From Nitrospirota bacterium (lineage in GTDB: Bacteria > Nitrospirota > Thermodesulfovibrionia > Thermodesulfovibrionales > SM23-35), in NCBI GenBank assembly GCA_040757455.1, contig JBFLXE010000002.1, positions 1 to 45,280 of the forward strand: a stretch of DNA of 45,280 bases, given 5' to 3'. Positions 1 to 45,280 of the stretch are shown in pieces. Every line of letters starts with the position of its first letter. Position 1 is the first letter of the stretch. The notes under the pieces were generated by a model, which worked only from the letters and a program-made list of their open reading frames with translations, was not told where the DNA came from and did not search any database. A program made the translations under genes and the position numbers.

Positions 1-1395
1 GGACGACAAGGCCCGCCTGAAGAGATTGATTCTATCCTCGATCGATCCGGTTATTTTCTCGATTCTGTCACCTTTAATTTCATAAATATCCGTGAAATCA
101 CAACTCACTTCCGGATAAAAGGAGAGCAACTCCAGTGGGAAAAAGGGGAAATGAGATCTGATTCCGTCAACTCTGTAATAGGCTTCTGACATATGCCCGA
201 TGAAACCGGAATTTGGCAACCAACTACTATCAGGAAAGAGTATTAAACTATCCTTGTATTTTTTATCCAGTATCGCCCTGGTTACGCTTTCTGCCAATTG
301 GCATTCTTTTTCAAAAAATGCTATTACACTGTACCCCGCTGAAAACGAATGAATTAAAAAAAATGCAATAACTGTTGCACAGCCTGCAATTTTCATATAC
401 CTATTCCTGATAGAATTCGCGTTTAAGCCCAGCATGACCGCAAAGAGAACAGTGGGTATGAACCAGTATCTATAAGTATCCAGTTGAGGATAATCGGACA
501 TCACCACGAATGATACTGACAATGCAAAAAACCAGAGTAACACCGACAATAAAAGTTTTTTTGGTCTTAATAATAAAGGGAATGCAAGAGGAATCACAGG
601 CCAATTGTAATTAAACAAAACTTTTGATTCAATGAAGATGGATCTATAAACTGCCTTAGCATAAATTAGTGGACCATAATGAAAACCGGGATACCCCCCT
701 ATTCCTTCAAGAACATATAGCCTCAGGAAAAAATGTCCTACGAGCAATAAAAAATATGGATAGGTCATAGAAAATCTTTGCCTGAAATTTCCGCCGGCTA
801 AAATAAACAATACGAAAGGCAGAGTCATGTATTGCTCTTTGCCCATAAAACTCAATTCGCTGAAAACAAGGATTATGAGAACCATGAATGGATTATTTTT
901 TGGGTTCGGTTTATTCTTGAGAAATAAATAGACTGACAGTAGCGCGAAGAGCATCGCATATAGGTACTGCCTCAATGTTATCCAGAGCAAGCAAATCAAT
1001 GAAGGCACGGCAAGCAGAACAATAATAGCGGCGAGAGAGGAACTTATCCTGTCGGTGTAGAGCCTGAGTATCCTGTAAACCATGAAAGAAGTCAGGACAA
1101 GAATGACAGCGTTATGAATATGATATGGCAACGGATTTAGACCAAACAGGAGAACATCGGGCTTAAATGAAAGAGCAACCAGCGGCGTATAAAAGAAATT
1201 TGAATAAATGCGGTTGAGAAGAATTTCTTTCAGTGACGCCGTTGAAGAGACGATGGCTGCCGCGTCATCAGAGACAAACCAGAAATCAAAAATATCTCGA
1301 TAATAAAAGAATGCAGTTACCGAAAGAAGTATTAGCACAATTCCACTCTCGGCGATGTCTCTGCCATAACGCATTCTCAGAGGAAATTTTTTCAC
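1..1395 (-). CDS. Polytopic membrane protein, candidate GT-C-fold (ArnT/PMT-like) glycosyltransferase; the 3' end runs off the left edge
   Basis: Absent from the ORF track because no stop lies inside the window. My own minus-strand translation is open from GTG 1395 (alternative ATG 1374) down to base 1: VKKFPLRMRYGRDIAESGIVLILLSVTAFFYYRDIFDFWFVSDDAAAI... It has many hydrophobic helices and an acidic DD just after the first helix, as in GT-C enzymes. It starts 10 nt after the PIG-L gene stop. Confidence 0.7.
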   Translation of the reverse strand, partial: MKKFPLRMRYGRDIAESGIVLILLSVTAFFYYRDIFDFWFVSDDAAAIVSSTASLKEILLNRIYSNFFYTPLVALSFKPDVLLFGLNPLPYHIHNAVILVLTSFMVYRILRLYTDRISSSLAAIIVLLAVPSLICLLWITLRQYLYAMLFALLSVYLFLKNKPNPKNNPFMVLIILVFSELSFMGKEQYMTLPFVLFILAGGNFRQRFSMTYPYFLLLVGHFFLRLYVLEGIGGYPGFHYGPLIYAKAVYRSIFIESKVLFNYNWPVIPLAFPLLLRPKKLLLSVLLWFFALSVSFVVMSDYPQLDTYRYWFIPTVLFAVMLGLNANSIRNRYMKIAGCATVIAFFLIHSFSAGYSVIAFFEKECQLAESVTRAILDKKYKDSLILFPDSSWLPNSGFIGHMSEAYYRVDGIRSHFPFFPLELLSFYPEVSCDFTDIYEIKGDRIEKITGSIEDRINLFRRALSS

Positions 1396-1405
1396 AGATA
1401 TGTCA

Positions 1406-2137
1406 TTATCCTGTCGAATGTGAAATCAGTGTTTTCAGGATTCTCTTCCCAGGGGTGTCTCTTTTTTCGGCATTAAAATATACAAAGGCTTCCGCGTATC
1501 GAACCTCAGCCGGCAGGGTCAAAGTCCTGCATCTATTTAGCCCTTCGACTTTACTCAAATAGTCGTTATATTCCATTTCCGTCTCGTAGCACTTAACGGC
1601 AGATTCTTTCATCCGGAATTCGCCGGATATGTTGACAAGCATATCAGGGTAAAGAGGCATGAGAATCTCATAGAAAGCCGCTGGGATTAAAAGCTCCTGA
1701 TGAAACTGCCAGCCGATAGCCGCCGCTGTTCGATGATCGGGATGTGCCTCATATGGTGAAGGGAAATAAACGAGTGAGGGGGAAAAAGCGGCTGCCTCTT
1801 TTTTCAGTCTCTCGAAGATTAAATCCTTATCTTTATAAAGCTCCCTGTCTGCGAACCCCCAGAATTCAAAGTCCTTCACACCCAGTATGGAAAGGGCCTT
1901 AACAGCCTCTTTCTGCCTGATTTTCGTATATTCAGCGCCGAAGATACCGCGAAAATCGCCTTTTTCCCCGTGACTCAGAAATATTACCTTTACGCGGCTG
2001 CCCCGTTTAATGTGCTTTACAATGCTCCCGCCGCATCCGATCGATTCATCATCCGGATGCGGCGCGACGACGAGGCAGTCGTTGTTTGAAAAATCTGACG
2101 TTTCATAGGGATATAGATCAGATTCGTTTAACACCAA
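1406..2137 (-). CDS. PIG-L / LmbE family N-acetylglucosaminyl deacetylase
   Basis: N-terminal motif VVAPHPDDESIGCGGSI plus a later HPDH motif, typical of the PIG-L family. Starts at TTG 2137 or GTG 2134. Confidence 0.85.
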   Translation of the reverse strand: MVLNESDLYPYETSDFSNNDCLVVAPHPDDESIGCGGSIVKHIKRGSRVKVIFLSHGEKGDFRGIFGAEYTKIRQKEAVKALSILGVKDFEFWGFADRELYKDKDLIFERLKKEAAAFSPSLVYFPSPYEAHPDHRTAAAIGWQFHQELLIPAAFYEILMPLYPDMLVNISGEFRMKESAVKCYETEMEYNDYLSKVEGLNRCRTLTLPAEVRYAEAFVYFNAEKRDTPGKRILKTLISHSTG

Positions 2138-2145
2138 GAGGTCAT

Positions 2146-2294
2146 CCTTATCCCAGATCCAGCGATAAGATGACAGAAACCTTTTTTAGTGTGTCATTGC
2201 AAGCACCGACAGGTGCGTGGCAATCTCACTTCGAGAGACGAGATTGCTTCGTTTCACTTGCAATGACAATCCTTATCGCCGGATCCGGGCTATT
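2146..2294 (-). repeat. 149-bp nested-palindrome MITE-like element, copy A (reverse orientation relative to copy B at 31544..31692)
   Basis: Outer inverted repeat: ccttatcccagatccagcgataag (2146-) against ccttatcgccggatccgggctatt (2271-2294). Inner inverted repeat: gtcattgcaag (2193-2203) against cttgcaatgac (2257-2267). The core gtgaaacgaagcaatctcgtctc..gtgagattgccac is nearly identical to copy B when reverse-complemented. Confidence 0.85.
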
Positions 2295-2340
2295 ATGTGC
2301 GAAACCCAATTGTATTATATAATAATACGAGCTGCGTGGC

Positions 2341-2433
2341 ATGGAAAAACACATTTTTCTTTCCGTTGTTATTCCAGCGTATAACGAGGGGCAAAGATTG
2401 CCTGGTACCCTTCGTCGCTCGATAGCTATTTAG
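2341..2433 (+). pseudogene. 5' remnant of a family-2 glycosyltransferase gene (30 codons, then a stop)
   Basis: ATG 2341 encodes MEKHIFLSVVIPAYNEGQRLPGTLRRSIAI*. SVVIPAYNE is the canonical GT2 N-terminus. The rest of the domain is missing and wzm starts 22 nt later. Confidence 0.6.
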
Positions 2434-2454
2434 AAAGAATTCCTTATAGATAGC

Positions 2455-3222
2455 GTGAAAGGCATGGCAAACATTCTCATCTATTTCTTAAAGAAGGACA
2501 TAAAGTCAAGATATGCCGGTTCCGGGCTGGGACTTATCTGGGCATTCCTGCTACCCCTTTTTCAGATTTTTCTTTTCTGGTTTGTCTTTGCAGGGATACT
2601 GAAAGCGCGGCCATTCCCCGGGTCTGAGATCCCTTATCTGCACTTTCTCCTCTCGTCCTTTTTCTGCTGGCTCGCCTTCTCCGAGGGCCTTATGAGATCA
2701 ACCACCACAATACTCGAGAATTCAGAAATAGTGAAAAAGGTATCTTTCCCTAATATTGTATTGCCTATCTCTGCGACTCTTTCCAGTTACGCACACCATC
2801 TTATAGGATTGGCAATCTTTCTGTTAATCTATACGGTGACGGTCTCCCTTCATTTCTCGTTTGTCTTCATTGTTCCGGTTCTCGCTCTCCAGATCGCTTT
2901 TTCTGCCGGCCTGGGGATGATCCTCGCTTCATTACTGCCATATTTTAGAGATTTAGGTCAGATAATGGGCTATGTTCTGCAGGGCACCTTCTTTCTCTCC
3001 CCGGTGATGTACAGCATAGATTTGATCCCGGAAAAACTCAAATTTCTTGTTCTTCTCAATCCCTTCACATACTTTGCCGTCTCGTATCAGAAAATGATTT
3101 TATTCAAAAAGCCCCCTGATTTATTTCATTTCGGGTTAGTTCTTCTATTTTCTCTTTTCGCCCTGGCAGTTGGTACTTATATTTTCAGGAGACTGAAAGA
3201 CGGTTTTGCCGATGTATTATGA
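2455..3222 (+). CDS. wzm: ABC-2 type polysaccharide/O-antigen export permease
   Basis: 255 aa with about six hydrophobic helices. N-terminal KKDIKSRYAGSGLGLIWAFLLPL is typical of ABC-2/Wzm/TagG permeases. Overlaps the ATPase gene that follows. Confidence 0.85.
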   Translation: MKGMANILIYFLKKDIKSRYAGSGLGLIWAFLLPLFQIFLFWFVFAGILKARPFPGSEIPYLHFLLSSFFCWLAFSEGLMRSTTTILENSEIVKKVSFPNIVLPISATLSSYAHHLIGLAIFLLIYTVTVSLHFSFVFIVPVLALQIAFSAGLGMILASLLPYFRDLGQIMGYVLQGTFFLSPVMYSIDLIPEKLKFLVLLNPFTYFAVSYQKMILFKKPPDLFHFGLVLLFSLFALAVGTYIFRRLKDGFADVL

Positions 3223-4390
3223 TACACAAAAAATGGATGCGGCTATCAGTGTTGCGGATCTGACGAAGATTTATAAGCTCTATGACCGGCCTTCAAACAG
3301 GCTGAAAGAGCTGTTTTTAAAGAAACCCCTTCACAAAGAGTTTCTGGCACTCGACAAGGTGACATTTGATCTGCCAAGAGGCGGCAATCTCGGAATTATA
3401 GGAGAAAATGGTGCCGGGAAAAGCACGCTTCTGAAAATTATCGCGGGGACGTTGTCCAAAACCTCTGGAGATGTCAGGGTAAACGGCAGGGTTTCTTCAT
3501 TACTTGAACTCGGATCGGGTTTTCATCCCGAATTTACGGGAATGGAGAACATTTACTTCTATGGAGCTTTGCTCGGTCTCAGCAGAAGTGAACTATCCAG
3601 TAAGATAGAGGAAATTGTGGATTTCGCTGAAATCGGAGACTTCATCAACTATCCACTAAAGACTTATTCATCAGGAATGTTTGTGAGGCTCGCATTCTCT
3701 GTCGCAACAGCCGTTGATCCCGATATCCTTGTGGTCGATGAGGCTCTATCGGTCGGGGATTTGTATTTTCAGAAGAAGAGCATAAACAAAATCATATCCT
3801 TTAAAAAACAGGGTAAGACCATCATATTTTGTTCTCATGCAATCTATTACATCAATCAGCTCTGCGAAAATGTCTTGTGGCTCAAGAACGGCAGGGTTGA
3901 GATGCTCGGACCTCATTATGACGTTACCCAGGCATACGAAAATTATCAACTCGAAAAGAAGTCAGACAGTAACGATGTGAGGCAGGACGAGATTTCAGAA
4001 GATATTTCCGATAAACCGGTTATCATCAAAGAGGTGAAGACCTTCCCGTTCCCGAATCTCAGAACCGGAGACAGCCTCAAAATAAAGATAAGCACGCTGT
4101 CCAAAAATGACTTATGTCAGTTTAAGCTTGCAATTATCCTGAAAAGAATAGACGGACTTGACATAACGAGCACTTACACAAGTGATACAAAACTCCTGCG
4201 GGGAAATCTTGAGGTGAATGTCGAGTTCCCTGCACTTCAGCTGAAAGCCGGAACGTATTTCATAAGATCGTTTCTCCTCGACGAACATATGCTTCATATT
4301 TATGATACTAAGGATTCTTTACCCTTTAATATCCCAAAAGAATCAATTGAGGTAGGAATAGTCGATCTTCCATGCAAGTGGATCATATAG
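3206..4390 (+). CDS. wzt: Polysaccharide ABC exporter ATP-binding protein with a C-terminal glycan-binding-type extension
   Basis: Walker A GENGAGKST, signature YSSGM, Walker B ILVVDEA. About 150 extra C-terminal residues, as in Wzt/TagH proteins that carry a carbohydrate-binding beta-sandwich. Confidence 0.85.
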   Translation: MPMYYDTQKMDAAISVADLTKIYKLYDRPSNRLKELFLKKPLHKEFLALDKVTFDLPRGGNLGIIGENGAGKSTLLKIIAGTLSKTSGDVRVNGRVSSLLELGSGFHPEFTGMENIYFYGALLGLSRSELSSKIEEIVDFAEIGDFINYPLKTYSSGMFVRLAFSVATAVDPDILVVDEALSVGDLYFQKKSINKIISFKKQGKTIIFCSHAIYYINQLCENVLWLKNGRVEMLGPHYDVTQAYENYQLEKKSDSNDVRQDEISEDISDKPVIIKEVKTFPFPNLRTGDSLKIKISTLSKNDLCQFKLAIILKRIDGLDITSTYTSDTKLLRGNLEVNVEFPALQLKAGTYFIRSFLLDEHMLHIYDTKDSLPFNIPKESIEVGIVDLPCKWII

Positions 4391-5574
4391 TCCAGAAGTC
4401 TGAGAAGAAGCGCAAAATCCTCTTTGTCCTGCCCACGAATACCTTTGGCGGCGCCGAGCGAGTCACATTCAATGTTCTTGGCGGACTCAGGTCATTTGAA
4501 GGAATCCTCTTAACACATAAGCCGATGAATAAATATTATGAATCTCTTAACGTAGAAATCTATAATTTTGAAGATTTCAACTGCCCCGCTCCTGATGTTT
4601 CACTCAGGGCGATACTGTCTTGCACGAAAACAATAAGAGATATTGCAAAACTTGTACATCCGTCGATTGTTTTCGGCGTCATGCATTTTGCCTCTCTTTT
4701 TGCAGCTCTTGCCAGAGATCTCTACCCCGGACTCCGCAGAATTCCAGCAATTACGAGCATTCATGGAACTTATTCATCTCATTTTGAAAGCGAAAATCGG
4801 CGGCCAACTTTTAAGGAAAAAATATTGATAAATTATCTTCTCAAAAGATCAAAAAATGCCGTTGTTCCCTCGCAGGGTATCAAATCTGACTTAGTTTTAT
4901 ACTTTGGCGTGAGGGAAGGAAAATTCAAGGTTATCTACAATGGCTATGATCTGGAATGGATAAGAAAATGCGCGAAGGAAGAAATTTCTATACCAAAGGA
5001 TTCACCGTGGATAATTACAGCATCGAGGCTCGGGCCGCCCAAAGATTTTTCTACTCTTTTACGCGCGTTCAGGATTGTTAGAAACCGCCTGAATGCGAAA
5101 CTGTTCATTATCGGCGAGGGGCCTTATGACCGGGATATAAGAGAAGAAGTGATAAAATTGGGACTCAACGGGGAAGTTCATATGCTCGGCTTTCAAGAAA
5201 ATCCATTTAAATATATTGCAAGATCGGACGTATTCGTCCTCTCGTCTCTGTCAGAGGGCCTGCCGGGATCGATAATAGAAGCAATGAGTCTTGGTATTCC
5301 CGTCGTCTCTACGGACTGTCCGTCGGGTCCAGGGGAAATTATAGAAACCGGGGAAAACGGTATCCTCGTTCCGGTCAGGAACGAGAAGGCTCTTGCGTCA
5401 GCATGTCTTTCCATACTCGAAAGCAATAGTTTCAAAATGCGCTTAGCAGCAGGAGGATTGAGTCGTGCCGAATATTTTTCGATTCAAAGGATGAACACGG
5501 AGTATGAAGAATATTTTATGACACTCATAAGTAAAAATAAAAATTCACGCAATATCAATCAGGGGGATGGATAA
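4372..5574 (+). CDS. Family 4 (GT-B) glycosyltransferase
   Basis: N-terminal ILFVLPTNTFGGAERV and C-terminal EGLPGSIIEAMSLGIPVVSTDCPSGPGEII, the GT4 sugar-donor-binding signature. Confidence 0.85.
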   Translation: MQVDHIVQKSEKKRKILFVLPTNTFGGAERVTFNVLGGLRSFEGILLTHKPMNKYYESLNVEIYNFEDFNCPAPDVSLRAILSCTKTIRDIAKLVHPSIVFGVMHFASLFAALARDLYPGLRRIPAITSIHGTYSSHFESENRRPTFKEKILINYLLKRSKNAVVPSQGIKSDLVLYFGVREGKFKVIYNGYDLEWIRKCAKEEISIPKDSPWIITASRLGPPKDFSTLLRAFRIVRNRLNAKLFIIGEGPYDRDIREEVIKLGLNGEVHMLGFQENPFKYIARSDVFVLSSLSEGLPGSIIEAMSLGIPVVSTDCPSGPGEIIETGENGILVPVRNEKALASACLSILESNSFKMRLAAGGLSRAEYFSIQRMNTEYEEYFMTLISKNKNSRNINQGDG

Positions 5575-5581
5575 TTAAATA

Positions 5582-6544
5582 ATGTCACAGTCTTCACGGA
5601 AGGCAACTATCCGCGCATACAGTCCGGGAGATGAACACGGGATCGTTCGCCTGTTCGAAGAGATATTTTGCCGAGAAATGACCCTTGAAGAATGGCGCTG
5701 GAAATATAAAGGGCTGGGTAATCAAAAGGTCTATTCTTACGTGGTAGTAAACGAAAATAATGAAATTGTAGGGCATTACGGCGCAATACCCTTACGGATG
5801 ACATATCATGGAAAGAATATCACGGGTTTAGTTACATGTGATGCCATGATTCAGCCTAAGTACAGGGGAATGTGGACATTAAGAAAACTTCATAATACCT
5901 TCGTTGATTCGCAAGTCCAGAATGGGATATTCATGTTTTACGGTTTCCCCAATGAGAAAAATCTCCTCTTGCCAGCTGAAAAAATGGGTTTATATGAAAG
6001 GGTCGAGACCGTCTTAGATGCTTCCAAAGATGTCACCTTTCATGACAGTATTGAAAGGTTTCTTTACAAACTTGAACCTCTAAACTTCCATGATCGGAGG
6101 ATTGATCGATTGTGGTCCTCCGTCAAAGAGCATTTTCCGTTATCGATAATAAGAGACGGGTTCTATTTTCAATGGAGATATGAACAGCATCATCTTTTCA
6201 CATATGAAATCTGGAGCCTTAAACGTAGAGCATCAAAGAATTTAGTTGGTTTGGTTGTTCTTAAGAAAGATGATATTGAAAAACTCTTATTGATGGACTT
6301 GGTCTTTCACCCGCGGACATTTCGCCCCCTCCTTAAAAAAGTGGAAAATCTCGCTTTCAAACTCGGAAAAAAGAAATTAAACCTCTGGCTTCCCCAACGA
6401 ATGCATCCCGAATTAAGAAAACTTGGTTTTGCATTTGTGCCGTCAGGCGCTATTCTTCCGCGTTCCACGCATCCGGCAACTATAAAAAAGGAGGAGATGC
6501 AGAGTTACTTTTACTACACTTGCGGAGATACGGATTTTTTGTGA
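5582..6544 (+). CDS. GNAT-family N-acetyltransferase-like protein
   Basis: N-terminal IRAYSPGDEHGIVRLFEEIF..EEWRWKY, then GHYGAIP...QPKYRGMW, resembling the acetyl-CoA-binding core of GNAT proteins found in glycan loci. Confidence 0.6.
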   Translation: MSQSSRKATIRAYSPGDEHGIVRLFEEIFCREMTLEEWRWKYKGLGNQKVYSYVVVNENNEIVGHYGAIPLRMTYHGKNITGLVTCDAMIQPKYRGMWTLRKLHNTFVDSQVQNGIFMFYGFPNEKNLLLPAEKMGLYERVETVLDASKDVTFHDSIERFLYKLEPLNFHDRRIDRLWSSVKEHFPLSIIRDGFYFQWRYEQHHLFTYEIWSLKRRASKNLVGLVVLKKDDIEKLLLMDLVFHPRTFRPLLKKVENLAFKLGKKKLNLWLPQRMHPELRKLGFAFVPSGAILPRSTHPATIKKEEMQSYFYYTCGDTDFL

Positions 6545-6872
6545 TTAAGATTCCCTGGACAGTGAATAGTTAATCCCAAAACCAGCGATAATTTGTCGTA
6601 ATGGCTGATAATGGCCTCAATCTACTAAGCTATCCAGTGAAGCACTCTGGCTTCCTGTATGTATGGAAATATAAACACAACATGATGCACAAAACACACA
6701 ACTGCTTCTTTCCGGGTCTTCACCTTACTGGAATTATCCTTGTAGATAGCAATTTCGAAAATCACAGAAGTTGGTCTGCTTTTTGCTAATACATAGACAC
6801 ATAACTGCAAAAGACGCACCAAAAATTAATGTTTAAGTTGAAAAACCTATATTTTTAAAATTGAAAAAAGAC

Positions 6873-6901
6873 TTGACATAAGAATCTTCTTTTAGTATAT
6901 T
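6873..6901 (+). promoter_or_regulatory. Sigma70-type promoter (TTGACA, 17-nt spacer, TATATT)
   Basis: ttgaca at 6873-6878, a 17-nt spacer, tatatt at 6896-6901. AGGGG lies 8 nt before ATG 6930. Confidence 0.55.
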
Positions 6902-6929
6902 TTTGTGGAAAGTTGTAGGGGTAATATTT

Positions 6930-7426
6930 ATGAGGTTGACAGGTTCGAAAACGAAGATCGTATTTAATGGTGTAATTTTTCTGATGTTTTTTTTTCTGCA
7001 TGTGCTGTAAGGCAGGATGTAAAGAAAACCATATCCGATGAAGAGGTTTTAAGACAGAGAGTGATGGCTTACTGGAATTACAAAATAAAGAAAGAATTTG
7101 ACAAGGCATATGAATATGAGTATCCTGTTGCTAAAAGATCTTTGACAACGTATATTGCAAAACATGCAAATCCAATGCTTGAATATAAGAGCTTCGAACT
7201 GAAATCCATGGTGAAAAAGGCTGATCATCTTGCGGATGTGGAATTGACGGTTGTGCCGGTAGTGAAGGTCCCGGGTATGAGAGCCTTTGAACGTACGATA
7301 ACTATAAAAGAACGATGGGTGAAGGTTGATGAAGTGTGGTATCATATGGAGGCAAGCTCGAGTAGCTTCACCCATAGGGAACAAAGGGAGGTGATGTTAA
7401 GAACTAAAAAACGGGTTACCATATGA
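6930..7426 (+). CDS. Putative small lipoprotein interrupted by a 1-nt frameshift in a T9 tract (the track only calls GTG 7061..7426)
   Basis: ATG 6930 encodes MRLTGSKTKIVFNGVIFLMFFF, then stops at 7008. The frame of the 7061 ORF is already open from 6968 and reads ..SACAVRQDVKK... One extra T in the 6987-6995 run joins the two frames into a signal peptide with lipobox F-S-A-C. Confidence 0.5.
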
Positions 7427-7484
7427 TGCCTTAAAATTATAAAAGTGTAACCGGCATCCTAATTTTAATCAAAAAGGAGGAGAA

Positions 7485-8858
7485 ATGATTAAGAAAAGTT
7501 TTCTAACAGCACTGCTTGTAGCTATCGGCATCTTTGCATTTAGCCTAGCACAGGCAGACCAGATCGACGGCCTCGCTAATTCGGCCGGGCCAGCGTCACC
7601 AACGACAATCTATGTTAATCCGGGCGGTTTGGGTGATGCCTTGATTTATGGTTATTATAACGCGAGAGGATCATTTAATCTTATCAGGGTAGTTAATGTT
7701 AGCACAAACACAGGTGTTAGCGCTAAGGTGAGATTCAGGGAAGGAGAAGACAGTAATGAAGTACTTGACTTCTTCATCTGCCTCAGCGCAGGGGATCAGT
7801 GGAGCGCTTTCCTCATTGACGACGGCAATGTAAACAACCCGGCACAACTTGTCTGGTTTGATGATGATACACCAACGTTCCCGGATCCTCAAGGAAATAA
7901 TGTTGTAACAGATAACTTCCTGGCATCTGTAAGTCTTTCCACGGCAGCAGCTACCTCTGTTACCGCTGATGACACAAAAGAAGGGTATCTCGAGATTATT
8001 GGTGTTTCTGCATGGGCTGACGTCCCTGGTTCGGCAAAGGTCGTCGATACCCCTAATGCATGTGGTGAGACAATTGGCATTTTCGGCATAGATGAGCCGG
8101 GATTTGTAGCTCCGTCTCTTTTCGACGTGCCAAATGTTCTTGCCGGTAATGACTATATCTTCAATGTCGCTGCAGGCGCAGGAACATATGCTTACAATGC
8201 AACTCCTTTGGCTAATTTCCGGAGTACCATTGTTGCGAACCCAGGTCTTGGCACTGATGATCCTCCACGTTTGAGCGACGCAACAGAGACCTTGAATGCC
8301 GTCAACTATGTGCTTACAAAAGCCACGGAGCATGCTATCTATGACATCTCGTCCTTGCTGGGCGGTGGTGCGATGATCATTAATACATTCCCCACAAAGA
8401 GGCTGAGCATAGAGCTAGATCCTCTTGGAACACTCAATGGGCCATTCAATGACGCCGCTATCATTGAAACTGACGGAGAAATAGGAGACAGCGTTGCACG
8501 TTGTGAACAAATATCACTTCTTGTCTGGGACGATGCCGAAAATACCCCGGGTGCAACTGTTGGTTTCTCTCCCTCCGAGCCTGTTGTAAGGAGCAAATGC
8601 GACGAGGTGAGCGTGTTGCTTGTTGGTGATACAGCCACGGCTCTTCTCAACACTGAACTCGATCAGTTTAACATACCGGTAACTGGCTTCCAGCTCGGGC
8701 ATATAGACATCACCTTAACGGGTACTGGCAGAACAACAACAGTGGGCGCTCTTACAACCTCCGGTCTACCGGTAATCAGCTATGAGTTGCAGGGCTTCAT
8801 CGATGGTTTCTTCACTCACATGCTTCCGCTCAGATATACGACACAGATCGGGCCGTAA
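7485..8858 (+). CDS. Secreted protein of unknown function (457 aa); candidate abundant surface or exported protein
   Basis: Perfect SD aaaggaggagaaATG. Signal peptide MIKKSFLTALLVAIGIFAFSLAQA. The body is rich in G/T/N/D/V. A strong terminator follows. I do not recognise the family. Confidence 0.85.
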   Translation: MIKKSFLTALLVAIGIFAFSLAQADQIDGLANSAGPASPTTIYVNPGGLGDALIYGYYNARGSFNLIRVVNVSTNTGVSAKVRFREGEDSNEVLDFFICLSAGDQWSAFLIDDGNVNNPAQLVWFDDDTPTFPDPQGNNVVTDNFLASVSLSTAAATSVTADDTKEGYLEIIGVSAWADVPGSAKVVDTPNACGETIGIFGIDEPGFVAPSLFDVPNVLAGNDYIFNVAAGAGTYAYNATPLANFRSTIVANPGLGTDDPPRLSDATETLNAVNYVLTKATEHAIYDISSLLGGGAMIINTFPTKRLSIELDPLGTLNGPFNDAAIIETDGEIGDSVARCEQISLLVWDDAENTPGATVGFSPSEPVVRSKCDEVSVLLVGDTATALLNTELDQFNIPVTGFQLGHIDITLTGTGRTTTVGALTTSGLPVISYELQGFIDGFFTHMLPLRYTTQIGP

Positions 8859-8888
8859 TACTGTAAAGCCCTTATTCTTTAACTTCAA

Positions 8889-8918
8889 GGAGGCAGGAAC
8901 CCCCTGCCTCCTTTTTTT
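8889..8918 (+). terminator. Rho-independent terminator
   Basis: ggaggcagg (8889-8897), loop aaccc, cctgcctcc (8903-8911), then a T7 run. Confidence 0.85.
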
Positions 8919-9390
8919 AATTAAGTTCCACGAATATTCCTATCAGATCCCAATGATGGTGCCCCAAAAATCATCAGTCGTTGCGCAAAAGACTGAAAGC
9001 TAAAATAGAGAATACATTGTGTAAGAGAAGTTATACATTGTGAAGTGAAAACCATACAATTCTTGATTCTCCGTCAAAAATCAATTGATTATATTTTTTT
9101 ATGATTTATGTATAATAAAGTTATCTATGGTATATTGTTTAAATGTGACAGAACTCACAGTTTTTGCTGAAAAGTTTTCCAATATTAATTGCAGAGAGTT
9201 GAATAATGTAAAGTATTAGTCCGTGATTCTTAAGATTTGATTGGTATGATGTTTGCTTATGTTTATGTTGAAATACAATTTGAAGACTTAAAAATGCAAA
9301 CGCACAAGAAAGCAAAAGTGATAAGATGATTTTCCTTCTGCAGTGGCATGTCAAATGAAAATAATGATATTCGATAAAAGGAGGTTAGCA

Positions 9391-11256
9391 ATGAAGAGAT
9401 TAGGGTTGGGTCTTGGTCTCTGTGTGATTGCGCTTATTATGTTCAGCGTAATCCCGGCAGGGGCAGAAGTTTATATTAACGATTTCCCCGAGGAGATCAA
9501 GGTGAACGAAGGCAATCCCCTTGATATACCTATATTTTTTACGGGAGGAACCTGCGCAGGAAAGCCTGTGGAGCTTTTTGTCGTGAAACAGGATATTGAA
9601 ACCTCCCATAAAGAATATTACAGTGCAGCGGGGTGGATAGCCTTTGAGGATATCGCATCTGTAAGACCTGCGCTTTCCCTTTCTTCTATGATCGAATATG
9701 CCTATATTATCTGGCAGGCCATGGAAGACACGACAGGTGTTGAACCCTTTGACATTGTCATCTGTATGGATAGTGTCGTAGACGAAGTCTTAACAGAGGG
9801 AGCTTCATGCGGGCGACAGGCAATCAACATAGTAGAGGGTGAAGAGCCGCCTCCTCCGCCTGTCTGTTCGGGTCTCTATATAAGCCCTCCTTCGATATCG
9901 GAGACTGTCACGAGAGGGATGAACAAAACGGTCCAGTTAAGCGTGAAGGATTCCTGTGGCAAAGGCATAGACTTTAACGCAACCAGCAGCCAGAGTTGGA
10001 TTGCTCTTACCAAGCAGACAGGTATGCTGAACGTGGTCCTGAGTTCTTCTTCTCTTGCCGCGGGCAACTACAATGGAATGATTACGATCACATCCGGAGC
10101 TTCAACGTCGCAGGTAAACGTGAATCTGCAGGTGAATGCTATTGGTTTTCCTATCGGCGGCGGTTGCACCCCTTCTTCACTATCGCTCTGGCCTAATCCC
10201 CTTTCCATATCCGCTTCGGCAGGGGAAACCAAGTCATCCACGATCTCTGTTACGAATAACTGCGGAGCAAATGTAGCTTACGGCGCTGCAGTTACAAGTG
10301 GAAGTCCGTGGCTCAGTGTGCCCTCCAGCGGATCAGGGACTCTCACAATAACAGTGAACACGACAGGCATGTCAGCAGGATCTTATGCGGGTGCTGTGCA
10401 AATTACGGCAAGCGGATATACAGCAGTAACGTTGGGTGTCTCACTCACCATCACCGGTACGTGTGAACCGACATCAGCCGTTATTACCCCGTCTTCAATA
10501 TCGCAGACGGTTCTCCTTGGTCAAAATGCATCGAGTGTATCAGTGAGCATAAAGAACAACTGCGGGACACCGCTCAACTATACTGTGAATACCGTTAATT
10601 ACACAAGTGGCACAGGCTGGATAACCTCTCCCGCCGCAAACGCACAGGGAACAGGAACGCTCAACGTAACGTTCAATACCTCCAACCTGCCATTAGGCAC
10701 TTACAGCGCCAGCATAACGGTAACGCCATCGTTAGGAGGTGCGAAGACTATTCCCGTCTCGTTGACTGTAACGAATGCCGATGCCTCGATCACGGAAGTA
10801 GAAAACATGAGCATGACCTATTTTGACCTTGCGGGCAACAGTGTAAAGTATTTCAAGTATATGTCAAATGTTTCGAGCTCGCAAAATCTCCCTTTGCAGA
10901 TAGGACTTGCCAATCAATATACCCAGAACGGGGTGAATAGCGACATGATAATCAAGTACGCCGGCCAGTACTGTGAGGCCGGAATTCCTACTATGGCGGA
11001 TTACAACCTGGTAAAGCAGTATGTAGCAGCAAACGGAAATTCCTATTGGTCTTCCTCGACGCAGAGCTGGCAGCCGCCCCGTGCGAGAGAGGATTTGTAC
11101 TATACGATCGCCAGCGGCTCCTTTGAATTTGTTGAAATCTATGGCAATCCGGACAATCCGAAGGGTTGCTACTATATCATGATCGTGAATACTTTGGCGA
11201 CACCGGAGACTTATTTGAGGTTGACTATTGGCGATGCGGACAGCCGCGTTCTATAA
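9391..11256 (+). CDS. Secreted multidomain protein: N-domain, poly-Pro linker, three tandem Cys-bracketed Ig/BACON-like repeats, C-terminal beta-domain
   Basis: The likely true start is ATG 9391 (aggagg 9379-9384), not the track's 9343. Signal peptide MKRLGLGLGLCVIALIMFSVIPAGA. Linker EEPPPPPV. Three repeats of about 100 aa at nt 9865-10137, 10165-10461 and 10462-10776 each begin with C and contain an internal (D/N)(S/N)CG plus W(I/L)(A/S/T), as in BACON-type domains. Confidence 0.85.
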   Translation: MKRLGLGLGLCVIALIMFSVIPAGAEVYINDFPEEIKVNEGNPLDIPIFFTGGTCAGKPVELFVVKQDIETSHKEYYSAAGWIAFEDIASVRPALSLSSMIEYAYIIWQAMEDTTGVEPFDIVICMDSVVDEVLTEGASCGRQAINIVEGEEPPPPPVCSGLYISPPSISETVTRGMNKTVQLSVKDSCGKGIDFNATSSQSWIALTKQTGMLNVVLSSSSLAAGNYNGMITITSGASTSQVNVNLQVNAIGFPIGGGCTPSSLSLWPNPLSISASAGETKSSTISVTNNCGANVAYGAAVTSGSPWLSVPSSGSGTLTITVNTTGMSAGSYAGAVQITASGYTAVTLGVSLTITGTCEPTSAVITPSSISQTVLLGQNASSVSVSIKNNCGTPLNYTVNTVNYTSGTGWITSPAANAQGTGTLNVTFNTSNLPLGTYSASITVTPSLGGAKTIPVSLTVTNADASITEVENMSMTYFDLAGNSVKYFKYMSNVSSSQNLPLQIGLANQYTQNGVNSDMIIKYAGQYCEAGIPTMADYNLVKQYVAANGNSYWSSSTQSWQPPRAREDLYYTIASGSFEFVEIYGNPDNPKGCYYIMIVNTLATPETYLRLTIGDADSRVL

Positions 11257-11284
11257 AGTACATAATTGCTTTTCTATACTCTTC

Positions 11285-11322
11285 AGGCTACTCTCTTTAA
11301 AAAGAGAGTAGCCTGATTTTTT
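11285..11322 (+). terminator. Rho-independent terminator
   Basis: aggctactctct (11285-11296), loop ttaaaa, agagagtagcct (11303-11314), then ga + T6. Confidence 0.85.
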
Positions 11323-11471
11323 CTATTTGTCTCAAGTCCTGTCGTGATTTGACGACTAAGAAATTCATTATTAGGCGGGAGGCTCTTCTCCCGGTCACAG
11401 TTTACCAAGCGTTTGAGGACCAGGCTCATATTTGAAAGGTGTGGCTTTCATTACATAACGAGGAGGTAACG

Positions 11472-12338
11472 ATGAAATCTCTTGTTCTATTCACATTAAT
11501 GCTTACTATGGTATTGCCTATATTGGCAAGTGCCGAAGATCCGGTAGTGGCGAAGATCGGCGACGAGAAGATTACGATGTCTGATCTCAACAGGATCATT
11601 GGGTATTACGACCCGAACCAGCAAAAGCTTTTTGAGCAGAACCCGCAGGCGAAGTCAACGTTGCTCAGGAGAATTGTACAGGGTATGGTGATTTCAAAGA
11701 TAGCCAAGGAAAGAGGTTTTGATAGAGATGCCCGCATCAAGGAACAGCTTCAATTGCTTTCAAATGATTTCCTTGCCGCAGAATATATGAAAAAAGAAGT
11801 AATTGCGAAAATCGATGTCGCAGAAGAAGATATGAAACTCTACTTTAAGACACATCCGGAAGAGTTTACGACACCGGAAATGGTAAAGGCGAGACACATC
11901 CTCATCAAAGTGGACAAGAACGCTTTAGATGAAGATAAGAAAAAAGCCAAGGAAAAAGCAGAAGATATCCTCAAGAAGATCAGGGCCGGGGAAGATTTTT
12001 CAAAAATTGCGGCCGAGGTATCGGATGACTCAAGCTCTAAAACAAAGGGCGGTGATCTGGGTTTATTCCAGAGAGGAAAAATGGTTCCTGACTTCGAAAA
12101 GGTTGCATTCTCTCTTAAACCTGGTGAAATCAGCGATGTCTTCGAGACTCCTTTTGGGTTCCACATAGTTAAGGTGGAGGAAAAAAAGGATCCCGTTATT
12201 GAGCCCTATGAGAAGGTGAAAGATAAGGTGAGAGAAAAAATATTTGCTGAATTCAGAAAAGTGCGGGTCGAAGAATTCATTGAAAAGGCGATGAAGGATG
12301 AGGGTGTGGAGTTGAATCTTGAACCTCTGATGGAATAG
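11472..12338 (+). CDS. Parvulin-type peptidyl-prolyl cis-trans isomerase (SurA/PrsA-like), exported
   Basis: SD gaggagg precedes ATG 11472. Signal peptide MKSLVLFTLMLTMVLPILASA. Rotamase core ARHILIK...GGDLGLFQRGKMVPDFEKVAF..GFHIVKV. Confidence 0.85.
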   Translation: MKSLVLFTLMLTMVLPILASAEDPVVAKIGDEKITMSDLNRIIGYYDPNQQKLFEQNPQAKSTLLRRIVQGMVISKIAKERGFDRDARIKEQLQLLSNDFLAAEYMKKEVIAKIDVAEEDMKLYFKTHPEEFTTPEMVKARHILIKVDKNALDEDKKKAKEKAEDILKKIRAGEDFSKIAAEVSDDSSSKTKGGDLGLFQRGKMVPDFEKVAFSLKPGEISDVFETPFGFHIVKVEEKKDPVIEPYEKVKDKVREKIFAEFRKVRVEEFIEKAMKDEGVELNLEPLME

Positions 12339-12408
12339 AATTAAGACCATAATATGCCGTTATGAGCTATTCAAAAGGGAGGTGGGGCCTATAAGCATAA
12401 TATTTAGG

Positions 12409-13864
12409 TGATTGCACTAATAACATAGTAAACCGATTTTTAATGCTAAAAAATCTAATAACATCGTATACCATTAAGTCTTCTTTTTTGCAATTGGAAG
12501 TAGAGAAAAAATAATATGACCCTTAATTGGAAAAGAAAAAGATTTGATGATTTTATTCTCTTGTTTAACAACCAATCTCCTTTTATGAGTGATGATAGTT
12601 GCAATAACATATTGACCCTCAAGTTTTCTCCTGACGAAGTAAGTAGAGCCATTGACTTCGATTCTACCATAGGGGTTAATTTTTCTGATGAAGGAGACTT
12701 TTCCTTTAGCAATATGGATATTAAGATGTCCATTGGGATCGATATACCTCTCAAGGGAGAAGCTCCTTGGAAGATGTCCAATGGACTTCCAGAGGCGTTC
12801 TCTAAGCATCCCGGGGAATCTTGTGCCATTTTCTTTTTGGGTAAGCCCTCTATGTGGTTTCTCATAATGGTAATACCGCAGAAAACGTTCACTGGTTCTT
12901 CTAAGGACAGTAAGGGTAGGACAATTATGTCTTCTAAGCACTCTTTCCTGCCAGAGCCCATTAAAACTCTCAACAGATGCATTTCTACCTGGTTCTCCCT
13001 GTGGTATAAATACCAGATGGATGCCCAAAAGCAAATGGAGTCGGATAACTTGAGAAAGGCTGAAAGGGTAGCGTCCACCACCTGTAGCAGCCATCTCATT
13101 ATCCACTTTAGAGATACGGGAACCCCCCATATATCGCCATGCTTCAACCAGATGTCTGCACAGAGAGATAGTCTGTTTATCAGGGAACTGACTTGTGAAG
13201 GCTGTATGGCCTGCAACATCCACAGTATGAAAAGAATAAAATCTGGTGAGCCCTTTTGGGCCTCTGAGGTGTCTGGGTCCCACAAGGTCTGTCTGATGAA
13301 GGTCTCCCATCTTTTCTGCTTTGACATAGGGATAAGGCTGATTATTGCTATGATTCCTGGTCTTAACTTTACGAGTCTTTCCATAACGGAAGAGAATGTT
13401 AGCAATGGTAGAGATGGCAGGAATTTTACAGATGTTTCTTTGCCTAAGCTCCCATTGAATAACTTCTGCTCCAATTCCAGAGAATGTAGATCGTCGGTTC
13501 TTATGATCTTCCAATTCTGCTCTGAGAGAAAGAATCTTTTTAACCATATGCTCAGGAGTCCTTCTCCAGATTCTCTTTGGGGCACGGCTCTTATCTTTGA
13601 GACCTTTAAACCCATCTTCTTTAAACCGGTTGAGCCATTTGGAGAGCCATCGTTTACTCCTTTGGACCAATTGGAGTATTTTGTTAAAACCGTATCCTTC
13701 TTTATGAAGCTGTATTGCTTTGCAACGTTTTTCGTATTCATTTTCATCTTGATTCTTCATCGCCTTTATCTCCTTCCAAAGTTTGGAAGAAGTTTAGGCG
13801 ATGCTAAAAATGGTTTACGATGTTATCAGATTTTTAAGGTTTACCATGTTATTAGATAAACCCA
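12409..13864 (-). mobile_element. Intact IS481-like (rve/DDE) insertion sequence, 1456 bp, TG..CA termini, 5-bp TSD TTAGG
   Basis: Left end TGATTGCACTAATAACATAGTAAACC. Reverse complement of the right end TGGGTTTATCTAATAACATGGTAAACC. A second subterminal repeat, aatctRataacatcgtaWaccatt, is present at both ends. ttagg at 12404-12408 and at 13865-13869 flanks the element directly. Confidence 0.8.
12474..13760 (-). CDS. DDE transposase (N-terminal HTH plus integrase-core/rve domain), IS481-like
   Basis: HTH region CKAIQLHKEGYGFNKILQLV..WLNRFKEDGFKGLKDKSRAPKR. Catalytic residues are plausible in HQTDLVG, KVDNEMAA and NASVESFNGLWQE. Confidence 0.85.
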   Translation of the reverse strand: MKNQDENEYEKRCKAIQLHKEGYGFNKILQLVQRSKRWLSKWLNRFKEDGFKGLKDKSRAPKRIWRRTPEHMVKKILSLRAELEDHKNRRSTFSGIGAEVIQWELRQRNICKIPAISTIANILFRYGKTRKVKTRNHSNNQPYPYVKAEKMGDLHQTDLVGPRHLRGPKGLTRFYSFHTVDVAGHTAFTSQFPDKQTISLCRHLVEAWRYMGGSRISKVDNEMAATGGGRYPFSLSQVIRLHLLLGIHLVFIPQGEPGRNASVESFNGLWQERVLRRHNCPTLTVLRRTSERFLRYYHYEKPHRGLTQKENGTRFPGMLRERLWKSIGHLPRSFSLERYIDPNGHLNIHIAKGKVSFIRKINPYGRIEVNGSTYFVRRKLEGQYVIATIITHKRRLVVKQENKIIKSFSFPIKGHIIFSLLPIAKKKT

Positions 13865-13928
13865 TTAGGCATTTTAGTTCCCAGTCGGTCAAATCATAAC
13901 AAAATGATTTCTGAAAAGGAGAGAGAAA

Positions 13929-14261
13929 ATGAAAAAGGCCATTATTATTATGCTGGCAGTTGTCGCACTCATATCGATGACTGTTTCATCCGGTCATGCA
14001 TACATATACGGAGCTGACTATCCAAACGGTGACAGTTCAGTTATCTTTAGCAGTTTAAGCTGGGATGGGTTCAATCATTTTGTAGTTACTTTTAACAGTG
14101 AAGATCTTACAGCAGTTGCAACAGTCTTGACTCCTTCCGGCACACCCACAGATAGTTATGGCTATTATTATTTCTGGGCTGACTTCTTTCCGGCTTACAT
14201 GGATCTCTATGGCTCGAATGACGGGGTAAACTGGTATTTTTATCAGAGATGGTATTATTAG
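13929..14261 (+). CDS. Small secreted aromatic-rich protein of unknown function
   Basis: SD aaaggagagag. Signal peptide MKKAIIIMLAVVALISMTVSSGHA. The 86-aa mature part has 13 Y, 8 F and 4 W by my count and ends in WYFYQRWYY. Confidence 0.7.
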   Translation: MKKAIIIMLAVVALISMTVSSGHAYIYGADYPNGDSSVIFSSLSWDGFNHFVVTFNSEDLTAVATVLTPSGTPTDSYGYYYFWADFFPAYMDLYGSNDGVNWYFYQRWYY

Positions 14262-14274
14262 AGAGTTACTTCAT

Positions 14275-14304
14275 GAGGGAGATGTAGGCAACTAAATCTC
14301 CCTC
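14275..14304. terminator. Hairpin between convergent genes (possible bidirectional terminator)
   Basis: gagggagat (14275-14283) pairs with atctccctc (14296-14304) around a 12-nt loop. There is only a weak T-run, and the right arm overlaps the stop of the minus-strand gene. Confidence 0.4.
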
Positions 14305-15014
14305 TATTTCCTGGCCGCCCCCCGGAAAACTTCCAAGAAGGCATTTTTGGCTTTTTCCACGCTCTCCTGGGACATGGGTTGTTTATCGGTTCTTGCCTGC
14401 GGAGGTTGAAAGGTTGCCGGGACCTGCCTGGATTCCGGTTGACGGCGGGCAGGCGCCCCGGCTTGAGGTTGCGCCGCTGTCTCTGATCCTGTCATCTCTC
14501 TCGCTTTTCTTCTGCTGGGATCATCCAGAAGAACGATCATCTGTTCCTCCCCCCGCACCATGACAACCTTTTCTGCTTCGACTTGTCTGAGAGTGAAGCC
14601 ACTCAGAGTCTCACCTGTTCTCAAGGACACCTGTCTTTTCCCTCTGCCGGGCGTGCTGAGAGGAGATTTCAAATCTTCGAGATATGCCAGGCTGACGTCA
14701 TCTGTTATCAACGTACCATAAAGCACAAATTCGGGTTTCGGCAAAGGCTGTTCCTCAACCTTCTCGACAGGGATCTGTCTCGTCGGATGAAAAAGATTCT
14801 CTTCTGCGATATTCACATATTCCTGGAGAGACGGAATGTCCACCTGCTCTGGTATGTCTTGCCTGTCCGCATTATTCTGCTTCGCAGCCGGCGACGCATA
14901 CTTGACTTTGATATCCAGAACCGGGGTAAGAAAGTAAAGAGATAAAATCACTACCGCCGTCAGTAATAAAATATTAAGCGGGTTTATGTTTCTTATGACA
15001 ACTCTCAAATTCAT
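14304..15014 (-). CDS. Bitopic inner-membrane protein, GspC/PilP-like
   Basis: One N-terminal TM helix (LNILLLTAVVILSLYFL). Central segment FVLYGTLITDDVSLAYLED...VSLRTGETLSGFTLRQVEAEKVVMVRGEEQMIVL resembles the HR beta-domain of GspC/PilP. The tail is rich in Pro/Gln/Arg. Confidence 0.45.
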   Translation of the reverse strand: MNLRVVIRNINPLNILLLTAVVILSLYFLTPVLDIKVKYASPAAKQNNADRQDIPEQVDIPSLQEYVNIAEENLFHPTRQIPVEKVEEQPLPKPEFVLYGTLITDDVSLAYLEDLKSPLSTPGRGKRQVSLRTGETLSGFTLRQVEAEKVVMVRGEEQMIVLLDDPSRRKAREMTGSETAAQPQAGAPARRQPESRQVPATFQPPQARTDKQPMSQESVEKAKNAFLEVFRGAARK

Positions 15015-15023
15015 TAATAATTA

Positions 15024-15032
15024 ATTATACCA
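15024..15032 (-). promoter_or_regulatory. Extended -10 element TGGTATAAT, 9 nt upstream of the GspC-like ATG (possible leaderless mRNA)
   Basis: The minus strand reads tttgTGgTATAATtaattattaATG. No SD can fit between the -10 element and the ATG. Confidence 0.35.
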
Positions 15033-15136
15033 CAAAGATTTTATCATGTTTTGCCGGAGTGCATTATGCCCGGTGACTGTGATAATATAAGGATGTCTAT
15101 TTTGTCTATTTTAAACTGATTGGCGGCTTTTAGGCT

Positions 15137-16456
15137 ATGATAAAGCTATTATTGGCAGACGATGACAAAAACCTCCGGAAGGTTCTCATGAATGAGCTGA
15201 CCGATGCAGGTTACGATGTGTCCGAAGCGGACACCGGCATGAAGGCGATGGAAATGATCGAGAAAAACGAATATGACATTGTGCTGCTGGATCTCAAGAT
15301 GCCGGGAATAAACGGAATGGATATCTTGAAGAAGATAAAAGAGGTCGAGATACCGGTCGAGGTGATAATTCTCACTGCACACGGCACGGTCTCAAGTGCT
15401 GTTGACGCAATGAAAATGGGAGCCTACGATTATCTTACCAAGCCCTTTCAGATAGAAGAGCTGATGACGATCATCGATAAAGCATATGAGAAGAAAAAGC
15501 TCATTAATGAAAATCTGATACTTAAATCCCAGATAAAAAGGCAGTCCGAGACAAAAAAGATTATCACAAGAAGCCCTGCGATGCTCGCAATACTGGAAAC
15601 AGCTAAAAAGTTTGCAGAGTCAGATTTCCCGGTTCTCATCTGCGGAGAGAGTGGTGTAGGGAAGGAATTAATTGCAAGAAACATTCACGACCTTTCGAAG
15701 AGATCTGAAGGACCTTTTGTTCCAATAAACTGTAGTGCTATTCCGGAAACAATGCTCGAAAGCGAGCTGTTCGGACATGAAAAAGGAGCGTTTACAGGTG
15801 CTTATACAAAGAAACTTGGCCTGCTGGAGATCGCAAACCAGGGCACTCTTTTCCTGGACGAGATTGGTGAATTAAGTGCACAGCTTCAGGGGAAATTGCT
15901 GAGAGTAATCGAGACAGGAATTTTTTTCAGAGTGGGTGGGACAAAAGAGATAAAAGTCGATGTGAGATTTGTCTCTGCAACCAATAAGGATATAAAAAAG
16001 GAAGTTGAGAGTGAGGAATTCAGGCCAGACCTTTACTACCGTGTTAGCACATTGACCCTCTTAATTCCACCATTAAGAGAGAGGAAGATGGACATACCTT
16101 TGCTCGTTGATCATATCATAGGAAACAACTCTGCTTTCAAAAACAAGAAATTTAGTAAAAAAGCTCTCGAGGTTCTTATAAATTATCCCTGGCCAGGTAA
16201 TGTGCGGGAGCTCCAGAACGTTGTTTATAGAACACTCTTCCTCTCGAAAAACAACGTTGTAGAACCTCATGACCTGCCCTCCGATCTGTTCGCTGAATAC
16301 AGGGTTTCGGGAAAACGCTTAGAGGACGTGGAAAAAGAACACATACTGAAGATATATAGGGAAGTCAAAGGGCAGAAAAGAAAAGCGGCTGAAATACTTG
16401 GCGTGGATCCAAAGACACTCTACAGAAAATTATTCAGTTACGGAATTAAGGAATAG
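15137..16456 (+). CDS. Sigma54-dependent (NtrC-family) response regulator / enhancer-binding protein
   Basis: REC domain (LLADDD...IVLLDLKMPG..), AAA+ sigma54-interaction domain (GESGVGKE, ESELFGHEKGAFTGA, FLDEIGEL), and a C-terminal Fis-type HTH (AAEILGVDPKTLYRKL). Confidence 0.9.
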   Translation: MIKLLLADDDKNLRKVLMNELTDAGYDVSEADTGMKAMEMIEKNEYDIVLLDLKMPGINGMDILKKIKEVEIPVEVIILTAHGTVSSAVDAMKMGAYDYLTKPFQIEELMTIIDKAYEKKKLINENLILKSQIKRQSETKKIITRSPAMLAILETAKKFAESDFPVLICGESGVGKELIARNIHDLSKRSEGPFVPINCSAIPETMLESELFGHEKGAFTGAYTKKLGLLEIANQGTLFLDEIGELSAQLQGKLLRVIETGIFFRVGGTKEIKVDVRFVSATNKDIKKEVESEEFRPDLYYRVSTLTLLIPPLRERKMDIPLLVDHIIGNNSAFKNKKFSKKALEVLINYPWPGNVRELQNVVYRTLFLSKNNVVEPHDLPSDLFAEYRVSGKRLEDVEKEHILKIYREVKGQKRKAAEILGVDPKTLYRKLFSYGIKE

Positions 16457-16484
16457 TCTGTCAGATTAATTACTGCCCGCGAAC

Positions 16485-17036
16485 TCATCTGCTACTCGTC
16501 AGAGCCGACACGTCAAGTTTTACCACGACTTCTCTCGGATCCCTGAAATTTCTTACCCTGACATCAAGGTCCTTTACGGTCAGGAAAGGAGTTCGTGTCT
16601 CGATGGAGTAAAGTATGTCTCTCAATGCCCGTGTATCAGGCAAAACTGTATCGATGCTCACGCTTATCACCTTGAATTTTCCCAGATCTTCCGGCTTCAC
16701 CACCCTCTCGCTTGAGATTGTTCCTCCGCTGCGTGTTACGATCTCTTTCACCATTTCCTGGAGTGAAGCGGCTGCAAGCGAAAAAGTCTGGCCTTCGATG
16801 AGTTTTGAATCTTCTGCCTTTCTCAATTCCTCTAAGGAAGATAGCCGTTTCTCAAGTTCAGGTTTCTCGGATATAAGATTGACATATTTTTCCAGCGTTT
16901 TCCCCTTAATTTCCTGGCTTTCCTTGATCGCTGCTACCTGTGACTCTATCTTTTGATAAACATACTCATAAAAAATTAATCCTGAAAGAATAACAATCAA
17001 AGGTATGGTCACAATAAATGTCTTACTCTTCTTCAT
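16485..17036 (-). CDS. GspM/PilO-like inner-membrane assembly protein
   Basis: 183 aa with one N-terminal TM helix, a coiled-coil stretch, then a ferredoxin-like C-domain (FKVISVSIDTVLPDTRALRDILYSIETRTPFLTVKDLDV). Its start overlaps the upstream gene by 14 nt. Confidence 0.6.
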   Translation of the reverse strand: MKKSKTFIVTIPLIVILSGLIFYEYVYQKIESQVAAIKESQEIKGKTLEKYVNLISEKPELEKRLSSLEELRKAEDSKLIEGQTFSLAAASLQEMVKEIVTRSGGTISSERVVKPEDLGKFKVISVSIDTVLPDTRALRDILYSIETRTPFLTVKDLDVRVRNFRDPREVVVKLDVSALTSSR

Positions 17037-18582
17037 CCTCTTCCATTGCTTCTTTCTGCCTGTTTTTCGTTAATGCATCTTCCTTTGAACTCTCTATCTC
17101 CATCTTTATGTTAAAACGGTCTGCGTTCATCCTTGTATCTCTGAAAGTCGGAGAGGCGAACTCTGCCTTGTTGAAGTGAGGCGATGCCTCGAGTTTGGGA
17201 AGAAGGCCGGTAGCTGACGCAGAATAGCCTTCGAGGTTTACCGTGTTTTCGGAAATTCGCACTCTCGTAAGCCAGGCATTTTTTGGCAGAATAGCTGTAA
17301 GTTCCTTCAGAACATCCAGGGCCATCGGCCCGCTGCCTTTGAAACTATTTATGGTACCGATATCACTGCTAATCTCTTCAATCTCCTTCTTAATCGCCTC
17401 AACCTTTTTTACTTCATCCTTTCTCAGCGCGATCTGATTTTCTATCTCCTTCAATCTTCTTTCTTCTATCCTTAAAGGGGCAATTAGGTACATGACCCAC
17501 AGGGCCAGAATAGCAAGCAAAAGAATTGCGGTCAGGGTCCTGGGATGCTTTGTTTTCTCATGACGACCCTTTGCGAGGAGATTAAAAGCAGTACTCTTGG
17601 GCCATAAGGATTCTATGACTGCTCCGATTGATGCAAGAGGAGCCTCGTTTACAGGTCCCGGTAAATTTATCTTGACTTCAGTCTCATCAAGAGCTTTAAC
17701 AGGCAGGTCCGTATGCCGCAGCGCCTCTTTCAAGGCGGGGCTATCATTTCTCAGAAGCGCCAGGATCTGGGCCGGCCTGCCCTTGCTTTTCAGTTTTTCA
17801 ATAAAGGAAGAAATTTCTGCCATAATTGTGCCGATTTTCGCTTCCTCTTCGCTCGCGGTGAAACTGCCCGAAAAAGAGTCTCTGATCGAGCCGTCAATGA
17901 ATAATCCTCCTTCATATCCATCATCTTTGACCTCTATAAATAGAGATTCAGTTTTTATACCTATAAAGCGGCAGAGCGTTTCGATAGCGGATAGATTGAT
18001 AGTCACCCTATTCACATTAATTCCGTGGTCCTTCAAAGAATCCAGGTACGGCTTTACGAATTCAGCCTTCGCCGCCACAATCAGAATCTCTATCTTATCT
18101 TTATCCTCACGCAGTATCTTATAATCATAAAGTGCCTCTTCCGGCGTGAAAGGGGTGATCCTGTCCAGCTCGAAAGAAATGACATCGGATAGGTTCTCTT
18201 TAACGGCAATCGGAAACTCAACCGTCTTGATAACAGCCCATGCTTTCGGGATACTGACTGACACCTCTGCTTTTGTCGCGTCGAGTTGGTTAATGGCCAA
18301 CGGTAACGAATAAGCGAGTACTTCAGGTTGTGGAAACTTTCCCTCCTCCAGCGGATAGGACCTGAAACTCTTGATCTTGATCTTCGATAGGAATCTTGAC
18401 CCGTAAGCAATAGAAAACCCGCCTTTTTCAAGAGACACCGATAAATTCCTCCCGGGATAGATACTATCAGCAGCGGGACTAAAGGTGAGTATCCTCCGTA
18501 ACGGCTCCCATATCCTGTTCAGGACATCCGAGGAGACAGAGGCAAAGTCTGTTAACTTCTTTATAATGGTTGTTCCATTCAC
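17023..18582 (-). CDS. GspL-like protein (PilM actin-like cytoplasmic domain fused to a PilN-like TM/periplasmic domain)
   Basis: 519 aa. The cytoplasmic half resembles PilM/GspL. A single TM helix (LTAILLLAILALWVMYLIAPL) is followed by a coiled coil and a PilN-like domain. GTG start 18582 overlaps the gspK stop (GTGA). Confidence 0.65.
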   Translation of the reverse strand: MNGTTIIKKLTDFASVSSDVLNRIWEPLRRILTFSPAADSIYPGRNLSVSLEKGGFSIAYGSRFLSKIKIKSFRSYPLEEGKFPQPEVLAYSLPLAINQLDATKAEVSVSIPKAWAVIKTVEFPIAVKENLSDVISFELDRITPFTPEEALYDYKILREDKDKIEILIVAAKAEFVKPYLDSLKDHGINVNRVTINLSAIETLCRFIGIKTESLFIEVKDDGYEGGLFIDGSIRDSFSGSFTASEEEAKIGTIMAEISSFIEKLKSKGRPAQILALLRNDSPALKEALRHTDLPVKALDETEVKINLPGPVNEAPLASIGAVIESLWPKSTAFNLLAKGRHEKTKHPRTLTAILLLAILALWVMYLIAPLRIEERRLKEIENQIALRKDEVKKVEAIKKEIEEISSDIGTINSFKGSGPMALDVLKELTAILPKNAWLTRVRISENTVNLEGYSASATGLLPKLEASPHFNKAEFASPTFRDTRMNADRFNIKMEIESSKEDALTKNRQKEAMEEDEEE

Positions 18583-19589
18583 TGGCTTATACGCGCAGGG
18601 CTTTTGTAGTAAACATATTTAATTTCGTCACCTGAAATAGAGATTGTAGCCCTTATTCCGTAACCTCCCTTCTCCTCGCTCTTCTTACCAACAGAGTCAA
18701 TCGTGAATGTGTTGGTTCCCGAAATTGAAATATATGGATTTTCGCCGATAAATTCCTGTATTTCCTGCAAATTGGGTATTTCTTTGTTCTGTCTGTAATT
18801 GATTATCCAGTCGGCAGTTTCCTCCGTAACACCCGGAATTGCCGTCAAAACTTCCCTCGGAGCTGCGTTGATATTAATCTTGTCAGTTTTTGAGTTAACA
18901 GTCAAAAAATCTATGATGCCTCTCTTTTCCCGGCTTCCGTAAAGGATCTCTGCCGTTACGCCTTTTACAAGAATAAGCTCTTCCAGTGTGTCGAAATCTG
19001 CATTCTTCGCCTCATATGGATTAGGCAGAGACATATAATAGTCACTCTCGGCACCGTGTAGTCTGTATAGATCGTCCGGATCTCTCCAGTCCATTATCGA
19101 ATCAACCACGGTATCGGCAACTTCCGCCTCAATACCATGATTAACAAGCAGATTTTTTAATACTACATCAGATACTGTATTGATGTCCAGCTTGCCGGAT
19201 TCATCCAGAATTTTTACTATGTAGAAACTATCACCGATCTGTCCTTTATATGAAGTGCCATCTATTTTCCAGACCTCTGTCCCCTCGATCAGGACAGTCT
19301 GATTCTTGAAAATGTTCCGATAGAAGAGTTCTGTCAATCCTCTCTCTATTCCCGCCTCTGCCAGAAATTTCTCTTCTATTCCCTCCTTGAAGGAGATCGT
19401 GGAATGTGTTTCGGTGCCGGCCATAAACGAAAATGAAAGTGCAATGCCCATCAAAATCGTCAATACCCAGAGAACCATAAGTAGCGCAACGCCCTGCTCT
19501 GACCGGTCAATATTCCTGTAAAGCATGAATTGTCTGATATCCAATTCTATTCTCTTATTCGACCTCTTCAAAGGACTCTGTTCCGCCAA
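18579..19589 (-). CDS. gspK: Type II secretion minor pseudopilin GspK-like
   Basis: GVALLMVLWVLTILMGIAL N-terminal helix without a G|F cleavage site. GKLDINT and KININAAPREVLTAIPGVTEETADWIINYR helix-hairpin-helix motifs. An alternative start at 19526 would remove the overlap with gspJ. Confidence 0.8.
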   Translation of the reverse strand: MAEQSPLKRSNKRIELDIRQFMLYRNIDRSEQGVALLMVLWVLTILMGIALSFSFMAGTETHSTISFKEGIEEKFLAEAGIERGLTELFYRNIFKNQTVLIEGTEVWKIDGTSYKGQIGDSFYIVKILDESGKLDINTVSDVVLKNLLVNHGIEAEVADTVVDSIMDWRDPDDLYRLHGAESDYYMSLPNPYEAKNADFDTLEELILVKGVTAEILYGSREKRGIIDFLTVNSKTDKININAAPREVLTAIPGVTEETADWIINYRQNKEIPNLQEIQEFIGENPYISISGTNTFTIDSVGKKSEEKGGYGIRATISISGDEIKYVYYKSPARISQ

Positions 19590-20229
19590 AAAGCGGAAGC
19601 ATTCCGCCTACCCTTACGGGTATGATCAGAGCGAGATCTTTTGTCCCTTCGATAAGGTGCAACTTCACTTTTTCGGGTATTCCGTTCAAACTCCACTGTT
19701 CTGTCCATTGACCTACCTCTTCCACCGGATCCTCGTAGAAATACTCGAAATATATCCTATCGAAAGTATCGAACAGCTTTGCATCTCTTCTGCCCTCCAG
19801 ACCAACCGTGGTTTCTGAGACATACAGGACCTGTCTGCCGTCCTCTCCTGCCTCGATCTTATATGAGACAAAGGAATAGCCTTTTTTCCCGCCCCAAACA
19901 GAATAATTCGTTGCCAATTCCATAAAATCAGGTCCGCCTCTGAAATAGTATTTCTTTTCACCCTCTTCCACATAGGAAAGGGGAATTTGTGACTGAATCT
20001 GGGAATCAATTACATGGATTGATGAACGGATTCGCTCAAGTGATTCCACTTTTTTCTCACTCGAGATTACAGAACGCGAACTGAGTCTTAAGGCACCACT
20101 GATTATCAACACGATAAATCCGATCATTGTAATGGATATGGTAAGCTCAAGCAGTGTAAAGCCATCTGACTTCTCAGGACGTAGTTTTGTCAACTCGTCT
20201 CTTTTGTTTGAAATGAATCCTTCTAACAC
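19555..20229 (-). CDS. gspJ: Minor pseudopilin GspJ-like
   Basis: Prepilin motif EKSDG|FTLLELTISITMIGFIVLII. Size and position between the I-like and K-like genes fit GspJ. Confidence 0.7.
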   Translation of the reverse strand: MLEGFISNKRDELTKLRPEKSDGFTLLELTISITMIGFIVLIISGALRLSSRSVISSEKKVESLERIRSSIHVIDSQIQSQIPLSYVEEGEKKYYFRGGPDFMELATNYSVWGGKKGYSFVSYKIEAGEDGRQVLYVSETTVGLEGRRDAKLFDTFDRIYFEYFYEDPVEEVGQWTEQWSLNGIPEKVKLHLIEGTKDLALIIPVRVGGMLPLFGGTESFEEVE

Positions 20230-20230
20230 T

Positions 20231-20665
20231 CTACACTTCTCTTTTCCCCATTTTCAGTGTTTTTAATGTCAGTGATCTTTCTTTTCCACCTTGCACCCAG
20301 TGGACTGTCAGGTATATCTCCAGAAGTCTCACAGGAAGACTCTCTGTTCGTTCGGCGAGAACCTCGGAGACGGACATATCCATTCTATAGCCATCATAGG
20401 TCGTCTCGGTATATGCGCCCTCGGCAAGGGTATCTTCATCCAGTATCTCCCGCATTTTCATCTCTGCCCTCATGGCCGCCGTCACATATTCGCCCGACGC
20501 ACCTATAGTTCGCAGATTCGCAGAGAAAAGCTGAAGCACGACGGTTACAGCTATCCCCAATACTGCTATTGCCAGGAGAACCTCAAGAAGGGTGAAGCCC
20601 TGGCTCTCGACTCCTGGGCGAGAATTGGTGTTCCCCGGGTGTCTGAAAACAAAGTTATGTTGCAT
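20231..20665 (-). CDS. gspI: Minor pseudopilin GspI-like
   Basis: Prepilin motif VESQG|FTLLEVLLAIAVLGIAV. I place the start at ATG 20665 (M40 of the track ORF), which removes the overlap with the upstream gene. Confidence 0.7.
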   Translation of the reverse strand: MQHNFVFRHPGNTNSRPGVESQGFTLLEVLLAIAVLGIAVTVVLQLFSANLRTIGASGEYVTAAMRAEMKMREILDEDTLAEGAYTETTYDGYRMDMSVSEVLAERTESLPVRLLEIYLTVHWVQGGKERSLTLKTLKMGKREV

Positions 20666-20715
20666 TTGCACAAATCTATTGAAAAGTAATTGAAGTATTC
20701 TGTTTCCGACTAATT

Positions 20716-21153
20716 TTATTTTATCACTAATGATCCTACGACAGGGTCTAACTGGATGCTGGCCGTCCTTTTTTGATCCCAAAGGACTATGGTACCTCCC
20801 TCAAATCCGATTTCATAGAAAATAAACTGATAACTGCCTTCATTAATCTCACCCGAAAGAGGATCCACTATTTTGACCTGGATGCCTGGTGGAATATCTT
20901 TGGGCTTTCTACCTTCAATTCCGTATTCCTTTGAGTCAATGTTTACCGTAAAGACCTGGCTTTCACCATGAATCCTGGCAAGGGACCTCGCCTGTCTCAC
21001 CATTGTCGAGATGTCCCTCACCGTAGCCTTAAACCTATTTGAAGGAAGAAAATTAGCAAAGAATATTAGAGACAGACTGAGAATTAAAGTAATGAGAAAG
21101 AGGACTATTATCAGTTCAAGAAGTGTAAAGCCATTGTTTTTCTTTTGATGCAT
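20716..21153 (-). CDS. gspH: Minor pseudopilin GspH/FimT-like
   Basis: Prepilin motif MHQKKNNG|FTLLELIIVLFLI, then RFKATVRDISTMVRQARSLARIHG as in GspH. I place the start at ATG 21153. The 40 upstream codons of the track ORF are a translation of tandem DNA repeats. Confidence 0.7.
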   Translation of the reverse strand: MHQKKNNGFTLLELIIVLFLITLILSLSLIFFANFLPSNRFKATVRDISTMVRQARSLARIHGESQVFTVNIDSKEYGIEGRKPKDIPPGIQVKIVDPLSGEINEGSYQFIFYEIGFEGGTIVLWDQKRTASIQLDPVVGSLVIK

Positions 21154-21276
21154 GATGCATGATGCACGACGCACGATATATGATTTTTTCTGGTTTTTTG
21201 CATCCCGTATGTTGCATCTTGTATCCTGCATCTTGGATCGTGTATCCCGTATCCTGCATCTTGTATCTGGCATCTG
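21148..21276. repeat. Tandem repeat block: 4 x 7 nt (21148-21177) and 6 x 14 nt (21193-21276) between gspF and gspH
   Basis: Plus strand tgcatga tgcatga tgcacga cgcacga. Then the 14-mers gttttttgcatccc / gtatgttgcatctt / gtatcctgcatctt / ggatcgtgtatccc / gtatcctgcatctt / gtatctggcatctg. The third and fifth units are identical. Confidence 0.85.
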
Positions 21277-21279
21277 TAT

Positions 21280-22473
21280 TTAGAAAGGCAATTCCGTGAT
21301 GCTGAAAATAGCTATGAGCATCGAGATCACGATAAAACCTATGATCAGTCCCATGGTGAGGATCATTACAGGCTCAAGAAGATTCACGAATCTTTTTATT
21401 GCCACATTCAAGCTCTTCTCAAATGTTGTTGCAACTCTCAGGAGCATATTGTCAAGCTGACCCGTCTCTTCTCCGACCTTTATCATGGACAGGGCAAGCG
21501 GTGGAAAGACATTGGTATCGGACAGAGGAATAGCAATTCCTTTTCCTTCCTTAACCCCGGCGGATACCCTGTCGATTGCCGAAGCAATGACCCGGTTGTT
21601 CAAGACGTCTCTCGAATTATTCAAAGCTTGTAAAAGGGGAACCCCGCTCTTGAGGAGGGTTCCCAGCGTTCGACAGAATCTCGCAGTCTCGAGTTTCCTT
21701 ATAACGTCTCCCATCATTTTGAGCCTGAAAGCGTCCCATTTGTATCTGCCGGCTTCCGATTTTATGTATTTCCTGAAGATAATCCATCCTGCTATCGCCA
21801 CAGCAGCAATGATCCACCAGTAGACTCTGAGAGAATTGCTAATAGTTAGTAAAATCTGTGTGGGCAGAGGCAATGAGCCCCCGAGTTCATCAAATATTGT
21901 TGAAAATTTGGGCAGCACATATGTCAAGAGGACGATTATTGATACCCCGCCCGTCAACATCAGAATAACAGGATAGATCATGACCGAGAAGATATGATCC
22001 CTTAATTCTTTTGTTGACTCAAGGAATTCCGTCAGTTTCTCAAGGACTACATTGAGCACGCCGCCGGCTTCGCCCGCTCTCACCATGTTCACATACAGCC
22101 GCGGAAACATTTTAGGATGTTTTTGCAAGGCATCAGAAAACGAGCTACCTTCCCGTATGGCCTTGAGGATAGATTGAACTATGTTTTTCGTTTCTTTACT
22201 TTCTGATATACCTGCAAGAATGTTGAGACTTCTGTCCAGAGGCAGGCCGGCACCAAGAAGTGCAGAAAGTTCGGTTGTGAAAGTGAGGAGGTCACCCCGA
22301 GCCGACCTCAGCGTGATCTTTCTTGCGAGGCCCTCTTTTGGCGCTGATATTCTTAAAGGAATATACCCTGTGTTCTTCAACTTATCGACCGCGGCCCTCT
22401 CGTCGGCCGCTTCTATAACACCTTCAAGAATTGCTCCCTCAAATGTTGTAGCTCTATAAGTAAAGACAGGCAT
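21280..22473 (-). CDS. gspF: Type II secretion / type IV pilus platform protein GspF/PilC
   Basis: 397 aa with two repeated T2SSF domains, three TM segments, and a typical C-terminus ...LIIGFIVISMLIAIFSI. It lies immediately downstream of gspE. Confidence 0.9.
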   Translation of the reverse strand: MPVFTYRATTFEGAILEGVIEAADERAAVDKLKNTGYIPLRISAPKEGLARKITLRSARGDLLTFTTELSALLGAGLPLDRSLNILAGISESKETKNIVQSILKAIREGSSFSDALQKHPKMFPRLYVNMVRAGEAGGVLNVVLEKLTEFLESTKELRDHIFSVMIYPVILMLTGGVSIIVLLTYVLPKFSTIFDELGGSLPLPTQILLTISNSLRVYWWIIAAVAIAGWIIFRKYIKSEAGRYKWDAFRLKMMGDVIRKLETARFCRTLGTLLKSGVPLLQALNNSRDVLNNRVIASAIDRVSAGVKEGKGIAIPLSDTNVFPPLALSMIKVGEETGQLDNMLLRVATTFEKSLNVAIKRFVNLLEPVMILTMGLIIGFIVISMLIAIFSITELPF

Positions 22474-23997
22474 TTAAGCCTCCTGGGTAACCCTCAGCAC
22501 CTCATAAAGAGTCGTTGCGCCTTTCTTTATCTTTTCAGCTCCGTCTTCAAAAAGTGTTCTCATGCCGTGCTGCTTTGCCATTTCTCTTATCTGATTCGAA
22601 TCAGCATTTTTCAATATGAGTTTCCGTACTTCATCATCAACAATAAGCAACTCGAAAATGCCCGTTCTGCCGTAATACCCTGTAAATGCGCAGCGCTCAC
22701 ATCCTTTGCCGCGATAAAACAATACATTGCTTTTGATGCCGATCAGTCTCAGCTCTTCCCGGTCTGCGGTTGTGGGATCGATTTCCTTACACGAGGGACA
22801 AATGACCCTCACGAGCCTCTGCGCCAGAATCCCCCTTATGGTCGATGAAAGGAGAAAGTTCTCAACACCCATATCAAGAAGCCTCGTTATCGCACTTGGG
22901 GCGTCATTCGTGTGCAAGGTCGAAAAGACAAGATGGCCAGTGAGTGCCGATTGAATTGCTATCTCTGCCGTTTCGAGGTCTCGTATCTCACCGATCATTA
23001 TAATATCCGGATCCTGCCTGACAATATGGCGTAACGTATTCGCGAAATTTAATCCTATCTGAGGCTTCACCTGTATCTGGTTGATACCTTTGAGCTGATA
23101 TTCAACAGGATCTTCAACGGTTATTATTTTTTTGTCAGGGGAATTGATTTTGTCCAGCGCTCCATAAAGTGTAGTTGTCTTTCCGCTCCCCGTTGGGCCC
23201 GTTACGAGAATAATTCCGTTTGGCTTTTTTATCAACTGATCAAAGGCGTGATGGGTGTGAGGATCGAATCCCAGAAGATTAAGATCTATTACTATTCCCT
23301 CTTTGTGCAGAATTCTCATCACCACACTTTCGCCGTAAAGAACAGGTATAGTCGAGACTCTAAGGTCTATCTCCCGTTCACCAACTTTGAGTCTTATCCG
23401 TCCATCCTGCGGCAGTCTCCGTTCAGCGATGTTAAGTTTAGACATAATTTTAATCCTCGATACAATCGCCGGCTGAAGTCTTTTTGGTGTCGATTCAATA
23501 TCATGCAATACGCCATCAATGCGGTACCTCACTTTTAGTTCGTCTTCGAACGGCTCTATGTGGATATCACTTGCCCTGCTTTCGATCGCCCTCGTTATGA
23601 TCATGTTGACCAGCTTGATGATAGGAGCCTCGGAAGCAAGGTCTTTCAAGTGCCCTATGTCTTCTTCTTCCTCCTTTAGAAATTCTACGCCTCTTTCCCC
23701 TATATCCTCGATAATTCTGTTTATGTTTTGTGCTTCCTGCTCATAAAATCGCGAAATGTATTCATCGACCACCTGGGCATCACAAGTATAAATCACCAGA
23801 TCAGCCGATGTCGCAACCCTGAGGGCATCAATAGTCTCACTGTCTTCCGGATTTGCCATCACCACTCTCAGGATATTGTTCTTAAGATCGAGAGGAATGA
23901 TTTTGTTCTCACGAATAAAACGGGAAGATATCCCGTTCAGGACAAAAGGCACCTTCGGAAGATCTTCCGACTTTAAGTATTCTACCCTGGTATTCAC
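22474..23997 (-). CDS. gspE: Type II secretion / type IV filament assembly ATPase GspE
   Basis: Walker A GPTGSGKTT, Asp box, Walker B IIMIGEIRD, His box, and the tetracysteine motif CPSCK...CERC. The N-terminal GspE_N-like domain is present. GTG start. Confidence 0.92.
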   Translation of the reverse strand: MNTRVEYLKSEDLPKVPFVLNGISSRFIRENKIIPLDLKNNILRVVMANPEDSETIDALRVATSADLVIYTCDAQVVDEYISRFYEQEAQNINRIIEDIGERGVEFLKEEEEDIGHLKDLASEAPIIKLVNMIITRAIESRASDIHIEPFEDELKVRYRIDGVLHDIESTPKRLQPAIVSRIKIMSKLNIAERRLPQDGRIRLKVGEREIDLRVSTIPVLYGESVVMRILHKEGIVIDLNLLGFDPHTHHAFDQLIKKPNGIILVTGPTGSGKTTTLYGALDKINSPDKKIITVEDPVEYQLKGINQIQVKPQIGLNFANTLRHIVRQDPDIIMIGEIRDLETAEIAIQSALTGHLVFSTLHTNDAPSAITRLLDMGVENFLLSSTIRGILAQRLVRVICPSCKEIDPTTADREELRLIGIKSNVLFYRGKGCERCAFTGYYGRTGIFELLIVDDEVRKLILKNADSNQIREMAKQHGMRTLFEDGAEKIKKGATTLYEVLRVTQEA

Positions 23998-24061
23998 ACT
24001 GTCCCTTTTGTTTTTTTAATATTTTAATATATAGGAGATCAAAATTGTAACCATCTCCTTT

Positions 24062-25501
24062 TTAGTACGCTCCTTGTGCCTTGAGAACCACCCTTATCGT
24101 CTTGAAGATAATAGCTATATCAAGCCATAAAGACCAGTTCATGACATACCACGCATCAAGCTTGAGCCGGTATTTATATCCTGTATCGCTTCTTCCCGAA
24201 ACCTGCCACAGTCCGGTTATTCCGGGTTTGGCGCTGCAGATGACCTGCAAATTTTCTTCGATTCCCTTCTTTTCCCGCGGAAGGTAGGGTCTCGGACCCA
24301 CAAAGCTCATTTCTCCCTTGAGTACATTGAATATCTGCGGCAGCTCGTCCAGCGATGTTCTTCTTAAAAAACGCCCAATTTTGGTTATCCTCGGATCATC
24401 TTTGAGCTTCCAGTTGTTAAGCCATTCATTCCTGATTCCATCATTCGTTTCGAGTATTTCTTTCAATTTTTCTTCAGCATCCCGGTACATTGTCCTGAAT
24501 TTGTAGCACCTGAAAGGTCTCCCGTTCTTGCCGATTCTCTCGTGGGCGTAAATAGCATGGCCGGATGATTCCAATCTGATTATTATTCCTATAATTCCAA
24601 CCATCGGAAGCAACAAGGGTAAAGATACTACGCTGGCAGCGAAATCAAAAAATTTCTTCATGTATCTGTTCGTTCTCGATTTCAGATTATTTCTTATGTT
24701 CAGCAGGAACAACTCCTCCCGGAAAAGATGGAGTAAATCGGTGTTCAAAAGCGCGATACCCTTCAGGTCTGGTATAATCATTGTGTTTGCTGCATTTTTT
24801 TGAACACTGGACGTCAGGGAGGATAATTCATGAGGCGGCAAAGAGGGTATTGCTATTATTACGGTATTAATCTTCATTTTCTTCAAAAATAAAGGAAATT
24901 TTGAAATTTTTCCCAATACCTTTCTCCCATCTATCATTTTTCCTATCTTTTGCTCGTCATCGTCGAGGAAACCTATAACATCGTATCCCATATGTTTCTC
25001 TCTTCGAAGCCCTTCTGCAACCAATCTTCCCGCATTGCCTGCTCCGAGGACAAGTATCTTCTCTTTCCATATTCCGGCTTTATAAAGAAATCTTTTTCCC
25101 CATAGACGGAAGAGGGGGAAGAAAAACACAGAAAATACCCACATGCTCAGCAGAACCAGTCTCGATATCTTGCCGCCCATTTTCCCCAAGGTTACAATAG
25201 CCATCAGGGTTATACTTGCCAGTGAGACCGCTTTAACAATGTCTCTGACTTCATCCCAGAAGGGCAGATAATTGTCGTACATTCCTTCATAGAAAATGAA
25301 AAAGATGAAGATAACCGGTATCCACCATAAAGAGATGTAGTGTAGATATGAGAAAACCGGCAGATGTGGCAGAAATAATGAAAAAACTTCTGCCCTGACG
25401 AGCCAGGCCAGAAAAAGGCAGAAATAGAAAGCGGCCAGGTCAATAAGCACAAGACAGAAAAATCGAAACAATCCCTTTATTAACTTGACTATTTCTATCA
25501 T
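24062..25501 (-). CDS. Polyprenyl-phosphate hexose-1-phosphate transferase (WbaP/EpsB-type initiating sugar transferase)
   Basis: N-terminal TM block, central Rossmann-like region (ILVLGAGNAGRLV), and a C-terminal bacterial sugar-transferase domain with DELPQIFNVLKGEMSFVGPRP. Confidence 0.88.
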   Translation of the reverse strand: MIEIVKLIKGLFRFFCLVLIDLAAFYFCLFLAWLVRAEVFSLFLPHLPVFSYLHYISLWWIPVIFIFFIFYEGMYDNYLPFWDEVRDIVKAVSLASITLMAIVTLGKMGGKISRLVLLSMWVFSVFFFPLFRLWGKRFLYKAGIWKEKILVLGAGNAGRLVAEGLRREKHMGYDVIGFLDDDEQKIGKMIDGRKVLGKISKFPLFLKKMKINTVIIAIPSLPPHELSSLTSSVQKNAANTMIIPDLKGIALLNTDLLHLFREELFLLNIRNNLKSRTNRYMKKFFDFAASVVSLPLLLPMVGIIGIIIRLESSGHAIYAHERIGKNGRPFRCYKFRTMYRDAEEKLKEILETNDGIRNEWLNNWKLKDDPRITKIGRFLRRTSLDELPQIFNVLKGEMSFVGPRPYLPREKKGIEENLQVICSAKPGITGLWQVSGRSDTGYKYRLKLDAWYVMNWSLWLDIAIIFKTIRVVLKAQGAY

Positions 25502-26349
25502 CCAGCGAATATCCCGATTCTAAATCCAAGATATTTTGCCAGGGATTCCAGGAGAATGTAAGGTATCCATTTGTACTGATGCTGTTTGATCACAAATCGC
25601 ATCTGTTCTTTGACCATTCTCATTCCTTCCGCCTCCGGATGGCGGGCATAATCAAGTATCCATCTACAATTTTTTAAAGAGGACCCAATATTAAAATATC
25701 TTTTAAATTGCCATAAAAGCGAAGACCGATGAGAATGAATTACCATTGCCTCAGGCACATATGCCACCTTGAACCCATCGATTATAAGCTTTGCTGTCAT
25801 GAGCATGTCCTCATTAGCCCTGACGCCCTCGGGAAACATCCCAACTTTTAAAAAAGGACCTCTCCTGAATGAAGAGAAAACATTGCTCAAAAAAAATGTC
25901 TTTATCCCGAACCTTTCTATCTCTCTGGCACCCTTAACACATCCTTCCTCCGGATAATTGAATTGTCTTGCGAACGTCTCAAGAGGCGAGGCGTCATTCC
26001 TCGGAATATGTCTTCCAAAGGTGGCTGCGATCACCGGGTCGACAAGCGGCGTGATTAATTTGCGAAGAGACGTCTTACCCACAGGTAGGGCATCTTGTGT
26101 CATGAAAACGAGAATATCACCCTTTGCCTTTAGTGAAGCCATATTTCTCGTTCCACCATGGTCAAAGGCCTTGCGGGGTATCACAATGACCTCTACACCG
26201 AATTTTCGGACGATCTCGACGGTTCCGTCTTCGGATGAAGAATCAACAACTATTATCTGTTTATCAATGTCCTGGTCAAGGAGAACTGAGAGAAGTTTCC
26301 CGATAGTCGAGCTCGCATTCAATGTCGGAATTATGACGCTCACACTCAT
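25498..26349 (-). CDS. Family 2 glycosyltransferase
   Basis: MSVSVIIPTLNA...IIVVDSSSEDGT...DxD-like region. Its stop overlaps the start of the sugar transferase gene by 4 nt. Confidence 0.8.
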   Translation of the reverse strand: MSVSVIIPTLNASSTIGKLLSVLLDQDIDKQIIVVDSSSEDGTVEIVRKFGVEVIVIPRKAFDHGGTRNMASLKAKGDILVFMTQDALPVGKTSLRKLITPLVDPVIAATFGRHIPRNDASPLETFARQFNYPEEGCVKGAREIERFGIKTFFLSNVFSSFRRGPFLKVGMFPEGVRANEDMLMTAKLIIDGFKVAYVPEAMVIHSHRSSLLWQFKRYFNIGSSLKNCRWILDYARHPEAEGMRMVKEQMRFVIKQHQYKWIPYILLESLAKYLGFRIGIFAG

Positions 26350-26483
26350 GGGATTTATAATTGTAGCACATGACCTGAAATGAAGTGCATTTAAACTTCT
26401 CTCCCTGCAGCAGGCTTCAGGGTATCCTAAAATCTCTCCTCCCTTCTGTTATCACAGGGTTACGTCAAAGTAAGCCTCCCTTT

Positions 26484-26611
26484 TGTCATTCCCACAATCC
26501 GGCAGAGGAGCGTCGGGAATCCTTCCGATTCCCCCTTAGAAAAGGGGGAATAAGGGGTTGTTTAAGAAAAATTCCGGACAAGCCGCCTCTGGTGGGCAAG
26601 CCGGAATGACA
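26484..26611. repeat. 128-bp composite hairpin element bounded by TGTCATTCC / GGAATGACA
   Basis: Terminal inverted repeats at 26484-26492 and 26603-26611. Internally there are three ATTCC..GGAAT-based hairpins, including a perfect 10-bp stem attccccctt/aagggggaat (26528-26551). The track ORF 26385..26609 is a translation of this repeat. Confidence 0.75.
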
Positions 26612-26784
26612 GGCAAAAAGCTTAAAATAAAGAAAAGATTTTTACACTATTGAGTCGGGACCAACAGTGATATTACCCTGCTGTCATCACCAAAGTGTAT
26701 TACAAATTACCACAAAAAAGGTGTATTATATATATGTTGTTTGTTCACTGCGCGTTATAGCTCAAACAACAATTCAGTTTCTAA

Positions 26785-27273
26785 ATGAAGACAGATGAAC
26801 GGCCCTTCGTGGAGATTTTTGCAGACGGTGCCTGCAGTGGCAATCCGGGCGTGGGTGGTTATGGCGTTATAATGCGGTCCGGCGAAAAGGTAAAGGAACT
26901 CACCGGGTGTGATCCTATGACCACTAATAACCGGATGGAACTTACGGCGGTGATCAAGGCTCTGGAGGCACTAAGAAAACCCTGCAGGGTGAGAGTGGTC
27001 ACAGATTCAAATTATGTTGTTCAGGGTATTACCTCCTGGATATACAGGTGGCTGAAGAATAAATGGAAAACCAGCCAGAAACGGAATGTTGTAAACAGGG
27101 ATCTCTGGGAGAAACTTGTTGAAGTTTCGCGGCCACACGAAATAGATTGGCAATGGACAAAGGGGCATGCTTCGCATGCCGAGAATGAAAGATGTGACAG
27201 GCTTGCACATCGTGCTATAGAGGAGTGTAAGGCGAAAAGCACTCCCCGTGTCAGGAGCAGGACAGTTCTATGA
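26785..27273 (+). CDS. rnhA: Ribonuclease HI
   Basis: IFADGACSGNPGVGGYG, NNRMELTAVIKALE, VTDSNYV, WTKGHASHAENERCDRLA. This is the full RNase H catalytic signature. Confidence 0.92.
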   Translation: MKTDERPFVEIFADGACSGNPGVGGYGVIMRSGEKVKELTGCDPMTTNNRMELTAVIKALEALRKPCRVRVVTDSNYVVQGITSWIYRWLKNKWKTSQKRNVVNRDLWEKLVEVSRPHEIDWQWTKGHASHAENERCDRLAHRAIEECKAKSTPRVRSRTVL

Positions 27274-27830
27274 AAAAAATTGATATAAGAAACCTGACAG
27301 GAATGTTCCTTATAGCAGTACCCAGCCTTAAGGATCCTAATTTCGAGAGAACGGTTGTTCTGATCTGTGATCATACAAAAGACGGGGCCTTTGGGCTTGT
27401 TGTAAACCGAATGTTACTTAACAGTTTCGTTCCCTTTCACGGCGGACTTGATTTAAAGGATTCACTCGTTGACTTACCCGTATATTATGGCGGCCCTGTC
27501 AAGCCTGAACAAGGGTATGTGCTTTATGCACCCGCAAGCAGTAATTACCCGTCGGTAGAAATAAATAAGCGCCTTGCACTGACGACGGCAAAAGAGATAC
27601 TCTCCGACATCGCTACAGGGAAAGGTCCCCCGCGTTTTCTTTTTACCCTTGGGTTTTCAGGATGGTCTCCTGGACAGCTTGAATATGAGCTTATCATAGA
27701 CAGCTGGCTTATCGCTCCTGTCGACAACAGGATCATTTTTGATACCCCGGTGAATGACCGCTGGAGAGCGGCAGCAGAATCTATTGGGGTAGATATGGAC
27801 AGATTTTTCTTCAAGCAGGGGCGGGTTTAG
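27270..27830 (+). CDS. YqgE/AlgH family protein (UPF0301)
   Basis: GMFLIAVPSLKDPNFERTVVLICDHTKDGAFGLVVNR is the family-defining N-terminal block. Its start overlaps the rnhA stop by 4 nt. Confidence 0.85.
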   Translation: MKKIDIRNLTGMFLIAVPSLKDPNFERTVVLICDHTKDGAFGLVVNRMLLNSFVPFHGGLDLKDSLVDLPVYYGGPVKPEQGYVLYAPASSNYPSVEINKRLALTTAKEILSDIATGKGPPRFLFTLGFSGWSPGQLEYELIIDSWLIAPVDNRIIFDTPVNDRWRAAAESIGVDMDRFFFKQGRV

Positions 27831-27832
27831 AG

Positions 27833-27862
27833 TTGACAATTCTTCAGTAATTTTATTATTTT
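27833..27862 (+). promoter_or_regulatory. Candidate sigma70 promoter for rplM-rpsI
   Basis: TTGACA at 27833-27838, an 18-nt spacer, TATTTT at 27857-27862. Confidence 0.35.
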
Positions 27863-27896
27863 AATAGTCTTAGTTTTTGACGAAAGGTGCGTGATT

Positions 27897-28334
27897 ATGA
27901 GGACTCTCTTTGCTAAAAAAGATGAAGCCGGGCGTAAGTGGTATTTAATCGATGCAAAAGGTGCGATACTCGGAAGGCTTGCTGTGAAGATCGCCAATTG
28001 TTTACGCGGAAAGAACAAACCTACATTTACACCTAATGCGGATACAGGCGATTTTGTGATCGTTGTAAATGCTGAGAAAGTGAGGCTTACGGGAAGGAAA
28101 CTCGATGATAAGATCTATTATCGGCATTCTGGCTATCCGGGAGGCCTGAAGTCTGAGACCATGAGGGAACGCCTGGGCAAATGCCCGGAAAAAGTAATAA
28201 CAGACGCCGTTTGGGGCATGCTTCCAAAAGGGAGACTTGGCAGGTCCGTCATAAAAAAGCTTAAAGTGTACAAAGGACCGGCTCACCCTCATACAGCGCA
28301 GAAACCAGAGATATTGTCAACACAGGATAGTTGA
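27897..28334 (+). CDS. rplM: 50S ribosomal protein L13
   Basis: [46 protein letters not shown]... ATG 27897 is preferred over the track's GTG 27891 because SD gaaaggtg lies 7 nt upstream. Confidence 0.95.
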
Positions 28335-28347
28335 TAAAGGAGAAAAG

Positions 28348-28740
28348 ATGCCAGAAATCTTTTATAACGCAACAGGAAGACGGAAAACATCGGTGGCGAG
28401 AGTAAAGTTGACGCCGGGTATTGGCCAGATTGTTATTAATAAGACACCTCTTGACAGCTATTTCCCCCGCGAAACATTAAGGATGGTTATACGTCAGCCC
28501 ATAGAGCTTGCCGGATTGACTGGAAAGTACGATGTTTTTGCGTCAGTTGATGGAGGGGGTCTCTCGGGTCAGGCCGGAGCAGTCAGACACGGCATAGCAA
28601 GAGCTATTGTTGAGATGAACAGTGATCTCCGTTTGAGATTAAAAAAAGAAGGCTTTCTAACACGAGATCCGAGGGAAAAGGAGAGAAAGAAATACGGCCA
28701 GAAGGGTGCTCGCAAGAGATTCCAGTTCTCGAAGAGATAA
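28348..28740 (+). CDS. rpsI: 30S ribosomal protein S9
   Basis: [10 protein letters not shown]...[18 protein letters not shown]...[26 protein letters not shown]. Confidence 0.95.
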
Positions 28741-28812
28741 AAGACGTTCATTAGTCAATAAGTCATTCGTCACCGGAGATTTCTTTGACTAATGATTATT
28801 GATTATTGACGC

Positions 28813-29853
28813 GTGTTAAAGGTATTTATTTGTGGCGGCAGTGGATACACGGGAGGCGAGTTACTTCGGATCCTTTCACATCATCCGGGAGTGATCGTCA
28901 CCGGCGCAACTTCTGAAAAATCTGCCGGCAAGTCTATAAGTGAAATTTTCCCTATCCTGAGAAAGTACTCTGATCTTCTATATGAATCCTTAATTCCCGA
29001 CGTCATTCTGGACAAGGCTGATCTATTCTTTATGTCCCTTCCTCACGGGAAATCCCAGGAGGCGGTCAATTTTATCTTCAGACACGGCAAGAAGGTGATC
29101 GATCTCTCTGCTGATTATCGGATCAAGGATCCGAAAATCTACGAGGAATGGTACAATGTTCCTCACAAATTCAAGGCGACGCTCAAGAGAGCTGTTTACG
29201 GCCTCCCCGAGCTTTACAGGGAAAAAATATTAAAATCTAAGATCATCGCAAACCCGGGTTGTTATCCGACGGGGGCGCTGCTCGGCTTGTATCCTGCCTT
29301 AAAATACAAGCTCATTGATTTCACATCGATCATTATAGATTCGAAATCGGGCACAAGCGGTGCAGGCCGCAATCCTGATATCAGATTCGCTTTCTGCGAG
29401 GTCAACGAAGGTTTCAAGGCCTACAGTATAACAAATCATCGCCATACGCCCGAGATAGAACAGGAACTTTCATTTATCATTGGGAGAAACATGAAGGTCA
29501 ACTTTACGCCTCATCTTGCACCCTTCAATCGCGGAATACTCACGACTCTTTATGCGCAGTTAACTGTAGAAAGGAATGCAAAGGAGATAATAGAACTTTA
29601 CAAGAATGTTTATGAAAAAGAGCCCTTCACGGTGGTTCTGGACGAAGGCAAATTTCCGGACGTAAAGAATGTCCGGGGTACCAATTTTTGCGAGATAGGT
29701 ATTGCGGTGAACAAGAGGACACATACTCTGATAGTGGTAACTGCGATTGATAATCTTGTGAAAGGTGCTTCGGGACAGGCGGTGCAAAACATGAACATCA
29801 TGGCAGGTTTTGACGAAAAGACTGCACTTGACACAACCGCACTGTTTCCATAA
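28813..29853 (+). CDS. argC: N-acetyl-gamma-glutamyl-phosphate reductase
   Basis: GGSGYTGGELLRIL NAD(P)-binding N-terminus and the catalytic-Cys region IIANPGCYPTG. GTG start. Confidence 0.92.
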   Translation: MLKVFICGGSGYTGGELLRILSHHPGVIVTGATSEKSAGKSISEIFPILRKYSDLLYESLIPDVILDKADLFFMSLPHGKSQEAVNFIFRHGKKVIDLSADYRIKDPKIYEEWYNVPHKFKATLKRAVYGLPELYREKILKSKIIANPGCYPTGALLGLYPALKYKLIDFTSIIIDSKSGTSGAGRNPDIRFAFCEVNEGFKAYSITNHRHTPEIEQELSFIIGRNMKVNFTPHLAPFNRGILTTLYAQLTVERNAKEIIELYKNVYEKEPFTVVLDEGKFPDVKNVRGTNFCEIGIAVNKRTHTLIVVTAIDNLVKGASGQAVQNMNIMAGFDEKTALDTTALFP

Positions 29854-29858
29854 GAAAT

Positions 29859-31037
29859 GTGAACTCTTTTATACCAAAAGGTTTTTTGTTTTCCACAGCT
29901 GAGGCGGCGATTAAAAAACCGGGGAGAAAGGATCTCGCGCTCATTTATTCCGTTACAGAGGCAAATATCGCGGGTACTTTCACCACAAACAAAATCAAGG
30001 CCGCCCCGGTCAAGGTGGATATCAGGAAGATACGATCGGGAAAGGGGCAGGGCATAATCATCAACAGCGGGAATGCGAATGCGTGTACTGGCGAGAAAGG
30101 TCTTCAAGATGTCAAAGAGATGATAAACCTCGTTGCGAGGGGTCTGCGTATCAATCCTTCCCTTGTTTATGCTTGCTCAACGGGTGTAATAGGCTGTCCC
30201 ATGCCCATGGACCGGTTAAGGCCACAGATACCTGTGCTGTTGGAAAATCTTGGCAAATCGACGATAGAAGATGTGGCGAAAGCGATCATGACGACTGATA
30301 CATTCCCAAAAATTGTTAAAAAGCGTGTAACAGTTGGGAATAAAGCCGGGAATATTATCGGAATCTGCAAGGGCGCGGGGATGATCTGGCCTCATATGGC
30401 AACAATGCTCTGCTTTGTAATGACGGATGTCGCTGTCGAGAAAGAAACCCTGAATGATCTTATGATTGAGGCTGTTGAAAGGTCGTTTAATAAGATCACC
30501 GTTGATGGCGATAGATCAACAAACGATACGGCTCTCATTATGGCAAATGGCACGCTTGGCAACCGGCCGATCACCGGAAAATCATCCGTCTCTTTCAAAA
30601 ATGCACTGAACGAGGTGACCTATGAGCTTTCAAAGATGATCGTGAAAGACGGCGAAGGGGCAACGAAGCTTGTCAGAATAAAGGTAAAGGGAGCAGCGAG
30701 CGTAAAAGAGGCGGAAAAGGCAGCTTTCACGGTGGCAAACTCAAATCTTGTGAAGACAGCAATTTATGGCAATGACGCCAATTGGGGGCGCATCATGGCA
30801 GCGCTCGGATATTCGGGCGTTAAAATAAAAGAGAATAAGACAGATATCTATGTTGGAAACATAAAGATCGTTTCGAAAGGTATTGGAACTTTTAGAGACG
30901 AGGAAGCCACCCGAGCCTTTCGAAATAAGGAGGTCAATATAGTCATCGACCTTCACAACGGGAGGTCTTCTTCGAAGGTTCTGACCTGTGATTTATCAGA
31001 AGATTACGTTCGTCTCAACGCAGCATATAAAACATAA
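29859..31037 (+). CDS. argJ: Bifunctional ornithine acetyltransferase / N-acetylglutamate synthase
   Basis: TTNKIKAAPV, MTTDTFPK, and the autoprocessing site HMATMLCFVMTD (cleavage before T). GTG start. Confidence 0.92.
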   Translation: MNSFIPKGFLFSTAEAAIKKPGRKDLALIYSVTEANIAGTFTTNKIKAAPVKVDIRKIRSGKGQGIIINSGNANACTGEKGLQDVKEMINLVARGLRINPSLVYACSTGVIGCPMPMDRLRPQIPVLLENLGKSTIEDVAKAIMTTDTFPKIVKKRVTVGNKAGNIIGICKGAGMIWPHMATMLCFVMTDVAVEKETLNDLMIEAVERSFNKITVDGDRSTNDTALIMANGTLGNRPITGKSSVSFKNALNEVTYELSKMIVKDGEGATKLVRIKVKGAASVKEAEKAAFTVANSNLVKTAIYGNDANWGRIMAALGYSGVKIKENKTDIYVGNIKIVSKGIGTFRDEEATRAFRNKEVNIVIDLHNGRSSSKVLTCDLSEDYVRLNAAYKT

Positions 31038-31063
31038 TACATCTTTCAGAAGGTCTTTTCCTT

Positions 31064-31297
31064 TTATCTTTTCCGCTCCGCAGTCTTTTTCTGAACGTGC
31101 TCAACAAAATCATCACTCTCGCTTTTCCCGATCTCCTTGTATCTTTCCAGGACGATCTTCTCCGCCTTGATCCAGTCATCAAAATCATGTCCATTAGTCT
31201 TGCCTCTCTTTTCATAGAGATCATAAGCAACTTTGGCAATCTCTTCACTCAGATCCCTTTTTGAGATGACATCAGTCAAATTTATACTTCTTCGCAT
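31064..31297 (-). CDS. DUF2934-like small protein
   Basis: EEIAKVAYDLYEKRGKTNGHDFDDWIKAEK matches the conserved A.Y.LYE.RG...G.D..DW..AE core that I associate with DUF2934. Confidence 0.6.
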   Translation of the reverse strand: MRRSINLTDVISKRDLSEEIAKVAYDLYEKRGKTNGHDFDDWIKAEKIVLERYKEIGKSESDDFVEHVQKKTAERKR

Positions 31298-31543
31298 AAA
31301 TACCTCCTTTTGGATGTTCTCACAAAAAATATAGCAAAAGGGATGCTAAAATATAACCTTTTGATTTTAAAGCATAAATTAGAGATGATACTGCAAAATG
31401 TCAGGCATTTTGCACCTGTTCCATGGCATATTGCCCTGATTTCATGAATTACGACGACATGATTTATAAAATCAATCCCTCCTGACCTCCCTTTTCCAAA
31501 GGGAGGATTTGCACCCCTCTTTTGAGTAATAATTTTGAGTCGT

Positions 31544-31692
31544 AATAATTCCGAATCCAGCAAAAACTGTCATTGCAAGTGAAACGAAGCAATCTCGTCT
31601 CTTGTAGTGAGATTGCCACTCCGCCTAAGGCGGATCGCAATGACCGAACACGTAAGTCTTTATGATAGTTATCGCTGGATTTGGATAATATT
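31544..31692 (+). repeat. 149-bp nested-palindrome MITE-like element, copy B
   Basis: Outer inverted repeat aataattccgaatccagc against gctggatttggataatatt. Inner gtcattgcaag...gatcgcaatgac. The core matches the reverse complement of copy A (2146..2294). Confidence 0.85.
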
Positions 31693-31865
31693 TAGTACCT
31701 CCAGCGCTCGCCCGATTCTTGAGAAAAAGTAATTTCAGACATACTTCTATCGAATGCCCAATTGCGGCGAGGGCTTATGATATGCCACGATATTTATAGG
31801 ACGTTCGTGTATCATAAAGAAGTTAACAAGTTCGTCATTTATGAAGATGGAGGAGAATAAATCAT

Positions 31866-33530
31866 ATGGAGCGTGAAGTAATAGAATTCGATGTTGTCTT
31901 TGTTGGTGGTGGACCTGCCAATTTAAGCAGTGCAATTCATCTGACGAACCTCGTCAGGAAACATAATGAAGATATTGAAAAAGGAACGCGGCGAGGGGGA
32001 AAAATTGACATAGAAGACAAAATTGCTGTTCTCGAAAAAGGTGCATATTTTGGCGCGCATAACATTTCCGGAGCAGTGCTTATTCCCCATGTGCTTTCGG
32101 AACTTTTACCTGACTATAAGCAGCTCGGCTGCCCCATTGATGCAGAGGTAAACAAAGAGTCCATCTATTTTTTGACAAAAAAGGGAAAGATTAAAATTCC
32201 TTTCACTCCAACCTCTTTGAATAATCACGGCAATTATTTTCTTTCGCTCTCCAGATTTGTCGGTTGGCTTTCTAAAATTGCGGAAAAGAATAAAGTGATG
32301 ATGCTTGAGGGAACGGCTGCGGTCGAAATTCTATATGAAGGTACCAGGGTAGTTGGCGTACGAACGGACGACAAACGTCTTCAGGACAACGGCGAATATG
32401 AGACCCCCGGCTATATTCTGAACTCAAAGGTCGTTGTGCTGGGAGAGGGGAGCAACGGCACTCTGCGTAAAAGCCTCGTTGAAAAACTGCATCTTGATCA
32501 GGGCAAGGCTCCTTCCATATATGAGCTGGGCGTAAAAGAGATATATGAACTGAAGAGTAATCCTCTACAAAAGGGTGAATGTATCCATACACTGGGCTAT
32601 CCGTTCCGGAAAGGACTTTCCGGTGGTGGATTTATCTATTGCATTTCTGAAACCCGGGTTGTCATCGGGCTTATCACTCACCTCAGTTCCGAAGACCCGC
32701 AGCTCGATCCACACAAGGAACTCCAGAAATACAAGCAGCATCCGTTTATTCACAATGTCATCAAAGACGGAAAACCCACGCATTACGGCGCCCGGACTCT
32801 TCCCTGCGGCGGGTATTTTTCTATACCCAAACTTACCTCTGAGGGCGTTATGATAACTGGCGACTCCGCTAACCTTGTCGATTCGCGAAAGATGAAAGGG
32901 CTGCATACAGCCATAAAATCGGGAATGCTTGCGGCAGAAGTTCTCTTCGAAGCGCTCATGAACAATGATTTTTCGGCAAGCCAGCTATCAAAATATGAAG
33001 AGAAATTGAAAAACAGCTGGATATATTCCGATCTCCGGAGGAGCCGCAATTTCACTCCTGCGGTTGCCATGGGAGTTCCTTTTCCGGGCGGGCTGCTTCT
33101 TGGATTCCAGATGGTCACCGGCGGCGCCACACCGATAGGAAATCTTAAGACAAAACCCGATTATTCGACAACGAAAGACATGAAGCATTTTTATGGTAGT
33201 AAATCAGCCGAATCATTGCCAAAGGCAGATGACAGAATTATTATGAGCAAATTAACGGACGTTTATTTTTCAGGCACGTCGCATGACGAAAGGCAGAAAA
33301 GCCATATCCGGTTGAAAGACGAAAATGTCTGTAGAAAATGTATTTCAGATTATAAAGCGCCGTGCACGGTGTTCTGCCCTGCCAGCGTCTATGAACTGGA
33401 GCATGATAAAATAAAAGTGAACTTCAGTAATTGCCTGCACTGCAAGACCTGCGATCTGAAATGTCCTTTTGAAAATATCGTCTGGAACCTGCCGGAGGGC
33501 GGGGGCGGTCCACGATATACTCTGCAGTAA
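31866..33530 (+). CDS. Electron-transfer flavoprotein:quinone oxidoreductase (ETF-QO/FixCX-like)
   Basis: FAD motif FDVVFVGGGPANLS. C-terminal 4Fe-4S segment CTVFCPASVYE...CLHCKTCDLKCP. SD ggaggag. Confidence 0.85.
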   Translation: MEREVIEFDVVFVGGGPANLSSAIHLTNLVRKHNEDIEKGTRRGGKIDIEDKIAVLEKGAYFGAHNISGAVLIPHVLSELLPDYKQLGCPIDAEVNKESIYFLTKKGKIKIPFTPTSLNNHGNYFLSLSRFVGWLSKIAEKNKVMMLEGTAAVEILYEGTRVVGVRTDDKRLQDNGEYETPGYILNSKVVVLGEGSNGTLRKSLVEKLHLDQGKAPSIYELGVKEIYELKSNPLQKGECIHTLGYPFRKGLSGGGFIYCISETRVVIGLITHLSSEDPQLDPHKELQKYKQHPFIHNVIKDGKPTHYGARTLPCGGYFSIPKLTSEGVMITGDSANLVDSRKMKGLHTAIKSGMLAAEVLFEALMNNDFSASQLSKYEEKLKNSWIYSDLRRSRNFTPAVAMGVPFPGGLLLGFQMVTGGATPIGNLKTKPDYSTTKDMKHFYGSKSAESLPKADDRIIMSKLTDVYFSGTSHDERQKSHIRLKDENVCRKCISDYKAPCTVFCPASVYELEHDKIKVNFSNCLHCKTCDLKCPFENIVWNLPEGGGGPRYTLQ

Positions 33531-33531
33531 T

Positions 33532-34173
33532 CTATTTCCTCACCCAGTTGCCGCTGGGGTCCTGAATCCACCAGCCTTTTTTGGCCGAATCTCTTCTTAT
33601 CGATGCAAATTGCTCGACTGCCTGAGGCATAACACTTCTAAGATTCTCCTCATTTTCAGGAACCCTGTTTATCCGTATAATCGCACGTGCCATTCCCCGC
33701 ATCACCGTCTGCCTGTCACGGTTCTCAGCTTCAACCAGCTTCTGCTCTTCGGAAGATAACTTGCCTTCTCTCACAATAAGCAAGCCCTTGTTAGACTCTC
33801 CAACAACACCCTTATCCCTCAGTCTGTCAATTTCAGCAAGTCTTGCTCCCATATCTTTATATGCAGCAACAACATCCGGCATTTTTTTGACAATTTCTGC
33901 AATCCTTTCCGGGAGGTCCTTTTCCTGAGCGTATGCCGCAGGGATCAAGTCAAAGAGAATAGAAGTCCCTGACGTGTCATTGCCTTCTTTCTTGATGCCC
34001 TCTTCTTCTGTCATTGGCTTCATCAGTTCTTTTTCAAGTGTCTTATAAGCCTCCTTCACTTCCTTTTCCGGAAAATAGATATTCACCGTTATAACAGCGC
34101 ATGAAAAAACACAGATAAAAAGTACAACCGTAATGAATTTAGCCTTCTTGCTCATCTTTGAATATCCCTCCAT
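33532..34173 (-). CDS. YdbL-like (DUF1318) periplasmic protein with an N-terminal extension
   Basis: Signal/anchor ITVVLFICVFSCAVI. C-terminal EAENRDRQTVMRGMARAI....AKKGWWIQDPSGNWVRK resembles E. coli YdbL. Confidence 0.6.
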   Translation of the reverse strand: MEGYSKMSKKAKFITVVLFICVFSCAVITVNIYFPEKEVKEAYKTLEKELMKPMTEEEGIKKEGNDTSGTSILFDLIPAAYAQEKDLPERIAEIVKKMPDVVAAYKDMGARLAEIDRLRDKGVVGESNKGLLIVREGKLSSEEQKLVEAENRDRQTVMRGMARAIIRINRVPENEENLRSVMPQAVEQFASIRRDSAKKGWWIQDPSGNWVRK

Positions 34174-34183
34174 TATTGTTAAA

Positions 34184-37100
34184 TTATTCCTCTTTTGCCG
34201 CCCTGTAAGCCGCCTCTGTTATTGTCCACATTAAATCTGCGATGGCGATCCTATTGCTGACCGGCGCTACCGTGATCGAGAGATCCCTGATGCCAAAAAT
34301 ATTCCTGTTCGATATCTCGAGTTCCTTGAAGATCAAATACCCTTCACTCAAATAGACGCCAAGAACCCCCCTGTCGTAAGGCCGGTCCCTGAGATACGCT
34401 TTCAGTGAAGGCCCCCCTACTTTCTGCAAAAACTTTTTGCCGATTTCGGTTTCTTCATCATTTATGCTGTAAGTCCAGAAATCCGCTCTGCCTGTGAGTT
34501 CGGAAATCCCGGTTCCCGAACCTCTCACCAGGCCAATTCCATTGACTTTACCCGAAATATATCCTTTTATGGGCTCTATTTCTTCGCAAAGCTTTTTCAG
34601 GCTCATTCCTTCAAGAATAAAGCCGGCCTTGTAATTGAGCCCCTTCGAAAAATCAACAAAGCCTGACCCGCTGATTTTTCCTGCGAATATATTAGCATTA
34701 AAATAGTCTATGTTCAAAAGTCTTCCATTTTGCTTCACAAAAATTTTGATATCCTTCAACAGCCGGAATCCATAACCAAAGGATCCCATTGTTATTCTGC
34801 TGAAATCCTGACGGGGTACGGTGTCTGAATAGTATCGGCTTAGATCCTTGAATTGAGACTTCTCAAACGAAGCAATGGAGATGTCCATTCTTTTAGTGGA
34901 CCTGTCAAATTCGATCGGGACATTGCCACTTATTGGCCCCAGGAAATACTCTCCGTTTTCGCCCTCCACAGTTATCTCTTTAAGTTTTATATATCCTATG
35001 GCCTTCTTCAAGCCTTTCTCATTGTATTCGATCGAAACCGAAGACGACAGAGAGCCTTCCAATCCTGCATAAAGAAGACTATCAGGAAAAACGTCCCATA
35101 GTGATTCTCTCAGAGAAATAAGTCCGACATCCGGCAGTTTTATGTCAGCTTTGAAGATTCTGTCTTTGTGGATAAACCTTTCAATCTCTCCCGAAACCTC
35201 GGCAAATACATTTCCCGAGGTAACCTCCGCTTTAAAGAAGATATCATCACCTTCGAATGTGATGACTCCTCCCAATCCGGCCTTTTTCAACAGATGTCTT
35301 TTTTTTGCCGTTATCAGGACGGACAAAAGCCCTGCCTGCAGAGACGCGTTTCCATCAAAAGAGTCTGATGAAATAATTCTGCCTTCGAATTTTGCGGTTT
35401 CCAGAATACCGGAGAAAGAATAGGGAATCCTGTATCGACTCGATACGGCTTTCGAAAGTGAGCCGATATCAAGATTTTCAGCAATTAAATGTACTTTCGC
35501 AGGGAAAATTTTTCCACTCGTACCTCTTAATTTAGCCCTCATTGTGCCACCTGCGAATCTGCTCTCAGCGACGTCTATGGAAAAACCACGTTCATCGACA
35601 TTGCCGTCCCCTGAAATTCTGCTCATGACCACGTCAAAAGCCGTGGCTTCCTCACCGGAAAAAACAAACTTTCCAGATAACCTTTCTTTTTTCTCAAGGT
35701 AAAAACGCAGATCAAAATTACGCAATGCAATTTTTCTCTGAAAATAGCCTTCTAAATTTGTGACGGCAATCTCTGAAATTTTCGCCTTGCGAGGGGATAG
35801 ATCCACCTCTATCGCAGTTGACGATATATGCATACCATCGATATCGGCCTTCTGGTTCTTGATAACAACAAAACCTGGCCTGTAATCGAGATCAAAGGCG
35901 CTGTTGACTTCCCTGATTTCGTAGCTGCCGTATCTGATGCCCCGTATTTTCAGGGAATTTTTCCCTGAAAAAGCTTCTCCTTTTAGACTGCCTTCTGAGG
36001 TCAAAAGAAGACTATTGAGGGCTACGCCACCACGATTTTTAATCCTGACTATTATCGGTGAAACATTGACAGATGACCTTATCGATATCCGCTCAGGTCG
36101 GGCATGAGCAATTAGTAAAACCTTTGCATTGGCGGGCTCACTCAGGGAATATTCACCGGCCTTTATGATTTTGGCATCAGCCCTCGCTTTCACCGGCTCT
36201 CTCTTGCCATTTAATTCTACATCTCCATTTATGTCTGCAAGGACTATTCTATCTGAGTTCAGCATTCCTCTTCTGATTTTCAGCCTGCCTGATACATCAG
36301 GGACAGCTTTCTCGAAATAACCCCATGCTCTTAGATTATCGGATGTGACCACTCCTTTCACCCCTTTGTTTTTTGTGTAGCGCATTCCTGAAAGATCCAG
36401 CCTGTCGATCCTGAATTCGCCACGGTAAGCTGGTCTCTTCCTTAAATCAGAAATGATGGCCGACCCCCGGATCAGTGCGTTCTCTTCTGCATACAAAGTA
36501 ATGTTTTCTATCGGAATTGAATTTAAGTAAATGTCCAGGAATGCCTGTACGGTCATATGCAATTCTTTCCTGACATCTGAAAAAAGCCTTGTGTTTCTCG
36601 CCTTTGCATCAGACTTTATCTCGAAACCCCTTTCTGTATCGCCATTCACATGAACACTTATGTCGATCTTTGCGTCTTTTAAATGTCTGTTGTCCGGCAA
36701 AAACTGTGCGAAGTGAGACAAAGTGAAACCTTTCGATGAGAGCGAAAGACTAATCTCCTTCGGCCTTCTCCCGAGATACGTCCATCCATTGATTCTGATT
36801 TTATTTTCCCCATATGCAAAAGAGCCCTGTATGAGAGTTTTCATATCCGGATCTGAGGAGAGATTCTTCAGTTTCACATTAATGTCGCTGCTACTGTATA
36901 ACTGCTTCTGCCCGTAAATGACAGCGCCGGAGGCAATGGAGATTTCTCTTATCTTGTATTCAAACTCGGGAGGTCTGGGTCTCGTCAGAAACTGGAGCAA
37001 TTTTTCGGATATATTCCATCTTCCTTCCCTGTTTGTCATGAGCGACAGTTCGGGGCTGTAGAGAGCAATCTTTTTGAAGACGAGCCTCCCTTTCAGAAGT

Positions 37101-37393
37101 TCGAAAAAATGCGGGTTTAAATTAATTTTTTTCAGACGCACTAAATTGCCTGAATCGAAATCCTCAGGATTCCTGATCAGGATATCGTAGAAGCTTATTC
37201 CTTCTGTGAGGCCAAAGGAGAGATCTCTAATCTCAACCGGCTGTCCTATTAGAGCAGTCGATTTTTCGGATAGCTTTGAAATCAATATATCTTTCAGATT
37301 GCGATAGTGGAAGTATGCAAAAAATAATAGAAAGAGAAGGGCTATTAAGAATGCGGCAAAAAGTACTTTGGCTGACTTTTTGACTCCCTGCAT
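34184..37393 (-). CDS. AsmA-like / YdbH-like giant envelope protein (putative intermembrane lipid transport)
   Basis: 1069 aa with a single N-terminal TM helix and a long repetitive beta-rich body. The C-terminal region GKISGSGFVDF...GYISGKVNG resembles YdbH. Lies 10 nt upstream of the ydbL-like gene, as in the E. coli ydbH-ynbE-ydbL locus. No ynbE-like ORF is seen. Confidence 0.6.
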   Translation of the reverse strand: MQGVKKSAKVLFAAFLIALLFLLFFAYFHYRNLKDILISKLSEKSTALIGQPVEIRDLSFGLTEGISFYDILIRNPEDFDSGNLVRLKKINLNPHFFELLKGRLVFKKIALYSPELSLMTNREGRWNISEKLLQFLTRPRPPEFEYKIREISIASGAVIYGQKQLYSSSDINVKLKNLSSDPDMKTLIQGSFAYGENKIRINGWTYLGRRPKEISLSLSSKGFTLSHFAQFLPDNRHLKDAKIDISVHVNGDTERGFEIKSDAKARNTRLFSDVRKELHMTVQAFLDIYLNSIPIENITLYAEENALIRGSAIISDLRKRPAYRGEFRIDRLDLSGMRYTKNKGVKGVVTSDNLRAWGYFEKAVPDVSGRLKIRRGMLNSDRIVLADINGDVELNGKREPVKARADAKIIKAGEYSLSEPANAKVLLIAHARPERISIRSSVNVSPIIVRIKNRGGVALNSLLLTSEGSLKGEAFSGKNSLKIRGIRYGSYEIREVNSAFDLDYRPGFVVIKNQKADIDGMHISSTAIEVDLSPRKAKISEIAVTNLEGYFQRKIALRNFDLRFYLEKKERLSGKFVFSGEEATAFDVVMSRISGDGNVDERGFSIDVAESRFAGGTMRAKLRGTSGKIFPAKVHLIAENLDIGSLSKAVSSRYRIPYSFSGILETAKFEGRIISSDSFDGNASLQAGLLSVLITAKKRHLLKKAGLGGVITFEGDDIFFKAEVTSGNVFAEVSGEIERFIHKDRIFKADIKLPDVGLISLRESLWDVFPDSLLYAGLEGSLSSSVSIEYNEKGLKKAIGYIKLKEITVEGENGEYFLGPISGNVPIEFDRSTKRMDISIASFEKSQFKDLSRYYSDTVPRQDFSRITMGSFGYGFRLLKDIKIFVKQNGRLLNIDYFNANIFAGKISGSGFVDFSKGLNYKAGFILEGMSLKKLCEEIEPIKGYISGKVNGIGLVRGSGTGISELTGRADFWTYSINDEETEIGKKFLQKVGGPSLKAYLRDRPYDRGVLGVYLSEGYLIFKELEISNRNIFGIRDLSITVAPVSNRIAIADLMWTITEAAYRAAKEE

Positions 37394-37430
37394 CGTCTTG
37401 TTTTATGTCACGGTCAAGGGGCAGGGTTTC

Positions 37431-38282
37431 CTAATAAAATTCTCTCAGGGCGGTCTCTGTCTTTGACGCGTCAAGAGGTTGTCTGAGGAGCGGACTGTCT
37501 TTAATTATGGGTATTCTCTCCTCCATAATCGGACGGTTATTCCTGTAAATGACCCCTATTGGAATACGGTCTCCCCATTCGAGGGCTCTCTTAAATGCCT
37601 CGATTCTATCTTCAGGATTGTATTCGGGCTCGATATGATAAACTCTCTGCTTATACCATTCGTGGGTGTTCACCTTATTGAACACCACACATGGCTGGAA
37701 AATATCCAGGAGAGCAAAACCCTTATGTTTTATTGCCTGCTTCATCATTTCTTTCAGATGCTCTCCGTCACCGGAAAAACTCCTTGCAACGAAACTGCAG
37801 TCGAGTGCCACACCGAGAGCAACCGGGTTCAACTGCTCCGACAACACCCCGAAAGGCTGGTTTTTTGTCACCATGCCTTCCATGCTCGTTGGCGAGGCCT
37901 GCCCTTTTGTCAGACCGTAAATCTGATTGTCATGTACAAAGAGCTTTACGTTGATATTCCTTCGCATGGCATGAAGGAGGTGATTTCCACCCTCTCCGTA
38001 ACAGTCTCCGTCTCCGGCAACAGCGATTACAAGCATCTCATGATTTGTCAGTCTTATTCCTGTAGCCACGGGCAATGTCCTTCCATGCAGGCCGTTAAAG
38101 GTATTGCACTTCAAGTAGTGAGGAAGCTTGCCTGCCTGCCCTATTCCAGATACAATGATAATTTGATACGGTTCGATCTCGAGTTCCACCAGAGCTTCCT
38201 TAAAGGTCTTGAGTATCCCAAAGTTGCCACATCCGGGGCACCAGGCTGGAATCTGTCCCCTATAGTCTTCCAACTTTGGCAT
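37431..38282 (-). CDS. korB: 2-oxoacid:ferredoxin oxidoreductase, beta (TPP-binding) subunit
   Basis: WCPGCGNFGIL, GIGQAG, and the TPP motif GDGDCYGEGGNHL. Confidence 0.9.
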   Translation of the reverse strand: MPKLEDYRGQIPAWCPGCGNFGILKTFKEALVELEIEPYQIIIVSGIGQAGKLPHYLKCNTFNGLHGRTLPVATGIRLTNHEMLVIAVAGDGDCYGEGGNHLLHAMRRNINVKLFVHDNQIYGLTKGQASPTSMEGMVTKNQPFGVLSEQLNPVALGVALDCSFVARSFSGDGEHLKEMMKQAIKHKGFALLDIFQPCVVFNKVNTHEWYKQRVYHIEPEYNPEDRIEAFKRALEWGDRIPIGVIYRNNRPIMEERIPIIKDSPLLRQPLDASKTETALREFY

Positions 38283-39984
38283 CGAGTTCTCCTATCAATT
38301 CTTCGAGTAGAAAAGGTCTTCCGTCGTTTTTGCGAATGTGCTCATCAAAAAGATGTCCTGTCTCGCTCCTCACCATGCGCGCAAATTGACCTGTTGCATT
38401 ATTCTCAACACATATTGTAATTTTTGCACCTTTGAGAATCTTGATGTAATCAAATTTTTCCGTAAGAGGAAAAGGGGATATCTCGGTAAAATGAAGAAAA
38501 GCGATCTCTCTTTTCCCTGATAAATGATCCACCGCTTCCTTCAAGACACCGAAAGTTGAGCCGAAGCCCGTGATGACGATCTCCGGATCACTATTTCCAT
38601 AAAGAAAAGGCGGCTCAATTTCCTCCCGTATAAGAGGCAATTTTTTCAAGAGCCTCTTTTCGACCATTCTCACCCTCGTTTCAGCATCTTCCACTATATG
38701 CCCCTCTTCATCATGCTCATCGCTGTCAGTCACCACCAAATGTTTCGCATCTCCCGGCACTCCCAGAGGAGAGATGCCGTTTTCTGTGAAGGCATGTCTT
38801 TTATATTCCTGGAGACTCCGAAATGCCTCGCCACGTAACCGGTAATCTTGATACCTGATTTTCTCCAGATTGAATTCTTCAAATGTCCATTCAGAGTCCG
38901 CAAGATACTGATCGAAGAGAATGAAGGCAGGAACCTGATATTTCTCGGCCAGATCAAAAGCCTTATTCGTAAGAAAGAAAGCCTGCTCAGGCGTGCCGGG
39001 TGTAAAAACAATCCTTGGAAATTCGCCATGGGCAGCATGCAATGCAAAAAGGAGTTCACCCTGTTCCGTCCTTGTCGGAAAGCCGGTTGCAGGACCGGGA
39101 CGCTGACCTAATGCAATTACAATAGGCGTCTCGGTCATTGCGGCAAGTGATAAACCTTCCACCATTAAAGCAAAGCCGCCCCCGGAGGTTCCCGTCATCG
39201 CCCTGACTCCGGCAAAAGAAGCGCCGAGAGCCATATTTATGGCTGCAATCTCGTCTTCCGCCTGTTCCACCAGGACACCAAATTCTCTTATTTTGCTATT
39301 CAAATAGATCATTATTCCCGTTGAGGGCGTCATGGGATAAGCTGAATAAAATTTACAGCCGGCGCTGTAGGCTCCTACTGCAATAGCCTCGACGCCGCTT
39401 ATAAGCATTCTGGGAGGGCCCTTGGGAGCCACAGAAAAAGAGCATTTGAGGCACTGTTTTATTGCGTAGTCATGTCCGGCCTGAGCTGCATTCTCATTTG
39501 CCCTGATAACTTCCTCACCCTTCTTTTTAAAGGTGTCTTTCAGGATATTAGAAAGAATCTCAAGATTCATCCCGAGCATCCCGAGCACCGACCCCACAGC
39601 AACTGTATTTGCCATTATCTTGCTTCCACCGCTTTCCTTGGCCAGGTCCATAAATGGAACATCAAGAAACTCCGATCTTTCGTATTTTTGCCGCAGTGTG
39701 GTCGAATCATAAACGATCTGACCGCCATCTGTGATCTCTCTTTCATGGAGGTGAATGCTTGCCTTGTCCAGGGCAACGAGAATATCGATCTTTTCTCTCG
39801 AAGAAGATACGGGTTTATCGGAAAATCTTATCTGGTAAAAATTATGACCTCCCCTGATGCGTGATTCATAGTCCTGGTGCGTAAAAACGTGATAACCCGC
39901 TCTCGAAAAGACTTTCGAAAGGGTATCCCCGATAGTCTGAATTCCCTGGCCTGCTTCGCCTCCTATCTTTATCGAATAATCCAT
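38260..39984 (-). CDS. korA: 2-oxoacid:ferredoxin oxidoreductase, alpha subunit with a fused N-terminal gamma domain
   Basis: The N-terminus IKIGGEAGQGIQTIGDTL is gamma-like. It is followed by the pyrimidine-binding alpha domain (AYPMTPST...GTSGGGFALM). Confidence 0.88.
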   Translation of the reverse strand: MDYSIKIGGEAGQGIQTIGDTLSKVFSRAGYHVFTHQDYESRIRGGHNFYQIRFSDKPVSSSREKIDILVALDKASIHLHEREITDGGQIVYDSTTLRQKYERSEFLDVPFMDLAKESGGSKIMANTVAVGSVLGMLGMNLEILSNILKDTFKKKGEEVIRANENAAQAGHDYAIKQCLKCSFSVAPKGPPRMLISGVEAIAVGAYSAGCKFYSAYPMTPSTGIMIYLNSKIREFGVLVEQAEDEIAAINMALGASFAGVRAMTGTSGGGFALMVEGLSLAAMTETPIVIALGQRPGPATGFPTRTEQGELLFALHAAHGEFPRIVFTPGTPEQAFFLTNKAFDLAEKYQVPAFILFDQYLADSEWTFEEFNLEKIRYQDYRLRGEAFRSLQEYKRHAFTENGISPLGVPGDAKHLVVTDSDEHDEEGHIVEDAETRVRMVEKRLLKKLPLIREEIEPPFLYGNSDPEIVITGFGSTFGVLKEAVDHLSGKREIAFLHFTEISPFPLTEKFDYIKILKGAKITICVENNATGQFARMVRSETGHLFDEHIRKNDGRPFLLEELIGELDAKVGRL

Positions 39985-40035
39985 TGACTCTCCTTGATCG
40001 GCAGCCGTATCGGGAGGAAATACGATTTAAAGACA

Positions 40036-40063
40036 ATTATATCTTCAATCACGGGTTTGTCAA
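40036..40063 (-). promoter_or_regulatory. Sigma70 promoter for korAB (TTGACA, 16-nt spacer, TATAAT)
   Basis: The minus strand reads TTGACAaacccgtgattgaagaTATAAT. SD aaggagag precedes ATG 39984. Confidence 0.5.
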
Positions 40064-40087
40064 ATTTTCTAATATCAGGACGGGTGT

Positions 40088-40552
40088 TTAGACAAACAAT
40101 TTTTTTAGATTACTCAACCACACGATGTGGCTTTTCTCTTCGCGGATAATCTCGTCGACAATATCTTTTTCCATGACCATCTCGCGCAAAGTGTAATAGT
40201 AAAGCAGGGTTTCCCTTTCAAAACAAAGAGCGAAATGTATGGCCTCCGATGGGGTTTTGACATGCGCGAGAGAAGGCAGGCATTTGTCTTTACCGAGAAA
40301 AAATTCGGACTCGACAATCGCTCTCAGATAAAGAGTGGCTTCCTCCCAGCCCTCGGTTTCTTCTGTTATACTATTTTCCAGGTCAGAAAAACGCTTGCCG
40401 TGCTTCAGTTCGTGAGCGGCAAGCAACTCAAAGAGTTGTTTCAGTTCATGATTCACATGGAATCTTTTTGCCATCTCGCTGTAAAATTCATATCCGAGTT
40501 TTTCTGTCTGTACAGCCTGCTCAACAACTTCTTTTACCGAAAATTTTATCAT
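40088..40552 (-). CDS. Ferritin-like diiron protein (rubrerythrin-family four-helix bundle, no rubredoxin domain)
   Basis: Two E..H-type metal-ligand helices: QTEKLGYEFYSEMA...LAAHELKH and FERETLLYYYTL...IREEKSH. Confidence 0.75.
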   Translation of the reverse strand: MIKFSVKEVVEQAVQTEKLGYEFYSEMAKRFHVNHELKQLFELLAAHELKHGKRFSDLENSITEETEGWEEATLYLRAIVESEFFLGKDKCLPSLAHVKTPSEAIHFALCFERETLLYYYTLREMVMEKDIVDEIIREEKSHIVWLSNLKKLFV

Positions 40553-40636
40553 TCTCCAGCCTCTTGATTCTTAAGGATAATAAGAAATTATCCAGTGCTT
40601 ATCGGATATTTCCGCTTTCTAATTCAGAGAGAAAGT

Positions 40637-40834
40637 TTATATGATATCCTTTATATTGTCAACGGTGACGTATCCTTTTTCGAGCAGGAGAGACAGGGCA
40701 ATGAATCCTCCACAAGGCAGCGACTTTTCTTTTCTCTCCATAAAATCACAATCTTTTTCGTGAAAAGGACATGCGAGGCAAACAATCGAAACAATTTCAT
40801 CCTTTATATCAATACTTATCCCACCCATATGCAC
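40637..40834 (-). CDS. Small Cys-rich protein; the frame stays open 50 further codons upstream without a canonical start
   Basis: The track ORF starts at GTG 40834 (ATG at 40828). In-frame upstream sequence back to 40984 reads ..LCSRFCPYFKPDKDEGLACKG... The body contains CLACPFHEKDC..CGG. Confidence 0.45.
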   Translation of the reverse strand: MHMGGISIDIKDEIVSIVCLACPFHEKDCDFMERKEKSLPCGGFIALSLLLEKGYVTVDNIKDII

Positions 40835-41014
40835 GGGTGGAACGGATACGCCTCCTTTTAGAAGATTTAACAGAACTGTAATTCCCTTGCACGCAAGTCC
40901 CTCGTCTTTGTCCGGTTTAAAATACGGGCAAAATCTGGAACAAAGCTCTTTCTTTAAGTCAGTCTCTTTGATGACTTGTAAACCCTATTTGGACCAGATC
41001 AACGCGCCTAAAAC

Positions 41015-42181
41015 GTGGGAACAGGCATCTTCAATATCGTACAATATATTATGAGATATTTTCTAAATGAAAAAGCGGTGCTTAAGTGGCTGGAGAAACC
41101 TTCCCTTTATCACATTGCAAAAGATGATCTTTATGAACTTGATGATGACTCCTTCGATTTTATGAAAAATTGCTGTTCCACAAAAGGATGTCCAGGGGAA
41201 GACAGTGAATTCATCAATTATTGTTTCAGGGAAGGCATTCTCACCAGAAATGAAATCCTTTTAAAGCGCCCGCCCATTATCAAATCTCCTTTTCCTTCAC
41301 TTCGTTATCTTGAATTGCAGATAACAAACCTCTGCAATCTGAAATGCAGGCACTGTTATGTTGAAGACGATAAGATTTCCGAACTGTCTGTCAGCCAGAT
41401 AAGAATGATCCTCAAGGAATTTGAAGAGCTGCAGGGACTGAGAGTCCTGATAACAGGAGGCGAGCCACTCATGCATCACGAATTCAGGGAATTGAACAAA
41501 ATATTTCCTGAGTTCTTCGTAAGGAAAGTTCTGTTCACAAACGGGATCTTACTTAATAAAAAACTGCTCAGAGGGCTTAATGTCAATGAGATTCAGGTGA
41601 GCGTGGATGGCCTCGAGGCTGCACACGACTCACTCCGAGGAAAAGGTACATTCAAAAAGGCCATAGAGGCCGTAGTAAATTCTATCGACGCGGGTTTTGA
41701 TGTGGCTGTCTCGACAATGGTTCATACAGGAAATCTTGGGGACTTTAAGGAGATGGAAGAATTCTTCAAAAATATTGGTGTAAAATGCTGGGTTGTCGAT
41801 GTCCCCTGCGTGACCGGAAGGTTAAAGAAAAATGCCTCATTTCACCTGTCTCCGGAAATAGCCGGAGAATATTTTAAATATGGCTATGGCGGGGGGTTTC
41901 ATTCAGGTACAACAGGCTATGCCTGCGGAATACACCTCATGGGCATCATGTCCAGCGGTATGGTATCAAAATGTACCTTTTATGCCGATCACCCTATCGG
42001 GAAGATTGAAGAAGGTCTGCGGGAATGCTGGCAGAGGATAAGACCCGTGAAACTTGCAGATCTTAAATGCGATTGCGATGTCAGCGAGGAATGCCGGGGA
42101 GGTTGCAGATATCGGGCGCTACTCCTCGGTGATTCGGAGGGGAAAGACCTGTACAAGTGTTATTATTATGGTAAAATATAA
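41015..42181 (+). CDS. Radical SAM enzyme with a C-terminal SPASM/twitch-like Cys cluster and an N-terminal extension of about 90 aa
   Basis: LQITNLCNLKCRHCY (CxxxCxxC), GGEPL, and C-terminal CDCDVSEECRGGCRYR. Alternative start ATG 41051. Confidence 0.85.
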   Translation: MGTGIFNIVQYIMRYFLNEKAVLKWLEKPSLYHIAKDDLYELDDDSFDFMKNCCSTKGCPGEDSEFINYCFREGILTRNEILLKRPPIIKSPFPSLRYLELQITNLCNLKCRHCYVEDDKISELSVSQIRMILKEFEELQGLRVLITGGEPLMHHEFRELNKIFPEFFVRKVLFTNGILLNKKLLRGLNVNEIQVSVDGLEAAHDSLRGKGTFKKAIEAVVNSIDAGFDVAVSTMVHTGNLGDFKEMEEFFKNIGVKCWVVDVPCVTGRLKKNASFHLSPEIAGEYFKYGYGGGFHSGTTGYACGIHLMGIMSSGMVSKCTFYADHPIGKIEEGLRECWQRIRPVKLADLKCDCDVSEECRGGCRYRALLLGDSEGKDLYKCYYYGKI

Positions 42182-42231
42182 AAAAATTGGACACGAAGTC
42201 CGGATTCCTCTGGAAAGGGGGTGCACTGAGA

Positions 42232-42294
42232 ATGACAATCAGAAAAGTTTCAAGAAAGGTATCAACAACCTGTAAATGCAAAAGCTCCTGTTGA
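42232..42294 (+). CDS. Unannotated 20-codon Cys-rich ORF (MTIRKVSRKVSTTCKCKSSC); candidate radical-SAM substrate peptide
   Basis: Below the 60-aa cutoff of the track. ATG 42232 is preceded by ggaaagggggtg about 10 nt upstream. It lies 50 nt after the radical SAM stop and 42 nt before a strong terminator. Confidence 0.35.
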   Translation: MTIRKVSRKVSTTCKCKSSC

Positions 42295-42336
42295 ACTCAC
42301 AAAACACATATCTGCTCATTCATTGAATAAACGAAA

Positions 42337-42367
42337 AGAGAGGTTGGACGTCCCAACCTCTCTTTTA
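42337..42367. terminator. Bidirectional rho-independent terminator
   Basis: agagaggttgg (42337-42347), loop acgtc, ccaacctctct (42353-42363). T-runs lie on both strands (tttt on plus, ttttcgttt on minus). It sits between the converging rSAM/peptide unit and the ferredoxin gene. Confidence 0.8.
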
Positions 42368-42386
42368 GTTCAAAGCCCAAAAAATA

Positions 42387-42572
42387 CTATTCCAAGCTTA
42401 TTGCCTGAACCGGGCAAGTATCAGCGGCCTCCTGGCAGTCGCAGGTGTCACATTTATCAGGCCCTATGACATGGGCTTTCCCGTCATCACCTACTTTAAA
42501 TACCTGGGGGCAAAGCTCCTCACATGTTGCGCATCCCTCACAGAGATCTTCATTAACTACGGGTTTTGGCAT
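42387..42572 (-). CDS. Small ferredoxin (4Fe-4S type)
   Basis: 61 aa with CEGCATCEELCP and CDTCDCQEAADTCP. Perfect SD aaggagg. Confidence 0.88.
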   Translation of the reverse strand: MPKPVVNEDLCEGCATCEELCPQVFKVGDDGKAHVIGPDKCDTCDCQEAADTCPVQAISLE

Positions 42573-42658
42573 AAGTCTACCTCCTTAAGGTGTTTTTTAA
42601 AATCATTCCTTCATTCAAGCCCTGCGAGAGGGAGAATTACGGAAAGGTATTGGTTATT

Positions 42659-42686
42659 CTAATACATTGCAATGACAAATTGTCAA
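42659..42686 (-). promoter_or_regulatory. Candidate promoter (TTGACA, 16-nt spacer, TATTAG) overlapped by the 13-bp palindrome TGACAAATTGTCA
   Basis: The minus strand reads TTGACAatttgtcattgcaatgTATTAG. The perfect 6-1-6 palindrome is at 42673-42685. Confidence 0.35.
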
Positions 42687-42737
42687 AAAAATATCGTAAT
42701 AGCTTGCGAGGATCGGCATATCATCTTTGATGGCCTT

Positions 42738-42992
42738 TTACTTTCTCATTTCGAAATTCTTGATGAATTGACCGATCTGAACGCCGAGATAGACGCATTT
42801 GATATTGTTCATGCAGTCATCAGCGTCTTTTTTCTCAAGATGCGTTGTGAGTTCCTGGCCGTCTTTCTTGAATTTCACTATATAGGCATTCTTTGATTCG
42901 TCAAAATCCAGGCTAACCGAGATACCGTGCTTCTGGATTTCAGGATACATCTCGAGTATCTTGTCTTCCAGCGCAACTTTCGTATACGCCAT
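42738..42992 (-). CDS. Conserved-looking 84-aa protein of unknown function
   Basis: Start moved to ATG 42992 (SD ggggggag): MAYTKVALEDKILEMYPEIQKHGISVSLDFDESKNAYIVKFKK... Lies 39 nt after the ferritin-like gene stop, on the same strand. Confidence 0.65.
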   Translation of the reverse strand: MAYTKVALEDKILEMYPEIQKHGISVSLDFDESKNAYIVKFKKDGQELTTHLEKKDADDCMNNIKCVYLGVQIGQFIKNFEMRK

Positions 42993-43031
42993 AATTCTCC
43001 CCCCTTCTGCCACACAATCTTTTTATCTCGC

Positions 43032-43532
43032 TCACGCCCATGGAGTGCCGCCGTCGACAATGCTGCGCTCCTCCCACATGAACCAGCTTCCAGTATCCGA
43101 AAGAAAGAAGTATGTATTCGCGAAGATATCATAATGTTGTTGCTCTTCCCTTATAAGTCGTTCAAATAGTTTTCTCTCTTTATCTGTATTAGCCTGTGCC
43201 TCGGCATTCTTGTAAAATTCTATTCCTTCTTTCTCCATCTGCATCGCGATCTTGAATGCCTCGAGTTCATCCGTGGTTGCCTCCACCCTCTTCATCATCG
43301 AATCTTTCAACAACTGAAATATTGTCCGGACATTTTTCATGGGGCTCACCTCTTCAACTCCTATGTCGATTTCCTTGAATATCTGAGAAAGTACCTGAAG
43401 GTGTCTTTTTTCATCCTCCGTAATGCTCAGGAACATCTTTTTCCCCACTGGATGCTTGGTCTTCTCGGCCGCCTCGGTATAAAATTTTATTGCATCAGTC
43501 TCCATCTTGATGGCTATCTCAATTGCGTTCAT
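43032..43532 (-). CDS. Rubrerythrin-like ferritin-fold diiron protein (no rubredoxin domain)
   Basis: Internal duplication with ligand motifs AIKMETDAIKFY...ITEDEKRH and AMQMEKEGIEFY...LIREEQQH. Confidence 0.8.
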   Translation of the reverse strand: MNAIEIAIKMETDAIKFYTEAAEKTKHPVGKKMFLSITEDEKRHLQVLSQIFKEIDIGVEEVSPMKNVRTIFQLLKDSMMKRVEATTDELEAFKIAMQMEKEGIEFYKNAEAQANTDKERKLFERLIREEQQHYDIFANTYFFLSDTGSWFMWEERSIVDGGTPWA

Positions 43533-43633
43533 TCATCCTCCTGACAAACCTCTTAATCGACTGGCAAAATGGCTTTCACCACAAGTTTAAGCCTTTTTCA
43601 AGATGATAATCAAGTATTTTTCTGTCGATCGGT

Positions 43634-44257
43634 TTACTCAAATATCACAAACTCCTCGAGGGGCCTCCTGAACGCTCGCGGACGAAGTGCTATGCCTTTC
43701 TTCAAATGTCCGACAGCAATCAGCATCGGTATGATCATGTCGTCCGGGATTTTGAATTCTTTCTTGATGCAATTTTCATCGAAGCCATCCATGGGATGGG
43801 TGTCGAGACCAAGGCCTTTGGCGGCAATCATAAGATTCATGGCAAAAAGGGCAGTATTCTTTACCGCAAAAATCTTCCTCTGAAGGCTCTCCGGTGTTCC
43901 GTATAGAGTCTTTGTCATATTCATATAAGTCTCCCTCATGTCCTGTCTGATATATCCCAGGTTCTGCCAGCTATCGAGAACCCTCTCCAGATTGTCTTCT
44001 ACCCCGGCCGGATCTGCAATCATAATCAGCACCGCCGGCGCCTCTTCCACCTTCGGCTGATCGAAAGCGCATCGTCTCAAAACCTTTTTCCTCTCGGGAT
44101 CTTTCACCATTATCACTCTCCATGGCTGCAGGTTAAAAGAGGATGGAGAAAGATTCGCAATATTAATCAATTCTTTCAAGAGGTTATCCGATAATGTTTC
44201 GCCCGCCTCGAAAAAATTTATTGAGCGCCTCTCTGCAAGTGCTTCAAGGACATCCAT
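43634..44257 (-). CDS. Nitroreductase-family flavoprotein
   Basis: ERRSINFF...LIN.ANLSPSSFNLQPWRVIMV is typical of the FMN nitroreductase fold. Confidence 0.85.
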   Translation of the reverse strand: MDVLEALAERRSINFFEAGETLSDNLLKELINIANLSPSSFNLQPWRVIMVKDPERKKVLRRCAFDQPKVEEAPAVLIMIADPAGVEDNLERVLDSWQNLGYIRQDMRETYMNMTKTLYGTPESLQRKIFAVKNTALFAMNLMIAAKGLGLDTHPMDGFDENCIKKEFKIPDDMIIPMLIAVGHLKKGIALRPRAFRRPLEEFVIFE

Positions 44258-44291
44258 AATTGTTCACCACCAGCTTAAAATTTTTATTAAA

Positions 44292-44319
44292 ATACTATCA
44301 CGTTCAGAGACAATGTCAA
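44292..44319 (-). promoter_or_regulatory. Candidate sigma70 promoter for the nitroreductase operon (TTGACA, 16-nt spacer, TAGTAT)
   Basis: The minus strand reads TTGACAttgtctctgaacgtgaTAGTAT. SD ggtggtga precedes ATG 44257. Confidence 0.4.
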
Positions 44320-44333
44320 TCTGAATAGCAACA

Positions 44334-45280
44334 ATGGCCGTGTCCTGCAATTCATTATTACATGGCACTAATAAGGAAATCCGGACGGATTATACTAAGT
44401 CTATGCGTTGTCCATCATTTATACAGTTTTATCCGACTCTGGCATGTAATCAGAAGTGCAATTTTTGTTTTAACCAGAACATATACGAAGCGAAACATTT
44501 TACGAATATTGACAGACAAGACGCCCTGTCTTTAGTTTTAATGCTTTCTTACAAGGGCATCCCCGAAATAGACGTCCTCGGCGGAGAACCCTTTCTCGTT
44601 CCGTGGATTGCTGATTTCATCGCATACGCAACAAATCTTGGTATGCGTATCAATGTCAGTACAAATGGGAGTCTGCCTTTAGCCATCCATGAGATCGTGA
44701 AAATCAAGACTGATCATCTCAGTATTGGCTTTTCTCTTCACGGATTCGATGAAACTCATAACAGAATGACCGGGGCCGACAATTTCTCAAAAGCCCTGTC
44801 GGGAATCAATGCCATGATTGCATCGGGAATGAACCCGGTCGTGAAAAGCGTTTTGATACAGGAGAATATGAGAGAGATTGCCCGACTGGTTAAATTTCTT
44901 GAGAAACTCGGGGTTCGGAGATATTATCTTATGCATGAAGATATTATAGGAAGAAAAGGAGAAAAGTCCTTTTCTTTTCCTGACTTCTGGAGATTCTACA
45001 CTGCTCTCAGATCGAGGGGGGAGAAATTGAGTATAGGCTTTGTGGCCGCATCAGGCTTCTATGTAAAGGACGTGGATGCGAGAGGGAGATGCAATGCAGG
45101 CATCAAAAAGCTCGCGATACTTCCCGATGGGTCAGTCTTCCCCTGTAATCTCTTCTCGGGATTTAAGGAATTCAGCCTGGGCAATGTGTTCGATGAAGGA
45201 ATTGAAAAGTTATGGGCAAGCCCGGTTCTGAGACTTTTCAGAGAATTTGACGGCCGAAACAGGTGCAATAAAAGCAAATG
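44334..45280 (+). CDS. Second radical SAM/SPASM enzyme; the 3' end runs off the right edge
   Basis: Absent from the track because there is no stop in the window. My translation reads (MAVSCNSLLHGTNKEIRTDYTKS)MRCPSFIQFYPTLACNQKCNFCFNQ...VLGGEPFL...VSTNGS...CNAGIKKLAILPDGSVFPCNLF...RCNKSK. Starts at ATG 44334 or ATG 44403. Confidence 0.8.
   Translation, partial: MAVSCNSLLHGTNKEIRTDYTKSMRCPSFIQFYPTLACNQKCNFCFNQNIYEAKHFTNIDRQDALSLVLMLSYKGIPEIDVLGGEPFLVPWIADFIAYATNLGMRINVSTNGSLPLAIHEIVKIKTDHLSIGFSLHGFDETHNRMTGADNFSKALSGINAMIASGMNPVVKSVLIQENMREIARLVKFLEKLGVRRYYLMHEDIIGRKGEKSFSFPDFWRFYTALRSRGEKLSIGFVAASGFYVKDVDARGRCNAGIKKLAILPDGSVFPCNLFSGFKEFSLGNVFDEGIEKLWASPVLRLFREFDGRNRCNKSK

Follow-up and report, generated by a model that had tools for sequence, protein, structure and literature searches.

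A conserved 20-codon gene beside a radical-SAM/SPASM enzyme points to an undescribed family of enzyme-modified peptides

In the 45,280-nucleotide stretch of Nitrospirota DNA analysed here (the window), the gene of a radical-SAM/SPASM enzyme, termed rSAM1, is followed by a cysteine-rich open reading frame of 20 codons, which raises the questions of whether so short a frame is a gene and whether its product is a substrate of the enzyme. The original prediction, made from the sequence of the window, regarded the two as a candidate new maturase-precursor pair of the RiPP type (ribosomally made, enzyme-modified peptide). Conservation of the small frame, the relatedness of the enzyme to SkfB and SuiB, and scores below the cut-offs of the known families support this proposal, and we consider a RiPP-type system of an undescribed family the probable explanation of the locus. 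Of the refuting conditions set out with the prediction, three were examined (conservation of the frame, fold of the N-terminal extension and family membership of the enzyme), and none of them spoke against it.

The precursor peptide gene (42232..42294, forward strand) consists of 20 codons plus a TGA stop and encodes MTIRKVSRKVSTTCKCKSSC, with its ATG at 42232 located 50 nt 3' of the rSAM1 stop. Frames of this type were recovered in 29 non-identical loci, 28 of which have exactly 20 codons and a CKCKxxC end, in addition to the divergent locus L095, where the end reads CKCSGSC. Across the 25 of 29 loci used for statistics on codon positions, starts, stops and Shine-Dalgarno sequences, the variability is 0.14 and 0.17 at the first and second codon positions and 0.49 at the third. 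The start codon is ATG in 23 of these loci and TTG in two, and the stop (TAA, TGA or TAG) always falls at the identical position, giving 20 codons in every case. Residues M1, I3, K5, C14, K15, C16, K17 and C20 are invariant. As judged from these alignments, 42232-42294 is a genuine coding gene under clear coding selection, which confirms the unannotated frame with a C-x-C-x3-C end that had been singled out initially. A chance frame was rejected, given the recurrence beside the orthologous enzyme, the third-position variation and the absence of any peptide-type frame from 44 loci carrying unrelated radical-SAM genes.

The peptide gene is among the best-conserved features of the locus yet is called by no annotation pipeline, which makes it a conserved 20-codon gene that escapes annotation. 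Searches of Pfam and NCBIfam gave no match to the peptide even at E <= 10, in agreement with the initial view that it belongs to no named family. Similarly, none of 10 exact peptide variants was present in a collection of 15 billion proteins, and searches of the literature yielded nothing relevant on the peptide motif or on RiPPs of the radical-SAM type from Thermodesulfovibrio or Nitrospirota.

The peptide accompanies the enzyme down to ~35% enzyme identity and across gene rearrangements. At 43-70% enzyme identity it is found immediately downstream of the enzyme, whereas elsewhere it lies 2 kb downstream (L027), in convergent orientation (L028) or upstream (L037-L040 and L090), so that four different gene arrangements keep the two together. 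The linkage was found again when the search started from a third component, the partner protein described below. The peptide is missing, within the DNA fetched, from seven of ~40 family loci (L012, L017, L018, L019, L020, L030 and L031), several of which are on short contigs, and the peptide of L027 sits as far as 2 kb off. Gene order and conservation show that the gene of the 20-residue peptide is linked genetically to a radical-SAM/SPASM enzyme with a complete set of cysteines. The short frame is thus conserved beside the enzyme orthologues, as a precursor-maturase pair should be, shows coding selection and follows the enzyme through rearrangements.

Distant members of the family suggest how the peptide is organized. 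In three loci with 33-35% enzyme identity (L095, L096 and L097), the downstream peptides retain the N-terminal motif MxIxKVxK and have a changed C-terminal part, which reads either CKCSGSC or ...PFI[TV]RIC[KS]S.... In sequence terms, a constant N-terminus joined to a changed C-terminus matches the division of modified peptides into leader and core, in which a conserved recognition sequence precedes a variable modified region. In the 20-residue peptides, the leader corresponds to roughly residues 1-13 and the core to CKCKSSC.

The enzyme rSAM1 (41051..42181, forward strand) has 376 residues and matches the radical SAM family PF04055 with an E-value of 8.5e-20 and a score of 72 bits (cut-off 29.5). 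It thereby belongs to the superfamily, which is characterized by a CxxxCxxC motif and a partial TIM-barrel core. The start is ATG 41051 rather than GTG 41015, because all homologues begin with M-x-Y-F-L; the 388-residue enzyme first proposed from 41015 is therefore 376 residues long. The SAM-binding [4Fe-4S] cluster has its CxxxCxxC motif in CNLKCRHC (41333..41356, forward strand), and all 47 of the diverse relatives compared have the three cysteines C95, C99 and C102. This position leaves 94 residues ahead of the motif, in line with the ~90 originally noted. Homologues fall into 86 clusters at 50% identity (E <= 1e-30), and a scan of a genome collection with the single rSAM1 sequence, which depends on exact patterns, yielded one true relative.

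The C-terminal SPASM domain (41924..42160, forward strand) contains seven cysteines arranged as C292-x10-G-x4-C308 ... C340-x-C342-x5-C348-x3-C352 ... C370, of which C370 is conserved in 46 of 47 relatives and the other six in all 47. The hallmark of SPASM domains is Cx9-15Gx4C ... Cx2Cx5Cx3C ... C, by which two auxiliary [4Fe-4S] clusters are bound. Compared to this standard motif, rSAM1 has the spacing CxC in place of CxxC. The SPASM model TIGR04085 scores 28.9 bits with rSAM1 (model positions 1-93; cut-off 27) and 34.6 bits with its homologues, and PF13186 gave no match to rSAM1. The score and the seven conserved cysteines place rSAM1 in the SPASM subfamily, with cluster binding predicted; the region has low confidence in the predicted structure. 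The auxiliary-cluster pattern CDCDVSEECRGGC of the original prediction is present within this full seven-cysteine motif.

By both sequence profile and fold, the closest solved relatives of rSAM1 are the peptide maturases SkfB and SuiB, whereas its scores against the curated NCBIfam families, peptide and non-peptide alike, are all far below cut-off. The enzyme could in principle act on a non-peptide substrate, in the manner of NirJ, AhbD, MoaA or a sulfatase maturase, with the small frame being incidental, and its partial NCBIfam matches do include NirJ, AhbD, AhbC and MoaA. However, these matches cover only the radical-SAM core and are weak (NirJ1, 87 bits against 650; AhbD, 84 against 500; MoaA, 67 against 284), no heme, molybdopterin or sulfatase genes are found in the neighbourhood, and the peptide tracks the enzyme through rearrangements. 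We regard a non-peptide substrate as very unlikely. On the same equivalog scores and the same lack of pathway genes, assignment to a non-peptide radical-SAM family was rejected; the enzyme does not cluster with such families, which had been named at the outset as a possible refutation.

The region ahead of the cluster motif contains a putative peptide-recognition (RRE-like) domain of ~70 residues (41051..41260, forward strand), identified by its predicted fold. In the AlphaFold model, residues 1-65 (pLDDT 82-92) form a four-stranded sheet followed by helices. RRE, or PqqD-like, domains adopt a winged-helix fold of a three-stranded sheet followed by three helices, and bind the leader peptide. 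Structural similarity search using Foldseek revealed that the best PDB matches of the domain are all RREs, namely TbiB1 (5v1v; prob 0.90, TM 0.54/0.52), lasso B1 (6jx3; TM 0.55), SuiB, LynD and CteB, with TM values of ~0.52-0.55 and weak E-values of 0.19 or worse. The domain had no match in Pfam, including PF05402, and its profile gave chance matches only against PDB sequences. The recognition element anticipated in the N-terminal extension is therefore supported by the top-ranking folds and not by E-values or sequence searches, and we regard the domain as putatively RRE-like on a structural model that supports, but does not prove, the assignment.

This architecture bears on the possibility that the peptide is a functional small protein that partners the enzyme and is left unmodified, for instance as a Cys3 metal- or Fe-S-binder, a small subunit or an assembly factor. 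Coding conservation and linkage would suit any functional partnership, the invariant core resembles structural or metal-binding motifs, and neither a protease nor an exporter is nearby. Against this, the distant relatives hold the leader and change the C-terminus, as expected of a recognition tag and a substrate rather than of a fixed metal site, and the enzyme bears an RRE-like domain, with peptide maturases as its nearest solved relatives. We consider an unmodified partner improbable, and prefer the reading in which the peptide is a precursor modified by rSAM1.

The peptide gene also appears to have its own expression signals, namely a possible promoter in the 3' end of the rSAM1 gene, a strong Shine-Dalgarno sequence preceded by a 5' stem-loop, and a terminator, which would permit more peptide than enzyme to be made. 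A consensus scan found a putative sigma-70-type promoter, TGTACA-16-TAAAAT with an upstream TG, at 42150..42177 (forward strand), and TTTACA-N17-TATAAT occurs at the equivalent position in L005, L010, L011, L092 and L093. The Tyr codons at this site have a third-base conservation of 0.78-0.79, compared to a mean of 0.56 +/- 0.16 for the rSAM1 gene, which is suggestive, but not decisive, of an extra nucleotide constraint. An internal promoter for a peptide transcript is accordingly a speculative assignment from sequence. Further downstream, covariation and the minimum-free-energy fold support a stem-loop, TTGGAC-ACGAA-GTCCGG (42187..42203, forward strand), ahead of the ribosome-binding site; four of its six pairs show changes on both sides, and its cells are paired in 89% of cases, compared to 37-65% when the partner columns are slid.

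The purine-rich stretch noticed earlier before ATG 42232 proved to be the Shine-Dalgarno sequence AAAGGGGGTG (42214-42223, forward strand), which lies within the element 42207..42223; such a sequence precedes the peptide start by 6-9 nt in 25 of 25 loci. It may be sequestered by a hairpin, CCTCT-GGAA-AGGGG (42207-42220, forward strand), which is present in the minimum-free-energy fold and is 83% paired with weak covariation. Between the peptide gene on the forward strand and a ferredoxin gene on the reverse strand, a palindromic hairpin at 42334..42366 is predicted to be a bidirectional intrinsic terminator of the convergent genes. A hairpin terminator thus closes the unit as originally described, whereas the perfect 11-bp stem at 42337-42367 gives way to one of ~14-15 bp with six G-C pairs, followed by Ts on the forward strand. 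A strict scan detects a hairpin plus T-run 3' of the peptide gene in 17 of 29 loci, and most of the remaining loci show a terminator by eye, with longer loops or mismatches. The terminator is also present 3' of the peptide where the peptide precedes the enzyme genes. An Rfam search over 40500-43100 gave nothing above threshold, its one match being to a miRNA at the terminator hairpin.

A terminator hairpin after a short frame rich in Cys and Lys codons recalls an attenuator leader peptide, in which ribosome stalling would control the hairpin; such a role would fit L037, L039, L040 and L090, in which a promoter-like site is followed by the frame and then by the partner and enzyme genes. It fails because the frame mostly lies after the enzyme and faces a convergent gene, leaving nothing downstream to regulate; moreover, the peptide sequence and its length of exactly 20 residues persist across phyla through synonymous changes, unlike those of attenuator peptides. 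An attenuator is extremely unlikely in our view, and assignment to this class was rejected for the window, where the frame is the last gene before the convergent ferredoxin gene.

On the other side of rSAM1, and divergent from it, lies the gene of the partner protein (40637..40972, reverse strand), of ~111 residues with seven invariant cysteines in an alignment of homologues (CxxxCxYYKP..C.G ... CxxCxF....CDF ... PCGGF). In the window, ATC stands at the position of the homologues' ATG, with no ATG, GTG or TTG start there. The partner gene adjoins rSAM1 in most Nitrospirota-type loci; in L037 and L090 it lies upstream in the same orientation. L038-L040, as well as 5 of 47 cluster representatives, have the partner fused to the N-terminus of the enzyme. 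Gene order and fusion show that it is genetically tied to rSAM1. Neither its sequence nor its profile found a relative in Pfam, NCBIfam or the PDB.

A Cys-rich protein of no known family adjacent to rSAM1 might itself be the true substrate, as QhpC is cross-linked by QhpD, with the 20-residue peptide employed otherwise. The QhpD/QhpC pair of quinohemoprotein amine dehydrogenase likewise combines a radical-SAM/SPASM enzyme with a small Cys-rich protein, and Cys thioether chemistry is plausible here too. The QhpD model gave only a trace match, 12.7 bits against 453, to the SPASM region of one rSAM1 homologue. Unlike that system, the present loci have no amine dehydrogenase genes, a Cys-rich partner that is sometimes fused to the enzyme, and a separate 20-residue peptide with a conserved leader. 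Fusion to the enzyme N-terminus in several lineages is more in keeping with a domain or subunit than with a substrate, the partner is cut to ~47-72 residues in L095 and L099 though the enzyme is kept, and the conserved leader of the peptide would be left unexplained. We give the partner little chance of being the substrate and retain the 20-residue peptide in that role.

Among the known systems, the sacti- and ranthipeptide maturases (SkfB/SkfA, AlbA/SboA, CteB/CteA 'SCIFF' and PapB/PapA) share with rSAM1 the radical-SAM core and the auxiliary-cluster domain, as well as a short Cys-containing precursor adjoining the enzyme; their N-terminal recognition domain has a putative counterpart in rSAM1. 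Among PDB entries, SkfB ranks first both by sequence profile (E 4.5e-21) and by fold (E 9.6e-13). Nevertheless, the cut-offs of the AlbA, SkfB, StsB, ScfB-like and PapB families were not reached: rSAM1 scores 52 bits against 850 for AlbA, 61 against 300 for SkfB and 61 against 625 for StsB, whereas the PapB and ScfB-related models are not among its 25 best NCBIfam matches and were scored only for a second enzyme, rSAM2. The present system differs in having a precursor of just 20 residues with an invariant seven-residue core and no named family, a seven-cysteine partner that accompanies rSAM1, no protease or exporter, and a thioether that is putative. Streptide-type maturases (SuiB/StrB and WgkB) have the layout of RRE, radical SAM and SPASM that is proposed for rSAM1, and Lys is present in the core. 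SuiB is the second-best fold match, aligned over the full length, and WgkB is the top partial NCBIfam match of rSAM1, yet with 102 bits (cut-off 650). As the peptide lacks Trp and all other aromatic residues, it cannot undergo the known Lys-Trp chemistry.

The PQQ (PqqA/PqqD/PqqE) and mycofactocin (MftA/MftB/MftC) systems are similar in their very short precursors of about 20-30 residues with a taxon-wide invariant core, in their radical-SAM/SPASM enzyme that works with an RRE, here a putative one, and in a redox-related, presumably intracellular setting with no exporter. rSAM1 scores 72 bits with the mycofactocin maturase (MftC) model, against a cut-off of 265, and PqqE was found solely as a PDB match (E 2.3e-10). 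Unlike in these systems, the core here is devoid of Glu/Tyr or Val-Tyr, the RRE-like domain is fused to rSAM1 rather than being a separate protein, and no PqqB/PqqC or MftD/MftE/MftF homologues are found near rSAM1. Model score and accessory genes thus place the rSAM1 system outside both.

We propose that the RRE-like domain of rSAM1 would bind the basic peptide leader MxI[KR]KVxK, probably as an added β-strand, which would place the CKCKSSC core in the active site. SAM would then be cleaved reductively, the resulting 5'-deoxyadenosyl radical would take a hydrogen atom from one of the core residues, and the two auxiliary clusters would assist the formation of a new bond. By analogy with sacti- and ranthipeptides, our best guess at the product is one or more thioether cross-links from Cys sulfur to carbon. 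More speculatively, the seven-cysteine partner probably holds a metal or Fe-S site and might serve as a docking or electron-transfer module, and rSAM2 may add a further modification to the peptide. If the proposal is correct, the locus represents a new family of radical-SAM-modified peptides with a very small and easily handled precursor, accompanied by a new Cys-rich partner domain and conserved in its core like a cofactor rather than an antibiotic.

rSAM2, a second radical-SAM/SPASM gene with the motif CNQKCNFC (44403..45280, forward strand), runs off the end of the window and was identified by translation; it has no N-terminal recognition domain. Its full-length homologue in L001 matches PF04055, PF13186 and TIGR04085, the last at 53 bits; rSAM2 remains below the PapB (54 bits against 340) and not_ScfB (76 against 855) cut-offs. 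Near the system, tblastn located the gene in L001, L003, L010, L011 and L019, and the cluster motif together with Pfam gene calls located it in L037 and L090. The single-cluster ferredoxin convergent with the peptide gene (42387..42572, reverse strand; 61 residues; PF13370 at E 2.7e-11) is a conserved neighbour, present in L001, L003, L007, L010, L011 and L019, and, more speculatively, is a possible electron donor.

The wider neighbourhood encodes rubrerythrin-like proteins, ferredoxin, nitroreductase, superoxide dismutase and 2-oxoacid:ferredoxin oxidoreductase, and no conserved protease or exporter/transporter was found near the peptide loci. Antibiotic RiPPs seldom have a core that stays constant across phyla. 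This constancy, the lack of a nearby protease or exporter and the redox and oxidative-stress genes around the peptide lead us to expect a product that acts inside the cell, for example as a cofactor or as a peptide with metal or redox activity, and not an antibiotic that is secreted. A bolder and rather doubtful extension is that the peptide becomes a new redox cofactor or metal-binding factor of strict anaerobes, namely Thermodesulfovibrionia-type Nitrospirota and other lineages, matured within the cell by rSAM1, rSAM2 and the partner and active in the surrounding oxidative-stress and ferredoxin-linked redox network; if true, it would be a counterpart of PQQ or mycofactocin made from a Cys/Lys core. 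Further work could reveal that a Cys/Lys/Ser motif undergoes new radical chemistry, or could uncover a new redox factor in the stress physiology of anaerobes.

A 91-residue neighbour in the window (42738-43013) is not homologous to the 85-residue gene product encoded beside the system in L090. The original prediction overlooked the seven-cysteine partner upstream, rSAM2 at 44403 and the enzyme start at 41051. The peptide and its enzyme are known mainly from uncultivated anaerobes, and occur in distantly related anaerobic bacteria.

The radical-SAM ORF that precedes the 20-codon ORF ends with a stop at 42181. Its start, placed by the original prediction at GTG 41015, is reassigned here to ATG 41051 (forward strand, 376 aa), because every homologue opens with M-x-Y-F-L. 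All other features of that prediction are present in the window. The SAM-cluster motif of this enzyme, rSAM1, is C95-x3-C99-x2-C102, preceded by 94 residues (about 90 had been claimed), and the auxiliary-cluster Cys pattern CDCDVSEECRGGC proved to belong to a SPASM motif that is complete with all seven Cys (C292-x10-G-x4-C308 ... C340-x-C342-x5-C348-x3-C352 ... C370). Six of the seven Cys are kept in 47/47 diverse relatives and C370 in 46/47, down to ~35% identity. The C-terminal 127 residues match the SPASM model TIGR04085 with 28.9 bits against a cut-off of 27, and the homologues score 34.6 bits. Pfam search matched the radical-SAM core alone. The best NCBIfam matches are partial and far under their cut-offs, including WgkB (102 bits vs 650), NirJ1 (87 vs 650), mycofactocin maturase (72 vs 265) and AlbA (52 vs 850); therefore rSAM1 is a member of no curated family. 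Searched against 1.84 billion cluster representatives, it gave 86 clusters with E ≤ 1e-30, beyond which the scores fell to those of generic radical-SAM proteins; by this measure the family is discrete.

Two oddities were seen among the homologues. P0012, P0029, P0030, P0049, P0089, P0096, P0107 and P0110 carry in-frame insertions of 10-56 residues right after CxxxCxxC (alignment A1, columns 114-171, about window position 41360), with recurring strings such as PSPPFRKGGMGGF and LPSREG...RERVRVRG, which look like translated repeat elements placed at one site. In the Nitrospirae MAG Kmv42 (L001, 4001-5136), a frameshift or assembly error breaks the enzyme gene into separate ORFs at 4001-4606 and 4663-5136, but the peptide gene that follows is intact and starts with TTG.

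The peptide ORF opens 50 nt past the rSAM1 stop at ATG 42232, behind the purine-rich stretch AAAGGGGGTG, encodes MTIRKVSRKVSTTCKCKSSC and terminates at 42292-42294. Loci of rSAM1 relatives were gathered from collections of genomes and metagenomes and from a contig index; 28 non-identical ones have an ORF that is exactly 20 codons long and closes with CKCKxxC-stop, and in a 29th, L095, it ends in CKCSGSC. The consensus is MTIKKVSKKxSxTCKCKSSC, with M1, I3, K5, C14, K15, C16, K17 and C20 invariant. Across 25 loci, the fraction of non-consensus bases at codon positions 1/2/3 is 0.14/0.17/0.49, the start codon is ATG (23/25) or TTG (2/25), the stop codon always occupies the same position (TAA 13, TGA 9, TAG 3), and a Shine-Dalgarno sequence lies 6-9 nt before the start in 25/25. 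Such a pattern marks a gene that is translated and kept by purifying selection, and we read the small ORF in this way from these comparisons. An attenuator leader peptide would be another use for so short an ORF; this reading fails, since in the window nothing lies downstream of the ORF on the same strand and the amino-acid sequence itself is kept through synonymous change. None of 10 exact peptide variants is present among ~15 billion predicted proteins. In agreement with the view that the peptide falls outside any named family, no Pfam or NCBIfam model matched it, and its motif is absent from the searchable literature.

Where the enzyme is 43-70% identical to rSAM1, the peptide gene follows it directly. 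It lies 2 kb downstream in L027, on the convergent strand beyond another gene in L028, and ahead of the enzyme gene in L037-L040 and L090 (enzyme 40-41% identical). The proposed maturase-precursor pair is kept in 28 loci plus L095, and such an ORF was found in 0/44 loci with unrelated radical-SAM genes (identity ≤ 37%). The main weak point of this linkage is that the peptide was not found within the fetched DNA of seven family loci (L012, L017, L018, L019, L020, L030 and L031), several of which are short contigs. Most informative on the peptide are the most distant family members, L095 and L096 (enzyme identity 35%) and L097 (33%), which encode MKIKKVVLKKSSTCKCSGSC, MTIRKVAKMRNNGPGKFPFITRICKSGGKCS and MKIVKVMKTDVAQEKKINERAEKPPKAQPFIVRICSSSYRL, respectively. 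In these peptides the N-terminal MxIxKVxK is kept and the C-terminal part is altered. A constant leader, the recognition tag, together with a changing core, the modified part, is the behaviour met in modified-peptide systems.

Sequence-profile search revealed that the sactipeptide synthase SkfB is the nearest solved structure to rSAM1 (E 4.5e-21), with PqqE, CteB and SuiB also matched. The AlphaFold model (mean pLDDT 74) is of high confidence in residues 1-250 and of low confidence in the metal-dependent SPASM region; its best fold matches, over the full length, are SkfB (E 9.6e-13) and SuiB. A non-peptide radical-SAM enzyme is contradicted by the NCBIfam scores, by the genomic context and by the way the peptide stays with the enzyme through rearrangements; rSAM1 does not cluster with such families, NirJ1 being far below its cut-off and SkfB its nearest structure. 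The N-terminal 85 residues, modelled alone (pLDDT 82), form four strands followed by helices. As predicted for this extension, the PDB folds that it resembles most are RRE domains that bind leaders: TbiB1 with leader (5v1v, prob 0.90, TM 0.54/0.52), lasso-peptide B1 (6jx3, TM 0.55) and those of SuiB, LynD and CteB. The E-values, at 0.19 or above, are weak, and neither Pfam nor PDB sequence-profile search gave a match. The modelled domain is likely an RRE.

The originally proposed unit of enzyme, peptide and terminator left out two genes. Divergent from and upstream of rSAM1, on the minus strand at 40637-40972, lies a partner protein of ~111 aa whose seven invariant Cys are spread over three motifs, CxxxCx[YF][YF]KP...CxG, CxxCxF....CDF and PCGG[FY]. 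It has no relatives in Pfam, NCBIfam or PDB, and sources label it only 'hypothetical protein'. A search begun from the partner recovered enzyme and peptide every time. In L037 and L090 the partner is encoded by its own gene, running in the same direction; it is fused to the enzyme N-terminus in L038-L040 and in 5/47 cluster representatives, and occurs in shortened versions of 47-72 aa ahead of the enzyme in L095 and L099. The fusion is strong evidence that partner and enzyme would work together physically. Possibly the peptide is an unmodified metal-binding partner, or it is the 7-Cys protein on which the enzyme really acts; these two readings agree less well with the leader/core pattern and the fusion. 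At the homologous start position, the window copy of the partner gene lacks ATG, GTG and TTG: ATC (40972-40970) stands where L007 and others have ATG, and the frame is open back to a stop at 40985-40987. Either ATC serves as start codon or the start has been lost. P0343, the gene-caller product that starts at GTG 40834 (63 aa), is missing three of the seven conserved Cys.

The second omitted gene, rSAM2 (44403-45280, forward strand), has a CNQKCNFC motif and no N-terminal recognition domain, and runs off the window end. In its full-length homologues, which likewise lack the recognition domain, the SPASM domain is clear (TIGR04085, 53 bits). It lies near the system in at least seven other loci (L001, L003, L010, L011, L019, L037 and L090, the copy in the last two being more distant). 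Conserved neighbours in Nitrospirota-type loci include two rubrerythrin-like proteins, a 61-aa ferredoxin, a nitroreductase, a 2-oxoacid:ferredoxin oxidoreductase and, in some, Fe superoxide dismutase or flavodiiron protein. A 91-aa protein with no family assignment (42738-43013, minus strand; conserved ..HLEKKDADDCM.NIKC.YLG.QI..FIKNF) adjoins the system in ~10 of them, and in L028 the peptide gene directly follows its gene on the same strand. A cupin-like protein of ~112 aa ending in GGHSEEGHHH, absent from the window, accompanies the system in distant lineages (L005 3228-3530, L010 2249-2512, L037 2011-2352, L039 2683-2946, L090 4414-4752). No conserved protease or transporter was found among the loci compared.

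The terminator claimed after the peptide is present as a palindromic hairpin at 42334-42366, between the ORF and the convergent ferredoxin gene. A strict scan found a hairpin plus T-run after the peptide stop in 17/29 loci; most of the others have a terminator by eye, with longer loops or mismatches. It is present even where the peptide precedes the enzyme genes, a layout common in modified-peptide operons that allows excess precursor. Upstream of the ORF, a stem-loop at 42187-42203 (forward strand, loop ACGAA of NNGAA type) is common to Nitrospirota-type loci (alignment A8); 4/6 pairs have changed on both sides, and 89% of cells are paired vs 37-65% with the partner columns slid. A second, weaker hairpin at 42207-42220 (forward strand) overlaps the Shine-Dalgarno sequence and could mask it. 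Both hairpins and the terminator reappear in the minimum-free-energy fold of 42183-42372; neither hairpin matched an Rfam family. The last enzyme codons (..LYKC..YDII, 42150-42177, forward strand) read as a possible promoter, TGTACA-16-TAAAAT, which is near-consensus sigma-70 (TTTACA-N17-TATAAT) in several relatives, with a same-position site in L003, L005, L010, L011, L092 and L093. From this site the peptide would be transcribed separately, as a short RNA of ~180 nt; a synonymous-site test of the site was only suggestive.

Comparison of the loci establishes that a translated peptide, a radical-SAM/SPASM enzyme and a 7-Cys partner are genetically coupled. We propose that the RRE-like domain of rSAM1 binds the leader MxIxKVxK and that the CKCKSSC core enters the active site; the 5'-deoxyadenosyl radical would abstract a hydrogen atom, and the auxiliary clusters would assist bond formation. 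By analogy with its closest relatives, the likeliest product, a guess we hold with low confidence, is thioether cross-links in which Cys sulfur is joined to a carbon atom of Lys, Ser or Thr. Our guess for the partner is a probable metal or Fe-S site and a part in docking or electron transfer; the ferredoxin would be a plausible reductant, and rSAM2 may add a second modification. The product is expected to be intracellular and cofactor-like or metal-/redox-active rather than an antibiotic, because the core is invariant, protease and exporter are lacking and the neighbourhood is one of redox stress. The kind of system, a radical-SAM/SPASM maturase with recognition domain and short precursor, is already known. 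The family is new as judged by curated models and searchable literature, to which peptide, enzyme and partner each lack a match. Compared to described sacti-, ranthi- and streptide-type systems, it has an obligate 7-Cys partner and a 20-residue invariant precursor, and lacks export and cleavage genes. Outside the family, a more distant enzyme relative (28% identity) sits in a different cluster (L098, 2743-7233), where it is accompanied by two ABC exporters, an acetyltransferase and an upstream ORF of 50 aa ending in ..YGRCPPSARCQTGL; this is probably a modified-peptide family of its own.
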